This document shows positions 1 to 64,000 of a stretch of DNA of 64,000 nucleotides, piece by piece; positions within the stretch are counted from its first letter, which is position 1; each line of letters begins with the position of its first letter. The DNA is from Eubacteriales bacterium OttesenSCG-928-K08. GTDB taxonomy: Bacteria; Bacillota; Clostridia; Christensenellales; CAG-138. The stretch spans positions 29,402 to 93,401 of the forward strand of contig JAJDHH010000001.1 of assembly GCA_030266105.1 (NCBI GenBank), written 5' to 3'. The position numbers were made by a program, and so were the translations under genes. Below the pieces are notes generated by a model, which was not told the origin of the DNA, ran no database searches, and worked only from the letters and a program-made list of their open reading frames with translations.

Positions 1-579
1 TATTTGAATAGTATTTCTTGTATTCATCATTGCATATCATCTATGTTCTTGCTCCCTAGATTACTCAATAACAACTATGGTATATTGAACTCAGTCTCTA
101 AAACAATCTTAAAGGTTTAGAGTTTATCTGATATTGCATTATCAATTGCACTCCTGAATTTCCAATACTATTGGTTGTCGAAATAGCTGCGATGCTGAAA
201 TAAAAGCTATTGAGTAATATGATTATACAACCCCAGGCAGAAGTAAACAACGATATTAAGGAAACTCTTTCCAAGTTAGTTATCATAAATCATACTGAAG
301 GACAGCAATGAGTAAGAAGTTATCGCACCATATTATTTAGTGAGATTGAAATGTTCAAAGGACGAGGTGGAAATGCTGGAGCAATTATGCGAAACAAAAC
401 TTGCAAAAGGGCCATACCCGGAATGTACGTTGCTGCTGACCGCGAATGTTTTATTGAACAGCACCTCTGGCGTGCCCGTGAAACCGGCATCCGGATACTT
501 TTCGAATAGCAGGCTGCCGGGAGACATAACGAGCTTTAAATACCAGGTCGAGCCTTGGCTGTAGGCAGGCTTGCCGATG

Positions 580-1017
580 CTATCCACAAGCGATACAGCC
601 AGAGCAGGCGGTGAATTGCGTGGAGGACAGGCTGGACAACGGCACGTTTGTGAGCTTATAGATGCCAACGCTGTTTTGCCCAAACATAACGGCGTCTCCG
701 CTCAAGGAATTGCCCGAAATACCGGCGTTCCAGATAAAGCCGTTGCCCTCGGTGGTGTGCCAATCTGAGTTTCCTTCGCTCAAATGGAATGTTAGTGTCC
801 TGTAGTCGCCATCGTTGGCAGGTCGGAACAGCAGTGCTGCAAACGGGTCTGTGGGGTGGCCCCAGAAGCTGACGGCATCTCCGGAGGCAGTTGCATGCCC
901 GGCGGCTCGTCCGTAAGGTGTCCAGGCTTCTGCTGCTTGGGCAGAAGGCAGTGGAAGCATGCTGATGCACAGCAGCAGGCTAAGCAAGAAGAGAAATGGT
1001 TTTCGTGATTTCTTCAT
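580..1017 (-). CDS. secreted protein of unknown function; may continue by frameshift into ORF 333..683
   Basis: N-terminus MKKSRKPFLFLLSLLLCISMLPLPSAQA is a classic Sec signal peptide. A second open frame (333..683) overlaps its 3' end by about 100 nt. Confidence 0.5.
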   Translation of the reverse strand: MKKSRKPFLFLLSLLLCISMLPLPSAQAAEAWTPYGRAAGHATASGDAVSFWGHPTDPFAALLFRPANDGDYRTLTFHLSEGNSDWHTTEGNGFIWNAGISGNSLSGDAVMFGQNSVGIYKLTNVPLSSLSSTQFTACSGCIACG

Positions 1018-1363
1018 ATTGCGCGCTCCTTCAGTTTCTTTACATAGGAAAACAAAAAACGCCCGAGGCGTAGCAGATGTTATGCTTCGGGCGTGGGATA
1101 TATATTGACTTATGGATGTTTATGGTTTAATTGAAAACAAAGAGAAAACGGCGAGAAAATAGCGGGTATTCAACAAACAGGACTCGAATTTCAGGGGTTC
1201 ATCTTATAGAAAAGCCAGGAAAATAGGCAAAACAGGCCGAAATTAGTAAATCGTCATACCGATATCTACGGTGGCGGGGATTTTGGAATCCCGCGCCCCA
1301 AAACCGTGAAACGCCCAGAAACACTGGGCGAATCGGTCGGATATTCTTTTGGTCAAAGAAATA

Positions 1364-1391
1364 TGGTACCCTGTAGGGGAATCGAACCCCT
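1364..1391. repeat. attL core (displaced copy of the tRNA-Glu 3' end)
   Basis: tggtaccctgtaggggaatcgaacccct is identical to 43224..43251, and identity stops at the next base. Confidence 0.85.
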
Positions 1392-1503
1392 TAACCGATA
1401 TTTTTGCATCTATATCAAAACTAGAAAATTCCCTATTTATCTAAGCAAAACGACACCAGAGTATTCCCGAATTTATAACGATATTGTATGTTTTATAAAA
1501 AAA

Positions 1504-1524
1504 GTGTGTACTAAAGTGTGTACT
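1504..1524 (+). promoter_or_regulatory. two direct GTGTGTACT repeats, candidate arm-type integrase binding sites
   Basis: GTGTGTACT occurs at 1504-1512 and 1516-1524, between attL and the int stop codon. A matching pair with the same 12-bp spacing is at 43155-43175. Confidence 0.4.
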
Positions 1525-1531
1525 GAAGTGG

Positions 1532-2626
1532 TCAATCGTCGTCGATAATGCGACTGAAAACCTCGTCGAGCAAATCGGACGCACGTTGCATTTCACCCTT
1601 AACATCGTGCCCGTATACGCCAAAAGTATCCATGCTCTTACTATGGCCAACCATGCGTTTAAGCAACTGCTCGGGAACATCGGCCATTGCCACGGAAACG
1701 GTCGTATGTCGCATTTCGTGAATACTCGCCTTGATATCATACTGCTTGCGGAAAGTGCACCAATTGTCATATATGCGGTTAGGGCTTACCATGCGACCGT
1801 CGCGGCCAGGAAAAAGCCATGTGGTGACAATTCCGTTTCGCTTTAGTAAATCCGCCTGCTCTTGCAAAACGAGCTTTTGCCTTTCGCTAAGCACGATGTA
1901 CCGCTTCGCGTTGTCGTTTTTTCCGCCGGTGATCTCATTTTCGGAGTTTACTGAGCGGCGCACATACAAAACACGATCCTTGATGTCGCCTTTTTGCAAT
2001 CCGGCAAGCTCACCGCGCCGCAAGCCCGTAAGCACGATGAACCGCCAAGCGTGGATAAAAAAGCATGGAACCTGCCCGCCTCGGTGCAAAATCGTATCAT
2101 TTGCAAACAATTTTTTGATGTCGTCCGGCTGCAAAATATTTCGTTCGCCAACGGGTGCCTGCTTAGGGATGGCGATATCCTCCGGTCGATCGAGCGGGGC
2201 GCGACGCTTCTTTGCAAAACCGTATACAGCAGTAATAGAGGCACGGATATTTGAACATGTTTTTTTTGATAAGCCCTTTTCATATGCAGCATTCACGCAA
2301 TTTTGCCAATGTTCATTTGTGATTTTGGATAGCTTACGATGCCCGACCTCGGGCAACAACCATAGCCGCCCGATGGATTCATGTTTCTTGTAATTTGCCG
2401 TGCCGGTCGTTTTCTCGACCTCTTCGAGAAACACACCCCAAAGCTTTTCAAAGCGCACATCTTTTGTATGCCGCGTTTCAACCCACTTATCGGCAGCTTT
2501 TTCAGCCGCAACCTTACCCTTTGTGCCGGTAACGGTCGAGGTGAAGGTTTTGCGCTCGCCGTCAACCTGTACATTGATTTGCCAGCGCTGGCGGCTCTCA
2601 ACCCATTTTGCTTCATTTTTGCGCAT
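1532..2626 (-). CDS. int: phage tyrosine integrase
   Basis: C-terminal catalytic signature HEMRHT...VGHSKSMDTFGVYGH (R, HxxR, H, Y). Adjacent to attL. ATG at 2626 is preceded by GGAGA; the ORF track start at 2644 is GTG. Confidence 0.9.
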   Translation of the reverse strand: MRKNEAKWVESRQRWQINVQVDGERKTFTSTVTGTKGKVAAEKAADKWVETRHTKDVRFEKLWGVFLEEVEKTTGTANYKKHESIGRLWLLPEVGHRKLSKITNEHWQNCVNAAYEKGLSKKTCSNIRASITAVYGFAKKRRAPLDRPEDIAIPKQAPVGERNILQPDDIKKLFANDTILHRGGQVPCFFIHAWRFIVLTGLRRGELAGLQKGDIKDRVLYVRRSVNSENEITGGKNDNAKRYIVLSERQKLVLQEQADLLKRNGIVTTWLFPGRDGRMVSPNRIYDNWCTFRKQYDIKASIHEMRHTTVSVAMADVPEQLLKRMVGHSKSMDTFGVYGHDVKGEMQRASDLLDEVFSRIIDDD

Positions 2627-2644
2627 ATTGTTCTCCTGCAACAC

Positions 2645-2908
2645 TTAACCTACCAAAATTACTAATAGCGCAATAATGGCAAGCATGTAAACGATGGGCA
2701 TTAAGCAACCGCCAGTCATCATGCGGCCAAGCTTTTGCCGTCGGCCTGACTTTGTAGTGGGGATCCCTGTAGCTCGCGAAATAGATCGTTTGGCTTTTGT
2801 GATGCCAAATGCTCGCTTTGCGCTGAACGAAAGCCCAGGGATGCCAGTATTGGTTCCCTTTCGCCTTGAGCTGCTTCTTCCTCTGCTAGAACGTCTCTTA
2901 GCCGCCAT
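2645..2908 (-). CDS. small Arg/Lys-rich protein with C-terminal transmembrane anchor
   Basis: 87-aa ORF ending in a hydrophobic helix (CLMPIVYMLAIIALLVILVG). Its stop abuts the int ORF. It lies in the lysogeny operon. Confidence 0.5.
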   Translation of the reverse strand: MAAKRRSSRGRSSSRRKGTNTGIPGLSFSAKRAFGITKAKRSISRATGIPTTKSGRRQKLGRMMTGGCLMPIVYMLAIIALLVILVG

Positions 2909-2990
2909 GATATATTCTCCTAAAATCTAACCTGGACGACATACTCCGCAAGGGCCGCGCCCTTGCGCAGTGGGCTATTTTGGCTAAGCG

Positions 2991-3506
2991 TTACCTGAGA
3001 GATTCGTGTATCCATAAATCCAGTACATAATCGCTAAAATTTAGCGCCGCAAGCTCTTTTGTGCTAACTTTTTGAATTAAATCGGCATCCAATGTAAAAC
3101 TGATTACCTTATCGCCACCATATTCATCGCTGACGGCCCAGTATTGAATTTCGGTGTAATCGCCGCCGTTGCCCTTCTGAATAAAATTTTCGACCGTATG
3201 ATAATTTTGCTGAATTGTAGCCTTATTGTTATAGCTTGATGAAATGCTATACTTTAGAATAATCATTCCATCGCCGTGGTCAACCATTTCTAGCAGCTCT
3301 CCGTACCCGCCCCACTCATCGCCGGTCTGCGGATCGTCCTCAAGTGTTAATTCTGGCGTCGGCTCAAGCGGTGTGTTTTGCGCAACAGGATTTGTTTTCT
3401 GTCTGCCCGCCATAATGCCAGTAACAATAATTACCGCTAATATAGCTGTGACAATCACTATAAATTTGGTCGTTTTATAAAATGGTATTTTTGTTTTCAT
3501 AAGCAA
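2991..3506 (-). CDS. N-terminally membrane-anchored extracytoplasmic protein, function unknown
   Basis: 171 aa with a single N-terminal TM (FIVIVTAILAVIIVTGIMAG). Located between the repressor and int. Confidence 0.6.
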   Translation of the reverse strand: MLMKTKIPFYKTTKFIVIVTAILAVIIVTGIMAGRQKTNPVAQNTPLEPTPELTLEDDPQTGDEWGGYGELLEMVDHGDGMIILKYSISSSYNNKATIQQNYHTVENFIQKGNGGDYTEIQYWAVSDEYGGDKVISFTLDADLIQKVSTKELAALNFSDYVLDLWIHESLR

Positions 3507-3522
3507 CCCCCTTTTGTGAAAA

Positions 3523-4170
3523 TCATCTAATTCTACTCTTAAAAATTACAGCCTTGCCAAGTATGCGCATGTTTTCCGCCTGATCGCCGATATACACAAA
3601 ATCTTTGACCATTGGGTTTTCAGCAACAAGCGTAACGCGCCCGGGCTGCCTGTACACGCGCTTTAGTGTGACCTCATCGTCAATTAGCACCGCCGCGATC
3701 TCTCCATTATCAACCGTGGGCTGCTGCCTGATATATACGATATCCCCATCCAATATGCGCGCGCCGATCATGCTGTCGCCCTTGCAACGGACAGCAAAGT
3801 CACAATTTATATCCTCATCGACATTTATGTATTCGTCGTAATTTTCTGCCGCAAGTATCGGCTCCCCGCAGGCAATATCGCCAAGCAGGGGAACTTTTTT
3901 TGTTTTTGGGAGGGGTTCAACATTTTTAAGGGTTAGGATGTCTCTTAAATCAGTCTTATCCTCGATTAGATCTGACTTCATAATTCCAAAATAGTTTGCG
4001 AGCATTTCAATCTTATCGATGCGAGGATATGTTTTTCCATTTTCCCAATCAGAAAAAGTAGTATATGCCACGCCCAGTATATCACAAACTTCCGAACGTT
4101 CTTTGTGGTTAAGCGCCATATAGTATTTCAAGTTTCTTGAAAAAATTTCCTTATTTCCGAGTCCGCTCAT
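3523..4170 (-). CDS. CI/LexA-like repressor (XRE HTH plus S24 peptidase domain)
   Basis: N-terminal HTH (ERSEVCDILGVAYTTFSDWENGKTYP). C-terminal S24 motifs GDSM and a downstream Lys (LKRV). RBS GGAGGTG. Confidence 0.9.
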   Translation of the reverse strand: MSGLGNKEIFSRNLKYYMALNHKERSEVCDILGVAYTTFSDWENGKTYPRIDKIEMLANYFGIMKSDLIEDKTDLRDILTLKNVEPLPKTKKVPLLGDIACGEPILAAENYDEYINVDEDINCDFAVRCKGDSMIGARILDGDIVYIRQQPTVDNGEIAAVLIDDEVTLKRVYRQPGRVTLVAENPMVKDFVYIGDQAENMRILGKAVIFKSRIR

Positions 4171-4196
4171 GGCGCACCTCCATATCTAATAAATTT

Positions 4197-4225
4197 ATTG
4201 TACGATAAAACCGTAAAAATTACAA
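4197..4225 (-). promoter_or_regulatory. leftward promoter for the repressor operon (PRM-like)
   Basis: The minus strand reads TTGTAA, 17 nt, TACAAT. An ACGGTT operator half-site lies in the spacer. Confidence 0.5.
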
Positions 4226-4255
4226 TATAATTTTTTATTTTATACGATTTAACCG

Positions 4256-4284
4256 TTGACATTACGGTTTAACCGTTATATTAT
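4256..4284 (+). promoter_or_regulatory. rightward early promoter (PR-like) with operator palindrome in the spacer
   Basis: TTGACA (4256-4261), 17 nt, TATTAT (4279-4284). Palindrome ACGGTTTAACCGT at 4264-4276. Confidence 0.6.
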
Positions 4285-4306
4285 ATTTACACGGAGGTGA
4301 TAATAT

Positions 4307-4510
4307 ATGGGCATGACGCTTAAAGCTGCACGAGTCAATGCGGGGTACAATCAGGCTGAGGCAGCTAAAATCCTTAACATATCAGTATATACGCTTAGCA
4401 ATTACGAGCGTGGAATCTCATTTCCAGATGTGCCGATCTTGAAACGGATCGAACAAGCATATGGCGTAGGATACGATCAGCTAATTTTTTTATCTCAAAA
4501 ATACGGTTAA
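4307..4510 (+). CDS. Cro-like XRE-family HTH regulator
   Basis: 67 aa, HTH QAEAAKILNISVYTLSNYERG, divergent from the CI-like gene, RBS GGAGGTG. Confidence 0.85.
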   Translation: MGMTLKAARVNAGYNQAEAAKILNISVYTLSNYERGISFPDVPILKRIEQAYGVGYDQLIFLSQKYG

Positions 4511-4556
4511 ACCGTAATATCGCCACATCAGCTAGGGGAAAGGAGTAGTAATCAAA

Positions 4557-4787
4557 ATGAAAACGCCCGTATTGCGCATAACGCACCAAAACGGATATAC
4601 ATTGTGGATTGATGGCGTACCAGCTAATTATGCTACCGAAGCAATCATTCGCATTTCTGGCTCTGGGAGAGCTTCTTTAAGGGTGGTGCAAGAGACCGAG
4701 GTTGAACTAGAAGCTTCCTTTTATGAGCTCGGCAATCACCTGAACGGCAATGTCCTTGAGAGCGCGCAGAGATGTAACGCCGAGTGA
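4557..4787 (+). CDS. hypothetical protein
   Basis: 76-aa ORF with RBS GGAGTAG. Its 3' end overlaps the convergent ORF 4707..5081. Confidence 0.4.
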   Translation: MKTPVLRITHQNGYTLWIDGVPANYATEAIIRISGSGRASLRVVQETEVELEASFYELGNHLNGNVLESAQRCNAE

Positions 4788-5081
4788 TGACGCTTTAGAT
4801 TTGGTCTTTTCCCAAACGGTATTTGATCGAATATCTGCTAAAAACTCATGTCCGTTTGGAGTTAAATCTTGCACACTCGCACCGCTTCCATGTATGTATC
4901 TCTTGAATCCTAATATGAGGCCAGATTGAAAGCACTGATCCATGTGATAAATTATTTCTTCGCTTGTATAGTGCGTTAAGTTTTCGTCTCTATCGTCTGG
5001 GAACATATATTGCTTGGATGGAGTAACAACATTTTCGATATTAAGCAGTACATCGCGAATGCAATCGGGATTAAGCCTCAT
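4707..5081 (-). CDS. winged-helix-like protein (DUF2513/YjcQ-like by recollection)
   Basis: 124 aa. N-terminus MRLNPDCIRDVLLNIEN and overall layout resemble DUF2513-type phage proteins. Transcribed opposite to the early lytic genes. Confidence 0.5.
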   Translation of the reverse strand: MRLNPDCIRDVLLNIENVVTPSKQYMFPDDRDENLTHYTSEEIIYHMDQCFQSGLILGFKRYIHGSGASVQDLTPNGHEFLADIRSNTVWEKTKSKASSLGVTSLRALKDIAVQVIAELIKGSF

Positions 5082-5155
5082 CGCGTCTACCTCGTTGCTT
5101 TTTCGGCTATTATACTACGCCAATATATACCATCACAAGAAAGGAGCAAGGGCTT

Positions 5156-5479
5156 ATGACTTATAAATTACTGCGAGACAAAATGCAGGAAAAAGGATAC
5201 ACTGCCGCCCTGCTCTCAGAAAAGCTTGGATGCGGGAAGACATACATATCGAATTGCATGTGCGGACGTGCAGAATGGAAATTGCATGAAATCTATAAAA
5301 TCATGGGCTGGCTCTCGATCCCAAAAAGCGAGATGCACTTGTATTTTACCGAGGACGGCAAGCCATATGTTTGTAAGCAGCCTCAGAAAAAAACGCAAGA
5401 ACCGGGAATACCGCAAGAAATCCTTGGAGAGTTGGGTGCAGCGCTTGTAAGGGCGGTTCGCTCGCTTGAGCTATCGTAA
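5156..5479 (+). CDS. HTH-containing early regulator, family uncertain
   Basis: 107 aa, GYTAALLSEKLGCGKTYISNCMCG helix-turn-helix-like segment, RBS AAGGAG. Confidence 0.55.
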   Translation: MTYKLLRDKMQEKGYTAALLSEKLGCGKTYISNCMCGRAEWKLHEIYKIMGWLSIPKSEMHLYFTEDGKPYVCKQPQKKTQEPGIPQEILGELGAALVRAVRSLELS

Positions 5480-5620
5480 ACACCAGCTACAGCGGCTGGT
5501 CGCTGGCCGTTGTGACGGGTGCTTACCCGGCCGGGAGTTGATCGTCCCGGTAATGCGGATGGGTTCCCTTTTACCCATCCGCAATAAACAAAAGGGAATT
5601 ATGAGAAAGGGGTTTGAGTT

Positions 5621-6613
5621 ATGAAAGCATACAAGGGGTTTGATAAAAACATGCAATGCCGGGGTTTTCAATTTGAGGTCGGCAAAGAGTATGTTGAGGA
5701 TCAAGCAAAACTATGTCAGCGTGGATTCCATGCGTGCGAAGCGCCGTTGGGTGTATTCCGGTACTACGCGCCAAACCAAAGCGTATACCACGAGGTGGAG
5801 CTGTCGGATGTGAGCAACGAGCGCAAGGAAGACTCCAAGGTTGTTGGTAAAAATATTAAGATAGGCGCAGCGCTTGATATCGCTGGTCTTTGCAAAGCAC
5901 AATTTGAGTTTGTAAAAGCACATACCACTTATGAGCATACCGATCCAAAACAGGCCACGGCTGGTGAGTACGGAGCCGCCACGGCTGGTGAGTACGGAGC
6001 CGCCACGGCTGGTGAGTACGGAGCCGCCACGGCTGGTGAGTACGGAGCCGCCACGGCTGGTGAGTACGGAGACGCCACGGCTGGTGAGTACGGAGCCGCC
6101 ACGGCTGGTGAGTACGGAGCCGCCACGGCTGGTGAGTACGGAGCCGCCACGGCTGGTAACAGCGGAGCCGCCACGGCTGGTGAGTACGGAGCCGCCACGG
6201 CTGGTGAGTACGGAGCCGCCACGGCTGGTGAGTACGGAGCCGCCACGGCTGGTTATCGCGGAGCCGCCACGGCTGGTTATCGCGGAGCCGCCACGGCTGG
6301 TAACAGCGGAGCCGCCACGGCTGGTGAGTACGGAGCCGCCACGGCTGGTAACAGCGGAGCCGCCACGGCTGGTTATCGCGGAGCCGCCACTAGCAAAGGA
6401 AGGGCTACCGTTGGTGAAAATGGCATCGCTTCTGTGCGCGGAAACAATGTGAGTGTTCGCGGGGGCATGGGCGCGATCCTTGTCATATGCGTTGAAAACG
6501 AAAATGATTATGACATTAAGGAATGGCGCGCTGCCGTAGTTGATGGCGAAACTATCAAGGCAGATACATGGTACACATTGCTCGACGGTCAATTTGTGGA
6601 AGTAAAGAACTAA
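5621..6613 (+). CDS. phage protein with conserved N-terminal domain and 18 octapeptide repeats (ATAGxxGA)
   Basis: 330-aa ORF. The N-terminus MKAYKGFDKNMQCRGFQFEVGKEY...GFHACE recurs in phage proteins. The centre is made of a 24-bp tandem array. Confidence 0.8.
   Translation: MKAYKGFDKNMQCRGFQFEVGKEYVEDQAKLCQRGFHACEAPLGVFRYYAPNQSVYHEVELSDVSNERKEDSKVVGKNIKIGAALDIAGLCKAQFEFVKAHTTYEHTDPKQATAGEYGAATAGEYGAATAGEYGAATAGEYGAATAGEYGDATAGEYGAATAGEYGAATAGEYGAATAGNSGAATAGEYGAATAGEYGAATAGEYGAATAGYRGAATAGYRGAATAGNSGAATAGEYGAATAGNSGAATAGYRGAATSKGRATVGENGIASVRGNNVSVRGGMGAILVICVENENDYDIKEWRAAVVDGETIKADTWYTLLDGQFVEVKN
5954..6385 (+). repeat. 24-bp tandem repeat, 18 copies, in frame
   Basis: gccacggctggtNNNNNNggagcc repeated head to tail. 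The variable hexamer is gagtac, aacagc or tatcgc (EY, NS, YR). Confidence 0.95.
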
Positions 6614-6645
6614 TTTTAGCTATTTGTAGGAGAAAAAATATTAAC

Positions 6646-6957
6646 ATGAGTAAAAATGCACCTACGTCTCTTTTTAATACTGCAACTGATTTAGAAAATT
6701 ATTTTATGAATATCAGTCGCGCAAAAGTGCTCAGCGGACTAATCCTTGATATCTCTCACGATGATAGTGTTTATGTTACGAGCATTGACGAAATCGAGGC
6801 GCTTAGCTATATGCTGCTTGAGCTGCTTGAGCCAAGGACTGATCGAATTGTCAAAGATGCAATTGATGCGCTGCTAAAACTTAATAGTATTACACGAAAT
6901 AATGAGCATGCAAATCCGCAGGCGCCTGCGGATTTGGCGGAGAGGAGCAACACATGA
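6646..6957 (+). CDS. hypothetical protein
   Basis: ATG at 6646 is preceded by AGGAG. The stop overlaps the start of the next gene. Confidence 0.55.
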   Translation: MSKNAPTSLFNTATDLENYFMNISRAKVLSGLILDISHDDSVYVTSIDEIEALSYMLLELLEPRTDRIVKDAIDALLKLNSITRNNEHANPQAPADLAERSNT

Positions 6958-8225
6958 CAAAAATCCATCGACTTGAAATCGAAAACGTGAAGCGGGTTAA
7001 GGCTACACGTATTGAGCCAGCACAAAACGGGTTAACCGTGATTGGCGGTAAAAACAACCAAGGAAAAACCTCCGTGTTGGATGCTATTGCCTGGGCACTT
7101 GGCGGCGATCGTTACCGACCTTCGCAGCCCTTTCGTGATGGATCAACAATCCCCCCATATATTAGCCTAACTCTTTCAAACGGTCTTGTCGTTGAACGTA
7201 AGGGGAAAAATAGCGACCTCAAGGTAACTGATCCGGGCGGACAGAAGGGCGGACAGCAACTTCTCAATGAATTTGTGGAGCAGCTTGCACTTGACTTGCC
7301 ACGTTTTTTGCAATCTAGTAGCAAAGAAAAGGCCAGCTCTCTCTTACAGATTATTGGTGTAGGCGACAAGCTATTTGAGTTAGAAAAGCAGGAGGAGGAA
7401 ATTTATAACAAGCGGCATGCCATCGGCCAGATTGCTGATCAGAAAGAAAAATTTGCACTGGAAATGCCTTACCGCACAGATGTACCAAAAGAACTTGTAT
7501 CTGCTTCCAGTCTGATCGAAAAGCAACAAGATATTCTCGCAAAAAACGGAGAGAACCAACGCAAGCGGCGCAATCTTATACAGCTTGAAGATGAGGCTGC
7601 TAACATTCAGCATAAGATTGATGCGCTTCTTAAGCAACAATCTCTCGTGCAGGCTGATCTAGAGATAGCGCGCAGATCAGCAGAAGACCTTCAAGACGAA
7701 TCTACCGCCGAGCTTGAGGCAAGTATTCGCAATATTGAAGAAACTAACCGCCTTGTTCGCGCCAACCTTGATAAGGAAAAAGCAGAAGAGGATGCACTTG
7801 CATATAGAAATCAATATCGTGAATTGACTGCCACCCTCGAAGCTGTTAGAAAATCAAAGATCGATCTTCTGCAAAACGCCGACCTTCCCCTTCCCGGCCT
7901 CTCTGTCGAAGATGGAGAATTATGCTACAAGGGGCATAAGTGGGATAATATGTCCGGCTCTGATCAGCTCAAGGTATCCACTGCTATCGTCCGCAAGCTC
8001 AATCCGAAATGTGGTTTTGTGCTGCTTGATAAATTAGAGCAAATGGACATCGATACCCTTAACGAATTCGGAGAGTGGCTTGAGGCTGAGGGCTTACAGG
8101 CAATTGCGACCAGAGTATCCACTGGCGGCGAATGCTCAATTATTATCGAAGATGGGTATGTTGCAGGAATAGATGCTCCCGCAGCATTATCTAAGACAAC
8201 ATCTTGGAAAGCGGGTGAGTTTTAA
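6954..8225 (+). CDS. SMC/RecF/SbcC-like AAA ATPase with coiled-coil
   Basis: Walker A GGKNNQGKTS near the N-terminus, long Q/E/K/L-rich central coiled-coil, C-terminal LLDKLEQMD Walker-B-like block. Confidence 0.75.
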   Translation: MTKIHRLEIENVKRVKATRIEPAQNGLTVIGGKNNQGKTSVLDAIAWALGGDRYRPSQPFRDGSTIPPYISLTLSNGLVVERKGKNSDLKVTDPGGQKGGQQLLNEFVEQLALDLPRFLQSSSKEKASSLLQIIGVGDKLFELEKQEEEIYNKRHAIGQIADQKEKFALEMPYRTDVPKELVSASSLIEKQQDILAKNGENQRKRRNLIQLEDEAANIQHKIDALLKQQSLVQADLEIARRSAEDLQDESTAELEASIRNIEETNRLVRANLDKEKAEEDALAYRNQYRELTATLEAVRKSKIDLLQNADLPLPGLSVEDGELCYKGHKWDNMSGSDQLKVSTAIVRKLNPKCGFVLLDKLEQMDIDTLNEFGEWLEAEGLQAIATRVSTGGECSIIIEDGYVAGIDAPAALSKTTSWKAGEF

Positions 8226-9304
8226 TGAAGATTACGAGCGGCAGGCTCAACAGTGCTCAAAAAGTCGTACTGTATGGCCCTGAGGGTATTGGTAAATCAA
8301 CATTTGCCTCTAAATTTCCTGCCCCTATCTTTATTGATGTTGAGGGCGGCACAAAAAAGCTAGATGTGCAGCGCACTGCACGCCCTACCAGTTGGACCAT
8401 GCTTCTTGATCAGGTGCAATTTTTTAAGACAACATCGCATGAGTATCAAACGCTGATAATTGATACTGCTGACTGGGCAGAGCAACTTTGTGTAGCACAT
8501 GTGTGCGCAAAAGCCGGTAAAAAGGGTATTGAGGATTTTGGATATGGAAAGGGCTACACATATCTGGCCGAAGAGTTTGGTCGATTGCTTAACCAGTTAG
8601 AAGAACTCATTGAGAGCGGCATGCACGTTGTATTAACTGCTCATGCTAAAATCCATAGCTTTGATCAACCCGATGAAATGGGCAGCTATAATCGCTGGGC
8701 ACTAAAGCTTGGCAAACAAACAACGCCGCTGGTAAAGGAATGGGCAGACATGGTTTTGTTCGCCAATTATAAGACTTATGTCGTTAATGTAGATGGTCAA
8801 GGCGCAGATAAAGGGAAAAACAAAGTGCAGGGTGGGAAGCGTGTTATTTATACATCGCACCATCCTTGCTGGGATGCTAAAAACCGAGATGATCTTCCGG
8901 AAGAAATTGACTTGGACTATAACGCAATTGCCCATTGCATCCCAAGCATGCAGAATGTAGCTCCCACGTCCCCTCCAGTTGCATATCCGCCGCCTACCCC
9001 CATTGATGAACTAAACATAGCACCAGTAGCCCCCCCAACTCCTGCACAGTCGGTTACTCCAGAAGTCACTCGCACGCCCGACCCACAACCCAGCTCCATT
9101 CCTCGTGCGCTGCTTGATCTCATGCAAGAGCACGGGGTTCTAGAAACCGAAATTCAAATGGCTGTATCTGGAAAGGGATATTACCCAATGGATACACCTA
9201 TTGAAAAATATGATCCCGCATTTATCGACGGGGTGCTTGTGGGAGCATGGCCGCAAGTGCAAGGAATGATCGCGGAACTGCGCCAAACAACTATTCCGTT
9301 TTAA
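8225..9304 (+). CDS. RecA-fold AAA_24/Sak4-like recombination ATPase
   Basis: VVLYGPEGIGKSTFAS Walker A, IIDTADW Walker B, Pro-rich C-terminal linker. Typical partner of the DUF669 gene. Confidence 0.7.
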   Translation: MKITSGRLNSAQKVVLYGPEGIGKSTFASKFPAPIFIDVEGGTKKLDVQRTARPTSWTMLLDQVQFFKTTSHEYQTLIIDTADWAEQLCVAHVCAKAGKKGIEDFGYGKGYTYLAEEFGRLLNQLEELIESGMHVVLTAHAKIHSFDQPDEMGSYNRWALKLGKQTTPLVKEWADMVLFANYKTYVVNVDGQGADKGKNKVQGGKRVIYTSHHPCWDAKNRDDLPEEIDLDYNAIAHCIPSMQNVAPTSPPVAYPPPTPIDELNIAPVAPPTPAQSVTPEVTRTPDPQPSSIPRALLDLMQEHGVLETEIQMAVSGKGYYPMDTPIEKYDPAFIDGVLVGAWPQVQGMIAELRQTTIPF

Positions 9305-9329
9305 ATAAGTAGAGAGAGGATTTATAAAC

Positions 9330-9782
9330 ATGAGTAATAATCAGGGATATGAATTGAACTGGGATGCAACCATTGAAAATGACGGAACTTTTGAGATCGT
9401 GCCTGCAGGCGACTATGATTTTGAAGTGCTTGGCTTTGAACGGGGACGGCACAATGGCAGCGATAAAATCCCTCCATGCGGGAAAGTCATTATTTCAATT
9501 AGATTGAAATCTGCGACAGCGGAAACTACAATCAATCACAATCTGTTGATGTTTTCCACTTTAGAATGGAAGCTTTGTGAATTTTTCACTGGCATCGGGC
9601 AGCGCAAAAAGGGAGAGAAGTTCCAAATGAATTGGAATAAGGTTGTCGGCGGTCGTGGGCGTTGTAAGGTCAGTATTAGAAAATGGCTGGGGAACAATGG
9701 TCAAGAAATGGAATCCAACCAGATTGATAAATTCTATGAGCCAGAGGAGAACACGCCTGCCTTTCAGCAGGGGGTGTTTTAA
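9330..9782 (+). CDS. DUF669-like phage protein (ssDNA-binding-like position)
   Basis: 150 aa, N-terminus YELNWDATIENDGTFEIVPAGDYDFEV, between the AAA_24 gene and the helicase as in many Firmicutes phages. Confidence 0.55.
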   Translation: MSNNQGYELNWDATIENDGTFEIVPAGDYDFEVLGFERGRHNGSDKIPPCGKVIISIRLKSATAETTINHNLLMFSTLEWKLCEFFTGIGQRKKGEKFQMNWNKVVGGRGRCKVSIRKWLGNNGQEMESNQIDKFYEPEENTPAFQQGVF

Positions 9783-11390
9783 GTGCAGCTAAGGCCATAT
9801 CAGCAAGAGGCAAAAGAGGCCATACTTGCACAATGGTTGCAAGGCATTCAGCGTACGCTTCTGGTTTTGCCCACCGGCACAGGCAAGACTATTGTTTTCT
9901 CAAAGCTAATCGAAGATTGTGTGCGTGACGGAAACAGGGTTTTAGTATTAGCGCATCGTGGGGAGTTATTGGATCAAGCTGCTGATAAGCTCGCGCAAGC
10001 CACCGGCCTTGGATGCGCAATTGAAAAAGCGGAAGAAACCTGTATAGGGAGCTGGTATCGTGTTGTGGTCGGCTCCGTGCAGTCGCTCATGCGTGAAAAA
10101 CGGTTGAAGCGTTTCTCGCCAGATTATTTTGACAATATCATTGTAGATGAAGCGCACCATTGTATCTCGGACAGTTACCAGCGAGTGCTCGCATATTTTA
10201 AAAATGCAAAGGTTCTAGGAGTTACCGCAACCCCTGACCGTGGAGACATGCGTAATCTTGGAGAGTACTTTGAAACACTCGCTTATGAGTATACGTTACC
10301 AAAAGCCATAAAAGAGGGGTTTTTAAGCCCGATTAAGGCATTAACCATCCCGCTTAAACTAGATTTAACAAATGTGGGCATACAGGCTGGTGATTTTCGC
10401 GCAAATGATCTTGGTACTGCGCTTGAACCTTATCTCCATCAAATTGCTGATGAGATGGTTGCGCATTGCAGTGATCGAAAAACTGTTGTTTTTTTACCTC
10501 TGATAAAAACCAGCCAAAAGTTCCGAGATATCTTAAATCAAAAAGGCATGCGAGCCGCAGAAGTTAACGGCGAAAGTCCTGACCGTGCGCAAATACTTTC
10601 TGATTTTGACAAAGGGCGCTATGACGTTTTATGCAACTCCATGCTTTTGACAGAGGGCTGGGACTGTCCATCAGTGGACTGCATTGTCGTGCTAAGGCCT
10701 ACGAAAATTCGCAGTTTATACAGCCAAATGGTGGGACGCGGTACGCGACTATACCCAGATAAGGATCATTTGCTGTTGCTTGATTTTTTATGGCATACCG
10801 AACGGCATGAGCTTTGCCGCCCAGCACACTTAATCTGCGAAAATGAAGATGTCGCTCAAAAAATGACAGAAAACATTGAAGCGGCAGGAATTCCGTTGGA
10901 TATTGAAGAAGCAGAAGCACAGGCGTCTCAGGACGTTGTTTCATCTCGAGAAGAAGCCTTGGCAACAATTCTTCGCGAAATGCGCACTCGTAAGCGCAAA
11001 CTGGTTGATCCTTTGCAATTTGAAATGAGCATTCAGGCAGAGGACCTCGCAAATTACAAGCCTGCTTTCGGATGGGAAGCCGCACCACCTTCTGCTAAGC
11101 AAGTTGAGGCCTTGGAAAAACGCGGCATATTTGCAGGCGAAATCGATAACGCAGGCAAGGCGAGTCTCCTGCTTGATCGACTATATAAGCGGCAATCAGA
11201 AGGATTGACTACACCAAAACAGATCAGGCTTCTTGAGGGAAAGGGCTTTCAGCACGTGGGTGCATGGCAGTTTGACGATGCACGTAAATTGATCGATCGT
11301 ATTGCAGGGAACGGCTGGCGTGTGCCATATGATATCAACCCCATAGAATATAATCCCGCTAAGATGCAACGTTTGGAGGTGATTGAATAA
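9783..11390 (+). CDS. SF2 DEAD/DEAH-box helicase
   Basis: Motif I LPTGTGKT, motif II VDEAHH, motif III TATPDR, motif VI QMVGRGTR. GTG start. Confidence 0.9.
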   Translation: MQLRPYQQEAKEAILAQWLQGIQRTLLVLPTGTGKTIVFSKLIEDCVRDGNRVLVLAHRGELLDQAADKLAQATGLGCAIEKAEETCIGSWYRVVVGSVQSLMREKRLKRFSPDYFDNIIVDEAHHCISDSYQRVLAYFKNAKVLGVTATPDRGDMRNLGEYFETLAYEYTLPKAIKEGFLSPIKALTIPLKLDLTNVGIQAGDFRANDLGTALEPYLHQIADEMVAHCSDRKTVVFLPLIKTSQKFRDILNQKGMRAAEVNGESPDRAQILSDFDKGRYDVLCNSMLLTEGWDCPSVDCIVVLRPTKIRSLYSQMVGRGTRLYPDKDHLLLLDFLWHTERHELCRPAHLICENEDVAQKMTENIEAAGIPLDIEEAEAQASQDVVSSREEALATILREMRTRKRKLVDPLQFEMSIQAEDLANYKPAFGWEAAPPSAKQVEALEKRGIFAGEIDNAGKASLLLDRLYKRQSEGLTTPKQIRLLEGKGFQHVGAWQFDDARKLIDRIAGNGWRVPYDINPIEYNPAKMQRLEVIE

Positions 11391-13618
11391 TGGCAGAAGG
11401 ATATGACATCAGGGAGGTGCTGGAATATCTCGACCCTGCACCGCTACAATACCAAGATTGGATCAATGTCGGCATGGCGCTCAAGGATGCGGGATATACT
11501 GCGTCTGAATGGGATAGCTGGAGCCGACGAGATTTTAGCAGATATAAGCCCGGTGAATGCTTTCGAAAATGGGACGGGTTCCGTGGCGCGGGTACCCCTA
11601 TCACGGTAGGGACAATTGTTCAGCTTGCTCGCGATCAAGGATGGACGCCGCGCAGACAGTCTGCTGATGGATACGAGCTTGATTGGGACGCACAAATCGG
11701 CGGTAGCAATAATGATCTGCGTATTGTAGACGCAGCTTGGGTTGAAGCGAAAGAAGTTGCTGCTCCTGAAACATGGAACCCCTCCAAAGAATTGATTACA
11801 TACCTTGAAATACTTTTTGAGGCATCAGAAAATGTTGGGTATGTAACTGAGAGCTGGGAGAAGGATGGAAAGCATTTTCCCACTAAGGGGTGTTATGATC
11901 GCACTGCCGGGCAACTTATTGAACAGCTAAATAAATGCAATGGTGATATTGGCAGCGTCCTAGGCGATTATAAGCCTGAGGTAGGGGCATGGATTCGTTT
12001 CAATCCAATGGATGGCAAGGGCGCAAAGAACGAAAATGTTACTGATTATAGGTTCGCGCTTGTCGAATCTGATAGCACTAATATTGACCGCCAGAATGCC
12101 ATTATACGCGAGCTGGAGCTTCCTGTGGCTTGCCTTGTGCATAGCGGGAAAAAGAGCTTACACGCTATTGTACGCATCGATGCGACCAGCTATGAGGAAT
12201 ACCGGAAACGTGTTGATTATCTCTATGACGTTTGTAAAAAGAACGGGTTGACGGTAGATACTCAAAACAAGAACCCCTCCCGCTTATCTCGCATGCCTGG
12301 CGTAATGCGCGGCGGAAACAAACAGTTCCTGGTTGATACAAATATCGGCAAAGAGAATTGGAACGAATGGCGGGAATGGATCGAAAGTATCAATGATGAT
12401 CTTCCGGAGCCAGAAAGCCTTACAAGCGTGTGGGACGCCCTGCCTGCGCTATCACCGCCGTTAATCGAAAATGTTTTGCGCCAAGGCCACAAAATGCTTC
12501 TGGCGGGTCCCAGCAAGGCGGGTAAGTCTTATGCCTTGATCGAATTATGTATCGCTATTGCAGAGGGCAGGAAGTGGCTACAATGGCCATGCGCAAGGGG
12601 GCGAGTACTATATGTCAACCTTGAGCTTGATCGTGCCAGCTGCCTGCATCGCTTTAGGGATGTGTATGATGCTCTCAAGTGCACGCCCGCCCACTTAGAC
12701 AACATTGATGTTTGGAATTTGCGCGGAAAGGCTGTACCAATGGATAAGCTTGCGCCTAAACTGATACGCCGCGCAGTTAAGAAAAACTATATCGCAATCA
12801 TAATTGATCCGATTTACAAGGTAATCACAGGCGATGAAAACAGCGCAGATCAAATGGCGAATTTCTGCAATCAATTTGATCGTGTCTGTTCGGAGCTGGG
12901 AGCAGCGGTTGTTTACTGCCACCATCACAGCAAAGGTTCGCAGGGGCAAAAGCGGAGCATGGACAGGGCTTCTGGGTCTGGCGTATTTGCTCGTGATCCT
13001 GATGTTCTGCTGGATTTAATAGAATTGGATGTTACTGATAGTCTGCGTGCGCAGGAGGAAAACAAGGTTGTTAGCGCTGTATGCGCTGCTGCATTAGAAG
13101 CTGAGAGTAAGGCAAATGAAGCATCCCAGGATGATTTGTGCAGCATGCGAGCGATGCTTGAAATATGCAAAGAGCATCTAAGCCCAAGTTCTTTTGCTTC
13201 ACTTATTGCAAAAATAGAGGAAGCTAAAAAACAGGCTGCCCAACGCAGCGCATGGCGCATTGAGGGTACGTTGCGCGAGTTTCCAAAGTTCCCGCCGGTA
13301 AACCTTTGGTTTGATTATCCTGTGCACCATCTGGACGAGGTAGGAAGCCTAAAGGATGTAGATGCTGGTGGCGATATGCCGTTTTATCAAAAGGGCGCTG
13401 ATAAAAATAAAAATCAAGCTAAAAAGCGAAAGCTTACCCGTCGGGAACGGCTCGAAAACGCCATAGCAGTTTGCGAGTTGAACGGTGCTACAACAAAAAA
13501 TGTAGCCGAATATTTAGATGTCGAACCTGTTACAGTTCGTAAATGGATAAAGGAACAAGACGAATTTTTCATTGATAAAAATGATGGATTTATAAAAATG
13601 AAGGGGCAAGCTACATGA
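11390..13618 (+). CDS. DNA primase/helicase (PriCT-like N-terminus, primase core, RepA/AAA_25-like ATPase, C-terminal HTH)
   Basis: N-terminal YQDWINVGMALKDAGY...WDSWSRRD block, Walker A LLAGPSKAGKSY, Walker B IIIDPIYK. Confidence 0.8.
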   Translation: MAEGYDIREVLEYLDPAPLQYQDWINVGMALKDAGYTASEWDSWSRRDFSRYKPGECFRKWDGFRGAGTPITVGTIVQLARDQGWTPRRQSADGYELDWDAQIGGSNNDLRIVDAAWVEAKEVAAPETWNPSKELITYLEILFEASENVGYVTESWEKDGKHFPTKGCYDRTAGQLIEQLNKCNGDIGSVLGDYKPEVGAWIRFNPMDGKGAKNENVTDYRFALVESDSTNIDRQNAIIRELELPVACLVHSGKKSLHAIVRIDATSYEEYRKRVDYLYDVCKKNGLTVDTQNKNPSRLSRMPGVMRGGNKQFLVDTNIGKENWNEWREWIESINDDLPEPESLTSVWDALPALSPPLIENVLRQGHKMLLAGPSKAGKSYALIELCIAIAEGRKWLQWPCARGRVLYVNLELDRASCLHRFRDVYDALKCTPAHLDNIDVWNLRGKAVPMDKLAPKLIRRAVKKNYIAIIIDPIYKVITGDENSADQMANFCNQFDRVCSELGAAVVYCHHHSKGSQGQKRSMDRASGSGVFARDPDVLLDLIELDVTDSLRAQEENKVVSAVCAAALEAESKANEASQDDLCSMRAMLEICKEHLSPSSFASLIAKIEEAKKQAAQRSAWRIEGTLREFPKFPPVNLWFDYPVHHLDEVGSLKDVDAGGDMPFYQKGADKNKNQAKKRKLTRRERLENAIAVCELNGATTKNVAEYLDVEPVTVRKWIKEQDEFFIDKNDGFIKMKGQAT

Positions 13619-13640
13619 TTAACTATGCTATTACCCTGTG

Positions 13641-13809
13641 CTACAAGACTGCAAAACAGTGTCGTAGCGCGCGCTACAAGACTAGTCTTTTATCGCGTAG
13701 CATGCGCTATAAGACTGTAATTATAGTGTCGTAGCGCGCGCTACAAGACTGCGTTTTACTGGTATCGCACGTGCGCTACGCCCCTATATATATATATATA
13801 TATAGGGGG
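13641..13809. other. putative phage replication origin (iterons plus AT-rich palindrome)
   Basis: CTACAAGACT or CTATAAGACT at 13641, 13674, 13707 and 13741 (about 33-bp phasing), followed by CCCC(TA)10GGGGG at 13781-13809. Immediately downstream of the primase/helicase gene. Confidence 0.55.
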
Positions 13810-13944
13810 AACGCTACTATCGTCACGTGTGTGATGGGGATGGGGCTGTAGGGCAAGCCCCCATCTCCCATCTACACCCATGACTGTGACAAGGTAAAAT
13901 TAAAAACAAAACTGCACTTTAACGATTTAACGAGGTAAAGCGAC

Positions 13945-14343
13945 ATGCGGACAGAATTTTTTATCCCGATGATCCCGCCCACAACAACACACCAGCAAAA
14001 GCAAGTAACTGTGCAAAATGGAAAACCACATTTTTATGAACCCGCTGAGCTAAGGGACGCACGTGCGAAGCTTTATGCACACCTTGGAAAGCATGTACCA
14101 AAAAAACAATTTAGGGGAGCGTTGCGGCTTGTTGTCAAGTGGTGCTTCCCGGTCACGGGTCAGCACCAAGACGGCGAATACAAAACTTCTCGACCTGATA
14201 CAGATAATTTGCAAAAGTTGCTCAAGGATGTAATGACCGATCTAGGGTACTGGGCAGATGATGCGCAAGTAGCATCTGAGGTGATTGAAAAGTTTTGGGC
14301 ACAAACTCCCGGGCTGTATGTACATATCTTGGAGATTGTGTGA
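13945..14343 (+). CDS. rusA: RusA-family Holliday junction resolvase
   Basis: 132 aa with the RPDTDNLQKLLKDVMTDLGYWADDAQV acidic catalytic block typical of RusA. Confidence 0.8.
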   Translation: MRTEFFIPMIPPTTTHQQKQVTVQNGKPHFYEPAELRDARAKLYAHLGKHVPKKQFRGALRLVVKWCFPVTGQHQDGEYKTSRPDTDNLQKLLKDVMTDLGYWADDAQVASEVIEKFWAQTPGLYVHILEIV

Positions 14344-14344
14344 T

Positions 14345-14785
14345 ATGGAGCGCCTGCAAGCGTTATATGCTCGTAGAGCAAAAGCAAATGCACTTGGGGT
14401 GAGTGCAATCCGTGCTGCGCAAGAGCTGTATGACAATGTGTGTATGCAGATCGGAGTATTGGAGGTTGAGATGTTTGGACATACCGACATTATGCTGGAG
14501 CTGCTTGAAAATGTGATCCAAGAGGCTATGGAGCTGGATTGGGCTGAGGATGTAGATTGCTATGAAGTCTGTAAACGGCATTATCCTGCGCTCATGCAGG
14601 AGCTTGAGACGATGGAATCCCGACTTACCGCCTTGAATAGTGCGGGTCTGGTCAAAGAGTTTGTGGCTATGCTCCCGCGATACCGAAGTGCATGGAGAGA
14701 ATTATATGGGGTTTCGTTAATGGATGGAGTGTTGGTGGAAAAAATGAACTTTGAAACTTTTTCAGAGGAAACTCCATGGGGGTAA
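14345..14785 (+). CDS. hypothetical protein
   Basis: ATG at 14345 directly follows the RusA stop. 146 aa. Confidence 0.5.
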   Translation: MERLQALYARRAKANALGVSAIRAAQELYDNVCMQIGVLEVEMFGHTDIMLELLENVIQEAMELDWAEDVDCYEVCKRHYPALMQELETMESRLTALNSAGLVKEFVAMLPRYRSAWRELYGVSLMDGVLVEKMNFETFSEETPWG

Positions 14786-14790
14786 ATGCT

Positions 14791-14886
14791 ATGAAAGCCA
14801 TATCTCTATATTCCGGCGGCTGCAATGGCATGGGCATAGCTGCTGAGTGGGCAGGGATTGCGGAGGTGGATAGATGCAGAAAATAG
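14791..14886 (+). pseudogene. 31-codon remnant resembling the N-terminus (motif I) of a DNA cytosine-5 methyltransferase
   Basis: MKAISLYSGGCNGMGIAAEWAGI resembles the xLFSGxGG...AG motif I region of C5-MTases. Terminates at TAG 14884-14886. Confidence 0.3.
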
Positions 14887-15548
14887 CTCGCGTATTTCCA
14901 CGCCGTACAAACGCAACGCCTGATGATGCGCTTACATTTACGACACCGCCACCGCGCTTGATACTACCGGAAATTGACGAGGTGCATGTATCCGTAGCGT
15001 TTACATATGACATACTGCACGCAGAATGGCTGGCAAGGCAATGGGATGCGGTGGGCGTTATAGTCAAAATGGGCGGACCGGCCTATAACGAGCCGGGCGG
15101 CGATTTTGTTCCGGGCATGTATCTAAAATATGGGTATGTGATTACAAGCCGTGGATGTCCGAATAGGTGCTGGTTTTGTAGCGTGCCAAAGCGCGAAGGA
15201 TATAAGCTGCGCGAATTACCGATCACGGAAGGGTATAACGTTCTTGACGATAATCTACTGGCGTGTAGTGAACAGCATATCAGGGACGTGTTCGCAATGC
15301 TGTCACGACAGCAAGAACGCCCGTTGTTTACTGGTGGGCTGGAAGCAAAAATGCTCAAACAGTGGCACGCGGAAGAATTGCGGAAATTGCGTCCCAAGCG
15401 AATGTACTTTGCGTATGATACGCCGGACGATTATGAACCGTTTAAGACGCTTGCAAAACAGATGCACCCTGATGCGGGAGGAACTGACGGAAAGTTTATT
15501 GACCTACAAAACAACGCAAAAAAATGTATTGAGTATTATCAGGATTGA
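14874..15548 (+). CDS. radical SAM domain protein (short form)
   Basis: CPNRCWFC is a CxxxCxxC cluster motif after a roughly 90-aa N-terminal region. 224 aa. Confidence 0.65.
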   Translation: MQKIARVFPRRTNATPDDALTFTTPPPRLILPEIDEVHVSVAFTYDILHAEWLARQWDAVGVIVKMGGPAYNEPGGDFVPGMYLKYGYVITSRGCPNRCWFCSVPKREGYKLRELPITEGYNVLDDNLLACSEQHIRDVFAMLSRQQERPLFTGGLEAKMLKQWHAEELRKLRPKRMYFAYDTPDDYEPFKTLAKQMHPDAGGTDGKFIDLQNNAKKCIEYYQD

Positions 15549-15566
15549 GGAAATGGAGGCATCACT

Positions 15567-16181
15567 ATGACACGTATAGACGAAATCAGAGCGCGGTGCG
15601 ATGCTGCAACGCCGGGGCCGTGGGTATGGCCGGGCGGAGGAGGCCCCGCGAAAAATATTATCGGGAATAAAGATAATCGTCCGGTAATCGTTTTAAGCAG
15701 GTGTAAGGAAGCGGACGCGGAGTTTATGGCCCATTCCCGTGAGGATATACCGTATTTGCTGGGCAAGATCGAGCATCTACAGAAGGAAATAGACCGATAT
15801 GCCCGATGGGTAAACGATCTACAATCCGGCATGTACGTTAATTGCGTATATTGCGGCCACAGATACGGCCCAGCGGACGAGGCGCCGACATCAATGTCGG
15901 CAGCACTCACAGAACATATCGAAAATTGCCCGGAACATCCAATGTCAAAACTGCGCACCGAAAACGCCCTGCTTAGAGCCGAGTGTGAGGCGGCACAAGA
16001 GGCAGCGGATGACGCGATGCGGGAGCGGAATGCGGCGGTGGAGGATTTGCGATACACAAAACTATGCAGACATTGCAAGCACGGAAAGAATCGTGGCCCC
16101 CGAGTGCCACCGTGCGACAAGTGCGCGGATGATGGCAAGCTAAACTGGCAATGGCGCGGCCTACAGGGAGAGGGGGGGTAA
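15567..16181 (+). CDS. hypothetical phage protein (Ea22-like coiled-coil type)
   Basis: RCDAATPGPWVW N-terminal motif common in phage early proteins. 204 aa. Confidence 0.55.
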   Translation: MTRIDEIRARCDAATPGPWVWPGGGGPAKNIIGNKDNRPVIVLSRCKEADAEFMAHSREDIPYLLGKIEHLQKEIDRYARWVNDLQSGMYVNCVYCGHRYGPADEAPTSMSAALTEHIENCPEHPMSKLRTENALLRAECEAAQEAADDAMRERNAAVEDLRYTKLCRHCKHGKNRGPRVPPCDKCADDGKLNWQWRGLQGEGG

Positions 16182-16184
16182 GGA

Positions 16185-16460
16185 ATGACAGCGGCTAATT
16201 ATCTGAAAAAATGTGCAGAAATATGCGACATATACGAACCAGAGGGGTGCGACAACTGCCCTCTTAAAGGAATGATGTCGTGCGGAGTGCCATCATCGAA
16301 AGAGCTACAGGAAAAAGCGTTAAAGATAGTATCCGACTTTAACGCACCACCTCAACCGTATGTTTGCCCTAAATGCAAAACGGGAGGACACCCTCCATTG
16401 GCGACATTTTGTTATTGTTGCGGACAAAAAATTGCGGAGGACACCAATGAACAAGCATAA
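16185..16460 (+). CDS. Cys-rich hypothetical protein
   Basis: 91 aa with CDNCP and CPKCK...CYCC metal-binding-like pairs. Confidence 0.5.
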   Translation: MTAANYLKKCAEICDIYEPEGCDNCPLKGMMSCGVPSSKELQEKALKIVSDFNAPPQPYVCPKCKTGGHPPLATFCYCCGQKIAEDTNEQA

Positions 16461-16929
16461 CTGGTTCAAGTACGGAAACGACTGTATGAAATGTCCGTGT
16501 TCATGGTCTAGTTTCGGCGGAGAGGATTGGGACGGAGGCTGTCACATACGTGATGATGATGATGATATGTGCCTCGTTCCAATAATTATCCGACGATTAC
16601 GGCTACGGCGAGCTAAGTATCTACAAGCGCACGAATATGATGGACTTTACGAATGGCATCAGAAGCAAGAAAAGGGAGATGCCGTAATTTTCGACACATT
16701 TGTGAAAGAGCTGGGCGCATATGAGATATGTCGGAAGGATGAAACCGGCACGTACCGTCCGATGAACACTAAAGAACTATCACGGACATATTTGTATAGC
16801 GTCCGTTATGCTTATGATGATTTTCTATTCATGCCTAAAGAAAGCATCTGGACGCGATGGCGGAGACTTATTGAGGACATGATTGGCGAATGTGTAGAGT
16901 GTATCAAAAGTTTTGCGGTTGGAGGCTAA
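16447..16929 (+). CDS. hypothetical protein
   Basis: ATG at 16447 is preceded by GGAGGA. 160 aa, Cys-rich N-terminus. Confidence 0.5.
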   Translation: MNKHNWFKYGNDCMKCPCSWSSFGGEDWDGGCHIRDDDDDMCLVPIIIRRLRLRRAKYLQAHEYDGLYEWHQKQEKGDAVIFDTFVKELGAYEICRKDETGTYRPMNTKELSRTYLYSVRYAYDDFLFMPKESIWTRWRRLIEDMIGECVECIKSFAVGG

Positions 16930-16971
16930 GAAATTGAAGTCACTAGATCGGGATTGGAGGGAGGAACAAAA

Positions 16972-17232
16972 ATGAACCTTATTCCAGCAATAAAAGAAAT
17001 TAACCGGCAGATATCAGAGGAATGCAAACGGCACAATGAAAAGATAATCGAACTTGAAGCCGCGCTTGCCGCTATCCGTAAGCTCAATACCACGTGTGAA
17101 ACATGTGCGGGTAAAAAAGTAGTTAATAAACCACGTGCCTGTGCTGAGGACGAAAGAGATCAGATTGTTTGCCCGGATTGTCACGGGACGGGCAGAACGG
17201 AGCAGGAGTTGAAATTTTACGAGGGAGGCTAA
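16972..17232 (+). CDS. small protein with DnaJ-type CxxCxGxG zinc finger
   Basis: CETCAGKK...CPDCHGTG. ATG at 16972 is preceded by GGAGGGAGG. Confidence 0.5.
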   Translation: MNLIPAIKEINRQISEECKRHNEKIIELEAALAAIRKLNTTCETCAGKKVVNKPRACAEDERDQIVCPDCHGTGRTEQELKFYEGG

Positions 17233-17237
17233 ACGTT

Positions 17238-17414
17238 ATGGATAAGCTTATGCTGCTGCCCACATGCAACACACACACGGAAATACATGTGCATTACGTG
17301 ATACAAAGCACTAAACAAAAGAACAGCGTTTTTGTGGAGTTTGGTACGACTGTATGCAGTCGGGTTGCTCATTTTCAGCCCTGCTTCCGTCAAAGGGGAG
17401 AGTGGATTTTTTAG
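17238..17414 (+). CDS. small hypothetical protein
   Basis: ATG at 17238 lies 9 nt after GGAGG. 58 aa. Confidence 0.35.
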   Translation: MDKLMLLPTCNTHTEIHVHYVIQSTKQKNSVFVEFGTTVCSRVAHFQPCFRQRGEWIF

Positions 17415-17438
17415 ACGCTATGAAAGGGGCATGCGAGG

Positions 17439-17858
17439 ATGGATAAATTACTGCCCTGCCCGTTTTGCGGAGGTGATGCCTCAATTGAATCTATGAAAAA
17501 CTTTGTCCTATGTTGCGCTAAATGCGAAGCGTACATAACATTTGGAGAAAACGAGTGTATAGCAACAAAAGGTCAGGTTGTAAGCAAGTGGAACCGCCGC
17601 GCCCAGCCTCCGAATGAGCCGTTAACGGTGGATGAGCTGAAAAAGATGCACGACATGCCAGTATATGTTCAAATAATTGACGCTTCACAATTTGCTGATA
17701 AAGAAGATGCAATAAACGGATGGGCTATGGTTCGCTTGTCATGGGCTAGATTATGGGATGCAAGTCGAGCTGACATTGTAAAAATCGACCATGACTTTGA
17801 GGATTACGGCAAAACATGGCTTGCCTACAGGCACAGGCCGGAAGGGAACATATCGTGA
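17439..17858 (+). CDS. Lar-family restriction-alleviation-like protein with C-terminal extension
   Basis: N-terminus MDKLLPCPFCGGDASIES...CAKCEAY matches the Lar CPFCG zinc-ribbon signature. Confidence 0.55.
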   Translation: MDKLLPCPFCGGDASIESMKNFVLCCAKCEAYITFGENECIATKGQVVSKWNRRAQPPNEPLTVDELKKMHDMPVYVQIIDASQFADKEDAINGWAMVRLSWARLWDASRADIVKIDHDFEDYGKTWLAYRHRPEGNIS

Positions 17859-18064
17859 TTGAGTTTTTGTGGATACCGCTATCAAGCGGGAAATTACCGG
17901 TTGAATACGAGCAAGAGGTTCTTGTGTACACAAAAGATGGATTTGATCTTGCGGTGCTGCAAAGAAACCATGCAGGCCGTCACTGGTATGGAGCTAAGTG
18001 GAAAACGATTGATTTTTATAGCGTTACGCACTGGTGTATGCCATCAATACCGGAAGGAGAGTAA
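17855..18064 (+). CDS. DUF551-like phage protein
   Basis: GTG start in a GTGA overlap with the previous stop. The C-terminus VTHWCMPSIPEGE resembles the DUF551 THWMPLPEPP ending. Confidence 0.5.
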   Translation: MIEFLWIPLSSGKLPVEYEQEVLVYTKDGFDLAVLQRNHAGRHWYGAKWKTIDFYSVTHWCMPSIPEGE

Positions 18065-18069
18065 ATAGC

Positions 18070-18516
18070 ATGAACATTTTAACCGGAAAAGAAAAAAAGG
18101 AGCGCTTGAAGGAATTGCGAGGTAAGGTTGCCCTTATCGAAGCGCTAAAGCGAGAAGAGGAGGTGCTAAGGTCTCTTTCTGAGCCGCGACCTACGCAATT
18201 TCGTGAAGTCGCGTCATTTGGGAGCGGGCAAGTTAACGATATGGTTGGTAACGGCGCTACTCGGTTAGAAGAAATCCACGCACTGATCAATAAGGAGATG
18301 TGCGGCCTCGCAGAGAGTATAACATTTGCGCGTAATATTATTGCAGAGGTTCCGGGAGAAAGAGACAGGGCATTACTAACGCATCATTATGTCAACGGGC
18401 TGACTTGGGATGAGACCGCAGAAGAGGTAGGATATTGCTCGCAACATTGCAGGGAGCGGCGTGATTATGCACTCGGAATAAAGACCCGCTTGCATCCGCG
18501 CCAAAGGTTGATTTAA
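18070..18516 (+). CDS. ArpU/RinA-like late transcriptional activator (sigma-70 region-4-like HTH)
   Basis: C-terminal LLTHHYVNGLTWDETAEEVGYCSQHCRERRDYAL. Located immediately before the packaging region. Confidence 0.6.
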   Translation: MNILTGKEKKERLKELRGKVALIEALKREEEVLRSLSEPRPTQFREVASFGSGQVNDMVGNGATRLEEIHALINKEMCGLAESITFARNIIAEVPGERDRALLTHHYVNGLTWDETAEEVGYCSQHCRERRDYALGIKTRLHPRQRLI

Positions 18517-18543
18517 TATAAAATCAGAAAACTACAAGTATAG

Positions 18544-18566
18544 CCCGCCACAGATGGCGGGTTTTT
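18544..18566 (+). terminator. rho-independent terminator
   Basis: CCCGCCA-caga-TGGCGGG followed by TTTTT. Confidence 0.7.
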
Positions 18567-18594
18567 GTATGCCAGAAGAGGGAGGATAGCGTTT

Positions 18595-19173
18595 GTGGCT
18601 AATAGGATCAACAAAGTTGTAATGCTCAAAACGAGCGATATAGTTCCATACGAAAATAACCCGCGGATAAACGATGAATCTGTAAAGTATGTAGCTAACA
18701 GCATAAAAGAATTTGGATTTCGCCAGCCCATAGTCATTGATAAGGATAACGTTATCATTGCGGGTCATACGAGACTAAAAGCGGCAATCCTAATCGGGCT
18801 ACAGGAGGTTCCATGCATCGTAGCCGATGATCTTACTAAAAATCAGGCTGCCGCGTATAGACTTGCCGACAATAAGGTGGGAGAAGCCAGCAGTTGGGAT
18901 TATGTTGCGCTGGAAATAGAATTGAGCGCATTATGCGACTATTCTATGCCGGACTATGGATTTTTAGATATGTCTGAATTGCTGGAGACTGATCTTACTG
19001 GAGATAAGGCGGGCGCAAGCCCATGGGAAAGAATGAGCGGAGCTTCTGCGGACGGCGTAATATTTACTTTTGGTGAAATTTCGGCGCGACAGCCGCAAGA
19101 GATTTATGAAAAATTTTTATTTGATGTAGGAGAAGAAAATATAAACGAATGGCTATTAAAAAAGTTGCAATAG
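18595..19173 (+). CDS. ParB/Srx-fold nuclease-like domain protein
   Basis: IVPYENNPRINDESVKYVANSIKEFGFRQPIVID...IIAGHTRLKAA matches the ParB N-terminal domain. GTG at 18595 lies 9 nt after GGAGG. Confidence 0.75.
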   Translation: MANRINKVVMLKTSDIVPYENNPRINDESVKYVANSIKEFGFRQPIVIDKDNVIIAGHTRLKAAILIGLQEVPCIVADDLTKNQAAAYRLADNKVGEASSWDYVALEIELSALCDYSMPDYGFLDMSELLETDLTGDKAGASPWERMSGASADGVIFTFGEISARQPQEIYEKFLFDVGEENINEWLLKKLQ

Positions 19174-20387
19174 TTGATACGTGCCTCCCTATAACGAAGC
19201 AATCTGGCAGAGGGATGTCCGCAAGATATTTGCAATGGGAGTTGCAGAGAAATGGCGTCTCGGAATCGTCAATAGAAGATGCGGATATTATATTTGCCTC
19301 ATGTCAAAGCACGGAAAGCTATAAATACTTACAATCGCTCAGAAATAAGTTTACTCAAAAAATAATAATTTCAGGGGGCGCTGCGAGCACTAGCCCATAC
19401 ACGCTTGGAAAATACTCAGATATGGTGTGCGTAGGAGACGGCCAGAGGTTTATAGAGACAATCTTTTTGGAGGGTGTCGCTGCGGCAAGTAAGCTTGATA
19501 ACGTATGGATAGATGGTGAGACGCGAAATGTAGAGATAGATCAACACTTTCCGTTTGACATGCCCCCGATACAAGGAGAAGATGGCGCATACAGGCTATG
19601 GTGCGGCAGGGGATGCAAAAACAAATGTAAGTTTTGCCAAACCGGATGGGCTTATGAATATAAAGAAAACCCTAACCCGGTAGCATTAATTGATCAATCA
19701 AAACGCCTATTGGCCTCGGGCAAAAAAATCAACTATCTAAGCAACGATATTTCGCAACATACGTTTTACAACATGCTACCGGCCGTGGAGCATGGGTCTT
19801 ACTCAATACGTTTTTTAAAAAAAACCGGACTACCTCCAGCGAGGCAAGTTAGGCTTGGAATAGAGGGCGTGTCAGAAAGATTAAGGTCGTCCGTATCTAA
19901 GCCGATATCACATGATGACTTGATCGGGTGTACGACCTGGTTAAACGAAAACAAGAAAAGCGTAAGGTGGTTTATGATAGCGGGATTGCCCGGAGAAACT
20001 GAGCGCGACTGGCAAGAGCTTAAACTTGCTGTGCAGCAGTGGAAAAAATACACACAAAAAGGAGTGCTTGCGCTATCATTTACTGCATTTTGCCCAGACC
20101 CTGCAACTCCTCTATGTGGGGCTGCGCTAGACGATACATACTGGGATTACTATATAGATTTTAAAAAATGGTTTTTTGATGGACACGGATGGAGTAACCG
20201 CGTAAAGCTAATGAACCCGCAGCAACCAAAATCAAGAATGCAAAAAGCGATAGCAAGCACGGGGATGTCAGAAGATCAGTTACGAGAAGGCGGGCACATG
20301 TCCCCAAATAGCAGATTAAACTATCCATATGCAAAAAATACGCTCAAAGCCATTAAAGAAGAGGCGGTGAGAATAAGTGATCTATAA
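19149..20387 (+). CDS. radical SAM enzyme with N-terminal Rossmann/B12-binding-like region
   Basis: CKNKCKFC (CxxxCxxC) at about residue 160. 412 aa. The start overlaps the ParB-like gene. Confidence 0.75.
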   Translation: MAIKKVAIVDTCLPITKQSGRGMSARYLQWELQRNGVSESSIEDADIIFASCQSTESYKYLQSLRNKFTQKIIISGGAASTSPYTLGKYSDMVCVGDGQRFIETIFLEGVAAASKLDNVWIDGETRNVEIDQHFPFDMPPIQGEDGAYRLWCGRGCKNKCKFCQTGWAYEYKENPNPVALIDQSKRLLASGKKINYLSNDISQHTFYNMLPAVEHGSYSIRFLKKTGLPPARQVRLGIEGVSERLRSSVSKPISHDDLIGCTTWLNENKKSVRWFMIAGLPGETERDWQELKLAVQQWKKYTQKGVLALSFTAFCPDPATPLCGAALDDTYWDYYIDFKKWFFDGHGWSNRVKLMNPQQPKSRMQKAIASTGMSEDQLREGGHMSPNSRLNYPYAKNTLKAIKEEAVRISDL

Positions 20388-20919
20388 GCGATCAAAAAAG
20401 AAAATAAGCTATAAGTATCTACAAAGGCAATCACATGCGCTTGAAATTGATATGCCGGAGCTTCCGAGAGAGGGCGAGCACTTTAAATTATTTTCGGATG
20501 GCGGATTTTCATCAATTTCAATAATCGCAAAAATTGCACGAGATGAAGGGATAAGGGATCTATATGTATCTACGTTGCGCATAGGTAAAAAGGAGATGCA
20601 AGTGCTGCTTGCGCTCAATCAATCAGGGCTGCTCGATAAGGCAACATTTTTTGTTGGGAGCATTTTTGCAAATGATAAAAAAAGTGAATACGATTATTTT
20701 ACGTATGCCACAGATGTTTGCGAAAAATTAGGGTGGAAATTCCATGTTATAAAAAATCACTCTAAACTGATACTTGCAGAAACACCCGGTAGCCATATTG
20801 TTGTGGAAACATCAAGCAACCTTAACGAAAATCCCAAGATGGAGCAGTTTTGCATTGAGCGAGATGTTGGCGCATTTGATTTTTACAAGTGTTGCTTGCT
20901 GATGGCGGTGAAAAAATGA
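20377..20919 (+). CDS. single-HKD phospholipase-D-like (Nuc-like) domain protein
   Basis: NHSKLILAETPGSHIVVETSSNL resembles HxK(x)4D(x)6GSxN, with E in place of D. GTG start overlaps the radical SAM stop. Confidence 0.5.
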   Translation: MIYKRSKKKISYKYLQRQSHALEIDMPELPREGEHFKLFSDGGFSSISIIAKIARDEGIRDLYVSTLRIGKKEMQVLLALNQSGLLDKATFFVGSIFANDKKSEYDYFTYATDVCEKLGWKFHVIKNHSKLILAETPGSHIVVETSSNLNENPKMEQFCIERDVGAFDFYKCCLLMAVKK

Positions 20920-21428
20920 GCAAAGGCAAATATCATTATTGGCGCACAAAGGACGGCCTGCTTAAGCTTAGCGCATGGGCGAGGGATGGACTAGTTGAGG
21001 AGCAGATTGCGAAAAACATGGGCATCGCATCATCCACGCTGTACGATTGGAAAAATAGGTTTCCGGAGATTGGGGAGGCCTTAAAAAAGACAAAAGACAT
21101 TGTGGATATCGAGGTCGAAAACGCGCTACATAAATCAGCGGTGGGTTGGACGTACGATGAGATCACGCGAGAACCACTGTATAACGCGATTACAGGCGAG
21201 CCGGTGATTGGCAAAAATGGAAAACCTGTTATTGCAATAACTAAAATTGTTACAAAGCAAGTGCTTCCAAGCAATACAGCGCAAATATTCTGGCTGACAA
21301 ATCGTAAGCCCGAGGAATGGAAGCACGTTAAAAAGCATGAAATCTCTGGGGAGGTGCAAGTTGACGACGCAAGAACTCGCCTCGCTGAGAAACTTACTAA
21401 GATGCGCGAGCGCGGATCAAGTACATAG
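20916..21428 (+). CDS. terS: terminase small subunit
   Basis: N-terminal HTH (EEQIAKNMGIASSTLYDWKNRFPEIGEALKK). Position immediately upstream of the large terminase. Confidence 0.7.
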   Translation: MSKGKYHYWRTKDGLLKLSAWARDGLVEEQIAKNMGIASSTLYDWKNRFPEIGEALKKTKDIVDIEVENALHKSAVGWTYDEITREPLYNAITGEPVIGKNGKPVIAITKIVTKQVLPSNTAQIFWLTNRKPEEWKHVKKHEISGEVQVDDARTRLAEKLTKMRERGSST

Positions 21429-22662
21429 CGCAATTATGAGCCTATCGCAAGAGGATGCAGAGGCTCTTTTGTATGATTGGAATTTATGGGCGCGAGATAA
21501 TCAACTCGAACCTGAAGGGGACTGGCGTTTTTGGCTATGCCTCGCGGGTAGAGGGTGGGGAAAAACGCGCACCGGGGCTGAGTGGGTAAAGTATAGGGTT
21601 GATGCCGGATATAAGAGAGTGGCCCTTGTGGGAAGAACTGCGGCTGATGTGCGGGACACGATGATACAGGGCGAAAGCGGACTTTTATCACTTTACCCCA
21701 CTCGCCTAAAGCCACGGTACATAAAAAGCGAGCGGCGCATTGAGTGGCCGAACGGGGCTATCGCCACATGTTATAGCGCGGATGAACCCGATCAGCTTAG
21801 AGGGCCGCAACATGACACTGCCTGGGCAGATGAAATGGCAACCTGGAAATACCCGGATACGTGGGATCAGTTAAAATTTGGCCTTCGCCTCGGCAAAGAC
21901 CCGCGAGTTATCATCACCACAACACCACGCCCAACGAAGATTATTAAGGAGCTTGTGGAGGATGCTAATGCTCATATAACAAAGGGCGCAACTTATGATA
22001 ACGCCGCCAATCTCGCGCCAATGTTTATTGACGAAATTATCAAAAAATACGAGGGCACGCGCCTTGGCAGGCAAGAGCTTAATGCCGAAATACTTGACGA
22101 TAACCCAAACGCTTTATTTACACGAGATAATATAGACACCTATCGCGTAAAAAAAGCGCCTACGCTTGTGCGAGTTGTAGTTGCAATAGACCCTGCAGCC
22201 ACCAGCGGAGAGGACAGCGCTGAGACAGGAATTGTGGCAGGAGGCAAAGACGCAAACGGTAATTACTACATATTGCACGATGCCTCGCTGCGCGCATCGC
22301 CTAACAAATGGGCGCAAGCGGCGGTGAGCCTCTACTATAAAATCAATGGGGATCGGATAGTTGCCGAGGTAAATAACGGTGGCGAGATGGTTGAGGCTGT
22401 GTTGCGCGGAATTGACAAAAACATACCCTACACCGATGTGCACGCCAGCCGAGGGAAATACATACGGGCAGAGCCTGTTGCTGCATTATATGAGCAGGGC
22501 AAAGTACACCACGTAGGCGCATTCCCGGAGCTTGAAGATCAGATGTGCGAATGGGTGCCGGGCGGAATAAGCCCGGATAGGATGGACGCGCTTGTATGGC
22601 TAATCACAGAGCTATCATCAAAATCAACGCCAAGAGCAGGAAGGAAGCCGACTGGATGGTAA
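21337..22662 (+). CDS. terL: terminase large subunit
   Basis: LLYDWNLWARDNQ...LAGRGWGKTRTGAEW Walker A plus a C-terminal nuclease region. True start uncertain (21337, 21361 or 21436). Confidence 0.85.
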   Translation: MKSLGRCKLTTQELASLRNLLRCASADQVHSAIMSLSQEDAEALLYDWNLWARDNQLEPEGDWRFWLCLAGRGWGKTRTGAEWVKYRVDAGYKRVALVGRTAADVRDTMIQGESGLLSLYPTRLKPRYIKSERRIEWPNGAIATCYSADEPDQLRGPQHDTAWADEMATWKYPDTWDQLKFGLRLGKDPRVIITTTPRPTKIIKELVEDANAHITKGATYDNAANLAPMFIDEIIKKYEGTRLGRQELNAEILDDNPNALFTRDNIDTYRVKKAPTLVRVVVAIDPAATSGEDSAETGIVAGGKDANGNYYILHDASLRASPNKWAQAAVSLYYKINGDRIVAEVNNGGEMVEAVLRGIDKNIPYTDVHASRGKYIRAEPVAALYEQGKVHHVGAFPELEDQMCEWVPGGISPDRMDALVWLITELSSKSTPRAGRKPTGW

Positions 22663-24275
22663 AATACGCAGATCCGCGCGAATGGACTGAATATCCCCCG
22701 GAAAATGTTCGCACGCGGCATGAAGAATATGAGACATATCGCAATCTATTAATGGGCAGGCACAAGGATGTATTTTGTAACAACACTAAAAACATCCATC
22801 ACAAGCGCTCCGAAACGGCGCTCATGCACGATGCGGCGGCGCTGTATGATGATGGTGATCTGTACGTGTCAGCAAATTACTGCAAAATGGCATCGCAAAT
22901 TTTTGCAAATATTTTATTTGGCACTCCGCCTAAGTATCGCATTGAAGCAGAAGGGGCTGGGATCGATGCAATCCAACAACAGCGCATAGATCAGATCGCC
23001 ATTGATAATATGCTCAGCGTGACAAATCACCAACAGGAGGTTGAGGCCAGCCATTTAGGCGGCGCTGTATATCGTCTTAGGTGGGGCAAAATGAACAACT
23101 GGCGCACGGATGGGGTGATAATAGAGGCATTGCCCGTAGATGTATACGAGCCTATACTATCGCCTGATAACATCAAAGATAATCAAGGGGGCGTGCTATC
23201 ATTTCCGTTTGAGTACAATGGCGCGAATTATTTATACCGCGAGATATACGAGCCGGGCAAAATCTCATACATGCTTAACGAGATGATGGGAAACTCCATA
23301 GGCGCGCAGATACCATTAGAATCTGTGCCATTTTACGCGCATATTACAGATGCGGCAAAGGCCGGAAATGATAATTACCACATGGACGGGAACACCGTCA
23401 TTTTTGAGACTGATTACCCAGGCATGTTTATCGAGTATGTGCCAAACTGGACAAAACCGGACTTATATTTTGGCATAAGCGACTATTCGCCGGACGTGAT
23501 ATCAAATCAGTGCGCGATAAACGCGATTAAAACCGGTATTTTGCGCGTGTGCCTAAAACATATGGATCCAAAGCTTGCGCTCCCAGAAGGACTTATGACG
23601 CAAGACCCGATGACCGGCAAATGGTACATACAAAAAGAGGACATGGAAGCGATTGAGGTGCCGGATGCAGTTGCCTCTGCCCTGCCCCGATATGTCACGT
23701 GGGATGCCAAGCTCGACGCGGCGCAACTCAATATTGATGCATGCTTTGAGGCCATGATGATGTCGATGCAAATTTCCCCCGCGGTTTTTGGATGGGAAAA
23801 ATACGGCCAAGCTGATAGTGCGGCGGCTCTTAAGCTACGCATGACGCTCACGCTCTGGATGGTAAGTCAAAAACGCACATACTTTGATGCGGCGCTCAAG
23901 AATATACTCTATGCCGCTCAGTACCTTGATGGGCGATACGGTGCAGCAAAATATGAACCTATGGAAGTATCCATAACTTGGCCTGATCCATTGCCTGTAG
24001 ATGAGAGTACTGAGGCTTCCGCGCTCAAAACGATGCTTGGAAGCAAGTTGATCTCTGTTGAAACGGCGGTATCTAGAATCCAGGGTATAGAGGGAGAGGC
24101 GCTGGAAAACGAGCTAAATCTCATAGCTAAAGATAATCGCGCACAGCAAATCGTCGAGCTTGGGCAACTGGCGGCGTATCAAGCTATATCTCCAGATGCA
24201 ATGCTGCGCATTTATCGTGGCGAGAACATCGAGGATGTGCTCAGAAGCGCAAAAGCGCCAATCGCGGAAAATTAA
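22656..24275 (+). CDS. portal protein
   Basis: About 540 aa directly after terL, ATG in an ATGGTAA overlap with the terL stop. Confidence 0.75.
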   Translation: MVKYADPREWTEYPPENVRTRHEEYETYRNLLMGRHKDVFCNNTKNIHHKRSETALMHDAAALYDDGDLYVSANYCKMASQIFANILFGTPPKYRIEAEGAGIDAIQQQRIDQIAIDNMLSVTNHQQEVEASHLGGAVYRLRWGKMNNWRTDGVIIEALPVDVYEPILSPDNIKDNQGGVLSFPFEYNGANYLYREIYEPGKISYMLNEMMGNSIGAQIPLESVPFYAHITDAAKAGNDNYHMDGNTVIFETDYPGMFIEYVPNWTKPDLYFGISDYSPDVISNQCAINAIKTGILRVCLKHMDPKLALPEGLMTQDPMTGKWYIQKEDMEAIEVPDAVASALPRYVTWDAKLDAAQLNIDACFEAMMMSMQISPAVFGWEKYGQADSAAALKLRMTLTLWMVSQKRTYFDAALKNILYAAQYLDGRYGAAKYEPMEVSITWPDPLPVDESTEASALKTMLGSKLISVETAVSRIQGIEGEALENELNLIAKDNRAQQIVELGQLAAYQAISPDAMLRIYRGENIEDVLRSAKAPIAEN

Positions 24276-24305
24276 TTTCCGGAGGAAGAGTAGAGGAATG
24301 ACTAA

Positions 24306-25526
24306 ATGCTTGATCCAGAATATTTTGCTAATTTTACGGATGATATACTTGCGCTATATGAGGCATATCAAACTAGCTTGTGCAATGAAATTGCGCGGCG
24401 CATCGCGCGCATGGGAGGAGTTACACGATTTAGCGTGGAGCAAATGGAAATACTGCAAGAAGCAGGGCTTGTGTATCAGGACGCCATATCAATGATCGCT
24501 GAGATCGTGCCGGAAAGCCGGGAAGAAGTTAGTAGAATGTTTTTTGATATGGGCACCCGCACATTGGCATATGATGATGCGGTATATATTGCAGCTGGCC
24601 TCAGCCCTATTCCGCTTAGCCAGTCCCCGCAGATGCTCGATTTGCTGATGGCGGGCATAAGCAAAACAAACGGTGATCTTTTTAACTTAACGATGACAAC
24701 GGCAACTACAAGCCAAACATCGTTTATCAACGCCGTTTCCCTCGCATCGATGCAAGTCGAGACGGGCGCAATGAGCTACCAACAGGCGATCACAAATGCC
24801 ATTAAAAGCATTAGCGGCGATGGGGCTTGGATACAGTACCCGCCAAAAACAGAGGGAGGCATTGGACATAGGGATAGGATCGACGTAGCCGTTCGCCGCG
24901 CAACTCTGACAGGCACAGCACAAACCACCGCGCAGATGCAGGATATGCGGATGAACGAAATGAACTGCCAGTGCGTTGAGGTGAGCGCGCATGTAGGAGC
25001 ACGGCCAACGCATGCTGCATGGCAGGGCGGCGTGTACACTAGATATGGCCGCATAGACGGATATGAAGACCTCGTTGATGCAACGGGATATGGGAGCGGA
25101 GATGGCCTTTGCGGATGGAATTGCAGTCATAAATTTTATCCCTTTTTTATTGGTATTTCTGAGCGAAAGTATTCGAAAGAAAGCCTCGAAGAGTTAAATA
25201 ACAAAACTGTATCATATAACGGCGAGGAAATAGAGGCGTACAAAGCTACTCAAATGCAACGCGCTTTGGAGCGGAAAATACGCGAAACTAAAAGACAATT
25301 ATCGGCCTTGGACGCATCAATAAAAGATGCTCCGAGCGATAGCATCGCAAACTCCTTAAAATCTGAGTTTACGTCCTTATCAACATCCTTAAAAGATCAG
25401 GAACGCAAGCTTAACGATTTTACAGCACAAACAGACCTGTGGAAGGATACAAGTCGAACGCAGGTTGATGGCTTTGGGAGAAGTGTATCACAAAAGGCGC
25501 GATGGGCTGCGCAAAATGCAGTATAA
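24306..25526 (+). CDS. minor head / head morphogenesis protein (SPP1 gp7 / Mu F-like)
   Basis: Follows the portal gene. Conserved block VEVSAHVGARPTHAAWQGGVY...GDGLCGWNCSH. Confidence 0.7.
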   Translation: MLDPEYFANFTDDILALYEAYQTSLCNEIARRIARMGGVTRFSVEQMEILQEAGLVYQDAISMIAEIVPESREEVSRMFFDMGTRTLAYDDAVYIAAGLSPIPLSQSPQMLDLLMAGISKTNGDLFNLTMTTATTSQTSFINAVSLASMQVETGAMSYQQAITNAIKSISGDGAWIQYPPKTEGGIGHRDRIDVAVRRATLTGTAQTTAQMQDMRMNEMNCQCVEVSAHVGARPTHAAWQGGVYTRYGRIDGYEDLVDATGYGSGDGLCGWNCSHKFYPFFIGISERKYSKESLEELNNKTVSYNGEEIEAYKATQMQRALERKIRETKRQLSALDASIKDAPSDSIANSLKSEFTSLSTSLKDQERKLNDFTAQTDLWKDTSRTQVDGFGRSVSQKARWAAQNAV

Positions 25527-25550
25527 ACACCGATGCTTTTTTAGTTAATT

Positions 25551-25572
25551 AGCGCCAATCGGCGCTTTTTTA
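25551..25572 (+). terminator. rho-independent terminator
   Basis: AGCGCC-aatc-GGCGCT followed by TTTTTT. Confidence 0.6.
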
Positions 25573-25626
25573 CTGCCGACGGGCATTAAACGGAATTAGC
25601 CGACGGGCATTAAGCGGAGGGATAAC

Positions 25627-26280
25627 ATGGAAAAACACAAAATGAACTTGCAACTTTTTGCTGAGGGCGATCCGGCGGCAATTAATCCGCCAGCGCAACC
25701 AGCGCCTGCCCCGGACGGCGCGGGTAATCAGCCGGATAATGGCGACGGCAGCCAGCAACCGCCGGAAAATGTAACGCTGACGCAAGAGCAGCTGGATGAT
25801 CTTATCGACAAAGCATTTGCGAAAGGTGCACGTAAGGGCGCACGAGACGCGAAAAAATCACCAGCGGCACCCGCGACAGCAACGCAAGCGCCACCTCCAG
25901 CACAAGCACAGGCGCAAGAACCTACACCAGCGCCCGCATATGACCAAAATCTTATTCGTGCGCGCGAGCGGATTGTAGATGCCGCCATATTAGCAGCTGC
26001 GTCCGGCTTGGGGTTTTTGGATCCATCGGATGCTATCGCGCTGGTAGATCGATCTGACATTGATATGGACGACGATTTTAACGTGGACGGCGCAACAGAA
26101 GCTGTTGAGGCGCTTGCAAAGTTAAAGCCGCACCTACGATCAAAAAAAGAAGCTCCCCCAGTAAGCGGCGGCATGACTGGGCAAGCAACTAAGCCGGAGC
26201 AAAAAAACTACGGCGCAGAGTGCGCTAAGCGCAAGCAAGAACAGCAAAAAAAATCATTAGAGGCACTGAATAAACTATAA
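25627..26280 (+). CDS. scaffolding protein
   Basis: N-terminal MNLQLFAEG motif, Ala/Pro/Gln-rich and charged, upstream of the capsid gene. Confidence 0.7.
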   Translation: MEKHKMNLQLFAEGDPAAINPPAQPAPAPDGAGNQPDNGDGSQQPPENVTLTQEQLDDLIDKAFAKGARKGARDAKKSPAAPATATQAPPPAQAQAQEPTPAPAYDQNLIRARERIVDAAILAAASGLGFLDPSDAIALVDRSDIDMDDDFNVDGATEAVEALAKLKPHLRSKKEAPPVSGGMTGQATKPEQKNYGAECAKRKQEQQKKSLEALNKL

Positions 26281-26290
26281 GGAGGATATC

Positions 26291-26665
26291 ATGCCTAAAC
26301 AAAACACAATCAAAAAAATCATTCCCGACAACGAGTGGCAGGGGCTGCTGTCACACAGAGAGGCGCGCGCGGTGCGTATAAGCGCTGAGGATATCGTTGC
26401 GGTAGACGGAAAGAAAATTGTCCCCGCCGGGTCCATACTCGGCAGCGCCGATGTAGCGAGCACAATCCTGCAAGGAAATGCCGCCGCCAAGATAGTCAAC
26501 GATGGAACTGCCGAGGGCATTGCGGTAAACACGGTAGATGTAACCGATGGCGATTGCGAGGTAGCTATGGCGTATGTTGCAACCGCGAGCACCGCAAAAA
26601 TGCCTGTTGCTCCATCAGCAGAGGCTATAGCGGCTTTATCGCGCATCACATTTATGGATGTATAA
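26291..26665 (+). CDS. head-associated protein (decoration-like position)
   Basis: 124-aa ORF between the scaffold and major capsid genes, RBS AAGGAGGA. Confidence 0.5.
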   Translation: MPKQNTIKKIIPDNEWQGLLSHREARAVRISAEDIVAVDGKKIVPAGSILGSADVASTILQGNAAAKIVNDGTAEGIAVNTVDVTDGDCEVAMAYVATASTAKMPVAPSAEAIAALSRITFMDV

Positions 26666-26680
26666 GGAAGGAGATATATA

Positions 26681-27766
26681 ATGCCGATCAACGTAAGCGC
26701 AAGACTGTATGAGCTTTTCAACGCAGTTAACATCGCAGGATATTACAACACTAAACAGGAGCCGGTGCGCCCATACCTTGGGGCAACGCTATTCCCACCT
26801 ACAGAGGTTGTCGGGAGAAAGCTTTCTTTTATAACCGGCCGGGCAGGTGCTCCAATCGCACTACGCGCATCAGCTCTTGATGCAAATGCGCCTTTGCGTA
26901 GCCCCATCCCGCTCAACGTAGTTGAGGCTGAAATGCCGTTCTTCCGCGAGGGGATGCAGATTAAGGAATCTATAATGATGGATCTGGCTGTTGCCTTGCA
27001 AACGACAAATGAGGCGCTATGGAGGCCATACATCGAAAAAGCGTATGACGGCGCATACGATTTAATTCTCGGCGCTGACGCAACAGTGGAGCGCATGAGA
27101 ATGGCGCTGTTGTCAACTGGCGTTATCAACATCCTTGATGAAAAGGATAACGTGCCGATTGACATTGATTATGGATTTGATACCGCATCTCAGATGACTA
27201 CCCTTGCAGGCACGGCAATGTGGAGCAATACGGCGACATCAGACCCCATGGGCGATCTTGAGAAAGCAATGATCGCTGCAAATATTGGCTCAGCGCGAGT
27301 AATCATGACGAGGGCAACCTTTAACATGATGCGCGCATCTGAAAAATTGCGCGGCAACATATTTGTTGGGGGCGTTTCTCCCGCAACTGTTACGCCGCAA
27401 CAGGTGCAAGATTACTTCTCTGCAAACTACGATTTCGCGTTCACCATTTTGGAGCCGCGCCAAAATAATTACAGGCTCGCATGGGACGCTCCGACTGCAG
27501 ACATCAGAAAGTTCTTTCCGGATGGGGTCGCATCGGTCGTGCAGGGCGGCGTGACGCTTGGCGAAACCGTATATGGCTCTACCCCTGAAGGGCTTACGGC
27601 AGATATGGAAGGCGCGCAGACGGAAATTGTAAACACTGGTGTTGCAGTACGCACCTACACCACGCCCCACACCGTAAATGTAAATACGGTTGTTTCTGAA
27701 ACGGTTCTTCCGTCGTTCCCGGAAATCGGAAGCCTACACATCATCAATGCTTATACGCCAGCGTAA
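26681..27766 (+). CDS. major capsid protein (capsid protein E-like)
   Basis: 361 aa. N-terminal YLGATLFPPTEVVGRKLSFITG...LRASALDANAPL resembles the Phage_cap_E family. Confidence 0.8.
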   Translation: MPINVSARLYELFNAVNIAGYYNTKQEPVRPYLGATLFPPTEVVGRKLSFITGRAGAPIALRASALDANAPLRSPIPLNVVEAEMPFFREGMQIKESIMMDLAVALQTTNEALWRPYIEKAYDGAYDLILGADATVERMRMALLSTGVINILDEKDNVPIDIDYGFDTASQMTTLAGTAMWSNTATSDPMGDLEKAMIAANIGSARVIMTRATFNMMRASEKLRGNIFVGGVSPATVTPQQVQDYFSANYDFAFTILEPRQNNYRLAWDAPTADIRKFFPDGVASVVQGGVTLGETVYGSTPEGLTADMEGAQTEIVNTGVAVRTYTTPHTVNVNTVVSETVLPSFPEIGSLHIINAYTPA

Positions 27767-27778
27767 TGGAGAAACATT

Positions 27779-27997
27779 ATGAACATTAAAATGAAAACTC
27801 CAGGAAGAAACGGAAATGAAAAATTTGTAGCGGGCGATGTTATTTCTGTAACAAAAGAGGAAGGTGATGCTTTAGTGAAGCGCGGGCTTGCTGTAATGGC
27901 TGATGAGAGCGAAAAGCCGAAGAAGGCGGCGGAAAAGACAAAGCCGAAGAAGGCGGCGGAAGAAGGTGCTGGCAATGGCGACGCTGGAGGGGGCTAA
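27779..27997 (+). CDS. small Lys-rich hypothetical protein
   Basis: 72-aa ORF after the capsid gene. Confidence 0.45.
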   Translation: MNIKMKTPGRNGNEKFVAGDVISVTKEEGDALVKRGLAVMADESEKPKKAAEKTKPKKAAEEGAGNGDAGGG

Positions 27998-28394
27998 CGC
28001 TTATTTTGCAGGAACCTTAAGGGAAGAAAGCTGGAACGACCACGAAGCGCAAAAACAGGCCGCACTTAATGATGCGTCAAGCATGATTTCGCGGCTTGTT
28101 TTTTCATCGCGCCCCCCCACCTCAAGCATCGATAATGCAATATACGAGCAAGCATATTGCTTACTCGAAATGCCACTGGAAATGATGGAACGACAGCGGA
28201 ATATCTTATCGGGGATGAAAAGCTTCACCGCGAGCAAATATTCCGAAACCCTGCAGGATGCGGATACGCTTAGCAACATCATAGGCGGCATTGCGTTTTG
28301 TCCCGCAGCTTTGAGTTGGCTATCAAAATACCTTGCGCCAAAAACAAAGGCTAAATCTGGGAAAATCATGAACGGGAGGGGATATTGTGGCTAG
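27975..28394 (+). CDS. head-tail connector (gp6-like)
   Basis: ATG at 27975 (MATLEGANAYFAG...). Position and size typical of head-tail adaptors. Confidence 0.55.
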   Translation: MATLEGANAYFAGTLREESWNDHEAQKQAALNDASSMISRLVFSSRPPTSSIDNAIYEQAYCLLEMPLEMMERQRNILSGMKSFTASKYSETLQDADTLSNIIGGIAFCPAALSWLSKYLAPKTKAKSGKIMNGRGYCG

Positions 28395-28737
28395 TCCGAT
28401 GCCTATATTTCTCCTCCCCCACTCCTGCACCCATCTATACGGGGAAAAAACCAGCGATGAATGGGGCAACGAAACGTATTCGAACTCGCAGGAGCTTACA
28501 AGGGTGCGATTTGAACCATCCAGCAAGCTTGTAAAAACGAGAGACAATCAGGAAGTGCAGCTATCTATGCTGTGCTTTTTTGATTGCGTAAATTCGACGC
28601 CGCAGGGCTGGCGGTTTCATCTTGCCGAAAGCGTGGGAGATGGGATTGTGTGGGACGGGATGCCGTTTGAAATTGCGACCATCGATGCGATCTATACGGC
28701 GCAAACGCTACACCATTATGAATTGGGGTTGATCTAA
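28387..28737 (+). CDS. head closure / minor capsid protein
   Basis: 116 aa, overlapping neighbours in the head-tail joining block. Confidence 0.5.
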   Translation: MASPMPIFLLPHSCTHLYGEKTSDEWGNETYSNSQELTRVRFEPSSKLVKTRDNQEVQLSMLCFFDCVNSTPQGWRFHLAESVGDGIVWDGMPFEIATIDAIYTAQTLHHYELGLI

Positions 28738-29096
28738 TGAGCTTGACTGGCAGCGTTGAGGTACGAACAAATAGGGCTGATCTTCTCGTAAAAGTAAAAG
28801 AATTTTGCGCAACAGGAACCGAAATTATCACGCATGAGTTTTTGGATGACGCTAATTTTTATGCGAGAGTACAGAGCGGCGAGTTGATGAATAGCGGCAT
28901 CCGCTACACAGACTTCAAAAATGGGATTGTAAGGTGGAGAACGCCCTATGCGCGGCGGGTGTATTACACAGGGTTCCCGAGAAAGAACAAGAACATCAAC
29001 GCCAGTATTTTATGGGCGGAGCGTGCACGAAAAGAGAATTCCGAGAAGTATAAGCGCATGCTTCAAAAAATGGTTGGAGGGACTGAGGATGCTTGA
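28737..29096 (+). CDS. head-tail joining protein (HK97 gp10-like position)
   Basis: 119 aa, ATGA overlap with the upstream gene. Confidence 0.5.
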   Translation: MSLTGSVEVRTNRADLLVKVKEFCATGTEIITHEFLDDANFYARVQSGELMNSGIRYTDFKNGIVRWRTPYARRVYYTGFPRKNKNINASILWAERARKENSEKYKRMLQKMVGGTEDA

Positions 29097-29490
29097 CGCT
29101 GTTTTTCAGGCCGTGCGAGATATGGCAATAGCATTTTGCACCCCATACAAAACAATAGATTCTGGTGCAATGCCAAAGGACAATGGCCTTGCCATGTTTT
29201 TAGGGCCAGGAGCGCCGACCGATACGTACCTGGACCGCGCAACAACCGATAGCATCACGATAGCATTAAACGGCAAGCACAGCAAGCAACAGGTTGTGCT
29301 TGCTGCACTATCTAACATCCACCACGCGCTTTCAGTTTTGGATGCATATCCAGAGGGCGACGGGTGGAAAATTCTCGAAATCGAAACATCCGCGCGACCG
29401 AGCTATGTTGATCGCGAAGATAGCGGATCAAAGCAGTGGATATATGGTTCGCTGCTAAATGTAACAGTATATTTTAAAGGAGTGTGTTAA
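29089..29490 (+). CDS. tail completion protein
   Basis: ATG at 29089 (MLDAVFQAV...), 133 aa, immediately upstream of the major tail gene. Confidence 0.5.
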   Translation: MLDAVFQAVRDMAIAFCTPYKTIDSGAMPKDNGLAMFLGPGAPTDTYLDRATTDSITIALNGKHSKQQVVLAALSNIHHALSVLDAYPEGDGWKILEIETSARPSYVDREDSGSKQWIYGSLLNVTVYFKGVC

Positions 29491-29940
29491 ATGCCAGAGG
29501 GAGTTGAATTGGTATATCAAAATAAGCTAGAGTTCGATATAACGCCCACAGAGGCCCAGCCTACGTGGGCGCAAGTATGCAAGGGCTTTACTGATGTTTC
29601 GGAGAGCCTTAATGAGGTGGTTGAACAGTTTTCATACCTATGTTCTGAGGGATGGGGATATTCCGAGGTGGTTGGAGGGCAATACACTAATACGCTTACG
29701 GGGCACAGGTATATTGGGGACGCATTTCAGGATTGGCTTTTTGATCCCGAAGTGCAACTTAAATTTGGATCCTCTCGCAAAACGCGTATGCGCATTACAT
29801 CAAAGTCAGGGCTTATTGTAGTGTGGGATGTAACGCTTGCAAATATCACTGCATCTGGCGGAAACGCGAGGGCAACCAACGCCATATCGGTTACGATCCA
29901 CGGAAACGGAGCGCCCGAAATAGAAACTGTAACACCATAG
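29491..29940 (+). CDS. major tail protein
   Basis: 149 aa, followed by a terminator-like hairpin and then chaperone and tape-measure genes. Confidence 0.6.
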   Translation: MPEGVELVYQNKLEFDITPTEAQPTWAQVCKGFTDVSESLNEVVEQFSYLCSEGWGYSEVVGGQYTNTLTGHRYIGDAFQDWLFDPEVQLKFGSSRKTRMRITSKSGLIVVWDVTLANITASGGNARATNAISVTIHGNGAPEIETVTP

Positions 29941-29966
29941 GGGCAGAAATGCCCCTTATTTTTTTG
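29940..29966 (+). terminator. hairpin plus T-run (partial terminator after the major tail gene)
   Basis: GGGGCA-gaaa-TGCCCC then TTATTTTTTT. Confidence 0.55.
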
Positions 29967-29980
29967 AAAGGATAAGGATT

Positions 29981-30367
29981 ATGTTCGCATACAGATTAAA
30001 ACGTGAAAAAAGCATAAAAAGGCGCATTTTGCTTGGCGACAAGAAGCTTTGCATCGTAATCAATTTAGAACGATGCGCCTTAGAATTTTCTAGGCGCGAA
30101 GCGGAGTGGAACGCTTGCATGCGCGCTGCAAAAAATAACCCCAACTCTCAAGAAGCGTATCAAAAGCTAGGAGAGGCTATTATAAATATGCTCTCTTTTT
30201 TGTTCGGCGAGGAAAATGCCTCAAGCATACTAGAGTTTTATGAGGGCAATTATGGCGAGCTTGTTAAGCAGATTTCCCCGTTCATTGTAAAAAAAATCGC
30301 GCCGCCTATGCGGAGGGCGATTAGCAAAATGCGAAAATCCCGCATCAATGGGTACACACAAGCATGA
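29981..30367 (+). CDS. tail assembly chaperone
   Basis: 128 aa, between the major tail and tape measure genes. Confidence 0.5.
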   Translation: MFAYRLKREKSIKRRILLGDKKLCIVINLERCALEFSRREAEWNACMRAAKNNPNSQEAYQKLGEAIINMLSFLFGEENASSILEFYEGNYGELVKQISPFIVKKIAPPMRRAISKMRKSRINGYTQA

Positions 30368-30981
30368 TCGCGCGAAGGCTCCCGCAACGCATCGTGTTTG
30401 AGGGAAAAACATATCGGATCAAACTATATTTTCCGCGAGTATTACGCCTATTTGAAATGATGCGCGATGATGAAATTCCAGACATGGTAAAGCTGAGAGA
30501 GGCGGTAGGTTTACTTGCTGGTGCAAGGGCTAAGTTGCTCCCGACAGATAAGCAGGCGCGACTTTACAAGGAAATATTTGATCAATTTATTGTAACGAAT
30601 ACAGGCACTGATGAATCCATCCCGCGAGCGCTGGATTTTTCTTTTGACGCGCCGTACATTTATGCGGCGTTTTTGCAAGCGTATCAAATTAATCTTACAA
30701 AGCAAAGAAAACTGGATTGGCGTTTATTTATGGCGCTGCTTCGAGCATTGCCGGAGGGCACTAAGATGCGCGAGATTATCTCCGTGCGCACAAGGCCGAT
30801 ACCGACCCCCACAAAATATAACGCAGATGAAATCCTCAACTTACAGCGCGCTAAAGCGACTTTTGCAATCCCGCTAACAGATGCGGAGGCAGCGGAACAA
30901 TTTCAGCGCGGTTTAGATCGCATGGTTGATCGAATTACGGCACTAGCAAAGGCAGGTGAAGCGAGTGGCAAAAAAGGGTGA
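30364..30981 (+). CDS. Gp15-like tail assembly protein
   Basis: 205 aa, N-terminus IVFEGKTYRIKLYFPRVLRLFEMMRDDEI resembles the Bacteriophage Gp15 family. Confidence 0.55.
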   Translation: MIARRLPQRIVFEGKTYRIKLYFPRVLRLFEMMRDDEIPDMVKLREAVGLLAGARAKLLPTDKQARLYKEIFDQFIVTNTGTDESIPRALDFSFDAPYIYAAFLQAYQINLTKQRKLDWRLFMALLRALPEGTKMREIISVRTRPIPTPTKYNADEILNLQRAKATFAIPLTDAEAAEQFQRGLDRMVDRITALAKAGEASGKKG

Positions 30982-33352
30982 CGGCGAAGTCGTATATTAT
31001 GTGCGAATAGGCGATGATTACGTCGAGGCGGATCTAAATAAATCAGAACAAAAAATAAAGGGGAGCGCTGGAAGGATAGGCTCCTTTTTTGCAGCCGCAG
31101 CGACAGCCGTTGCTACGGCGGCAGTTGCTGTTGGTGGTGCGGCGTTAAAAGTCGGCATGGATTTTGAAAAAGGCATGTCGCAAGTCGCTGCCACCATGGG
31201 ATATACTGCCGACGAGTTAAGCGATAGCACCTCCCAGGCTTCGCAAAATTTTGCACGGTTAGAACAAGCGGCACGAGATGCGGGCGCAACGACAAAATAC
31301 AGCGCAACCGAAGCATCAGAAGCGCTAAACTATCTTGCCCTAGCCGGATACGACGTTGAAAAAAGCGTTGCAGTGTTGCCTAAAATGCTTAATGCAGCAA
31401 GTGCGGCTAATGTCGAGCTTGCATACATGTCCGACCTCGTAACGGACGGAATGAGTGCTCTCGGGCTTGAAATCAAAGATTTAGACTCTTTCCTTGATCA
31501 AATGACGCGCACATCGCAGCGCTCAAATACTAGCATGGCGCAGCTGGGTGAAGCACAATTGACCGTAGGCGGCACAGCTAAGGTGCTCAAGGGCGGCACT
31601 GTTGAGCTAAATGCTGCGCTCGGTGTACTGGCCGATAATGGAATAAAGGGCAGTGAGGGCGGCACAGCGCTTAGAAATATTATCTTATCATTGACCGCCC
31701 CCACCTCAAAAGCCGCAAAGTCTATACAGGCGCTAGGGGTAGAAGTTTTTGATGTCGAAGGTAATATGCGAGATATTTCAGAGGTTATGGCTGATTTCAA
31801 TCTTGCATTATCGGGCATGTCGGAAGGACAAAAAACAGAAGCCCTCAATAATATATTTAACAAGGTTGATCTAAAGTCAGTTTCTGCGCTTATGTCCTCT
31901 ACAGCGGGATCGACCTACGAACTGTCCGAGGCGCTGCTTTATTCAAACAATATTATATCTGGTGGCGGGATAGATCTTGCCCCCGAATATATCAAGGAAT
32001 ACGCGGAATGGCTAAAAGAAGCCGGCGGAGAGGCAAGGGTTGCGGCTGAATTAAACAAAGACTATACACTTTCTGCGGAAGAAACGGCTGCTGTAATTGA
32101 AAGTCTTGGTCGCTACGCAGAAAATGCCGGATCAAGATTTGAACATCTTACCGACGAGATTGTTAATAGTGCAGGCGCAACCGAGGCGGCTGCTAAAACG
32201 CAGGAAGATAACCTCAAGGGCATGGTGACGGTTATCAAATCTCAGCTGGAGGAGCTTGGTATCCAGCTGTATCAAGGAATTGAGGAGCCGCTTAAAGCAG
32301 CCACAGCGACTGTTTCAGAATTTTTGCAGGAAATGTCCGATACTGGGGTTGTCGACGAGCTTGCACAGTCAATCGGATCTCTAGGATCAACGCTTGCGAC
32401 ATCATTGGTGGCTCTCTTGCCGGTATTGATAGAGCTTATCAACGGACTGTTGCCGCCCTTGATGCAAATCATCTCAACACTGTTGCCGCCCGCGATTGAG
32501 CTATTTTCCGCGCTGGCCGAGCCTCTCATGAAAATGGTAGGCGATATTTTGCCGGTGCTTATTGATCTTTTTACGACGATCATAGCTCCGATCATGGAAA
32601 TTGCACAAGTATTGCTGCCCGTATTTGTGGAGGTAGCAAATGCGCTCCTTGAGCCACTGCTTGAGCTTATAAAGGACATCATGCCGGTCTTGATCGAATT
32701 TTTACAAATGGTGATCCCTATTTGGAAGCAATTAGCAGAGATCATTAAAGCACTCACGCCGGTAATAAGTGCTCTGGCTGAAATTTTAACCGGTGTGCTT
32801 TTTGATGCGCTACAGGGCGTAATGGGTTACGTTGAGCAGGTGATGTCCATATTCGGCGGGCTTATCGACTTTATTGCCGGAGTTTTCACGGGCAACTGGG
32901 AGCTAGCGTGGAGCGGCATTGTAAATATATTCAAGGGGATTATCAACATAATTCCCGCCGCGCTGGAGGGTGTCGTCAACGGCGCTATAGCCATGATCAA
33001 TGGGCTGATCAAAGGAGTAAACAAGGTTGCGGGAGCACTTGGCCTTGGAGAAATCAGCTTAATAGGAAACGTTAGCATACCGCGATTTCAGGCCGGGCTT
33101 GACTACGTTCCCAATGATAATTTCCTTATGTACGCAGATAAGGGCGAAGCGGTGCTTACTGCCCCGGAGGCGGCAGAGTGGCGAGAGGCACGCGCAGCAT
33201 CTACCGCTATCACCAGCACGCAAACATCATCAACAAATATCGGAAGCCTCACCATCAACCCCAACGCAGAGCAATGGGCCGAGCTTATGCAGATCGTGCA
33301 GTACGCCCACAGCGCAGAGCAGATGGACAGGGCAGGCATTTATGAAGTATAG
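30956..33352 (+). CDS. tail tape measure protein
   Basis: 798 aa, Ala/Leu-rich helical, with the core block TTKYSATEASEALNYLALAGYD. GTG start. Confidence 0.85.
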   Translation: MKRVAKKGDGEVVYYVRIGDDYVEADLNKSEQKIKGSAGRIGSFFAAAATAVATAAVAVGGAALKVGMDFEKGMSQVAATMGYTADELSDSTSQASQNFARLEQAARDAGATTKYSATEASEALNYLALAGYDVEKSVAVLPKMLNAASAANVELAYMSDLVTDGMSALGLEIKDLDSFLDQMTRTSQRSNTSMAQLGEAQLTVGGTAKVLKGGTVELNAALGVLADNGIKGSEGGTALRNIILSLTAPTSKAAKSIQALGVEVFDVEGNMRDISEVMADFNLALSGMSEGQKTEALNNIFNKVDLKSVSALMSSTAGSTYELSEALLYSNNIISGGGIDLAPEYIKEYAEWLKEAGGEARVAAELNKDYTLSAEETAAVIESLGRYAENAGSRFEHLTDEIVNSAGATEAAAKTQEDNLKGMVTVIKSQLEELGIQLYQGIEEPLKAATATVSEFLQEMSDTGVVDELAQSIGSLGSTLATSLVALLPVLIELINGLLPPLMQIISTLLPPAIELFSALAEPLMKMVGDILPVLIDLFTTIIAPIMEIAQVLLPVFVEVANALLEPLLELIKDIMPVLIEFLQMVIPIWKQLAEIIKALTPVISALAEILTGVLFDALQGVMGYVEQVMSIFGGLIDFIAGVFTGNWELAWSGIVNIFKGIINIIPAALEGVVNGAIAMINGLIKGVNKVAGALGLGEISLIGNVSIPRFQAGLDYVPNDNFLMYADKGEAVLTAPEAAEWREARAASTAITSTQTSSTNIGSLTINPNAEQWAELMQIVQYAHSAEQMDRAGIYEV

Positions 33353-33360
33353 GAGGAAAT

Positions 33361-35469
33361 ATGGCAGATACCATAAAGATTTTATGTAATCAATGCAATG
33401 AGCTGCGCAGCGATCAGCCGGATGCAGCTATAACCGGCGCAACGTTAGCGCCATACTTAAGTGCTGCGGGCGGGGGTGCTGTAAGAGCGCTTGCAATGAA
33501 ATTCGCCGATTTTCCCGCCAGTGCCGCAGGCAAGGCTATAACCGGCGCAAGGTTTGGGCTGTATTCGGCACTTTTTTACACAAATTCATCCGGCTTGTTC
33601 TTGGGGTTTGACATTAACCATGTTGAGCGGGAAGATAAGCCGCCATGGACAAGCGAAACGGGCGCATGGAACAATTTATACGCCGAGGTTACGCGCATTG
33701 GCGGCATACCCAATGCTAGCATTGGCGTGCCCGCGTGGAAAACGCTTGACTTGGATTTGAACGATTTTAAGGAGTGGTTTCCCCTTGTGCAATCCCGCGA
33801 TTTTATGTCGTACTTGCACGTATATCCAACGCCCACACGCCCCTTATCGGCATCGGATATAGCGTATACACAGGTGCGCACGAACCTCTATAGCGGCTTT
33901 GAGCCGTATCTGGAGTTTGATCTTGAAAACCCCGAACTGGCGATGTATGTAAAATCATTGCCGGTTTTTGTGGACGCGACCGAAATCGCAACATTTGAGT
34001 GGCGTGCAGAGGATTTTGAGGGCCGATACGTGATCGGCGGGATATCTTTTACAGGCGCAACATTTTCATGGGGCGTGGACAGTGATGATGAGAATACAAT
34101 CGCCGTCCCAGCGCCGCATAATTTCCTGGCCGTCCCTGCCGGTACGTTCCCAGAGGGCAAAGAAATCAAGTATAAGATATCCGTAACTACAGCGGCATCC
34201 TCCGCTGAATTTACCGGGACATTTTCCACGAGCGACACCCTGCCCCGGTCGGCTCCGGACTACCCGCGCAGGAATTATGTTGCGATAAACGAGCCTATCA
34301 CATTTATGTGGTCGCACCGAAACGATAGCGGCACGGCGCCGTCAAAAAGCGAGCTACGATACTCTACGGACGGCAGCACATTTGAGTTTCTGGCCTCCGT
34401 GCTGGGCAGCGACCTGTCTATCACAATAGGCGCAAATACGCTTCCCTCCGGCAATCTGTGGTGGCATGTGCGGACATTTAGTAAAACCGGCGATCCGGGG
34501 CCGTGGAGCGATGCAGTACCCTTTGTGGGCCGTGGCGCTCCTGCTGTGCCTGCAATCGTTGCCATATCAAACGAGCCGAGACCCACCGTAAATTGGCAGG
34601 CAGTCGGACAGGTATCTTACCGCTTAACCGTTACAAAGGACGATGCGGTAATATACGATACCGGCGAGATTGCGGGAGAGGATCACGCGCATATGGTGCA
34701 AGACTATCTTGCGCTTGGCACATACACAGTGGCCGTAGCCGTAAAAAATACCGATCAGCTATGGTCGGAGTGGGCAACTCAAACTATTACATTAGACTAT
34801 CCCGCTGTAATACCGCCCACGATCAGCGCGCAAAGCATAAAAAATGGAGCGCTCATAATCGTGGAGACCTCGCCCATGGATGCGCAATATCTGTACTTGC
34901 TGCGCGACGGCGTGCCCATAGCCTTAATCGACAAGGGCACAATGCAGTACATCGACTATGCCTGGAACGGATCGGCGCTGTATGTGGTGCGTGCGGTGAC
35001 AAGTGCAGACCTTTTTGCAGACAGCGAAGCGGTGCTGTGTGAAACCAAAATTGACTGCGCGCAGATCGCCCCTGCCGATGCGCCAGAGGATATGCTGATG
35101 ATGGCGATGTATCCCGCCGGGCAGCCTGCTTTCTCGCGGCGCAAAACATACGAGGCCAGCAAACAGCGCTATGCAGGCCGTGAGCACCCCGTGATAACGT
35201 ATAGCGGGTTTGCAGATGAGGAATACACGCCGAGCTTCTCGTTTGACACCACGGGCGATATGCGTAAGCTGAACGCCATGGCCGATGTGCGCGGTACAAT
35301 CCTGTACCGGGATTGCATGGGCAACCGTTACTACGGTGCGATAACCGGCATCACAGAGACGCAGGAAGTGTATGACAATCAGGATGGATGCTCAAGGCAT
35401 GATTTTAGCCTGACCATAAGCCGCGTGAGCCACGTTGAGAAAATCGAATATCTGGAGCCTATGCCGTGA
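33361..35469 (+). CDS. distal tail / baseplate protein with Fn3-like insertions
   Basis: 702 aa, first gene after the tape measure. Confidence 0.55.
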   Translation: MADTIKILCNQCNELRSDQPDAAITGATLAPYLSAAGGGAVRALAMKFADFPASAAGKAITGARFGLYSALFYTNSSGLFLGFDINHVEREDKPPWTSETGAWNNLYAEVTRIGGIPNASIGVPAWKTLDLDLNDFKEWFPLVQSRDFMSYLHVYPTPTRPLSASDIAYTQVRTNLYSGFEPYLEFDLENPELAMYVKSLPVFVDATEIATFEWRAEDFEGRYVIGGISFTGATFSWGVDSDDENTIAVPAPHNFLAVPAGTFPEGKEIKYKISVTTAASSAEFTGTFSTSDTLPRSAPDYPRRNYVAINEPITFMWSHRNDSGTAPSKSELRYSTDGSTFEFLASVLGSDLSITIGANTLPSGNLWWHVRTFSKTGDPGPWSDAVPFVGRGAPAVPAIVAISNEPRPTVNWQAVGQVSYRLTVTKDDAVIYDTGEIAGEDHAHMVQDYLALGTYTVAVAVKNTDQLWSEWATQTITLDYPAVIPPTISAQSIKNGALIIVETSPMDAQYLYLLRDGVPIALIDKGTMQYIDYAWNGSALYVVRAVTSADLFADSEAVLCETKIDCAQIAPADAPEDMLMMAMYPAGQPAFSRRKTYEASKQRYAGREHPVITYSGFADEEYTPSFSFDTTGDMRKLNAMADVRGTILYRDCMGNRYYGAITGITETQEVYDNQDGCSRHDFSLTISRVSHVEKIEYLEPMP

Positions 35470-36824
35470 TAAAAGCGGCCAGGCAGGGCTGGACGGAACA
35501 GGAAATACTCGACCGCATACACGCGGCAAGCGGCACGAAGGAAGTACGGTTCCGTTTTGACGTCCTCCGCAACGGGGCCACAGTAAGGAGTGTGCAGGCG
35601 AGTGGCAGCATAACGCTTAATCGTTTTGCCAACATCCAGCGCACCGCGCAGTTTGTGCTGCACGAGGAGCTGGACTGGCTTAATGAGATGCTAATGCCGT
35701 ATATGCTCATACGCATGGACGCGCCACAAACTCCCCCAGCCTTTGCGCTAACGTGGGATGAGCGTGACGCAATGGACTTATCATGGGATGAGTGGGACGC
35801 GCTCAATTATGCGTGGAACACCATGGATAACGCGCCTGTGCCTACAGGCTGCCATGACATTGGGGCATGGGACGACCGAGAGAAACTAAATCTGATGTGG
35901 CAGGAGTGGGACGACCTTGATCTTACATGGGATGAGTTGGACAGGGGCATTTTGTGCTTTAGCAACCAAACGGAGTACTGGGCAGAGTTTCCGCTGGGGC
36001 TGTTTATTTTGTCCTCGCCCAAGCGCGACAGCAAAAACGGCCTCAACACATGGACAGTATCAGCCTACGACCGCACAGTAATCCTCGCGGAGGATGGAAT
36101 AACTCAGCCTTGGTATATACCCGTTGGCACGGCGTATATGGATGCGATCCAAACCCTGCTGATCAGCGCGGGCATCGATGCGGTGATCGTTGATGGTGAG
36201 AGCGATGCGGTGCTAAAAACGGCACGCGAATTTGACCCCGGAACCAGCAAGCGAAGCATAATCAATACGCTGCTGTCCGAGATCAACTGGAACAGTATAT
36301 ACTGCAATGCTGACGGGATATTTGTGCTATCGCCCTACACCGTGCCATCTGAGAGCGATGTATCTTACATATATCGCGTGGATGAGCTATCGATTATAAG
36401 CAGAGATACAGCTAGCGAGGCGGACTACTACAACGTGCCCAATGTATTTTTGGCGATTGTGAGCAACCCGGAGCTAGAGGAGGACTACACCGCGACGTGG
36501 GAAAACCATGATCCGCTGTCGCCGCTATCCATCGAAAACAGGGGGCGGCGAATTGTAACAAACCCTCCTTACCAGCCTGAGTCCACATCCTCCCAAGCTG
36601 CACTTGATGCTTACGTGGAAAGGCTTGCATTTGAGGCGAATCAAATCTACGAAAAGCTATCAATATCCACCGCGATTAACCCGTTGCATGAGCGTGCGGA
36701 CGTGATCGAGATAAAGGATCATCCGGACGACATAAACGGTGTGTGGGTTGAGTCGAGCTGGGCAATCAATCTGTCGCACGAGGACAAAATGACGCATAAC
36801 TTTAGGAGGCTTGTAACGATATGA
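35466..36824 (+). CDS. tail-associated (Tal/baseplate) protein
   Basis: 452 aa, second gene after the tape measure. Contains a Trp/Asp-rich repeat insertion. Confidence 0.55.
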   Translation: MIKAARQGWTEQEILDRIHAASGTKEVRFRFDVLRNGATVRSVQASGSITLNRFANIQRTAQFVLHEELDWLNEMLMPYMLIRMDAPQTPPAFALTWDERDAMDLSWDEWDALNYAWNTMDNAPVPTGCHDIGAWDDREKLNLMWQEWDDLDLTWDELDRGILCFSNQTEYWAEFPLGLFILSSPKRDSKNGLNTWTVSAYDRTVILAEDGITQPWYIPVGTAYMDAIQTLLISAGIDAVIVDGESDAVLKTAREFDPGTSKRSIINTLLSEINWNSIYCNADGIFVLSPYTVPSESDVSYIYRVDELSIISRDTASEADYYNVPNVFLAIVSNPELEEDYTATWENHDPLSPLSIENRGRRIVTNPPYQPESTSSQAALDAYVERLAFEANQIYEKLSISTAINPLHERADVIEIKDHPDDINGVWVESSWAINLSHEDKMTHNFRRLVTI

Positions 36825-37075
36825 CGCGAAAAAACCCATTTTTGCAGGCGAAAAGCGATGATCTAAAAGGCGGCGAACCGAGAAAGACAACAAACACTTT
36901 GGCAACTGTGATAAGCGCGGACACAGAGGGCACGATTTTGCGGTTTGATGGCGAAACCGTTAGCCGCGAAAAGCCATATATGCGCTTATCCAGCTATGTG
37001 CCGTCTGCGGGCGACAGGGTGTTGCTCCTTGGCGCATCCGGCACGAGCGTAATACTTGGAAAGGTGGTGAAATAA
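36821..37075 (+). CDS. small tail-associated protein
   Basis: 84 aa, overlapping neighbours. Confidence 0.45.
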   Translation: MTRKNPFLQAKSDDLKGGEPRKTTNTLATVISADTEGTILRFDGETVSREKPYMRLSSYVPSAGDRVLLLGASGTSVILGKVVK

Positions 37076-38868
37076 TGGGCAGCAGCGGAAATACTGGCGC
37101 ACCGTTAAATCTTAACCAATGGGTTGGCTCAGACCATCCAAAGAGGGTAGATTTTAACGAGGACAACCGAAAAACAAACCAACTGGCAGGTACTCTCTTA
37201 GAAACTGAGGCTATTATTGAGGGTAACGAGGCCCAGCGCAAAGCTAACGAGCTTGAGCGTCAGGACAACGAGATAACCCGCCAAACATCCGAGGCTGCCC
37301 GCGTTGCGGCTGAGACTGCCCGTGCGGCTGCGGAAACCGCGCGCATTGCGGCTGAGAATGCCCGCGCAACCGCCGAAACCGCTCGCCAAAGCTACTATAA
37401 CGCATACCGCGTTATGGAAAACTACAGCGCCTCAAAAAGCTATGTGCCGGGCAACAAGGTGCAATACAACGGCAGCACCTACCAGTGCATCGCGGCCAGC
37501 AAGGGCAATGCCCCGCCTAACGCCACCTACTGGCAGCTGGTTGCCGCAAAGGGCGCATCCGGGGACGGCAGCGGCGACATGGTGGTGGCCGACTATGGCG
37601 GCAGTGATGGCAACACCGTGCGCAATGCGGATAGCCTTGGTGGCAAGCCTGCTGCGCAATACGTGCTGGTGCACGACGAGAGCACCGGCGCGATTGCGCA
37701 GATACAGGCCATTCGTGGCGCACCGCTATCCGTGAGCACAGAGGCCATTGCAACGCAATCTGGTGAGGGCGATCCCAGCCCGGATAACATCAGGCCGATT
37801 GTGGGGCGGGATAGTGTGGCGGTGAGTGTGGCGGGAAAAAATCTGTGTAGCTTAGATGGAGGGATTCAGAATGGCGCACAGGTGGAAATATCCATAGTGC
37901 AAGATAGGATACGAGTGACATCACAAGCAAGTGGAGCTATAACTCGATATGGAAAGATAAAAGTACCAGGCATAGGGCGGGCATATACTGGATCTACCAT
38001 AACGGTACGCGCGGACTGGCTTGCAAGCTCTACGCAAACCGGCGAGGTAAGGCTCGCATGGTTTTTGAAGGATTTTAGTGGCCTAGGATCGCTCGGAAAA
38101 ATATCAGCGTCCGGAGAGTCCGTTACGCTTGACATCACCGAAATGCCCAATGACGCAGAATGTCTCGGTTTTTTGGTATACGCGAACGCCGACGGCGGAA
38201 CTACTGCGTCGGGGGAATACATCGACTATAAAATTCAGATCGAGTTAGGCTCCACCTCCACCGCCTACGAACCCTACGCTGGCGCAATCTACCCCATAAC
38301 CATGCCGCAAACAATCTACGGCCTGCCGGATGCGCCGGATGTGGTGGATGTGGATGCCGGGCGGCTAATCGCAAATAGCTACCTGTACGAACACACTGGC
38401 AATGAAAACTGGTCGAACACATCAACTACCCCCGGTGCTGGATATATTGCCGTGGGCAGGTCGCTTACGCAAGCAACTAAAGTTAACACAATATGCAACG
38501 CGCTGCCGTATGCGCCCACACTACCGCCCATCAATTCCGAAAAGTTTACGGTAACGTCTAGCGGGACACTGCAGCTGGCGGTAAGCATCGCGCGACTTGC
38601 TGACTACGGAGCCACAGATGATCGCGCTACCCATCCCGCCGCCATAAAGGCGTGGCTGGCCGCACTGCATGCCGCAGGAACCCCTATGCAAATACTTTAT
38701 ACGCCGAATACCTCCGCCACTATACCATTCACGCCGCCCGAAATCGTGGCTGTAGACGGGCAAAACAATGTATGGTCGGACGGAGGAGGCATGACTACCG
38801 CAAAATACGATCTGGCAGATTATTTTGACAAATTTAACAACGCGCTAAATGCGCTGGCGGGGGTGTAG
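37075..38868 (+). CDS. tail fiber / receptor-binding protein
   Basis: Coiled-coil AAETARAAAETARIAAENARATAETAR, followed by a ChtBD3/CBM5-12-like motif YVPGNKVQYNGSTYQCIAASKGNAPPNATYWQLV. Confidence 0.7.
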   Translation: MGSSGNTGAPLNLNQWVGSDHPKRVDFNEDNRKTNQLAGTLLETEAIIEGNEAQRKANELERQDNEITRQTSEAARVAAETARAAAETARIAAENARATAETARQSYYNAYRVMENYSASKSYVPGNKVQYNGSTYQCIAASKGNAPPNATYWQLVAAKGASGDGSGDMVVADYGGSDGNTVRNADSLGGKPAAQYVLVHDESTGAIAQIQAIRGAPLSVSTEAIATQSGEGDPSPDNIRPIVGRDSVAVSVAGKNLCSLDGGIQNGAQVEISIVQDRIRVTSQASGAITRYGKIKVPGIGRAYTGSTITVRADWLASSTQTGEVRLAWFLKDFSGLGSLGKISASGESVTLDITEMPNDAECLGFLVYANADGGTTASGEYIDYKIQIELGSTSTAYEPYAGAIYPITMPQTIYGLPDAPDVVDVDAGRLIANSYLYEHTGNENWSNTSTTPGAGYIAVGRSLTQATKVNTICNALPYAPTLPPINSEKFTVTSSGTLQLAVSIARLADYGATDDRATHPAAIKAWLAALHAAGTPMQILYTPNTSATIPFTPPEIVAVDGQNNVWSDGGGMTTAKYDLADYFDKFNNALNALAGV

Positions 38869-38869
38869 C

Positions 38870-39505
38870 ATGACATTACAAGATCGGCTCCGAGCGCTGG
38901 GCGTGCTCATGCAAACGCAAATCCCGGCCGTTATTGCGGCGGGTAATCCGGATCAGATAATCAAAATAATGGCGCTTTTCCCGGAGTGGGGAGAGCGCCA
39001 TTTTGCTGCGGGGGATGTGGTGATATACAACTCCATCCCTTACAAGTGCGTGCAGGAGCATGATGCACAACCGGACTGGGCACCGGACAAAACGCCTGCG
39101 TTGTGGGCATCTTGGCACGCTCGCAGCGCCGAGACAGCATTGCCGTTTGTGCAGCCAACCGGCGCGCACGATCAGTATCTTGAGAGTGAGTATATGGTGC
39201 TGGGTGGCATTATATACCGCTGCATTAAGCCTACCGCCTACCCTCCCGCCGATCAGTCGGACGCATGGGAGGCGATCAACGCGCCGGCCGATGAGTTGGA
39301 GTATGGTGAGGATATGCCGGAGGCGGTCGAGCCGGGCGAGGACGAACCGGCAGAAATCCTCGAGTGGGAGCAGCGGCAGGGCGCGCACGATCAATATCAG
39401 CCCGGAGACAAGGTAACATTTGAGGGTGGTATATATGAGTGCGTGCAGGCAACAACATACAGCCCCGGGCAGTATCCGGCGGCATGGGAGGTAATCGATG
39501 GATAG
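38870..39505 (+). CDS. tail-fiber-associated protein with three ChtBD3/CBM5-12-like motifs
   Basis: GDVVIYNSIPYKCVQEHDAQPDWAP...LW, YMVLGGIIYRCIKPTAY...AWEAI and GDKVTFEGGIYECVQATTYSPGQYPAAWEVI. Confidence 0.6.
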   Translation: MTLQDRLRALGVLMQTQIPAVIAAGNPDQIIKIMALFPEWGERHFAAGDVVIYNSIPYKCVQEHDAQPDWAPDKTPALWASWHARSAETALPFVQPTGAHDQYLESEYMVLGGIIYRCIKPTAYPPADQSDAWEAINAPADELEYGEDMPEAVEPGEDEPAEILEWEQRQGAHDQYQPGDKVTFEGGIYECVQATTYSPGQYPAAWEVIDG

Positions 39506-40268
39506 CGTATTAAAATTTGCGCAATGGGCGTTAACGCACGCTAAAAAGGCGCCTTCGGGCGCAAGCTTAGCGCTGGATGCAAAAAAGTGCTGCACCGACC
39601 CTTGGGAGTACCTATACGGCACATCCGGTAAAAAGTGCACGCAATCGCTGCTGGATGCGCAATACGAAAAATATTACAAGGGCTGGGGATGGAGCCGATC
39701 GGAGTACAACAAAGCAACGGCTGGCTGGGCTGACCGCGGCGTTATGGTTGCGGACTGTCAAGGACTACTGGATGCGTATTGCACGCTGGAGCTTGACCAA
39801 AAAACGGACAAAAATGCACAAAGCTGCTATGCGGATTGGTGCACCGATAAGGGCAGGATCAAGGATATCTCAGGGCCGTATGTGATCGGCGAGGCATTAT
39901 TTGTGTACTCATCCAGCAAGGGCAAAATGACGCATGTGGGTTGGATTTGCGGCTGGGATAAGGACGGTGAGCCGCTGGCCGTAGAGGAGCGCGGCTTATC
40001 GTATGGATGCGTGATCACACGCGTAAAAAGTCGAGATTGGACGCACCGGGGGCTGATGACCAAACGCTTTGCCTACGATGCGGACGAGTCGGTTAGCGAC
40101 AAGGTTGTGCTCAAGATCACCTCACCCTTGATGCGCGGGAGCGAGATCGCCTCGCTGCAGGTTGCGCTTAATGGTATGGGCTACCCCTGCGGCAGGGCGG
40201 ACGGCATTTGCGGCAATGATACGCTGGATGGCATTAGATCCTTTTGTAAGGCGCACGAGGGGGTGTAG
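39498..40268 (+). CDS. endolysin (NlpC/P60-like peptidase plus PG_binding_1 domain)
   Basis: C-terminal SEIASLQVALNGMGYPCGRADGICGNDTLDGIRSF peptidoglycan-binding repeat. N-terminal Cys-peptidase-like region. Adjacent to the holin. Confidence 0.75.
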   Translation: MDSVLKFAQWALTHAKKAPSGASLALDAKKCCTDPWEYLYGTSGKKCTQSLLDAQYEKYYKGWGWSRSEYNKATAGWADRGVMVADCQGLLDAYCTLELDQKTDKNAQSCYADWCTDKGRIKDISGPYVIGEALFVYSSSKGKMTHVGWICGWDKDGEPLAVEERGLSYGCVITRVKSRDWTHRGLMTKRFAYDADESVSDKVVLKITSPLMRGSEIASLQVALNGMGYPCGRADGICGNDTLDGIRSFCKAHEGV

Positions 40269-40271
40269 CGG

Positions 40272-40589
40272 ATGGCGATTGGCGAAATTATCGCGGTTAT
40301 TGTGTCCATTAGCTCCGCTATGGTTATCTTTGCGCTCCAACGCCACCAAAACCGGCGCGACAAGGCGACCGATGAGCGTGCGGCTGCCAGGCAAAAAGAG
40401 TCTATGCTCATGCTCAGCATGATGATGGCTAACAACAAAATGTCATACGCAACTGCTATTGCCGTAAAAGGCGGCAAGATCAACGGCGAGATGGATGAGG
40501 CTATGGAAGAGCATCTAGCAACAAAAAAAGCGTATTACGCTTTTATTAACGACTACGCAATGACGCAGCTAAATGGTGCGCAAAAATAA
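40272..40589 (+). CDS. single-TM lysis-associated membrane protein
   Basis: 105 aa, N-terminal TM IIAVIVSISSAMVIFAL. Confidence 0.5.
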   Translation: MAIGEIIAVIVSISSAMVIFALQRHQNRRDKATDERAAARQKESMLMLSMMMANNKMSYATAIAVKGGKINGEMDEAMEEHLATKKAYYAFINDYAMTQLNGAQK

Positions 40590-40604
40590 GGAGGAAAATT
40601 AAAA

Positions 40605-40886
40605 ATGCAGGAATTTTTTACATGGACAATGCTCGCGACATACGCGGGCGCAACGTTGGCGACAACCTTGATTACGCAGCTATGCAAGGGCATAGGCTTT
40701 ATTGATAAGCTGCCCACACGCGTTTTTGCGTATATCGTGGCGCTGGTGGTGCTGCTGCTGGGCATGGCGTTCACGTCCGGGCTTACATTAAGTTCGGGCG
40801 TGCTGTGCGTTATCAATGCGGCAGTGGTGAGTATGGCCAGCAATGGCGTGTTTGATGCGGTGACGGCGGGAAAAAACACAAAATAA
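40605..40886 (+). CDS. holin
   Basis: 93 aa with three hydrophobic helices, next to the endolysin. Confidence 0.65.
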   Translation: MQEFFTWTMLATYAGATLATTLITQLCKGIGFIDKLPTRVFAYIVALVVLLLGMAFTSGLTLSSGVLCVINAAVVSMASNGVFDAVTAGKNTK

Positions 40887-40906
40887 TACGGATAGCACAT
40901 AAAAAA

Positions 40907-40966
40907 TCACCCCCAGCGGTAGACCTCCCGGTTAAATGGGCAGCGTCGAGGCTGGGGGATTTTTTA
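40907..40966 (+). terminator. terminator closing the lysis operon
   Basis: TCACCCCCAGC...GCTGGGGGAT followed by TTTTT. Confidence 0.65.
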
Positions 40967-40999
40967 TTGCAATTTAATAAAATATTTATCTATTTATTG

Positions 41000-41028
41000 T
41001 TGACATTATATCAACTCTATGCTATAAT
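41000..41028 (+). promoter_or_regulatory. consensus sigma-70/SigA promoter
   Basis: TTGACA (41000-41005), exactly 17 nt, TATAAT (41023-41028). Confidence 0.8.
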
Positions 41029-41057
41029 GAGTATATCAGATAAGGGAGGCGCACAAA

Positions 41058-41477
41058 ATGAAACTAACAGCACGGCAGCAAAAATGGTTTAACCTTGGTA
41101 TTGAGATGGCTAAAGAGTGCAGTAGCATTGATGAAGCTTTTTATTACATGGATAATGAACTTGCAAATGAAATGAATTATGGCACATACTCAAATGGTAA
41201 ATTTTTTGTAGCTGGATTTAAGGGTCATACACCTGAATGGCGTGAAGCATATCGTTACGGTGAAATCCCTGAAAGTGGACGCTCAATTAATTATGCAGAA
41301 AATAAATGGGAAAGCGGCGTATCGGTAATTAAGTTAGATATGGATGTACCAAGTATTTATGACGTAACTTTAGGATGGCAAGGTATTGAAAAGATAAAGG
41401 TCGCTGGTTGGTACTTTGGTGATAGCGGGAGCGATGGTGAAGCCCTGTTGGTGGATGCGGTAAAGGTTGAGGGATAA
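41058..41477 (+). CDS. hypothetical protein, no family recognised (cassette gene 1)
   Basis: 139 aa, RBS AAGGGAGG, more AT-rich than the flanking phage genes by eye. Confidence 0.7.
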   Translation: MKLTARQQKWFNLGIEMAKECSSIDEAFYYMDNELANEMNYGTYSNGKFFVAGFKGHTPEWREAYRYGEIPESGRSINYAENKWESGVSVIKLDMDVPSIYDVTLGWQGIEKIKVAGWYFGDSGSDGEALLVDAVKVEG

Positions 41478-41527
41478 TTAAATAAGCCGAGCGGGGCGGC
41501 AAAACCCCGCAGGAATGGAGGAAAAGC

Positions 41528-41977
41528 GTGAAAAAAGTACTAAGTGGATCAGTATATGATACCGAAAGAGCAAGGATGATTGGCGAATGGGAAAACGGAC
41601 TATTGCCAAATGATTTTGACTATGTACGCGAGGCGCTGCACTGCTCTAAATCCGGCAAGTACTTTTTGCACGGGGAGGGCGGTGCAAATTCGCGCTACGG
41701 AGAGTGGAATGGTAATAGCGGAAGCTATAGCGAAAGGATCATCCCCATGAGTGCATCTGAGGCTCAAATTTGGGCAGAAAAGAATCTTGACGGTGATACT
41801 GTTCAGAGGGAATTTAAAATACCAGATGATGGGGACGACGGGGAGCTAGAGGCAATATACTTGCGGATCACACGCGAGGCAAGAATTTTGCTTGATAAAG
41901 AGAGGGCCGAAACAGGTATGAGCATATCAGCATTGGCAGATAAGGCCATAAAAAAGGCTCTTGGCAAAGAAGAGTAA
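41528..41977 (+). CDS. two-domain protein: unknown N-terminal domain plus C-terminal ribbon-helix-helix-like DNA-binding segment (cassette gene 2)
   Basis: GTG start after GGAGGA. The C-terminus LRITREARILLDKERAETGMSISALADKAIKKAL fits a beta-strand, helix, helix CopG/Arc pattern. Confidence 0.65.
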   Translation: MKKVLSGSVYDTERARMIGEWENGLLPNDFDYVREALHCSKSGKYFLHGEGGANSRYGEWNGNSGSYSERIIPMSASEAQIWAEKNLDGDTVQREFKIPDDGDDGELEAIYLRITREARILLDKERAETGMSISALADKAIKKALGKEE

Positions 41978-41991
41978 TTGTAGGGGGATTT

Positions 41992-42966
41992 ATGGCGAAA
42001 AGCAACCGCAAACGACTTGAAGAAATGCAACCACCGGAAAGGTTTGTCGATCATGTACAAAAAGCCTTTCCGCGCGCATGGGAACAGGTCGAAAGGTTTA
42101 GGGCATACCCGCCCAAGCCGTGGCCGCACTGGTGCTACATACCCATTGCAGCTACTTACGCAATCGCTACTAACGGCGCAAATGTGAATGAGGCGAAGGA
42201 AATATTAGCTACCATTGGAGTGCAATGGCCAGCCATGATTGCCGCCGCTGCTGCCTGGCGAAAAACAAAAGGCGTATACCGTTTCGATAAAGACCTTGCG
42301 CGCGAACTCATGGAGCAGCCCATAAGCGGTGAAATCCCTGTGGAGGTATTCTTACATTTGCCCGAATGGTGTGTTTATATCGAATTGCCCGATGAAGATA
42401 AATACATCGGCTTGTTTGCACATTTAGAATATGATATTAAAACGCAAGGTCAAGAACTGCGCTTCGTTTTTTTGGATAAAAATGAAGCGCCAACCACAAT
42501 GGTGCTAATGCTGGAAAAAACCATCGAAAAATCATGGCAGGCGCTTCTGCGCTCGGCAAAAGAGCAATACCCTGATTTGCCTGACATAGGTGGTGAGTTG
42601 GACTGGCTCATCCCATACATCCAGTTGATTTTATATTTATGCTCCGCGAACGCCGACATGCCGCCCATCCCCAACCCGTTTAATCGCATAAAAACCGGGC
42701 ATAACATACTGCCAATGCTCCGCACATGGGATGTCGGAACCCGCATAGGGGCAGCCATACGCGCCTCCCGCGAAGCGCCAAGCGATCCAGCGCAAGGAAG
42801 TCTCAGCGGTGCGCGTCATGCTCCGCGCGCTCATTTACGCCGTGCGCACTGGCATCATTATTGGGTGGGATCAGGCCGAACAAAGCTTGAGTTGCGATGG
42901 ATTGCCCCCACGTTTGTAGGCGACACGGAAAATTTACCTACAACAATACGGCCAGTAAAAAAATAG
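41992..42966 (+). CDS. 324-aa protein resembling the AcrVA2-like family (assignment from memory, unverified) (cassette gene 3)
   Basis: Blocks HLPEWCVYIELPD, LIPYIQLILYLCSANADMPP and RAHLRRAHWHHYWVGSGRTKLELRWIAPTFVG. Confidence 0.7.
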   Translation: MAKSNRKRLEEMQPPERFVDHVQKAFPRAWEQVERFRAYPPKPWPHWCYIPIAATYAIATNGANVNEAKEILATIGVQWPAMIAAAAAWRKTKGVYRFDKDLARELMEQPISGEIPVEVFLHLPEWCVYIELPDEDKYIGLFAHLEYDIKTQGQELRFVFLDKNEAPTTMVLMLEKTIEKSWQALLRSAKEQYPDLPDIGGELDWLIPYIQLILYLCSANADMPPIPNPFNRIKTGHNILPMLRTWDVGTRIGAAIRASREAPSDPAQGSLSGARHAPRAHLRRAHWHHYWVGSGRTKLELRWIAPTFVGDTENLPTTIRPVKK

Positions 42967-43154
42967 ATTGTGTGATGCTTGATTGGGATAGGCCGAGCTT
43001 CGACTGGCAACTTTCCGGCAACCTTTTTAGTTAAATCGCATAAACGCTATAAACAAAAATCGCCTGATTTAGGGCGATTTTGTTTATACAATGCAAAAGC
43101 CCTCTGGCGGGGAGACCAAAGGGCGTATGTTTGAATTATTTTAAATAAATCAAA

Positions 43155-43175
43155 GTGTGTACTTAGGCGTGTACT
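43155..43175 (+). promoter_or_regulatory. two direct GTGTGTACT / GCGTGTACT repeats, candidate arm-type integrase sites
   Basis: Same motif, orientation and 12-bp spacing as 1504-1524. Confidence 0.4.
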
Positions 43176-43183
43176 GGAAAAGC

Positions 43184-43223
43184 AAAACCCGCCTGAAACA
43201 TAAGCGTTTAGGCGGGTTTTTGC
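43184..43223. terminator. bidirectional hairpin terminator at the prophage edge
   Basis: AACCCGCCT...AGGCGGGTT flanked by A-run and T-run. On the minus strand it lies just 3' of tRNA-Glu. Confidence 0.6.
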
Positions 43224-43251
43224 TGGTACCCTGTAGGGGAATCGAACCCCT
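43224..43251. repeat. attR core
   Basis: Identical to 1364-1391. Forms the 3' end of the intact tRNA-Glu. Confidence 0.85.
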
Positions 43252-43299
43252 GTTACTGCCGTGAGAGGGCAGCGTCCTAGGCCACTAGACGAACAGGGC
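43224..43299 (-). tRNA. tRNA-Glu (anticodon CUC)
   Basis: The reverse complement GCCCTGTTCGTCTAGTGGCCTAGGACGCTGCCCTCTCACGGCAGTAACAGGGGTTCGATTCCCCTACAGGGTACCA folds as a cloverleaf. Anticodon loop is CTCTCAC. CCA is encoded. Confidence 0.9.
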
Positions 43300-43427
43300 G
43301 CGTTATTTATAATAATTGGTTTTATGCAGGCTGTCAAGCATATATCCTGCTTTTCAAAAGTCTTATATCCTATCTTTCAAAATTCGCTTATGCAGGGCCA
43401 ACCTCATACATTTGAGCATAACTTTGG

Positions 43428-44069
43428 TCAACCGGCCAACTGTGGTTCAAATGTATTGGTGCGGCTGACAGCATAAGTAGTAAGATTATAATTATCATAA
43501 AAGTCATTATAAAAGTCATCAAACCCGCCGTATCCGTCAAATATTTCAAGCATTTCTTCTGCAACTGTGGTAACAATGCCCACAAATGCGAACAGAAGAA
43601 TAATTCCCAATACCAAGCAAATTCCACGCAGTATCAACATCGATATTGCAAGGTTCCGCTTATTGATGTTCTCCTTTTGGCAGGCCCAAATAATAGAAAA
43701 TATCAATCCGATCAATAGCGGCAAGAGCATCACAATGATGTAGCCGACATACTGCCCGACGCTTAATGTTTCGGAACTGTTATTTGAATTTGTGGAGACA
43801 TAAGTTTGCCCGTATTGTGGCGGGACATTCCCGCTTTGCGTTGAGTCGCCCGGCGACCTTGGTGCGCTTCCATATCCATACGAATAGGACGAATTGTTTT
43901 GTCCGTAATATGAGTTTGTTGGTTGGCCGGCATTATCACTACTTTGGTTGTTTGTATCATATTCCTTAGGAGGTTGCGCGGCCGAAAGCTCCCCCATCAG
44001 TGCGCCACACTCTACACAAAACAGTGCGGTTTCCACATTGCCATGCCCGCATTTTATACAATACCTCAT
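43428..44069 (-). CDS. zinc-ribbon membrane protein with Q/N/S/Y-rich linker
   Basis: MRYCIKCGHGN...CVECG zinc ribbon, low-complexity linker, C-terminal TM helices. Confidence 0.7.
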   Translation of the reverse strand: MRYCIKCGHGNVETALFCVECGALMGELSAAQPPKEYDTNNQSSDNAGQPTNSYYGQNNSSYSYGYGSAPRSPGDSTQSGNVPPQYGQTYVSTNSNNSSETLSVGQYVGYIIVMLLPLLIGLIFSIIWACQKENINKRNLAISMLILRGICLVLGIILLFAFVGIVTTVAEEMLEIFDGYGGFDDFYNDFYDNYNLTTYAVSRTNTFEPQLAG

Positions 44070-45367
44070 ATGTATTCCTTTCTAAACTCGCCTGTCTCCT
44101 TATTAACACGCCTTATGTCTGCCCCTAAAGCGGATAGCTTCTGCTCAATGTATTCATAACCCCTGTCAATAAACTCAATATTGTGTATGGTTGAGTGTCC
44201 TTTTGCGCTCAGCGCCGCAATCACAAGCGCCGCACCTGCACGAAGATCGGATGCGAACAGCGGTGCGCCTCCAAGCTGCGCCCTGCCTTCCACCATGGCG
44301 GTGCTTCCATTTAGCAATATGCTTGCGCCCATACGCTGCAGTTCGCTCACATGGTTAAAGCGATCCTCGAATATGTTTTCCATAACGATGCTTATGCCGT
44401 TTGCTTTAGCGAGATAGCTCATCATAGGTTGCTGCAAATCAGTCGGAAAACCGGGGTATGGCAGCGTTTTGATATTGATTGCCCTGGGCCGCTCGCAGCC
44501 TGTCACCTGCATAAAAAATTCACGGCCGTCATCCCCCTCCACAACAGTTGCGCCACTTTCCATAAGCTTGGCAGTGATAGCTTCCAAGTGGGTAGGGATT
44601 ACGTTTTTAATTACCACATTGCCCCCTGTTGCGGCAGCGGCAATCATAAAAGTGCCTGCCTCAATCTGGTCGGGTATGATAGCGTAATTGCACCCATGCA
44701 GCCGCGATACGCCTGTGATACGGATTACATCCGTACCCGCTCCCTTTACCTTTGCGCCCATCATGTTCAGGAAATTCGCAACATCAACCACGTGTGGCTC
44801 CTTAGCCGCATTTGAAAGTATGGTCTGCCCCTCAGCAAGCACAGCCGCAAGCATTACGTTGATGGTTGCCCCTACGCTAACGACATCAAAGTATATTTCC
44901 GCACCAGTAAGTTTTTTTGCCCGTGCTTTTATTAGCCCATCCTCCTGCACGACCTTTGCGCCCAGTGCGCACATGCCTTTAATGTGCTGATCAATGGGGC
45001 GCTGGCCAATCACACAGCCGCCGGGCAAAGAAAGCTCCGCATAACCATAACGCCCCAGCATGGCGCCGAGCAAGTAGTAGGAGGCGCGCAATGAGCTTAC
45101 CATGTCAAAAGTAATTGAAAATTGATCTATGCCGGAAGGGTCTATACGCATGCAGCCGCCCTTTGTGTAGCTGACATCCGCGCCAATGTTGATGAGAATT
45201 TCTTTTAGTATATTTACATCCTCAATGTTGGGCAAATTCTCCAATATGCAGCATTCGCCGCACAGTATTGTGGCCGGAACGATCGCAACCGCAGCATTTT
45301 TTGCGCCACTTACGGTAACTGTGCCTTCGAGAGGTTTGCCGCCCTGTATCTCAAACCATTGCTTCAT
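44066..45367 (-). CDS. murA: UDP-N-acetylglucosamine 1-carboxyvinyltransferase
   Basis: MKQWFEIQGGKPLEGTVTVSGAKNAAVAIVPA...GGCVIGQRPIDQH...FPTDLQ are MurA hallmarks. ATG at 45367 after GAAGGAGA; the ORF track start at 45478 is probably too long. Confidence 0.93.
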   Translation of the reverse strand: MKQWFEIQGGKPLEGTVTVSGAKNAAVAIVPATILCGECCILENLPNIEDVNILKEILINIGADVSYTKGGCMRIDPSGIDQFSITFDMVSSLRASYYLLGAMLGRYGYAELSLPGGCVIGQRPIDQHIKGMCALGAKVVQEDGLIKARAKKLTGAEIYFDVVSVGATINVMLAAVLAEGQTILSNAAKEPHVVDVANFLNMMGAKVKGAGTDVIRITGVSRLHGCNYAIIPDQIEAGTFMIAAAATGGNVVIKNVIPTHLEAITAKLMESGATVVEGDDGREFFMQVTGCERPRAINIKTLPYPGFPTDLQQPMMSYLAKANGISIVMENIFEDRFNHVSELQRMGASILLNGSTAMVEGRAQLGGAPLFASDLRAGAALVIAALSAKGHSTIHNIEFIDRGYEYIEQKLSALGADIRRVNKETGEFRKEYI

Positions 45368-45651
45368 GAAATGGATTGTCTCCTTCAAAGTTACGTTATT
45401 ATGGAGCGAGTCTCCTGTTTGGATTATACATGCAAAAACAAGCCGGGCGCATGCATCCCGGATGATTTCAGTATACATTATAAATCCTCATGACGCAAGA
45501 AAAGCAGGAGAACCGACATTTTTAGCCGTTAAGGGCGTAAAAACTTACAATTTTTTGTATGTTTAGCATTTTGTTTCCGAACAAGCTTATAACATCCGCC
45601 TTTTCAGTTTTTATCAATTTTTCGATCCTTTTTCAGCGCGGCAAAAAGCGT

Positions 45652-45680
45652 TTGACAAGCATAATGTGTAGTGATATAAT
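45652..45680 (+). promoter_or_regulatory. consensus promoter of the tRNA-Lys module, copy 1
   Basis: TTGACA, 17 nt, TATAAT. Confidence 0.75.
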
Positions 45681-45800
45681 CCTAACCTGTGGGGCTAAAA
45701 CGGCAAAAATCAGCGGTTCTGCTCTTAAGCATAAAAAACGTTAGACCTTTGAGAAAGCCTGGAATATGCGCAAGCATAGGTTGCCCACACCACAAAGCAT

Positions 45801-45877
45801 GCCTCCTTAGCTCAGTTGGCTAGAGCACCTGACTCTTAATCAGGGTGTCGGCGGTTCGAGCCCGCCATGGTGTACCA
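45801..45877 (+). tRNA. tRNA-Lys (anticodon CUU), copy 1, with poorly paired acceptor stem (possibly chimeric or defective)
   Basis: The 5' 49 nt are identical to copy 2. Anticodon loop CTCTTAA. The 3' strand ATGGTGT gives two C-U mismatches and two G-U pairs against GCCTCCT. Confidence 0.65.
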
Positions 45878-45893
45878 TTTACATTAGCACATG

Positions 45894-45933
45894 TGGACAA
45901 ACCTTCGATAAACAAAGGGTTTGTCCATTTTTT
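45894..45933 (+). terminator. rho-independent terminator
   Basis: TGGACAAACC...GGTTTGTCCA followed by TTTTTT. Confidence 0.75.
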
Positions 45934-46068
45934 ATTGTCCAAGCATTTTGCCATGTTTAACTCGAATTTAACATTTGAGACCCCCTGATTTTTTGGTGGT
46001 TTTGGCAGGATCAGCGGTTCACATTTTTGTCGTTCCATATGAATATATTTTTATATGGAGGCGATTTT

Positions 46069-47034
46069 ATGAGAACAAAAATTTTAATGCAAACGGTCGA
46101 ACTTCCAACGCTTAAAGAATCATATCTTAGATTTTTACAGAACAAAAGAATTGCGAATGTTTCGGCGGATACCATTAGGTATTATGATGGCGTATACAAA
46201 ATGTTTAGTGACTTTACGGGGGATAATTTCCCTTGCGATTCTATCGCAAAGGAAACCGTCTTTGAATTTATAGAGCATATGAAAAAGCAAAACCCCAATA
46301 TACGCGATACATCTATAAATTCATACCTTCGAGGCGTCCGATCATTCTTGTATTTTTGTATGGAGGAAGGGTTAACCCAAAGTTTTAAAATCAGCCTGAT
46401 AAAGGCGGAAAAACAGCTAAAAGAAACGTACACCCATGCAGAGCTGGAACGTCTGCTGAAAAAACCTGAAATAAAAAAGTGCGAGTTCTCAGAGTACAGG
46501 AATTGGGTAATAATATGCTATCTTTTAGGAACTGGAAACCGCGCGCGTACGCTATGCAACGTTAAGATTGGTGATATAGATTTCGATACCCATGAAATAA
46601 AGTTAAAAGCTGTAAAGAACAGTAAGCAATACATAATCCCATTGTCTAAAACCCTGGAAAAGACCCTTGTAGAGTATTTGGGATATAGGCAGGGGACGGC
46701 AGATGATTATCTCTTCTGTAATATATACGGGCAACAATTAGGGCAAGAAGCCCTCAAAACCGCTATTAGGAGATATAATAATGCACGTGGGGTATCTAAA
46801 ACAAGTATTCATCTCTTTCGCCATACCTTCGCGAAAAATTGGATTTTAAACAACGGAGATATATTCAGACTTCAAAAGATACTTGGGCATTCAAGCATTG
46901 AAATCGTGAAAGAATACGTCAATATGTTTGGCAATGATTTACAGATGAATTTTGCCGAGTTTAACCCCCTTGATAATATGGAGATAATGAAGCGCAATAA
47001 CGGGGCAATAAAAATGCGTGGTGAGGGTAATTAA
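46069..47034 (+). CDS. tyrosine recombinase/integrase (XerC/D-like)
   Basis: ARTLCNVKIGD (R), HLFRHTFA (HxxR), LGHSSIEIVKEYV (H...Y). ATG at 46069 after GGAGG. Confidence 0.9.
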   Translation: MRTKILMQTVELPTLKESYLRFLQNKRIANVSADTIRYYDGVYKMFSDFTGDNFPCDSIAKETVFEFIEHMKKQNPNIRDTSINSYLRGVRSFLYFCMEEGLTQSFKISLIKAEKQLKETYTHAELERLLKKPEIKKCEFSEYRNWVIICYLLGTGNRARTLCNVKIGDIDFDTHEIKLKAVKNSKQYIIPLSKTLEKTLVEYLGYRQGTADDYLFCNIYGQQLGQEALKTAIRRYNNARGVSKTSIHLFRHTFAKNWILNNGDIFRLQKILGHSSIEIVKEYVNMFGNDLQMNFAEFNPLDNMEIMKRNNGAIKMRGEGN

Positions 47035-47078
47035 CGTTAATGCTAACAGACAAAAAACTACACAGACGGGCATTCATT

Positions 47079-47342
47079 TTATGAAGGCTCGTTTTTCTTT
47101 TTTATCACTTCTAATATTGCTGGAATCTTAACGAGTTCATTCAAAAAATGTTCAAACTCATCGGGCGGCATATCCTTGCAGTTTAGGTATTGTTCGGCGA
47201 GTGCGCCGTTTTGGATCAGGCGGCGGGTTCGTTCTTTGCGGGCGCGTTCTTTGTCGCGGGCGATAATTGCTTGCTGCTGAGCTTTCATTTGGGTGATTTT
47301 TTCGTTTAGCTTTTCGAGGCGTTGTTTCTCTTTTTCAGTCAT
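47079..47342 (-). CDS. DUF3847-like coiled-coil protein (relaxase-associated in Firmicutes elements)
   Basis: MTEKEKQRLEKLNEKITQMKAQQQAIIARDKERARKERTRRLI. ATG at 47342 after AAGGAG. Confidence 0.65.
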   Translation of the reverse strand: MTEKEKQRLEKLNEKITQMKAQQQAIIARDKERARKERTRRLIQNGALAEQYLNCKDMPPDEFEHFLNELVKIPAILEVIKKKNEPS

Positions 47343-47535
47343 TTCACTTACTCCTTTTTCGCATGGCACGTTCTGGAATCGGCACACCTACAGACAATAT
47401 ATGCATATTGCCTGTAGATTGCGCCTCCCGAACGTGCGATTTTGTGCGCGCATTTTATTGGATGCAAAAAATATTGGCTTCCAGATGCAACAAAATTTTA
47501 AGCGAACTTGGGTGTAGGCGGCGCGCAAAAATCCC

Positions 47536-47567
47536 GAAGGGCGCACTTATACATTCTTCGAATGTGT
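47536..47567 (-). other. oriT (MOBQ-type nic region)
   Basis: The minus strand reads ACATTCGAAGAATGT-A-TAAGTGCGCCCT. That is an inverted repeat followed by the TAAGTGCGCCCT nic core known from RSF1010/R1162-type and pIP501-type oriTs. Confidence 0.7.
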
Positions 47568-47878
47568 GCGCCCGCACGTCGCAATACTCTCCGCTTATCG
47601 CTTTGGTCTGCGCCCAAAGCTTAACGCTTCGAGATTGCTCCTCTTTCCCGCAAAAGCTTGCTTTTGCGGGAGCCCTTTTGCGGGGTGTGACGGGCTTCGC
47701 CCGTACCTGCACGTTGTGCAGGTAATACGGCAACGCTTTTTTTGCGTTGCCTGCTTATTCGTGCATCACAAAAAATGCGATGCACGAATAAGATATAGAA
47801 AAAGCAAGGAGCAGCCTCGAAGCGCTGAATTTCAGCCGTCCTTGGCTGAAATGATTAAGCGAAGAGTGATGTGACGAT

Positions 47879-49303
47879 ATGGCAATTTATCACTGTAGTG
47901 TAAAAATCATAAGCAGAAGTGCGGGGCGCTCTAGCGTTGCCGCCGCTGCCTATCGTTCGGGTGAAAAATTGCATAATGAGCGTGATGGGTTGACGCATGA
48001 TTACACGCGAAAATCGGGTGTTGTTCATAACGAAATTATCTTGCCGGAAGGTAGCCCGACTGAATTTCGAGATAGGTCTATTCTTTGGAACGCTGTGGAG
48101 AAAGCCGAAAAGCGGATTGATGCACAGACGGCACGAGAGGTTGAAATTGCATTGCCTGTGGAGTTTAGCTTGCAGGAGCAAATCGAGGTTTTGAGGGAAT
48201 ACGTGCAGGATAATTTCGTCTCAAAGGGGATGTGTGCGGATGTGGCTATTCATGAAGGGGCCCCCGCAAAAGCCCAGCGTAGCGGGTTTTGTGGGGAAAA
48301 GGAGCAGCAGTGCCGTGAGCGAGGTGTTGGGGCGGATTTTGCCCCAACACGAGAGGACGGGCACTTGTTGCGACGTAATCCTCATGCTCACATTCTTTTG
48401 ACGATGCGGGAGGTTACACCTTCCGGCTTTGGCAAGAAAAATCGGGGCTGGAACGACAAGGCGCATCTTGAAAAGTGGCGGGAAAATTGGGCAGATGTTT
48501 GCAATACGCGTTTATTGGCAAAGGGTCATGAACGTATCGATTACCGTTCATTAGAGGCGCAAGGGATAGACCGCGAGCCGACTATTCATGTGGGATACAG
48601 CGCTTTGGCTATCGAAGCGAAGGGGCGAACAAGCGAAAGAGCGCAGGAAAACCGCGCAATCATCGAGCGAAACAAAGGCATGAACGCCCACGAATTAGCC
48701 GAATATCTGCATGAGCTAAAAGCCTGCCACGCAATTTTGGATAAACAAATCATGGCGATAAAGCAAGAAGAAGCAAGCCGGAAGGATAATTTGCGGCGGC
48801 TTTATTGCAGGGCGGAAGATATCGAGGAACAGGCGACAGACATTCGCGCGCTTGGCGAAAAGATTGCAGAGCTTGAAACGAAAAAGCAGGGCATGGGGCT
48901 GTTCCAGAGCAAGAAGGAGATAAACACTCAAATTAGCGGGCTTTATGATTCCCTTACTCGTGCACAGGATCACTTTGTGCGCGAGTTTCGCATATCACAC
49001 GAATATGCGGAGCATGAAATAACGCGCATCACGGCCGAGGCTGCGGCTTTGCGCCAAATGCCGGAAGCAGACTTTAAGACGCTTTTAGACAACCGCCATG
49101 AAATTGAGAAGGAATACCGCGCGTTTACTATGATTGCACAAATGCGCGAGGATAGAAAAGATATTGCAGACACATTAAAACGCCTGCACAAGGAAGAGGC
49201 GGCGCATTCGGTCAAAGACATGCTTGCCCTATCGAACGCCGAGCGTAAGCTCAGCGAGAAGGCGAAGGGCAACAGGTTGCCAACGCACGGGCGAGAACGA
49301 TAA
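47879..49303 (+). CDS. MobA/MobL-family (MOBQ) relaxase
   Basis: MAIYHCSVKIISRSAGRSSVAAAAYRSGEKL (catalytic Tyr region) and NPHAHILLT (HxH metal site), with a long coiled-coil C-terminus. Confidence 0.9.
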   Translation: MAIYHCSVKIISRSAGRSSVAAAAYRSGEKLHNERDGLTHDYTRKSGVVHNEIILPEGSPTEFRDRSILWNAVEKAEKRIDAQTAREVEIALPVEFSLQEQIEVLREYVQDNFVSKGMCADVAIHEGAPAKAQRSGFCGEKEQQCRERGVGADFAPTREDGHLLRRNPHAHILLTMREVTPSGFGKKNRGWNDKAHLEKWRENWADVCNTRLLAKGHERIDYRSLEAQGIDREPTIHVGYSALAIEAKGRTSERAQENRAIIERNKGMNAHELAEYLHELKACHAILDKQIMAIKQEEASRKDNLRRLYCRAEDIEEQATDIRALGEKIAELETKKQGMGLFQSKKEINTQISGLYDSLTRAQDHFVREFRISHEYAEHEITRITAEAAALRQMPEADFKTLLDNRHEIEKEYRAFTMIAQMREDRKDIADTLKRLHKEEAAHSVKDMLALSNAERKLSEKAKGNRLPTHGRER

Positions 49304-49371
49304 AAAAGGTGTTATCCAGTTCCTAACATGAATAGGTATAGCTATTCATGTTGGCGGGAGGATGTGTAACT

Positions 49372-50868
49372 ATGGGCAGTCCACACGAAGAAGGGATAAA
49401 AATATTTTTGTCTATTATTCGAGCTATCTTCAAGCCGGTGTTAAAGCTCCTGTGGTTCACAGGGCTAATATTTCCGGTTATTTATTCGTTGTGGTTTGAA
49501 GAATCTGAATTGGCATTAAACATTTCATGGATTCTAGCTATTATTTTGTTTATCGTAAACATAGTCAGATGGTGGGGCAAAAAAGGGGCGCATCCTGTGA
49601 AGGAAAAGAAACGCACACAGCCGAAAGTTAACGATATACTGACGAGCGACACGCCCCATGGTGTGATATTTGGCAGGAAACAGCACAAATATATCGTGAA
49701 ACCGGAGGGGATTGACGGGCATGTGTTAACCGTTGGCGGTGTGGGAAGCGGGAAAAGTTCTTGTATTGCGATCCCAACCCTCAAAGGCTGGAACGAGCGC
49801 GTGTTTGTGATAGATATCAAGGGCGAGCTATATGAAAATTCATCGAAGGAACGCCAGGCGGTGAAGGTGTTTAATCCGTTGGATGAACACTCTTGCGGGT
49901 TTGATCCGTACTACCTTCTAAAAACCAGCCACAACCCGCCGCAGGAGGCAAAGGCGATTGCGCAGGCGATCATCCCTCTGCCGCCAGATGTGAAAGACCC
50001 GTTTTGGATCGAAAGCGCGCAAAACATACTAACAGCGGCGATATTGCACTATTCTAGTCTTGGACTTTCCTTCTTGAAAACGGTCGAGGCTATGCTAACA
50101 CCGTCTCCCGCGGGATTGATCGAAGAATTGTCAAACAGCCCGCAAATGGCGGCGCGGCTGTATGTGTCCAGCTTTGTGGATGCGGATAACAGGCTTTTGT
50201 CTAGCGTTATGACAGAGCTTGATAGGAATATCATCCCATTTGTGACCGACCGAAACCTAATTTCCTGCCTGTCGCGCAAAAGGAACATCACCCCCGCAAA
50301 CTTAGAGCGCGGGTATGACATTTTTGTGCATATCCCGGAACACCTTTTAAGGCAGTGGAAGCCGCTTTTAACCTTGATCGTCAACCAGTTTTTAACCTAC
50401 TTCGAAAGGCGCGATGAAAAAAGCGCAAGCCCGATCCTTTTTCTGCTAGACGAGTTCCCCCGCCTAGGCAAAATCAGCGCAATGCTGGACGGCTTGGCAA
50501 CCTTGCGCTCGAAAAAGATCACGATCTGCCTGATAATCCAAAGCCTAGCGCAGTTAGACACGATCTATGGCACGAATGCGCGCAAGGTCATCGCCGACAC
50601 ATGCGCCTACAAGGCGATTCTAGGCGCAACGGACGCCGAAACGCAGGAGTATTTTAGCCGCTTGGTCGGCACATTTGAGAAAACAAAGCACTCAAAAGGC
50701 ACACAGACCGACCCATATTTAGGCACACCGCGCGGCAAAACCAAAAGCACCACAACGGAAGAAAAACGTATCATCAAACCGGAAGAGTTCGCCACCCTAA
50801 ATGATATCGTGCTCCTAACCCCCTACGGCTACTGCCGAGTGGATAAAGCACCGTATTATTCGGGATAG
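49372..50868 (+). CDS. type IV coupling protein (VirD4/TraG family)
   Basis: N-terminal TM helices, Walker A VGGVGSGKSS, Walker B LFLLDEFPRLGK. ATG at 49372 after GGGAGGA. Confidence 0.88.
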   Translation: MGSPHEEGIKIFLSIIRAIFKPVLKLLWFTGLIFPVIYSLWFEESELALNISWILAIILFIVNIVRWWGKKGAHPVKEKKRTQPKVNDILTSDTPHGVIFGRKQHKYIVKPEGIDGHVLTVGGVGSGKSSCIAIPTLKGWNERVFVIDIKGELYENSSKERQAVKVFNPLDEHSCGFDPYYLLKTSHNPPQEAKAIAQAIIPLPPDVKDPFWIESAQNILTAAILHYSSLGLSFLKTVEAMLTPSPAGLIEELSNSPQMAARLYVSSFVDADNRLLSSVMTELDRNIIPFVTDRNLISCLSRKRNITPANLERGYDIFVHIPEHLLRQWKPLLTLIVNQFLTYFERRDEKSASPILFLLDEFPRLGKISAMLDGLATLRSKKITICLIIQSLAQLDTIYGTNARKVIADTCAYKAILGATDAETQEYFSRLVGTFEKTKHSKGTQTDPYLGTPRGKTKSTTTEEKRIIKPEEFATLNDIVLLTPYGYCRVDKAPYYSG

Positions 50869-51028
50869 GAATGTAATTATTAGGTTAAAAGTTTTCTCCA
50901 TTTATTGCTAATATGTAGCGTGTTTGATATACTTATTTACGATAGATAAAATAGAAATATTGTGTGTTTCCTTAATGCCTCGAGGCATTTCCAACTACCT
51001 TTAATGTTCTACGAAAGGGATAACACAA

Positions 51029-52510
51029 ATGAAAAAACGTGCTATTTCGCTGATCCTGGCGTTTTGCATGCTGGTTGCATTGTTGCCAACCATCACTTTT
51101 GCGGCAACGAGTGACGGTTATGGGTATCGAGTTTTATCGGACGGAACGGTAGAGATTTCAAGTTATAGCGGCAAAGGCGGTAAGGTAACGATTCCTTCCA
51201 CCATTGACGGTATGCCTGTAACGCGCATCGGGGAATGGGCATTTTCCGGATGGGAAGAAGGGTTGACAAGCGTAACCATCCCTGAGGGCGTAACGCATAT
51301 TGGTGAATCCGCATTCGATAAGTGCTTTGATTTGAAAAATGTAAGTATCCCCGAGAGTGTTGTTTACATAGGCGCAGATTCCGGAATCCCAATTCCCTCC
51401 GGTCATTCTGGAGATTTCTTTATCGTAAACGATATCTTAGTCAGGTATACAGGGACAAGCTTAGATGTCGTCATTCCCGATGGGGTAAAATCTATTTCTT
51501 CTGCTTTTTCAGAGAACTACCCCCTTTGGGGGGAAGATGGGGTTGACCTTAGAACTATTACAAGCGTGTCTATTCCAAATAGTGTGGCCAGCATTGGAGA
51601 CAGAGCTTTTTGGACGTGTTTTGACTTGGAAGAGGTAAAAATCCCCTACGGAGTAACAAGCATCGGAGATGGTGCATTTTTTCTTTGCAGGAACTTAAAA
51701 AGCATTACCATCCCCGCCACTGTAACCTATATTGGTGATAACGCATTTTCAGGCGAAGAGGGATGGAATGTTTATCTCAAATCGGTCAATTTTGAAGGTA
51801 AACCGCCCCAAATCGGCGAGGAGGTATTTCATTATGCCGACCCCGATTTAACGCTATATTATCCTGCAATCTATGTCTTTCATTGGGCGCCAAACGGCGA
51901 AACTACTTGGAATGGGTATAGAATTGCACAGCTTGGGTCTGAGAGGAATGAAGAAAGGGCAGAAGACTGGAGAATGAGGGAGGAATGTCTTCAACTTTTG
52001 GAAGGCAAATATTCGGAAAAGGAATGGAAAAAAGCAACCAAAAATGGAAGAAAAGAAATGTTAATATCTTTATTTAATGATGTTAAAGAAATATTAAATT
52101 TAAGTGATAGTTGGAAAATATACTTTGAAGAACTCGGATTTTTCTATTATGGAAAGACTGATGCATATTTAAATGAAAATACTAATGAATATGAAAACAA
52201 GGTAATAATAGCCGATAAATTTGGATACACCAATTACTACCTCATGATGCGAACCGTTATCCATGAATGTAGGCATGCTTATCAACGGGAGGTAATACTT
52301 GGGGAAAACGACCATATAGTAAGCGACATGACAAGGCAAAAGTGGCTTGATAGTTCCTTGAAAGGTAAGTATATACATAATGATTCAATTAATAGCAGAC
52401 CATATTTTCAACAAGCAGTTGAATGGGATGCATATTATTTTGCCGGACAAGAAAATAAGCTTAAGGGTAAGACGGCAGATTATGCCGGTAGCTGGCCCAA
52501 TAAAATGTAG
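51029..52510 (+). CDS. secreted BspA-type leucine-rich-repeat protein with C-terminal HExxH domain
   Basis: Signal peptide. Repeated ...IPxxVTxIGxxAFxxCxxL... units. C-terminal VIHECRHAYQ zinc-metalloprotease-like motif. Confidence 0.8.
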   Translation: MKKRAISLILAFCMLVALLPTITFAATSDGYGYRVLSDGTVEISSYSGKGGKVTIPSTIDGMPVTRIGEWAFSGWEEGLTSVTIPEGVTHIGESAFDKCFDLKNVSIPESVVYIGADSGIPIPSGHSGDFFIVNDILVRYTGTSLDVVIPDGVKSISSAFSENYPLWGEDGVDLRTITSVSIPNSVASIGDRAFWTCFDLEEVKIPYGVTSIGDGAFFLCRNLKSITIPATVTYIGDNAFSGEEGWNVYLKSVNFEGKPPQIGEEVFHYADPDLTLYYPAIYVFHWAPNGETTWNGYRIAQLGSERNEERAEDWRMREECLQLLEGKYSEKEWKKATKNGRKEMLISLFNDVKEILNLSDSWKIYFEELGFFYYGKTDAYLNENTNEYENKVIIADKFGYTNYYLMMRTVIHECRHAYQREVILGENDHIVSDMTRQKWLDSSLKGKYIHNDSINSRPYFQQAVEWDAYYFAGQENKLKGKTADYAGSWPNKM

Positions 52511-52522
52511 GGGTGATGGTTC

Positions 52523-53044
52523 ATGAAAAAACTAATGATAATTATTGCTTTAATCTGTGCCGTTTGCTTTATTCTTCCCTTGCTAACATCTTGTAGCAGT
52601 GGGGGGTCTGAGACCGATAAAAACTTAGAAATTAGCAAGAGCAAGAATTTGTTAAAGGATACATTGATGGACAATAACTATCTAGTAGAGCTTATGGATG
52701 AAGATGAAAGTTTAACTGATGCTGAAGAAGGTCTTGATGAGGCTATGAAGGAATTGGCTGAAAAATTATTTCATCTAAACATTCGAAATATTAAAGAAAC
52801 GCATGTAGTTGGGCATGATGAAAATGGTTGGGAAATATCGGTTATTACTGATTCGGGTAGGGTCTACTGCTTAATATTAGACAAATATGGATTTCTTCTT
52901 CAGGCAATGAAGGACGATATAGTTGATGGCGAAGAAGTTTATTTTGATGCCACAGATGATCTTTCGGATAATTTCCTGTTTGAAGATCTTGAAGATGTGG
53001 AAAAACAAAGAAAATATTATAAAGAGCGCCAAAATGCTAAGTAA
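52523..53044 (+). CDS. acidic lipoprotein
   Basis: Lipobox LLTSC after a hydrophobic signal. The mature part is rich in D and E. Confidence 0.7.
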   Translation: MKKLMIIIALICAVCFILPLLTSCSSGGSETDKNLEISKSKNLLKDTLMDNNYLVELMDEDESLTDAEEGLDEAMKELAEKLFHLNIRNIKETHVVGHDENGWEISVITDSGRVYCLILDKYGFLLQAMKDDIVDGEEVYFDATDDLSDNFLFEDLEDVEKQRKYYKERQNAK

Positions 53045-53134
53045 TTAGTTGTTATAAGGTTTATATAGAGGTTAGGGTTCATAAAAAACTTCCAATTATA
53101 CATAATCGTCTTACCCCCCCTTTTTGTAGAATAA

Positions 53135-53780
<646 letters not shown>

Positions 53781-53782
<2 letters not shown>

Positions 53783-53940
53783 AGGTACACTTTTGCGAAA
53801 TGGCATCAAAACATGTTCCTTTTAACTAAAAATCAACATTTTATGTAATTTGAACGTAAATTTCATAAGAAAGCTGTTGAAAATACCATAATTATCCGTT
53901 ATAGTGATAAATATAACCGACTTCGCAAAAGTGTACCTTT
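53781..53940. promoter_or_regulatory. candidate invertible DNA element (19-bp perfect inverted repeats flanking a 122-bp promoter-bearing segment)
   Basis: AAAGGTACACTTTTGCGAA at 53781-53799 and its exact reverse complement at 53922-53940. Each site has internal dyad symmetry around GGTACAC. Confidence 0.6.
53877..53905 (+). promoter_or_regulatory. promoter inside the invertible segment, currently facing the downstream genes
   Basis: TTGAAA, 17 nt, TATAGT. Confidence 0.55.
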
Positions 53941-53996
53941 GCGGAATGGTTATATCCACCTTCGAAAAAACTAATTGTACGAAAGGAAACAGCAAC

Positions 53997-54464
53997 ATGC
54001 CATCAAACACCGAGACATTTCAGGGAGGACACAGTTGTTATTATCACTCTGGCTCTTTAGTGGTTGGGACTTGTGATATTTGTGGCAAGAATTTGTGCAG
54101 GGAATGCTTTGATGAGACACAAGGAATTTGTCCACAATGCGTGACTGATGTATTTAAAGAGAAAAGGCGAGAGCGAATAAAAAACCTTGTTATTGATGGC
54201 ATATTTACAGTTCTTATATTTCTTTCTATTATGCTTAATTCACTATTATTGGATGTGTCTTACATTCCGGTATACGTATTTGTGTTCAGTGTACTCATTT
54301 CTGGATGGTTGACAATTAACCGCTTTAGAAGATGGAGGCAGACAGAGGTAATATCGATATCTATAATAGGGATTTTTATAAAACTGATGATTTCTCTACC
54401 TGTTGGCGTGTTTACGCCAGTAATTTTAGTTTATGATATTGTTCTTTTATTGATGGGAAGATAG
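53997..54464 (+). CDS. zinc-ribbon membrane protein
   Basis: CDICGKNLCRECF...CPQC followed by four hydrophobic helices. ATG at 53997. Confidence 0.6.
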   Translation: MPSNTETFQGGHSCYYHSGSLVVGTCDICGKNLCRECFDETQGICPQCVTDVFKEKRRERIKNLVIDGIFTVLIFLSIMLNSLLLDVSYIPVYVFVFSVLISGWLTINRFRRWRQTEVISISIIGIFIKLMISLPVGVFTPVILVYDIVLLLMGR

Positions 54465-54644
54465 GCTCGCAGTTAAACGAAAGCTAATTTTTGGAATTTA
54501 CTATTGTAAAATTAAAGAATATATGGTAGAATTATGGTGTTAAATTCATTTCTAGATTAATGCCTGATTTTATACAACTTCATAGGACTAAACGGCGGTC
54601 ACTCTAATACTACTTGAGGAAAATGAGGAAGGAACTTTATTCCC

Positions 54645-57600
54645 ATGAAAGCAAGAAAAATTTTCTCTTTGGTTGTCGTGTTGGCGATAATGGTTTCTGT
54701 CTTATGTCCTATGGCGACAATGGCGGCTCCCCCCGATGTTTCGGCGCGAAGTGCGTATGATTTGGTTGTTGGGGAAACATATGCCGAATTGTTCGGATAT
54801 GTTAATGCCAATAAGGGGATCGAGATTGAGGTACAGGGATTTGAGTATAAAAAAGCGTCTTCTGGTTCGTGGAAGGAGTGTGAACCGTATAAGCCGAAAG
54901 ATCCAGATGACAGAGAAATAAAGTACACACTAAGAGGGTTAGAGCCGGGCACAACCTATGATTATCGTGCCTTTGCGGTGAATGTAAACGGCGAAATTAG
55001 CCATTCTGCTTCTGTGCGCTTTACCACAAAATCCGTTTCAGACAATATAACGGTTAGCTCATTTAAAAACCATACCATCACAGAGGGCGATATTCTAAGG
55101 ATAGCATCGGGCAAGGTAACATCAGAAAGCAGCAACCTAACAATCGTTACGGTAAATGTCTATAGTGCATCAACAGGCGATATTGAAGCAACAGACAAAT
55201 ATCGGTTCAAAAACGTATAATCTTTCCGGCACAGAGCTAGACACCTCTAAGCTTAAAGCAGGAACATACGACTTGAATGTGTGGGCTAAAAATGCAACGG
55301 TGACCTCCCCCACAAGACCGCAATACACAGTCACCCTAACAGTTAAGGCAAAGGCAACACCAACACCAACACCGAAAGCTACGCCGACACCCACCCCAAA
55401 AGCCACTGCTACGCCGAAAGCAACGCCGACCCCCACAGTAACCCCAAAAGCTACCCCAATGCCTTCGGATAATATAACGGTAAGTTCGCTAATAAACTAC
55501 ACCATTACCGAGGGCGATATTCTAAGGATAGAATCGGGCAAGGTAACATCAGAAAGCAGCAACCTAACAATCGTTACCGTGAATGTCTATAGTGCCGCAA
55601 CCGGCGATATTGAAGCACGAAAGACCAATATAGGCGCAAAAACGTATAGTCTTTCCGGAACAGAGCTAGACACCTCTAAGCTTAAAGCAGGAACATACGA
55701 CTTGAATGTGTGGGCGAAAAATGCAACGGTGACCTCACCTACAAGACCGCAATACACGGTCACCCTAACGGTTAAGGCAAAGGCAACACCAACACCAACA
55801 CCGAAAGCTACGCCGACACCTACAGTAACCCCAAAAGCAACACCAACGCCGATAGTAACACCAACACCCACGCCGCTTTCGGATGAAATCTCAATTTATG
55901 GTCTTCAAAATCATACAATCATACAAGGCGAAAAACTGACCATAGCATCCGGCATGGTCACATCGCAAATAAGCGATTTATCAATGGTTACCGTAAATAT
56001 CGAAAATTGGGGTCTTGATAAGCGAACGGAAACTTCCGGCACAAGAATACATTTCCTTGAAGGCACGGTAGTTAACACTTCCAGCCTCCCCATCGGAACG
56101 TACACGGTTCAGGTGTGGGCAAGAAACGCAACATATGATGGAATAAAAATCGGCGTGTTTACGCTTTTTGTTAAACCAAATGAAAATGACAATATCACGG
56201 TTACCGGTCTATCGAACAGAACCATCACGGAGGGCGAAACACTTATATTGAATTCTGGTGTGGTAACATCGGGAAGCAGTGATTTAATTAAGGTCACGGT
56301 GAACACCTATAACCCGGAAACAGGCAGAGATATTGCAGCGCCTAAAAGCAATATAGGTGCAAAAACATATTCCCTCTTAGGCACAATCTTAGATACATCA
56401 ACCCTCAAAGCAGGCACGTATAATGTAAACGTTTGGGCGAGCAATGCGACCTATACAGGCGTGTTTCTTGACTCGTTTGTTTTGACGGTAAAGGCTGCCG
56501 CTCTAAATCCGCAGATTTCGAATTTCAAAGCCAGCAAAACCGTTATAACCGAGGGCGGAGATTTTTATCTTACCTACGATACAAATGCGGATGTGAAAAG
56601 TGTAAGAATATATGTTAATGGTGGGTTTTGGGCACCACAAACAATGAAAGAGGGTATATCAAGCTATTCAACAAGAATAATTGATTGGCTTACAGCCGGA
56701 ACGCATACCATTAAAATTTGCCCCATTGACAAAAATAGAGTGGAATACACAAGTCCGGACTATGTTAAGACGGTAGAGGTTACGGTTAAAGCTGCCCCCA
56801 AGCCATCCGCCCCAATAGGCAATTATTGTCCAACCACTGCAACAGGCGGACAGTATTATTCACTGTCGTGGCTAAAATCCGAGTTTGCAACTGGTTATGT
56901 CGTCAATTGGAGCTTTGAGGGAACAAGCGGGTCAAGCGGCTTGATTCATGACTTAGAGTATGGTTGGAATCTGGCCAATAAGCCCGGAACAATGTATGTA
57001 GATGTGTTTGCAATCAATTCCAGCGGTCAAAGCAGTGCATTGGCTGTTTCTGTTGCTGTGACGGCTGTTAAACTACAAAAGCCAACAATAAACGGTTATG
57101 AGGACAATAAGCAGATTCAACCTGGGGAATTTAAACTTTCCGGCACCTATGACGATGCAAACGTAATTGAAGTTAGCTTAAGAGATTTGAACTGCAATCC
57201 AAACGGTGCCCCGACCTTGATTGCGTCAAGCGAGAATTCGATAAATACGGTTTGGGTTACTCATGGTAAGCCAAATATTTGGGAATATACAATCCCTTCA
57301 TCGTATATACATGCTGGGCATAATTATCAAATTTGGGTTGAGGCGCAGGAGATTAAAGACAGCCCCCAAAATAATGGGATTTTGATGCGGTTTAATGTGT
57401 TTAATATATCACAAGATGGAATAACTAATGACGGAAAGTTTTCACCAATATGGCCAACACCTGGTTCGTTTAGAGTCAATAGCCTTGAATATTATCCGCA
57501 GAGTGGTGGAGCGCACCGATTGTCAATTGATATAGATGGAATAGTATCAAATAAAATTGTAGTGGCAATTGAAAAGGGTGTTGTTATTAATATTGTTAAC

Positions 57601-58011
57601 GGGTGTCAGCATAAAGGGATGAAAAATTGTGGTCATTCACAGGATGGCGCGAGTGGCAATAGTGTTTGGATATTACACGATAATGGATATACATCATTTT
57701 ATGGGCACTTGGAGTATGGCTCTATTGTTGTAAATAACGGTCAAAGAGTAAACAAAGGTCAAAAATTAGCACTGATGGGAACAACGGGGAACTCTTCAGG
57801 AGTACACCTTCATTTTCACGTTAAAGATAAAAAAGGCGGTAACCAATATCCGATTTTTAAAGATTATCTAAAACAATACGGAAATCAATTCACGTACCCA
57901 TTAATTAATGAATTTGATGGAAGTCAAGGGATCTTGCCTAAATCGAAAAAGCAAGAATATATTGATTGTTATGCAGGCATCCCTGATTATGTCTTTAGAA
58001 AATTCACTTAA
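54645..58011 (+). pseudogene. giant secreted surface protein (Fn3-like domain, four Ig-like modules with PT linkers, C-terminal M23 peptidase) interrupted by a frameshift near 55191
   Basis: ORF 54645..55220 has a signal peptide. ORF 55156..58011 continues the same repeat module in the +1 frame. Compared with repeat copy 2, copy 1 lacks 2 nt. M23 block: HDNGYTSFYGHL...GTTGNSSGVHLHFHV. Confidence 0.7.
55038..55878 (+). repeat. two near-identical tandem copies (about 0.42 kb each) of an Ig-like module plus (K)ATPTPTP linker
   Basis: Long identical stretches, for example gagggcgatattctaaggata...caggaacatacgacttgaatgtgtgggc. Two more diverged copies follow up to about 56500. Confidence 0.9.
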
Positions 58012-58027
58012 AGGAGACTTTTAAATA

Positions 58028-58576
58028 ATGAAAATACTATTAAGAAATTTGTTATTAGTTTTTTTATGCCTCATTTGTTTATCAGCATGTTCAAATAGAA
58101 TCGATAACTCGACTAATAGAACAGAAAACAATGTAGAAGAAAATGATTTAAATAAGGATGAATTTATAGATGAGGGTGAATGGAGCGATTCTCCGATAAT
58201 GGGCGTATATGCTTTGTCGGGTTACTATTATGTTCCAAAAGACACTCCAATATCAGAAAACGTTGCGAAAGATTTGGAAATGCAAACAATTATAATAAAT
58301 GTGGATGAAGTTTCTTCGTCATCAGTAACAACAAAATCCCCTGTGTTTACCTTGGCAAGCATTGGCTTGTCCGAATTAATGGATATGGGTTTCACGGAAG
58401 AACAAGCAATACATCAAATTGGTATAGATTCAGCTAATGAAGCGGTTGTATATTTAGTTTCTGATACACTTGGAAATTCATTTAAATTATTTCGCATAAT
58501 GGACGATGAGCTTAACCGTTTGCTCTATGTTAGCAATACAGGATATATATATTATTTGGAGAGGATTAATGAATGA
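58028..58576 (+). CDS. lipoprotein
   Basis: Lipobox LSAC after a signal peptide. 182 aa. Confidence 0.7.
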   Translation: MKILLRNLLLVFLCLICLSACSNRIDNSTNRTENNVEENDLNKDEFIDEGEWSDSPIMGVYALSGYYYVPKDTPISENVAKDLEMQTIIINVDEVSSSSVTTKSPVFTLASIGLSELMDMGFTEEQAIHQIGIDSANEAVVYLVSDTLGNSFKLFRIMDDELNRLLYVSNTGYIYYLERINE

Positions 58577-58730
58577 TGTAGATAATATTGTTGTAGTTTA
58601 AATAAGGTTTATCAAGTAATGTCATTTGGATAAACTTTTATTTGTTTGGTTTACTGTGGATGCTTCTTATCGAGCCTAAAATATAATCTTAGTGGTCGTT
58701 CGCTTGATTTTTGCTTTGGATAAAAAGCGT

Positions 58731-58759
58731 TTGACAAGCATAATGTGTAGTGATATAAT
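58731..58759 (+). promoter_or_regulatory. consensus promoter of the tRNA-Lys module, copy 2
   Basis: TTGACA, 17 nt, TATAAT, identical to 45652-45680. Confidence 0.75.
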
Positions 58760-58879
58760 CCTAATCTGTGGGGCTGGAACGGCAAAGATCAGAGGTTCCG
58801 CTCTTGGACAAGAAAAACAATTAACCCATGAAACCCGCCTAGAATGGGCAAAACAAGGTTTATCCACACCACAAAACAT

Positions 58880-58956
58880 GCCTCCTTAGCTCAGTTGGCT
58901 AGAGCACCTGACTCTTAATCAGGGTGTCCAGGGTTCGAATCCCTGAGGGGGTACCA
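58880..58956 (+). tRNA. tRNA-Lys (anticodon CUU), copy 2, well-paired cloverleaf
   Basis: GCCTCCTTAGCTCAGTTGGCTAGAGCACCTGACTCTTAATCAGGGTGTCCAGGGTTCGAATCCCTGAGGGGGTACCA. All seven acceptor positions pair (two G-U). Confidence 0.9.
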
Positions 58957-58958
58957 AA

Positions 58959-58990
58959 GAAAAACAGGTTCCATCGGAGCCTGTTTTTCT
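58959..58990 (+). terminator. rho-independent terminator
   Basis: AACAGGTTCC-atc-GGAGCCTGTT followed by a T-run. Confidence 0.7.
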
Positions 58991-59307
58991 TTTAACCATT
59001 TACCCAAGAGCGTGGCCAACCATTTTGACCAAATTGTTATTTTCCTAATTTATTCTTTTTAAACAAGGCATGCCGTTGAAAAATATCGTTATTGTTTTTC
59101 TCTCACTGCACAACATTTATAACATATTATCGCCGAATATTAAGAAAATTGCTCGTGCACTTATAAAATACATTGATTTATGTGCTGTTTGTCGTAGATG
59201 CAGAAAATCTATCCCCCCTGCAGGCTTGCGAACATTGTTCGGTCGCTTATACAATACATGTGCGAACCGTTTTGTTTCTTTAGCATCGCATGAAAGGAAT
59301 GGATCAA

Positions 59308-59847
59308 ATGAAGCTTACGACAAAAAACATGACGCTTACCGCAGCACTGATTGCAATGGGACTTATTTTGCCTACGCTGATGCATATGCTGGCTGCCGGC
59401 ACGGTACTTTTACCCATGCACATACCTGTTATAATTGCAGGGCTGTTGCTTGGCGCGCCTTATGGTGCGCTTTGCGGTCTGATATTGCCATATCTTTCTT
59501 CTTTACTGACAGGCATGCCTCCCCTATTTCCAACAGCAATCGCGATGTCGCTGGAGCTTTGTGCATATGGCACGTTGACGGGCTGGTTATACCGTAATGT
59601 AAAATGGTCAATATATCCGGCAATGATAGCATCCATGCTCGGAGGCAGAGCTATTTCGGGCATTGCGAACGCGATATTGATGGGCATTGCCGGGCGCGCA
59701 TATAGCCTTGAAATTTTCTTAACGGCAGCTTTTGTAACCGGGTTTCCCGGCATTGTGATACAGCTCTCATGTATTCCGGCGCTTGTATTAGCCCTGCAAA
59801 AGACCAGATTTTTCGAAACGCCTGCGCGGAGGATCGGCACAATATGA
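59308..59847 (+). CDS. small multi-TM membrane protein, ECF-transporter S-component-like
   Basis: Five or six hydrophobic helices with motifs LLPMHIPVIIAG and GMPPLFPTAIAMSLEL. Start uncertain (59290, 59299 or 59308). Confidence 0.55.
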   Translation: MKLTTKNMTLTAALIAMGLILPTLMHMLAAGTVLLPMHIPVIIAGLLLGAPYGALCGLILPYLSSLLTGMPPLFPTAIAMSLELCAYGTLTGWLYRNVKWSIYPAMIASMLGGRAISGIANAILMGIAGRAYSLEIFLTAAFVTGFPGIVIQLSCIPALVLALQKTRFFETPARRIGTI

Positions 59848-60443
59848 ATAAGCAGCATACTTCAACCATAAAACAGTTTTTTGATAAAGCGGCCGCTTCC
59901 TGGGATACATATAACGGCGGCGAAACGGACAAGCTTGTGAGCCTATTAAAAGCCGCCCATTTTCCTAGCCACGCCAAAGTATTGGATGTTGCTTGCGGCA
60001 CGGGCGTTATGGTAGAGCCTGTTTTAACGTTTCAGCCGATAAAATTGCTCGCAATGGACATATCACCAGCAATGATCGAAATTTTGGAGAGTAAATATTC
60101 CGCACTTTCATGCCTTCAAGCCGCAGTGCAGGATTTTTATTTGTATGATCCGGATGAACAGGCAGATGTCTTGATCGTTTACAACGCTTATCCGCATTTT
60201 ATTGACAAGCAGCGGTTTAGTGCGCAGATTATAAAATGCTTGCGCCCAGGCGGCCGGTTTATCATTGCACATGGCAGTGGCAGGCAAGTGATTAACTCAA
60301 GGCATGATTCGCTGGATAAGCCCTGTATATCCACGCCGCTTTTGTCCTGCAGTGAAGAAGCCTCTCGTCTTGGAAGCGAATTTGTATATGATGTGATGCT
60401 TGAGACGGAGGATTATTATATTCTCTCTGGCACCACAAAATGA
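59844..60443 (+). CDS. class I SAM-dependent methyltransferase
   Basis: VLDVACGTGVM motif I. ATGA overlap with the upstream gene. Confidence 0.8.
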   Translation: MNKQHTSTIKQFFDKAAASWDTYNGGETDKLVSLLKAAHFPSHAKVLDVACGTGVMVEPVLTFQPIKLLAMDISPAMIEILESKYSALSCLQAAVQDFYLYDPDEQADVLIVYNAYPHFIDKQRFSAQIIKCLRPGGRFIIAHGSGRQVINSRHDSLDKPCISTPLLSCSEEASRLGSEFVYDVMLETEDYYILSGTTK

Positions 60444-60696
60444 TGCTAAACCGCAACCAAACATTACGCATGCACACGAAAATCATATGCGCTCACCACA
60501 ATAAATGCGCATATTGACAAGCTTAAAACAGACCATTATGAATAAGCATTTTTTAATTCTACACCCAAACATCAAGCACGGACAAATAAATTCAGTCCGT
60601 GCTTGAATCTTTTTTTGCTTGATTAGTTTCTACAGAATGCGCCTATCAACGGCGAATATAAGTTCCCGAGTTATTTAACAGTCTTGCACTTTTCTT

Positions 60697-61698
60697 TTAT
60701 CTGTATTCGTTTACATACACGGGCACCGCCATAGTTTCCATGGATGCGCTTTGATAATCCGTTCCTTCAATCTGAACCTGCAAGGCAGAAACGCTGGCAA
60801 ATTGTTTTGCAACAAGCTGTATGCTCTCCAGAGCGGCCAATTCAAGCTCGGGTGTGCTCTGCAGCTGCGCAAATTCACCTGAAAGGTTCACCGTTGCAAC
60901 GCCATCCTCCAATGTCGCCGAAAGCACCTGCGTCCCTTCCGGGAAACAATTCCGAAGCGTAATGTCCACAGGGCCGCTCACTAATTCCTGCATGGCAAGC
61001 ATAAATGTCGGCTCGATTGTTACCGTGCGTGTTACAGGCACATGCAGGCTTGCCGAGTTATTCGGGAAATACAGCGTCATCTGATATTGATCCTCACCCT
61101 CGTTGGCTACAGTCATCGGCTCTGGGTTTAATGCCTGCACAAGAAATACTCCATCAACTAAGGTGCCGTTGCTCAGCTTTTTCATTTGCTTGCCGTCAAA
61201 CTCAAAGCGCACGCTTGAAATGCTATCAAACTCAGTCAGCGTATTGATTATTCCGGTTATCATATTCTGCTCGGCCTCAGCGCTTGAAAGCTCCGTCAGC
61301 CCTAGTATATTTACGGTTGCCACAGCATCGTCCGAAATGGAGAGCACAAAGCTTACCCCCTGAGGTACCACGTTTTTAAGCCCCATTTTTGCAGCGGATA
61401 TCCTGTTTGTGTCGGTATCTATCAGTTGATTAAGCGCGGCGCGGCCAATGCCCTCCTCCCATGGGAGCAACTTCATAACAGGCACCATCTGCCCGTCATC
61501 CGTTTGAAAATATAAAACCGTACGCCTGAACCCCACAGTCGAATCGACCGGCTCCTCCAAAATTGGTTCTTCACCTTTGCCGCCAAACCATTTGTCAAAC
61601 ACGCCGCAGCCACACATAGCACCCACGAGCAAACAAATAAGCGTCACCAGCGCGATCATGCGCAGGGTTTTGCCCTGTTTTATTGTACTTGTATGCAT
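60697..61698 (-). CDS. gerM: GerMN-domain lipoprotein (GerM-like)
   Basis: Lipobox GAMCGC. Two repeated domains starting RTVLYFQTDDGQMVPV and YQMTLYFPNNSASLHVPV, typical of GerMN. Confidence 0.65.
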   Translation of the reverse strand: MHTSTIKQGKTLRMIALVTLICLLVGAMCGCGVFDKWFGGKGEEPILEEPVDSTVGFRRTVLYFQTDDGQMVPVMKLLPWEEGIGRAALNQLIDTDTNRISAAKMGLKNVVPQGVSFVLSISDDAVATVNILGLTELSSAEAEQNMITGIINTLTEFDSISSVRFEFDGKQMKKLSNGTLVDGVFLVQALNPEPMTVANEGEDQYQMTLYFPNNSASLHVPVTRTVTIEPTFMLAMQELVSGPVDITLRNCFPEGTQVLSATLEDGVATVNLSGEFAQLQSTPELELAALESIQLVAKQFASVSALQVQIEGTDYQSASMETMAVPVYVNEYR

Positions 61699-61826
61699 AA
61701 AGATCCCCCCGTCATGCGTTTTATAAAATACTTATTCGCATGCGGAGGGAAGTATGTTGCTCTAAACCGGAAAGGGCGCTTTTTTTGCAAGTTGTTTTGG
61801 CCGTTACCCGCTTTGGGCGGGCAAAC

Positions 61827-62135
61827 CTACACCTGCACCTGAATTGGCTTTGCGTTTAACGCGGCTTTGTGGCGCAGCAGCATGGCCATCAAATGCGCAT
61901 CAACCTCTTCTTCCAGTAGCTCCGGGGCGGGCGCGTATTCTTCAAGCGCCTCAAACTCCACATCGCCCTTACACTCGTTGTAGAAGGCCTGAAGCGGTCT
62001 GTAGGAGCACGCGTTAAGCTTTAGCTCAAAGCGCAGCCGCTTACGCGTGCCTTCAATGTTTCTGCTGAAGCCAACAAAGGATTGTCCGCTTTGTTTGCAA
62101 TACACACGGTATACGCCCATAACAGTTTTATTCAT
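61827..62135 (-). CDS. GIY-YIG-like domain protein
   Basis: GVYRVYCKQSGQSFVGFSRNIEGTRKR resembles the GIY...YIG...N..R motif spacing. Confidence 0.5.
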   Translation of the reverse strand: MNKTVMGVYRVYCKQSGQSFVGFSRNIEGTRKRLRFELKLNACSYRPLQAFYNECKGDVEFEALEEYAPAPELLEEEVDAHLMAMLLRHKAALNAKPIQVQV

Positions 62136-62144
62136 TGCCCACTC

Positions 62145-63323
62145 CTAATCAAACGTGCCGCCAACACCCATGTCACGGATGCGGCCGATGTAGCTTACTA
62201 TCTGCGCGTCTTCCTTCCAAAGCTCAATTTGGCTTTTATAGTGCTCTTCCTGCATTGTTTCAAGTATCATAATATCGTAATTCTCTTTTACCTCTTCATA
62301 GGTAAGCTCTCTGCTCTCAATTATATCCACCAGCTTGATAATATGATAGCCATGCTCACTTTTCACTGGTTCCGTAAGGTCGCCAATGTTCTCCAGGGCA
62401 AGCGCCGCTTCCAAAAACTCTGGGACAAAATTTGTGTTTTTATCCATCAAGTATCCTTCGCTTTTGTTTGGTTCCGACTTTATGCCGTTATCCGTGCCGT
62501 ATTCTTCCATGAGCTTGTCAAAATCCTCGCCTGCATCCAGCCGCGCTTTTAGTGAGATTGCCAGTTGCTCATCATCCACCAGAATATGCTTTACCCTTCT
62601 GTAGCCCTCCGGAACAAAAAGCGGCGGCAGGTTATAATCGTTTCCCGCGCTCACGTCGGTCCTATATGAACCTGGATTTTCCGCATATCTGTCGCGGTAA
62701 AACTGCACATCCGACTTAAACGATGATAATGTCACGGCTTCTGATACGGTAACATCCGCCACAACCTGCTCCCTAAGCTTTTCCTGCAGGCGCACACGCC
62801 TAAGTTCATCGTAATAGTTTTCTTTAAAGCCCTCTTCATCTAAATTATCGAGCGCCAAATCTTCTAAAAGCCTCTCTACCGCTGCTGTTGCAGGATCCTC
62901 AATGCCAGCCTCTTCAGCAAGGCTTGTGTAATACTCAACATATTCATCGTAACGATCCTGCGCGATCTGCCTGTATTCTGCTTCTTCTTCCGGCGTTAGC
63001 GTTAAACCGGCTATTTGAGTTTGCTGATATAACACTTCGTTTTGCACAAAAGTATCAAACATCCAGTTTTGAAAGGACTTTAACAACTCTTCATCCGAAA
63101 AATCCGCGCCATAGCCTGCATAGTTATTAAAATATATTCTAAAAACCGACTGAAACTTGCTTTTATAAAGCTCAACATCCCTTACTCGGGCGATCACAAC
63201 ATCCTCCGCCTGTGGCGGCGTTGGGCTGCTGCTTGGAGATGGCGTATCGCTTTTTATATCGCAACCGATCATGCTAAAAGCAATAAATACGGCAACCACA
63301 GCTGCCAGATACCGTTTTTTCAT
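62145..63323 (-). CDS. prsA: PrsA/SurA-like peptidyl-prolyl isomerase lipoprotein
   Basis: Lipobox SMIGC, SurA-N-like helical region, PpiC rotamase block RVKHILV...SEHGYHIIKL. Confidence 0.75.
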   Translation of the reverse strand: MKKRYLAAVVAVFIAFSMIGCDIKSDTPSPSSSPTPPQAEDVVIARVRDVELYKSKFQSVFRIYFNNYAGYGADFSDEELLKSFQNWMFDTFVQNEVLYQQTQIAGLTLTPEEEAEYRQIAQDRYDEYVEYYTSLAEEAGIEDPATAAVERLLEDLALDNLDEEGFKENYYDELRRVRLQEKLREQVVADVTVSEAVTLSSFKSDVQFYRDRYAENPGSYRTDVSAGNDYNLPPLFVPEGYRRVKHILVDDEQLAISLKARLDAGEDFDKLMEEYGTDNGIKSEPNKSEGYLMDKNTNFVPEFLEAALALENIGDLTEPVKSEHGYHIIKLVDIIESRELTYEEVKENYDIMILETMQEEHYKSQIELWKEDAQIVSYIGRIRDMGVGGTFD

Positions 63324-63583
63324 TAAGCTTCTCCCATTTTAATATATTGCTTTTTGATTGTACCCCCAAATGCGCAGCGAAGTCAATTATACGCAAAGAA
63401 AGCACAATAATTTCAAAGCGTTGCCTAATTTGAGCATAAATTTGCATACATAATATATCTTGTGCTTTAAGTCGAAAGCATTCTTGCATCTTTGTGTAAT
63501 GTTGTATAATCTATTAAGAGAATAAATGCTCATTCTAACAGTCAGGAAGGAGGCTGGATTGCACACGCAATCCAAACGCAAGC

Positions 63584-64000
63584 ATGAAAAAACCTCAAAC
63601 TGCGCACATTCTTACTTTGATGGTGGACAATGAGTTTGGTGTACTTACAAGAATAACCGCCCAAATTCGGCGGGAGGGCTGGAACATTAAGAGCCTCGCC
63701 GTTGCGGAGTGTATGGAGCCAAGCGTTTCACGCATCACTCTTTCACTCGAATGCTTTGACACAACGCTGCCAAATGTTGTGCACCGCCTTTCACGCCTTG
63801 CGTGCGTAAGATCAGTCACACCCTGCGATGATAGTATTCACCTAAGCCGCGAGCTTGCGATCGTCCGCGCAAAACCTTCTGCCGCAAAAGCCGTAATAGC
63901 CATTGCTGCCGAGTTTGGCGCAAAGATTGTTGAAACGGAGCAAGAGGTTACGCTTGAGCTAAGCGGAGATCCTGTTACACTGGATGATTTTTGTAAGCGC
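63584..64000 (+). CDS. ilvN: acetolactate synthase small (regulatory) subunit, 3' truncated by the window end
   Basis: MKKPQTAHILTLMVDNEFGVLTRITAQIRREGWNIKSLAV is an ACT domain typical of IlvN/IlvH. Open to the end of the window, so absent from the ORF track. Confidence 0.75.
   Translation, partial: MKKPQTAHILTLMVDNEFGVLTRITAQIRREGWNIKSLAVAECMEPSVSRITLSLECFDTTLPNVVHRLSRLACVRSVTPCDDSIHLSRELAIVRAKPSAAKAVIAIAAEFGAKIVETEQEVTLELSGDPVTLDDFCKR

Follow-up and report, generated by a model that had tools for sequence, protein, structure and literature searches.

At its right-hand end, a Clostridia prophage has three genes that probably make up a self-contained accessory operon of the acr-aca type, one put together from three modules that move independently, and this cassette most likely serves the phage when it meets host defences or competes with rival elements. 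The cassette lies in a 64 kb window (the whole stretch of DNA that was analysed) from a Clostridia MAG. It comprises ORF1 (41058-41477; 139 aa, pI 4.65), ORF2 (41528-41977; 149 aa, GTG start) and ORF3 (41992-42966; 324 aa, pI 8.6), all on the plus strand and placed as an earlier note on this DNA had placed them. GenBank annotates each of the three as 'hypothetical protein', no DNA-level copies of the cassette were found in GenBank phages, and Rfam matches nothing in it besides the tRNA.

The prophage end is marked by an exact 28-bp direct repeat, TGGTACCCTGTAGGGGAATCGAACCCCT, present at 1364-1391 (attL) and at 43224-43251 (the attR core, to which no strand is assigned). The repeat is the 3' end of tRNA-Glu(CTC), a gene on the minus strand at 43224-43299 (Rfam tRNA, 59 bits), and a tyrosine integrase is encoded on the minus strand at 1532-2644; the attR named in the earlier note is thus real. 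Upstream of the cassette, a hairpin that lies between an A-run and a T-run (40895-40970, plus strand; dG -37.5 kcal/mol, z -5.7) acts as a terminator that closes the preceding late/lysis genes and insulates what follows. None of 200 shuffles folds as well (RNA fold), the inverted repeat was also detected separately, and a U-run comes after it. Downstream, a hairpin with a T-run (43046-43088, plus strand; dG -19.7 kcal/mol, z -5.6), found by a consensus scan too, closes the cassette. A second strong hairpin, which is bidirectional (43181-43222; dG -25.1 kcal/mol, z -4.6), on the minus strand also terminates tRNA-Glu, and a further one at 43099-43124 is weak on the plus strand (z -1.3). The hairpin and T-run before the cassette, the two strong hairpins before attR, and the description of the cassette as a transcription unit between terminators with its own strong promoter had all been put forward from the letters alone, and the hairpin folds and promoter score agree with each of them.

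The label of the upstream neighbours as lysis genes is the weakest point of this layout. It is plausible by position, but a 256-aa ORF upstream of the cassette has only a sub-threshold PG_binding_1 match (E 0.007), and two small hydrophobic ORFs fall into PHROGs without an assigned function. A location between lysis genes and the att site is typical of both families, that of ORF2 included. The claim that ORF1 and ORF2 are richer in AT than their surroundings holds clearly for ORF1 (39.5% GC) but not clearly for ORF2 (46.0%), the remaining prophage standing at 48.6% and the late region at 52.1%; ORF3 has 50.3%.

Our firmest result is that ORF3 is, by homology, a member of the AcrVA2/FinQ family, in line with the AcrVA2-like label of the earlier note. 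A phmmer comparison with PDB 7ci1_A (AcrVA2) gives E 4.2e-19 and aligns residues 23-133 with 13-122 and 233-310 with 241-317, and phrog_6160 covers aa 11-311 (E 2e-52). ORF3 is homologous in its N-terminal and C-terminal parts to AcrVA2 of a Moraxella bovoculi prophage (PDB 7CI1/7CI2) and to FinQ of E. coli plasmids, is like them encoded on a mobile element, and at 324 aa is similar in length to AcrVA2, whose chain has 323 residues. It differs from AcrVA2 in its middle third (aa 134-232), which is unaligned, and identity over the two aligned stretches is roughly 30% by eye. AcrVA2 residues W79, D89, H286, R288 and H291, whose mutation impairs activity (bioRxiv 10.1101/2022.11.29.518452), correspond to W89, D99, H281, R283 and H286 of ORF3, which are conserved in 34, 30, 32, 32 and 32 of 34 relatives, respectively; H281, R283 and H286 form an HxR..H motif at nt 42832-42849. 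Three sequence blocks had originally suggested the assignment. Two of them, HLPEWCVYIELP and RAHLRRAHWHHYWVGSG, align to NLPDWCVYVDIS and RPHIRRGHWHGYWQGTG of AcrVA2, but LIPYIQLILYLCSANADMPP, the block from which CSANADMP, one of several ORF3-derived search patterns, was taken, falls in a stretch that phmmer leaves unaligned. ORF3 stands directly behind an RHH-fusion gene, which sets it apart from 80 sampled AcrVA2-like loci, where such a gene is absent. A universal partner gene for AcrVA2-like genes was considered and rejected, the large neighbour families coming from a single set of near-identical big phages.

In ORF2, a conserved N-terminal domain (about aa 1-100, beta-rich plus two helices) is joined through an acidic linker to a ribbon-helix-helix at the C-terminus (RHH; about aa 108-146, nt 41849-41965). 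The GTG start of ORF2 is backed by the family N-terminus MKKV(I)xGxxYDT, and its AF2 model (pLDDT 87.6) has two C-terminal helices at 116-129 and 133-144. We found 57 homologues; in viral contigs the family occupies at least 218 loci, and the counts of genomic context given here use 80 of these (72 for promoters). ORF2 belongs to no named family in Pfam, NCBIfam, PHROGs or PADLOC, and a PDB fold search with its model returned no significant match (best Pur-alpha, E 0.5). The N-domain, for which the earlier note could name no family, has none in Pfam and no PDB fold match. The RHH tail that had been described stands at the level of the family, where Pfam RHH_1 matches 17 of 34 aligned homologues (best E 1e-7), but the tail of the window copy is itself sub-threshold (PHROG Arc-like, E 0.037). 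A family profile searched against PDB sequences gives a weak CopG match to the tail only (E 0.17), and a few members weakly match antitoxin-type RHH models, e.g. FitA-like ones. One of the 34 carries HTH_3 in place of the RHH, and forms consisting of the N-domain only are found at 14 of 80 loci.

An intercistronic element, GCCGA-GCGGGG-CGGCAAAA-CCCCGC-AG (41486-41512, plus strand), precedes ORF2, its stem pairing 41491-41496 with 41505-41510 just upstream of the ORF2 RBS (GGAGG, 41517-41521). The element occurs eight times, with co-varying stems and always on the coding strand of ORF2-family operons, and has no match in Rfam. On these occurrences it is conserved only as a specific sub-family element. 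A general hairpin before ORF2-family genes was rejected: the 55 nt upstream fold at a mean of -9.0 kcal/mol, against -10.6 kcal/mol for random segments.

The sigma-70 consensus promoter of the cassette (41000-41028, plus strand), already recognised as TTGACA-17-TATAAT, matches at 12 of 12 positions and has a TG in addition; the -35 TTGACA is at 41000-41005, followed by the 17-nt spacer, with the TG at 41020-41021 and the -10 TATAAT at 41023-41028. Only three 12/12 sites exist on the plus strand of the window, and the other two (45652 and 58731) precede tRNA-Lys genes. Strong promoters are common before relatives of ORF2 as well: 33 of 72 loci have a site of at least 11/12 on the same strand in the 1.5 kb upstream, against 4/72 on the opposite strand and 8/67 and 2/67 in the downstream controls.

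The promoter spacer contains an operator-like element, TTATATCAACTCTATG (41006-41021, plus strand), which travels with ORF2-family genes. A search of the window with TTATATAAACTCTATG, allowing up to 3 mismatches, has its sole match in this spacer, at 41006, and the motif is present on the plus strand at 28 of 80 ORF2-family loci (9 of them exact), compared with 2 of 80 control loci. Other loci of the family have second copies and co-varying variants; in L112, TTGGCTAAACTCTA co-varies with TAGAGTTTAGCCAA, and L134 has CATTACACGAAACG twice. Similarity of the spacer tracks the identity of the RHH tail (rho 0.16, permutation p 0.02) and does not track that of the N-domain (rho 0.05). The former correlation is weak and could partly reflect linkage, since promoter and gene share one locus. 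The TATGY part of the conserved spacer is no more than the Firmicutes -16 TRTG promoter element.

The window itself holds one clear copy of the operator-like element and no clear second. Two candidates for a second operator were rejected, namely the TATATCA repeat (41008, 41033), whose downstream copy belongs to an ORF1-type 5' UTR, and a CATTATA/TATAATG inverted repeat, which is largely the -10 hexamer itself. That 5' UTR (41029-41057, plus strand), with its RBS AAGGGAGG at 41042-41049, is of the type found before ORF1 homologues. The part holding the TATATCA at 41033 is common to ORF1 homologues with unrelated spacers, and the form (a)gtatCAGAt(c)AAGrGAGG recurs across ORF1-homologue loci with different promoter spacers.

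By its surroundings, the ORF2 family behaves like an anti-CRISPR-associated (Aca) regulator from an unnamed family. In four gene-called contexts the ORF2 homologue is the last gene of a short operon adjoining lysis/integrase genes, an arrangement also present in Lactobacillus phage LFP01. The genes upstream are almost all singleton families, with a median length of 114 aa and a median pI of 5.2 (mostly acidic). AcrIC5 (Pfam) genes lie directly upstream of ORF2 relatives in L131 (42.1 bits) and L136 (34.9 bits), the Pfam gathering score being 27; known Acr families account for only 2 of 93 scanned neighbours, most of which are without annotation. An AcrVA2-like gene lies directly downstream at three of 80 loci (L134, L141 and L172). 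Identity to ORF3 is only 29-33% in these copies, the stop of the ORF2 relative overlaps the AcrVA2-like start in two of the three, and the operons start with 12/12, 12/12 and 11/12 promoters, respectively, all with TG.

The parallels with acr-aca operons are several: a short operon behind a strong promoter, a conserved DNA-binding gene after variable small acidic cargo, repeats overlapping the core promoter, and known Acr families in the same operons. The ORF2 family departs from them in that its N-domain is also found alone. Published precedents are Aca14, an Aca of the RHH type, and AcrIF25, an Acr whose RHH or HTH module can be swapped (bioRxiv 10.64898/2026.07.27.740549), and the swap of RHH for HTH in a homologue is shared by AcrIF25 and the ORF2 family. 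The putative operator here lies in the -35/-10 spacer, whereas that of Aca14 lies over the -10 (bioRxiv 10.64898/2026.07.27.740549). Compared with Aca14 and with AcrIIA1 and AcrIF25, which are self-regulating Acr fusions, the conserved part of ORF2 is its N-domain of about 100 aa, which matches no PDB fold or Pfam family. ORF2 is a probable operon autorepressor with an extra domain, and the RHH_1 matches, promoter and spacer motif make it the kind of small DNA-binding protein that the earlier note expected as the autorepressor of an anti-CRISPR operon.

ORF1, presumably the cargo or effector gene, is a free-standing copy of a domain that is uncharacterised and appears to lack a description, or at least a model. 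ORF1 has no match in Pfam, PHROG, NCBIfam, PADLOC or PDB, in line with the earlier failure to name a family for it, and the protein has no match in GenBank phages. None of 46 family members matches any relevant Pfam model, a PDB fold search with the predicted model gave no significant match, and a profile search against PDB sequences gave none. A genome-collection scan found one ORF1 locus, and close homologues number six. A profile search for homologues reaches 423 representatives, including proteins of 1.1-3.5 kaa in which the match is at internal positions; the core of ORF1 is about aa 45-138. Giant proteins with this domain also carry LPD3, MuF_C or NUDIX (Pfam found no matches in four further ones), and the BFVD fold matches of ORF1 are large viral proteins, one of them a 1477-aa 'ART-PolyVal-like domain-containing protein'. 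Conserved polar residues are R66, S76, N78, E85, S89, D126 and E128. As in polyvalent proteins (Iyer et al. 2017, PMC5512222), the ORF1 core is one domain among many, and LPD domains have also been described solo near phage genes (PMC5512222), as the ORF1 domain is here. The difference is that the ORF1 domain matches no Pfam LPD or other model. Kinship with AcrIC5 was rejected: the Pfam match reaches only E 0.096, and hhalign of the ORF1 family with two true AcrIC5-family cargo proteins gives a probability below 1%.

The contexts of ORF1 homologues are also informative. They are usually the first gene behind a near-consensus promoter. At 14 of 16 loci, the 400 nt upstream contain a promoter that scores at least 10/12 with a 17-nt spacer, mostly 54-70 nt before the start. 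At most loci with readable downstream sequence, a small DNA-binding gene follows within one or two genes, and its type varies among Xre-HTH, Zn-ribbon plus HTH, and RHH-like. Domain embedding, promoter placement and a varied DNA-binding follower together suggest that ORF1 behaves as cargo.

For the acr-aca type of operon that we favour, the following working can be proposed. Transcription would proceed from the near-ideal extended -10 promoter. ORF2 would dimerise via its C-terminal RHH, bind the spacer motif (TTATATCAACTC...) and repress its own operon as Aca proteins do. ORF3 would act like AcrVA2/FinQ, recognising a specific target protein during its synthesis so that its mRNA is lost, and would use the conserved C-terminal HxR..H motif to do so; the putative target is Cas12a or another protein of a defence system or rival element. 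ORF1 would be variable cargo, probably an enzymatic effector domain of a type that is also built into the multi-domain polyvalent proteins of phages and conjugative elements. The N-domain of ORF2 may have a separate role, as effector or sensor, because it is also found without any DNA-binding tail. The genes would benefit the phage against host immunity or competing elements without needing one another. A bolder version, possible but tentative, is that the cassette supplies three separate counter-defence activities, two of them new, in which the ORF2 N-domain would be an undescribed anti-defence effector with a built-in RHH autorepressor, as in AcrIIA1 and AcrIF25, and ORF1 an enzymatic effector.

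We consider it unlikely that the cassette is instead a prophage operon for defence or inter-element competition, expressed in the lysogen, with ORF3 performing a FinQ-like knockdown of a protein of a superinfecting phage or plasmid and ORF1 and ORF2 adding other exclusion activities. A cassette that has its own promoter and terminators and lies between the late genes and attR shows the classic moron arrangement, and defence genes expressed in the lysogen would account just as well for a strong constitutive promoter at the end of a prophage. FinQ, a plasmid-borne AcrVA2 homologue, blocks F-plasmid transfer and lowers the transfer-gene mRNA of the other element, and AcrVA2 homologues are usually found where Cas12a is absent (bioRxiv 10.1101/2022.11.29.518452). 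Against this, none of the three proteins hits a PADLOC defence model even with E allowed up to 1, ORF2-family operons include AcrIC5-family cargo, and the ORF1 domain occurs in MuF_C/LPD3 polyvalent proteins, which are believed to arrive together with invading DNA. Both explanations give ORF3 the same mechanism, and the difference is therefore one of target more than of kind.

A toxin-antitoxin pair formed by ORF1 and ORF2, with the toxin first, an RHH antitoxin autoregulating the promoter and the AcrVA2-like gene as an unrelated passenger, strikes us as quite improbable. As in type II systems with the toxin first (HigBA, MqsRA, HicAB), there are two small adjacent genes, the second with a C-terminal DNA-binding domain, here an RHH tail, and with a probable operator and probable autoregulation. 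The many conserved polar residues of ORF1, the HTH and Zn-ribbon-HTH proteins after its homologues, which recall HigA- or MqsA-type antitoxins, and the weak FitA-like matches of a few ORF2-family members point the same way, as does a MazF/PemK toxin gene that one N-domain-only ORF2 homologue adjoins and then precedes. Yet the pairing is not conserved: members of the ORF2 family with 40-50% mutual identity stand behind unrelated upstream genes, and ORF1 homologues (45-67% identical to ORF1) precede at least four unrelated DNA-binding types and never an ORF2 relative. Such free swapping is not expected of a cognate toxin-binding antitoxin. Pfam, NCBIfam and PADLOC yield no toxin family match, neither gene belongs to a recognisable toxin or antitoxin family, and the tailless forms of ORF2 also speak against this role.

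We give scarcely any credence to a new kind of system with three obligate components, where the AcrVA2-like protein would have ORF1 and ORF2 as functional partners: the three genes are closely spaced in one transcription unit and an ORF2-family gene directly precedes an AcrVA2-like gene at three other loci, but the trio is unique to this contig, none of 80 viral loci has ORF1 or ORF2 relatives within 4 kb of its AcrVA2-like gene, none of 18 loci has an ORF2-family or AcrVA2-like gene within 4 kb of its ORF1 homologue, and 77 of 80 ORF2-family loci are without the AcrVA2-like gene. The earlier proposal of a single system with 'two partners' accordingly fails, as the partners vary and the trio never recurs; what remains of its expected co-occurrence is the ORF2-then-AcrVA2-like pair. 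The best reading of these neighbourhoods is that the cassette consists of three interchangeable modules.

If the bolder version of three counter-defence activities is true, the ORF2 family, with its conserved promoter-operator and intercistronic hairpin, would flag hundreds of anti-defence operons that are still unexplored in phages of Firmicutes and Clostridia, and ORF1 would be a new enzymatic effector domain common to polyvalent proteins, whose delivery is believed to accompany that of invading DNA. The number of its loci, the conserved spacer and hypervariable cargo that includes AcrIC5- and AcrVA2-family genes suit the ORF2 family to guilt-by-association searches, which it could guide in the Firmicutes phages of gut and rumen, a group with few known anti-defence genes. 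ORF1, for its part, is a pointer to a polyvalent-protein effector domain with invariant polar residues, which might be a new enzyme. AcrVA2 relatives are widespread, and only one has a known target. A Clostridia ORF3 in a clean, insulated operon offers a tractable case for asking what these proteins silence when Cas12a may be absent.

The window, from a contig of Eubacteriales bacterium OttesenSCG-928-K08, contains a prophage of about 41.9 kb between two identical 28-bp copies of the tRNA-Glu(CTC) 3' end, attL at 1364-1391 and attR at 43224-43251. A tyrosine integrase sits at the left end of the prophage and the cassette at its right end, where ORF1 (41058-41477), ORF2 (41528-41977) and ORF3 (41992-42966), tagged LJC42_00370, LJC42_00375 and LJC42_00380, lie on the + strand and are each labelled 'hypothetical protein' in GenBank. 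What the earlier note had observed here holds up overall. The positions, spacing and ribosome-binding sites (RBS) of the three genes are as it described, and its promoter at 41000-41028 scores 12/12, with a TG extension. Three promoters of this score occur on the + strand of the window, and the other two sit before tRNA-Lys genes, so promoters this good mark highly expressed genes in this genome. Terminators flank the cassette as claimed, with a strong one before it (40895-40970, z -5.7) and two after it (43046-43088 and 43181-43222). The proposed AT-richness of the first two genes is clear for ORF1 (39.5% GC against 48.6% for the prophage) and just slight for ORF2 (46.0%; ORF3 is at 50.3%). 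The upstream 'lysis genes' are plausible, their sole support being a sub-threshold PG_binding_1 match and two small hydrophobic ORFs.

Several other features of the prophage and its surroundings deserve mention. At 1364-1451 ARAGORN predicts a 'tRNA-Gln' that begins with the 28 bases of attL, the copied 3' end of tRNA-Glu, and so is probably a pseudo-tRNA made by integration. The motif AGTGTGTACT is found twice by attL (1503-1524) and once by attR (43154-43163), and these copies are candidate integrase arm sites, with an equal match count in 4 of 100 shuffles. The spacer of an 11/12 promoter at 4256-4284 contains TTTAACCG, present again just upstream as cgaTTTAACCGttgacattacggTTTAACCGtta, and the two are probably an operator pair in the lysogeny switch region. 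Within ORF 5621-6613 of the early region, a tandem repeat (5954-6390; 24 bp, 18 copies, 93% matches) encodes an 8-residue protein repeat, and a degenerate 33-bp repeat of about 3.4 copies (13640-13751), lying between ORFs 11390-13618 and 13945-14343, could possibly represent iterons or a packaging site. The two 12/12 promoters outside the cassette (45652-45680 and 58731-58759) are almost identical, have near-identical flanks and precede tRNA-Lys(CTT) genes at 45802-45877 and 58880-58956, which indicates duplication of a promoter-gene unit in the host chromosome.

The earlier note likened ORF3 to AcrVA2, and rightly so: it matches the sequence of the AcrVA2 crystal structure (7CI1) at E 4e-19, with both protein ends aligned. 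In AcrVA2, W79A and D89A lower activity, and H286A, R288A and H291A abolish mRNA down-regulation with Cas12a binding kept (bioRxiv 10.1101/2022.11.29.518452). All five key residues are present in ORF3, as W89, D99, H281, R283 and H286, and are kept in 30-34 of 34 sampled relatives. The 7CI1 match and these conserved residues make it well supported at the sequence level that ORF3 is a new member of the known AcrVA2/FinQ family, which takes in the plasmid fertility inhibitor FinQ and is usually found where Cas12a is absent (bioRxiv 10.1101/2022.11.29.518452). Over its full length ORF3 also matches a PHROG with no assigned function; the family has no model in Pfam, NCBIfam or PADLOC, which explains the 'hypothetical' label. 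Small RHH-like ORFs, recognized by eye, follow AcrVA2-like genes on two viral contigs (L040 4944-5135, 63 aa; L044 4980-5219, 79 aa), and other AcrVA2-like genes may thus also lie in RHH-regulated operons.

Searches for ORF2 homologues gave 57 in the protein collection, and IMG/VR has at least 218. The conserved part of the protein, its first ~100 residues, bears the motif FLHGEGGxNSRYGEWHGNxG. A confident AF2 model (pLDDT 87.6) predicts eight strands plus two helices, followed by an acidic, disordered linker and a pair of helices at the C-terminus; a Foldseek search of this model against the PDB gave no significant match. At family level the tail is a ribbon-helix-helix (RHH): of 34 aligned members, 17 match RHH_1. 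An Xre-type HTH takes its place in one homologue, another has an added C-terminal extension, and 14 of 80 viral loci have the N-domain only. One such N-domain-only homologue (L127 3970-4278, 102 aa) is followed 93 nt on by a MazF/PemK-family toxin gene (4371-4781; 36% identity to B. subtilis EndoA), the sole toxin-antitoxin-like link among the 80 loci. Caudoviricetes sp. vir526, whose listed host is Methanomicrobiales, encodes a relative of the N-domain (BK063670.1 5026-5337; 37% identical across 104 aa), and given this assigned archaeal host the domain may range beyond Firmicutes phages.

In all four contexts with gene calls, as in Lactobacillus phage LFP01, the ORF2-family gene closes a unit of 2-6 genes that adjoins lysis genes and an integrase or att site. 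The gene immediately upstream is nearly always different and unannotated across the 80 viral loci, and these upstream neighbours are typically small and acidic (medians 114 aa, pI 5.2). A Pfam scan of 93 neighbours gave mostly no match, or lysins, holins and recombinases, and two genes directly upstream of ORF2 homologues pass the AcrIC5 Pfam threshold. At three viral loci (L134, L141 and L172) an AcrVA2-like gene lies directly downstream of the ORF2 homologue, as in the window, with overlapping stop and start codons in two of them; their products share just 29-33% identity with ORF3, and the operon promoters score 12/12, 12/12 and 11/12, all TG-extended. More broadly, 33/72 family loci have a coding-strand promoter of 11/12 or better in the 1.5 kb upstream, against 4/72 on the opposite strand and 8/67 and 2/67 downstream.

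Within the cassette promoter, the spacer element TTATATCAACTC (41006, + strand) is the promoter-spacer motif of the ORF2 family, for which the common promoter form is TTGAC(A/T)-TTATATAAACTCTATG(C/T)-TATAAT. The motif's TATGY end is an ordinary Gram-positive -16 element. Allowing up to three mismatches on the coding strand, the spacer 16-mer is present in 28 of 80 family loci (9 exact) versus 2 of 80 AcrVA2-like controls, and the copy at 41006 is the only one in the 64-kb window. Many loci carry a second copy ~27 bp upstream, inverted or direct; the window has no clear second site. Loci with other elements carry them twice (TTGGCTAAACTCTA with TAGAGTTTAGCCAA in L112, two copies of CATTACACGAAACG in L134 and of TTTAAATAAATG in L166). 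Among 30 non-redundant loci, similarity of the first 12 spacer bases correlates modestly with RHH-tail identity (rho 0.16, permutation p 0.02) and shows no correlation with N-domain identity (rho 0.05). We infer that ORF2 binds this element as an operator. The window, L140 and L098 have TTATATC instead of TTATATA and all have Tyr at RHH-strand position 2 (by eye), a pairing that is only suggestive. At L150, the ORF2-type promoter, complete with two operator copies, lies both upstream (1492-1534) and immediately downstream (2768-2810) of the ORF2 homologue (2202-2681). This suggests that the L150 regulator also controls a neighbouring operon, and is reminiscent of Aca proteins, for which control of several operons is reported (bioRxiv 10.64898/2026.07.27.740549).

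Between ORF1 and ORF2, directly 5' of the ORF2 RBS, lies a further element, GCCGA-GCGGGG-CGGCAAAA-CCCCGC-AG (41486-41512). We found eight copies, all in ORF2-family operons, on their coding strand, each just ahead of an RBS; those beyond the window are at L126 ~1132-1160, L128 ~482-510, L113 ~2167-2195, L147 ~3611-3640, L096 ~104-140, L110 ~1344-1375 and L111 ~3094-3125. The consensus is GCCGR-stem-CGGCNAAW-stem'-AG, with flank and loop conserved and co-variation in 4 of 6 stem base pairs. Our first search demanded a stem, which biased its counts towards structure; a looser, stem-free pattern found the same eight copies, and the hairpin forms in all eight. Rfam has no match for the element. 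A pseudoknot between the flank GCCG and the loop CGGC is conceivable; the bases concerned are nearly invariant, with GCCG in 7/8 copies. As RNA-binding is reported for Aca2 and Aca1 (bioRxiv 10.64898/2026.07.27.740549), the element may, speculatively, be a site of translational or processing control.

Only six proteins are close homologues of ORF1. Among 1.8 billion representatives, a profile search picked out 423 relatives, many of them internal domains of proteins of 1.1-3.5 kaa, some of which also contain LPD3, MuF_C or NUDIX. No Pfam model covers the ORF1 domain. The AF2 model of ORF1 (pLDDT 84.6) has no match in the PDB; its BFVD matches are to large viral proteins, one an 'ART-PolyVal-like domain-containing protein'. 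These features are the signature of polyvalent proteins, which are proposed to accompany invading DNA into the cell and whose domains are also found solo (Iyer et al. 2017, PMC5512222). Invariant R66, S76, E128 and G residues, with near-invariant N78, E85 and D126, suggest that ORF1 is an enzyme. Across 18 loci with close homologues of ORF1, neither an ORF2-family nor an AcrVA2-like gene lies within 4 kb. Of 16 loci, 14 have a promoter of at least 10/12 and 17-nt spacing in the 400 nt before the ORF1 homologue, mostly 54-70 nt ahead of the gene start, and in most loci with readable downstream sequence a small DNA-binding gene follows within one or two genes (a 63-aa HTH, a Zn-ribbon plus HTH, a larger HTH, or an RHH-like protein of 62-65 aa, some recognized by eye). 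The spacers of these promoters are varied, often with palindromes of their own, and the 5' UTRs are similar to that of the window; the window's control region is therefore a mosaic of an ORF2-type core promoter and an ORF1-type leader.

Taken together, the family membership of ORF3, the anatomy of the cassette and the context statistics are the firm part of this account. As in acr-aca operons and their recently described RHH variants, a strong promoter embeds an operator-like motif, the cargo is variable and acidic and includes known Acr families, and a conserved DNA-binding gene ends the operon. Aca14 is an RHH regulator, and AcrIF25 has an RHH that is swapped for an HTH in a homologue (bioRxiv 10.64898/2026.07.27.740549). 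Because the pattern matches such operons, we take the cassette to be a modular conflict operon of acr-aca type, with somewhat better than even confidence. The same ORF3 mechanism aimed at another target would make it a defence or competition operon, a distinctly less probable reading for which FinQ offers a precedent and which suits the moron position. It is unlikely that ORF1 and ORF2 are a toxin-antitoxin pair, since both exchange partners freely; among the neighbours is one MazF, beside an N-domain-only homologue. The earlier note's interpretation is partly supported, its AcrVA2-like ORF3 being borne out; an obligate three-part system is highly improbable, contradicted by the missing co-occurrence of the trio.

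As an acr-aca-type conflict operon, the cassette would carry ORF1 as cargo, ORF2 as an autorepressor that also has a conserved domain of its own, and ORF3 as an AcrVA2/FinQ-type silencer of some target. ORF1 or the ORF2 N-domain may have an activity as well, and the conflict could be directed towards anti-defence or towards the exclusion of rivals. Two results are of most use: an Aca-like family not described before, whose promoter-operator can be recognized, and a polyvalent-protein domain that has so far gone unmodelled.

Follow-up and report, generated by a model that had tools for sequence, protein, structure and literature searches.

The genome of Eubacteriales bacterium OttesenSCG-928-K08 carries two inverted repeats with a promoter between them, placed immediately behind a gene for a small serine recombinase, and this arrangement raises the question of whether the locus is a switch that turns downstream genes on and off and, if so, whether the switch is still in use. 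An earlier note on this DNA had described a phase-variable promoter, currently ON, that is controlled by the adjacent recombinase and carried on a mobilizable element. We assessed these claims in the window (the whole 64-kb stretch of DNA that was analysed, to which all coordinates given here without a locus name refer) and by comparison with homologous loci in other genomes and metagenomes. From sequence comparison, the window locus is very probably a working-type ON/OFF phase-variation switch driven by the adjacent recombinase, of a kind that is familiar in bacteria, with an enzyme from the Sin-like branch of the serine recombinases.

The repeat itself is exact: AAAGGTACACTTTTGCGAA occurs at 53781-53799 on the + strand and its reverse complement at 53922-53940, and with ≤3 mismatches allowed these remain the only two matches in the 64-kb window, against 0 in 100 dinucleotide-preserving shuffles. 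Both the coordinates given earlier and the overlap with the recombinase stop codon (TAA, 53780-53782) were verified. The repeat reaches 22 nt, of which 21/22 are complementary (53778-53799 and 53922-53943), with 122 nt between the arms, and each arm belongs to a 26-bp imperfect palindrome of 12-2-12 form, in agreement with the earlier description of imperfect palindromes with an asymmetric core. Site L (53775..53800, + strand) reads CTTCGTAAAGGT-AC-ACTTTTGCGAAA, with the predicted crossover at the AC of 53787-53788; site R (53921..53946, + strand), its inverted copy, reads CTTCGCAAAAGT-GT-ACCTTTGCGGAA, with the central GT at 53933-53934. The two sites match at 22/26 positions, and all four mismatches lie outside the 19-nt core. 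Between the central dinucleotides lies the putative invertible segment of 144 bp (53789..53932), homologous segments of which are found in both orientations at two related loci. Its interior is 74% A+T, and the centre-to-centre distance from L to R is 146 bp, or 13.9 helical turns. The flanks beyond the palindromes are direct rather than inverted repeats, each site being preceded by AACCGAC and followed by (A)ATGG (repeat family D1).

No accessory (site II-like) half-sites were detected, the four half-sites of L and R being the only matches at 0-1 mismatch, and window-wide half-site counts at up to 2 mismatches equalled the chance expectation. A half-site-like sequence in the middle of the segment, ACGTAAAT (about 53855-53862), is not conserved in the relatives and was therefore rejected as a candidate accessory site. 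A search against Rfam returned no known RNA element in the switch/leader region.

The promoter that the earlier note had placed between the sites was recovered: TTGAAA-17-TATAGT (53877..53905, + strand) faces the downstream genes, scores 10/12 and has a predicted start near 53912. This score is the joint highest among 11 promoter-like sites in 53000-54800, where it is also reached by three + strand sites and one - strand site. A transcript made in the present orientation would carry at its start a predicted hairpin of about -16.6 kcal/mol (53908-53955; ATATAACCG...site R...TGGTTATAT); this hairpin lacks a U-tail and could serve to stabilise the 5' end rather than to terminate transcription.

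The recombinase gene (53159..53782, + strand; likely start at 53159, behind the ribosome-binding site GAAGGGGGG) encodes 207 aa and is the sole serine recombinase gene of the window. Its product (P0001) is identical (100%) to the NCBI protein recorded for this organism, and exact-protein look-ups with both possible starts returned no further contig with an identical protein. Pfam Resolvase (PF00239) covers residues 4-147 (E 1e-25), the open reading frame is intact, and all catalytic residues are present, with Y6, R8, S10, D67, R68 and R71 invariant in an alignment of 34 family members; the family is very large, with >8000 homologues at E below 1e-20. No Pfam HTH family was found in the C-terminus even at E 10. 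The best PDB match of the single sequence is Sin/Bin3 (2r0q, E 1.5e-28), and a profile of the family aligns with Sin over its full length, including the C-terminal domain (Sin residues 2-197; E 4.8e-37), ahead of the gamma-delta (E 5.5e-27) and Tn3 resolvases (both about 1e-26) and far ahead of Gin (3uj3 and 4m6f; E 1e-18 to 2e-18). The signature SGK...IDRLGRNY is common to this protein and to Sin/beta. Since Sin and gamma-delta resolvase score closer than Gin, membership of the Hin/Gin family was rejected; membership of the Mpi family was rejected as well, the NCBIfam Mpi equivalog model (NF009949) giving 39.8 bits against a cut-off of 272. The serine recombinase named in the earlier note is thus confirmed; judged by its homologies, it acts in the manner of Hin-type invertases yet falls within the Sin-like branch.

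Directly 5' of the recombinase start, a GC-stemmed hairpin followed by a T-run (53117..53151, + strand) gives a terminator-like match with a fold energy of -24.7 kcal/mol, and its 3' arm is the ribosome-binding site just mentioned. Equivalent hairpins precede the recombinase genes of the relatives L006 (about 5960-5995), L007 (5959-5992) and L008, at a conserved -20 to -25 kcal/mol. This element may insulate the gene from upstream transcription and limit translation of the recombinase. Its loop region also contains TGTAGAAT, which resembles an extended -10 box.

To what extent the arrangement is shared was assessed at eight loci with recombinases 68-79% identical to that of the window (L006, L007 and L008, and the loci of P0115, P0069, P0041, P0083 and P0067). 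The layout is kept in every such locus examined (7-8 loci): the stop codon lies in or just before L, an A+T-rich interior of 110-130 bp with a promoter within the site pair follows, then R with its centre inverted, then a ribosome-binding site and a gene. The pairing of recombinase and switch proposed earlier is borne out by this conserved linkage of gene, site pair and promoter. In L006, L007 and L008, even the position of L relative to the stop codon is that of the window. The same layout also appears in more distant loci (L012-L014, L017, L022 and L055), including several from viral-contig collections with 58-66% identical recombinases, and a tblastn search of plasmids returned only relatives below 60% identity. 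Across loci, the inner half-site AAARGT and the AC/GT centre are conserved, and the outer half-site varies by locus (TTCGTA, TATC, TGTC, GTCTC, GTCC or TTACAG) while remaining the same in L and R within each, a pattern expected of site pairs that evolve together with their own recombinases. In every locus, L and R carry their central dinucleotides in inverted orientation. Centre-to-centre distances (114, 135-147 and 156 bp) tend to be whole multiples of the 10.5-bp helical turn (Rayleigh p about 8e-4; 12 loci, not all of them independent). A symmetric AT centre replaces AC/GT in L119-L124 (the P0083 locus), L013 and L055, so that in these loci the core by itself can neither exclude deletion nor dictate which way the reaction runs; yet both orientations are seen at the P0083 locus.

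That such segments invert is indicated by opposite orientations between identical flanks in independent metagenome assemblies. At the P0115 locus, with relaxase and recombinase genes before the switch and a P-type ATPase gene behind it, nine assemblies have one orientation and L095 has the other; at the P0083 locus, with HSP70-like cargo, two assemblies have one and three the other. Flipping the segment in silico between the predicted central dinucleotides made L119 match L121 over 3018 bp (0 mismatches), and made L089 match L095 over 3618 bp save for 1 mismatch, located outside the switch. The inverted repeats at these loci are 23-26 bp long and the k-mers in those contig names that carry one are k87-k141; the repeats being shorter than the k-mers, we infer that an assembler could not have flipped the segment without junction-spanning reads. 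On this comparative evidence from two homologous loci, the recombinase-linked switch family is one that inverts in nature, which, together with the conserved layout and the exact in-silico flips, upholds the earlier reading of a phase-variable switch. By homology, the window copy would still flip.

In which state the window stands was called from the flank signature and the position of the promoter. Identity of the segment interior to the relatives was tried as a test of orientation and rejected, as it is about 45-49% either way. In L006, L007, L008 and nearly all other assemblies, the promoter (TTGACA-17-TAGAAT in L006 and L007, TTGACT-17-TAATAT in L008) lies beside L and points towards the recombinase gene, and site L of the relatives is an extended palindrome, for example GACTTCGTAAAGGT-AC-ACTTTTACGAAGTC. 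An in-silico flip of the window turns its L into AACCGACTTCGTAAAGGT-AC-ACTTTTGCGAAGTCGGTT, and only after this flip do the -35 and -10 boxes of the window share alignment columns with those of the relatives; GGTACACTTTTGCGAAGTCGGTTATATT is the sequence that would be expected of the opposite orientation at the window switch. The flank complement, which lies beside L in the relatives, lies beside R in the window, where AACCGAC at 53915..53921 (+ strand), inside the segment, repeats in direct orientation the sequence that flanks site L on its outer side (53769-53775) and is the mark of the flipped (ON) state. An identical relocation of the flank separates the two observed states of the P0083 locus, and it is this relocation, together with the position of the promoter beside R, on which the ON call for the window rests. 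Over the assemblies read, the tally is about 39 OFF versus 4 ON. By these sequence marks, the window is in the minority ON state: compared with the three closest relatives its segment is inverted, and the promoter is directed at the downstream genes. The ON orientation proposed in the earlier note is thereby supported.

The switch lies in an integrative mobilizable element of about 13 kb (45878..58721), delimited by Pfam matches, tRNA copies and flanking repeats. It encodes a tyrosine integrase (46027-47034), a MobA/MobL relaxase (47879-49303), a type IV secretion system (T4SS) coupling protein (49348-50868) and a BspA-LRR protein (51029-52510), and it is bracketed by two copies of tRNA-Lys(CTT) (45802-45877 and 58880-58956) that, with their upstream regions (45643-45877 and 58722-58956), are ~85% identical and 13,079 bp apart; housekeeping genes lie to its right. 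The integrase, relaxase, coupling protein and paired tRNA-Lys copies bear out the earlier description of a mobilizable element. Upstream of the right-hand tRNA-Lys copy stands a perfect TTGACA-17-TATAAT promoter with TG (58731-58759). The cassettes of the relatives also adjoin relaxase genes, from three families (MobA/MobL, PF03432 and Mob_Pre).

Three genes follow the switch within the element, and the earlier note had described its promoter as facing all of them. The only gene certainly downstream of the invertible promoter is that for a zinc-ribbon membrane protein (53997..54464, + strand; 155 aa), recognized by CxxC...CxxC and hydrophobic segments and without a Pfam match. The next, for a secreted Fn3/Ig-repeat M23 peptidase with a signal peptide (54645..58011, + strand; Pfam), consists of two overlapping open reading frames in different frames (54645-55220 and 55156-58011). 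The spacing of its internal repeats (55037-55823) shifts from 427 to 429 bp at about 55190-55193, where repeat 1 lacks 2 bp relative to repeat 2, pointing to a 2-bp loss and a frameshift, which would reflect either a pseudogene in the ON-state locus or a sequencing error. A 180-bp gap separates the two genes; it contains a promoter-like TTGTAA-17-TAGAAT with TG (extended -10; 54504-54532), and a terminator-like hairpin lies in the 3' end of the zinc-ribbon gene (54401-54422). With the frameshift, the separate promoter-like site and the preceding terminator-like hairpin, the switch may control only the zinc-ribbon gene; the predicted reach of the promoter thus stands for this first gene and is doubtful for the M23 gene. 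The last gene of the element (58028..58576, + strand) encodes a lipoprotein, recognized in translation by its lipobox LSAC, with no Pfam match. A second zinc-ribbon gene (43428-44069, - strand; 213 aa, Zn_Ribbon_1) stands just outside the element beside an EPSP-synthase-family gene and is not obviously related to the switch cargo.

Cargo is unrelated between loci. The first cargo gene again encodes a zinc-ribbon protein in L007, L012 and L099; cargo unrelated to that of the window stands behind the homologous switches of L022 (about 3790 onward), L089 (2395 onward), L119 (2010 onward) and L013, namely a C5 DNA methyltransferase, a P-type cation ATPase, an HSP70/MreB-like protein and a 931-aa protein of unknown family.

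Site sequences of this type also occur in another setting, which bears on what the pair in the window is for. When genome and metagenome collections were scanned with the site sequence, every hit was a lone site upstream of a distant resolvase gene, and the window locus did not recur; viral contigs scanned with two site patterns gave no match. In five regions (L001, 2280-2390; L002, 12511-12670; L003, 2437-2600; L004; L005), the 19-nt core occurs once, 35-165 bp upstream of genes for 37-40% identical serine recombinases, and extra TTCGYAAA-type half-sites overlap the TTGACT-17-TACAAT/TAGAAT promoter of the resolvase gene. We rejected these regions as invertons, their core being site I of a classical res-like arrangement; their sequences suggest that the inverton probably arose from a resolvase/res system, with regions of the L001-L005 type as the source of its sites. 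The same regions, the kinship of the enzyme with the resolvase Sin and the constant position of the cassette beside a relaxase gene on mobilizable elements would all suit palindromes that serve as res-like multimer-resolution sites of an excised circle, or as operators that let the recombinase repress the intervening promoter. Such functions would not, however, account for L and R centres that are inverted rather than direct in every locus, for exact inversion at two homologous loci, for a promoter that serves cargo genes and not the recombinase, or for the lack of accessory half-sites, and we consider it very improbable that they replace inversion, although resolution between the L sites of a multimer might occur besides it. 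Still harder to sustain is a chance inverted repeat, or a plain terminator of the recombinase gene with no part in recombination: L can indeed fold as a hairpin right after the stop codon, but the shuffled sequences yielded no match, a second inverted copy is kept 135-156 bp away in many loci with covarying arms, and the relatives show both orientations, so that this reading is refuted by the comparative data to the point of being negligible.

A different doubt concerns the window alone, namely that the family inverts but this copy is a relic fixed ON, with no meaningful flipping. The genome is known from one assembly and the recombinase from a single contig; the sites differ at 4 of 26 positions, if only outside the core; the main cargo gene is frameshifted, which would fit decay of the module; and ON is the minority state among the relatives. 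Against this stand an intact recombinase with every catalytic residue, a 19-nt core that is identical in L and R, and an overall agreement between the two sites that equals or exceeds that of the relatives, including L099, L109 and L008. Taken together, these features make a frozen copy unlikely, and a working switch remains the reading that we prefer.

Inversion at such a switch may also remodel site L. In 6/7 close loci, the hairpin at L is 9-17 kcal/mol more stable in the OFF than in the ON state (window, -25.2 versus -11.3 kcal/mol; L006, -21.3 versus -9.7; L008, -17.9 versus -1.1; L099, -24.9 versus -15.4; L109, -22.6 versus -12.4). On the bottom strand of the window subfamily, the L stem is followed by a U-rich tract, encoded by lysine codons of the recombinase C-terminus, and L006 has UUUU at site L on the top strand as well. 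From these predicted folds, L in the OFF state may act as a terminator that stops transcripts running out of the recombinase gene as well as those started at the outward-facing promoter. No state-dependent L hairpin is seen at the P0115 locus, so the terminator idea is not general.

The switching cycle that we propose begins with dimers of the 207-aa Sin-like recombinase, which would bind the two 26-bp sites (12-2-12), L on the enzyme's own stop codon and R 146 bp downstream, and bring them into synapsis across a short, A+T-rich, helically phased loop. Cleavage at the central AC/GT, rotation of half-sites and religation would then invert the 144-bp segment with its sigma-70-type promoter. In the ON state, the promoter would read through R into the zinc-ribbon gene and might reach the M23 and lipoprotein genes beyond it; in the OFF state, predominant among the relatives, it would face the 3' end of the recombinase gene, and L would be rebuilt as a 36-38-bp palindrome flanked by T-runs, a putative bidirectional terminator that would make OFF tight. 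Recombinase and switch would together form a portable cassette that stands beside relaxase genes on mobilizable elements of gut Clostridia, before unrelated cargo. For the window itself, that the promoter is active, how far the operon extends and by what chemistry the reaction proceeds are predictions.

A more ambitious combination of these elements, which we put forward tentatively and regard as rather less probable than its negation, is that inversion both turns the promoter and assembles (OFF) or dismantles (ON) a bidirectional intrinsic terminator from the half-sites and flanks of L, insulating the OFF state from recombinase read-through and from antisense transcription. The cassette of ~0.8 kb, with a Sin-like enzyme, two bare 26-bp sites 13-15 helical turns apart and no accessory sites, would then be a portable module placed before arbitrary cargo on mobilizable elements of gut Clostridia, and might double as a device for multimer resolution.

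Among known systems, Hin-hix of Salmonella (with Gin, Cin and Pin) shares with this locus a small serine recombinase, two inverted 26-bp sites (12-2-12), inversion of the segment between them and ON/OFF control of surface-related genes. It differs in three respects: here the segment does not include the recombinase gene, whose stop codon falls within L; the segment measures 144 bp rather than about 1 kb as for Hin; and so short a segment offers little room, or evidence, for a Fis-bound enhancer. Fis is not known in the Firmicutes. The closest characterised relatives are Sin of Staphylococcus and beta of pSM19035, which align over their full length and share the signature and the asymmetric AC centre. 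The beta recombinase inverts as well as resolves. In these systems, the res site lies upstream of the gene, whereas here inverted sites surround a promoter, and an accessory site II and HU/Hbsu are needed there, whereas no accessory half-sites are detectable here. For Sin, the AC centre gives site I its polarity and an AT centre permits both resolution and inversion, and the wild-type enzyme requires site II and HU (PMC2764113).

The Mpi and capsular-polysaccharide invertons of Bacteroides fragilis likewise use a serine recombinase to flip short promoter segments ahead of surface structures. The segments flipped by Mpi are under 200 bp. Mpi acts in trans on many loci, in another phylum and at another repeat motif, whereas the enzyme studied here is tightly linked to one site pair, and the 64-kb window contains no other such site. 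The invertons of Bacteroidales integrative conjugative elements, and others of the type catalogued by PhaseFinder, resemble this locus in combining an invertase and an invertible promoter on a mobile element, and differ from it in that here the enzyme is a Sin-like serine recombinase, the elements are small and mobilizable, and the hosts are Clostridia. In the Bacteroidales elements, a local invertase and invertible promoter precede highly variable cargo (PMC8748976). The inverton 'group 145', which is linked to a relaxase and MobC (PMC11892184), was considered as a prior description of the present family and rejected, as it concerns hsdS genes and tyrosine recombinases.

The literature that we covered contained several kinds of invertible switch (Hin/Gin, Mpi, the RecV switches of C. 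difficile, the PhaseFinder and DeepInverton catalogues and the promoters of Bacteroidales conjugative elements) and no description of a Sin-like Clostridial inverton family, although coverage was incomplete and absence is no proof. The core motif, when searched in full texts, gave only unrelated matches of the primer type. Invertons of Clostridia are sparse and mostly linked to tyrosine recombinases. Although the kind of switch is familiar in bacteria, the Sin-like, Clostridial and portable family is thus apparently undescribed.

Together, these results would add to the Clostridia a widespread and well-defined family of invertible promoters linked to serine recombinases. The recurrence of the cassette on mobilizable elements, before cargo as different as zinc-ribbon membrane proteins, large secreted proteins and a P-type ATPase, suggests that phase-variable expression may be transferred horizontally as a unit, with a potentially phase-variable methylome where the cargo is a C5 DNA methyltransferase. 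A mechanistic question is also raised, namely how Sin-like inversion would proceed on a short loop when the relatives of the enzyme need accessory sites and HU. A minimal toggle for Gram-positive engineering could follow, consisting of one 207-aa enzyme and two 26-bp sites ~146 bp apart.
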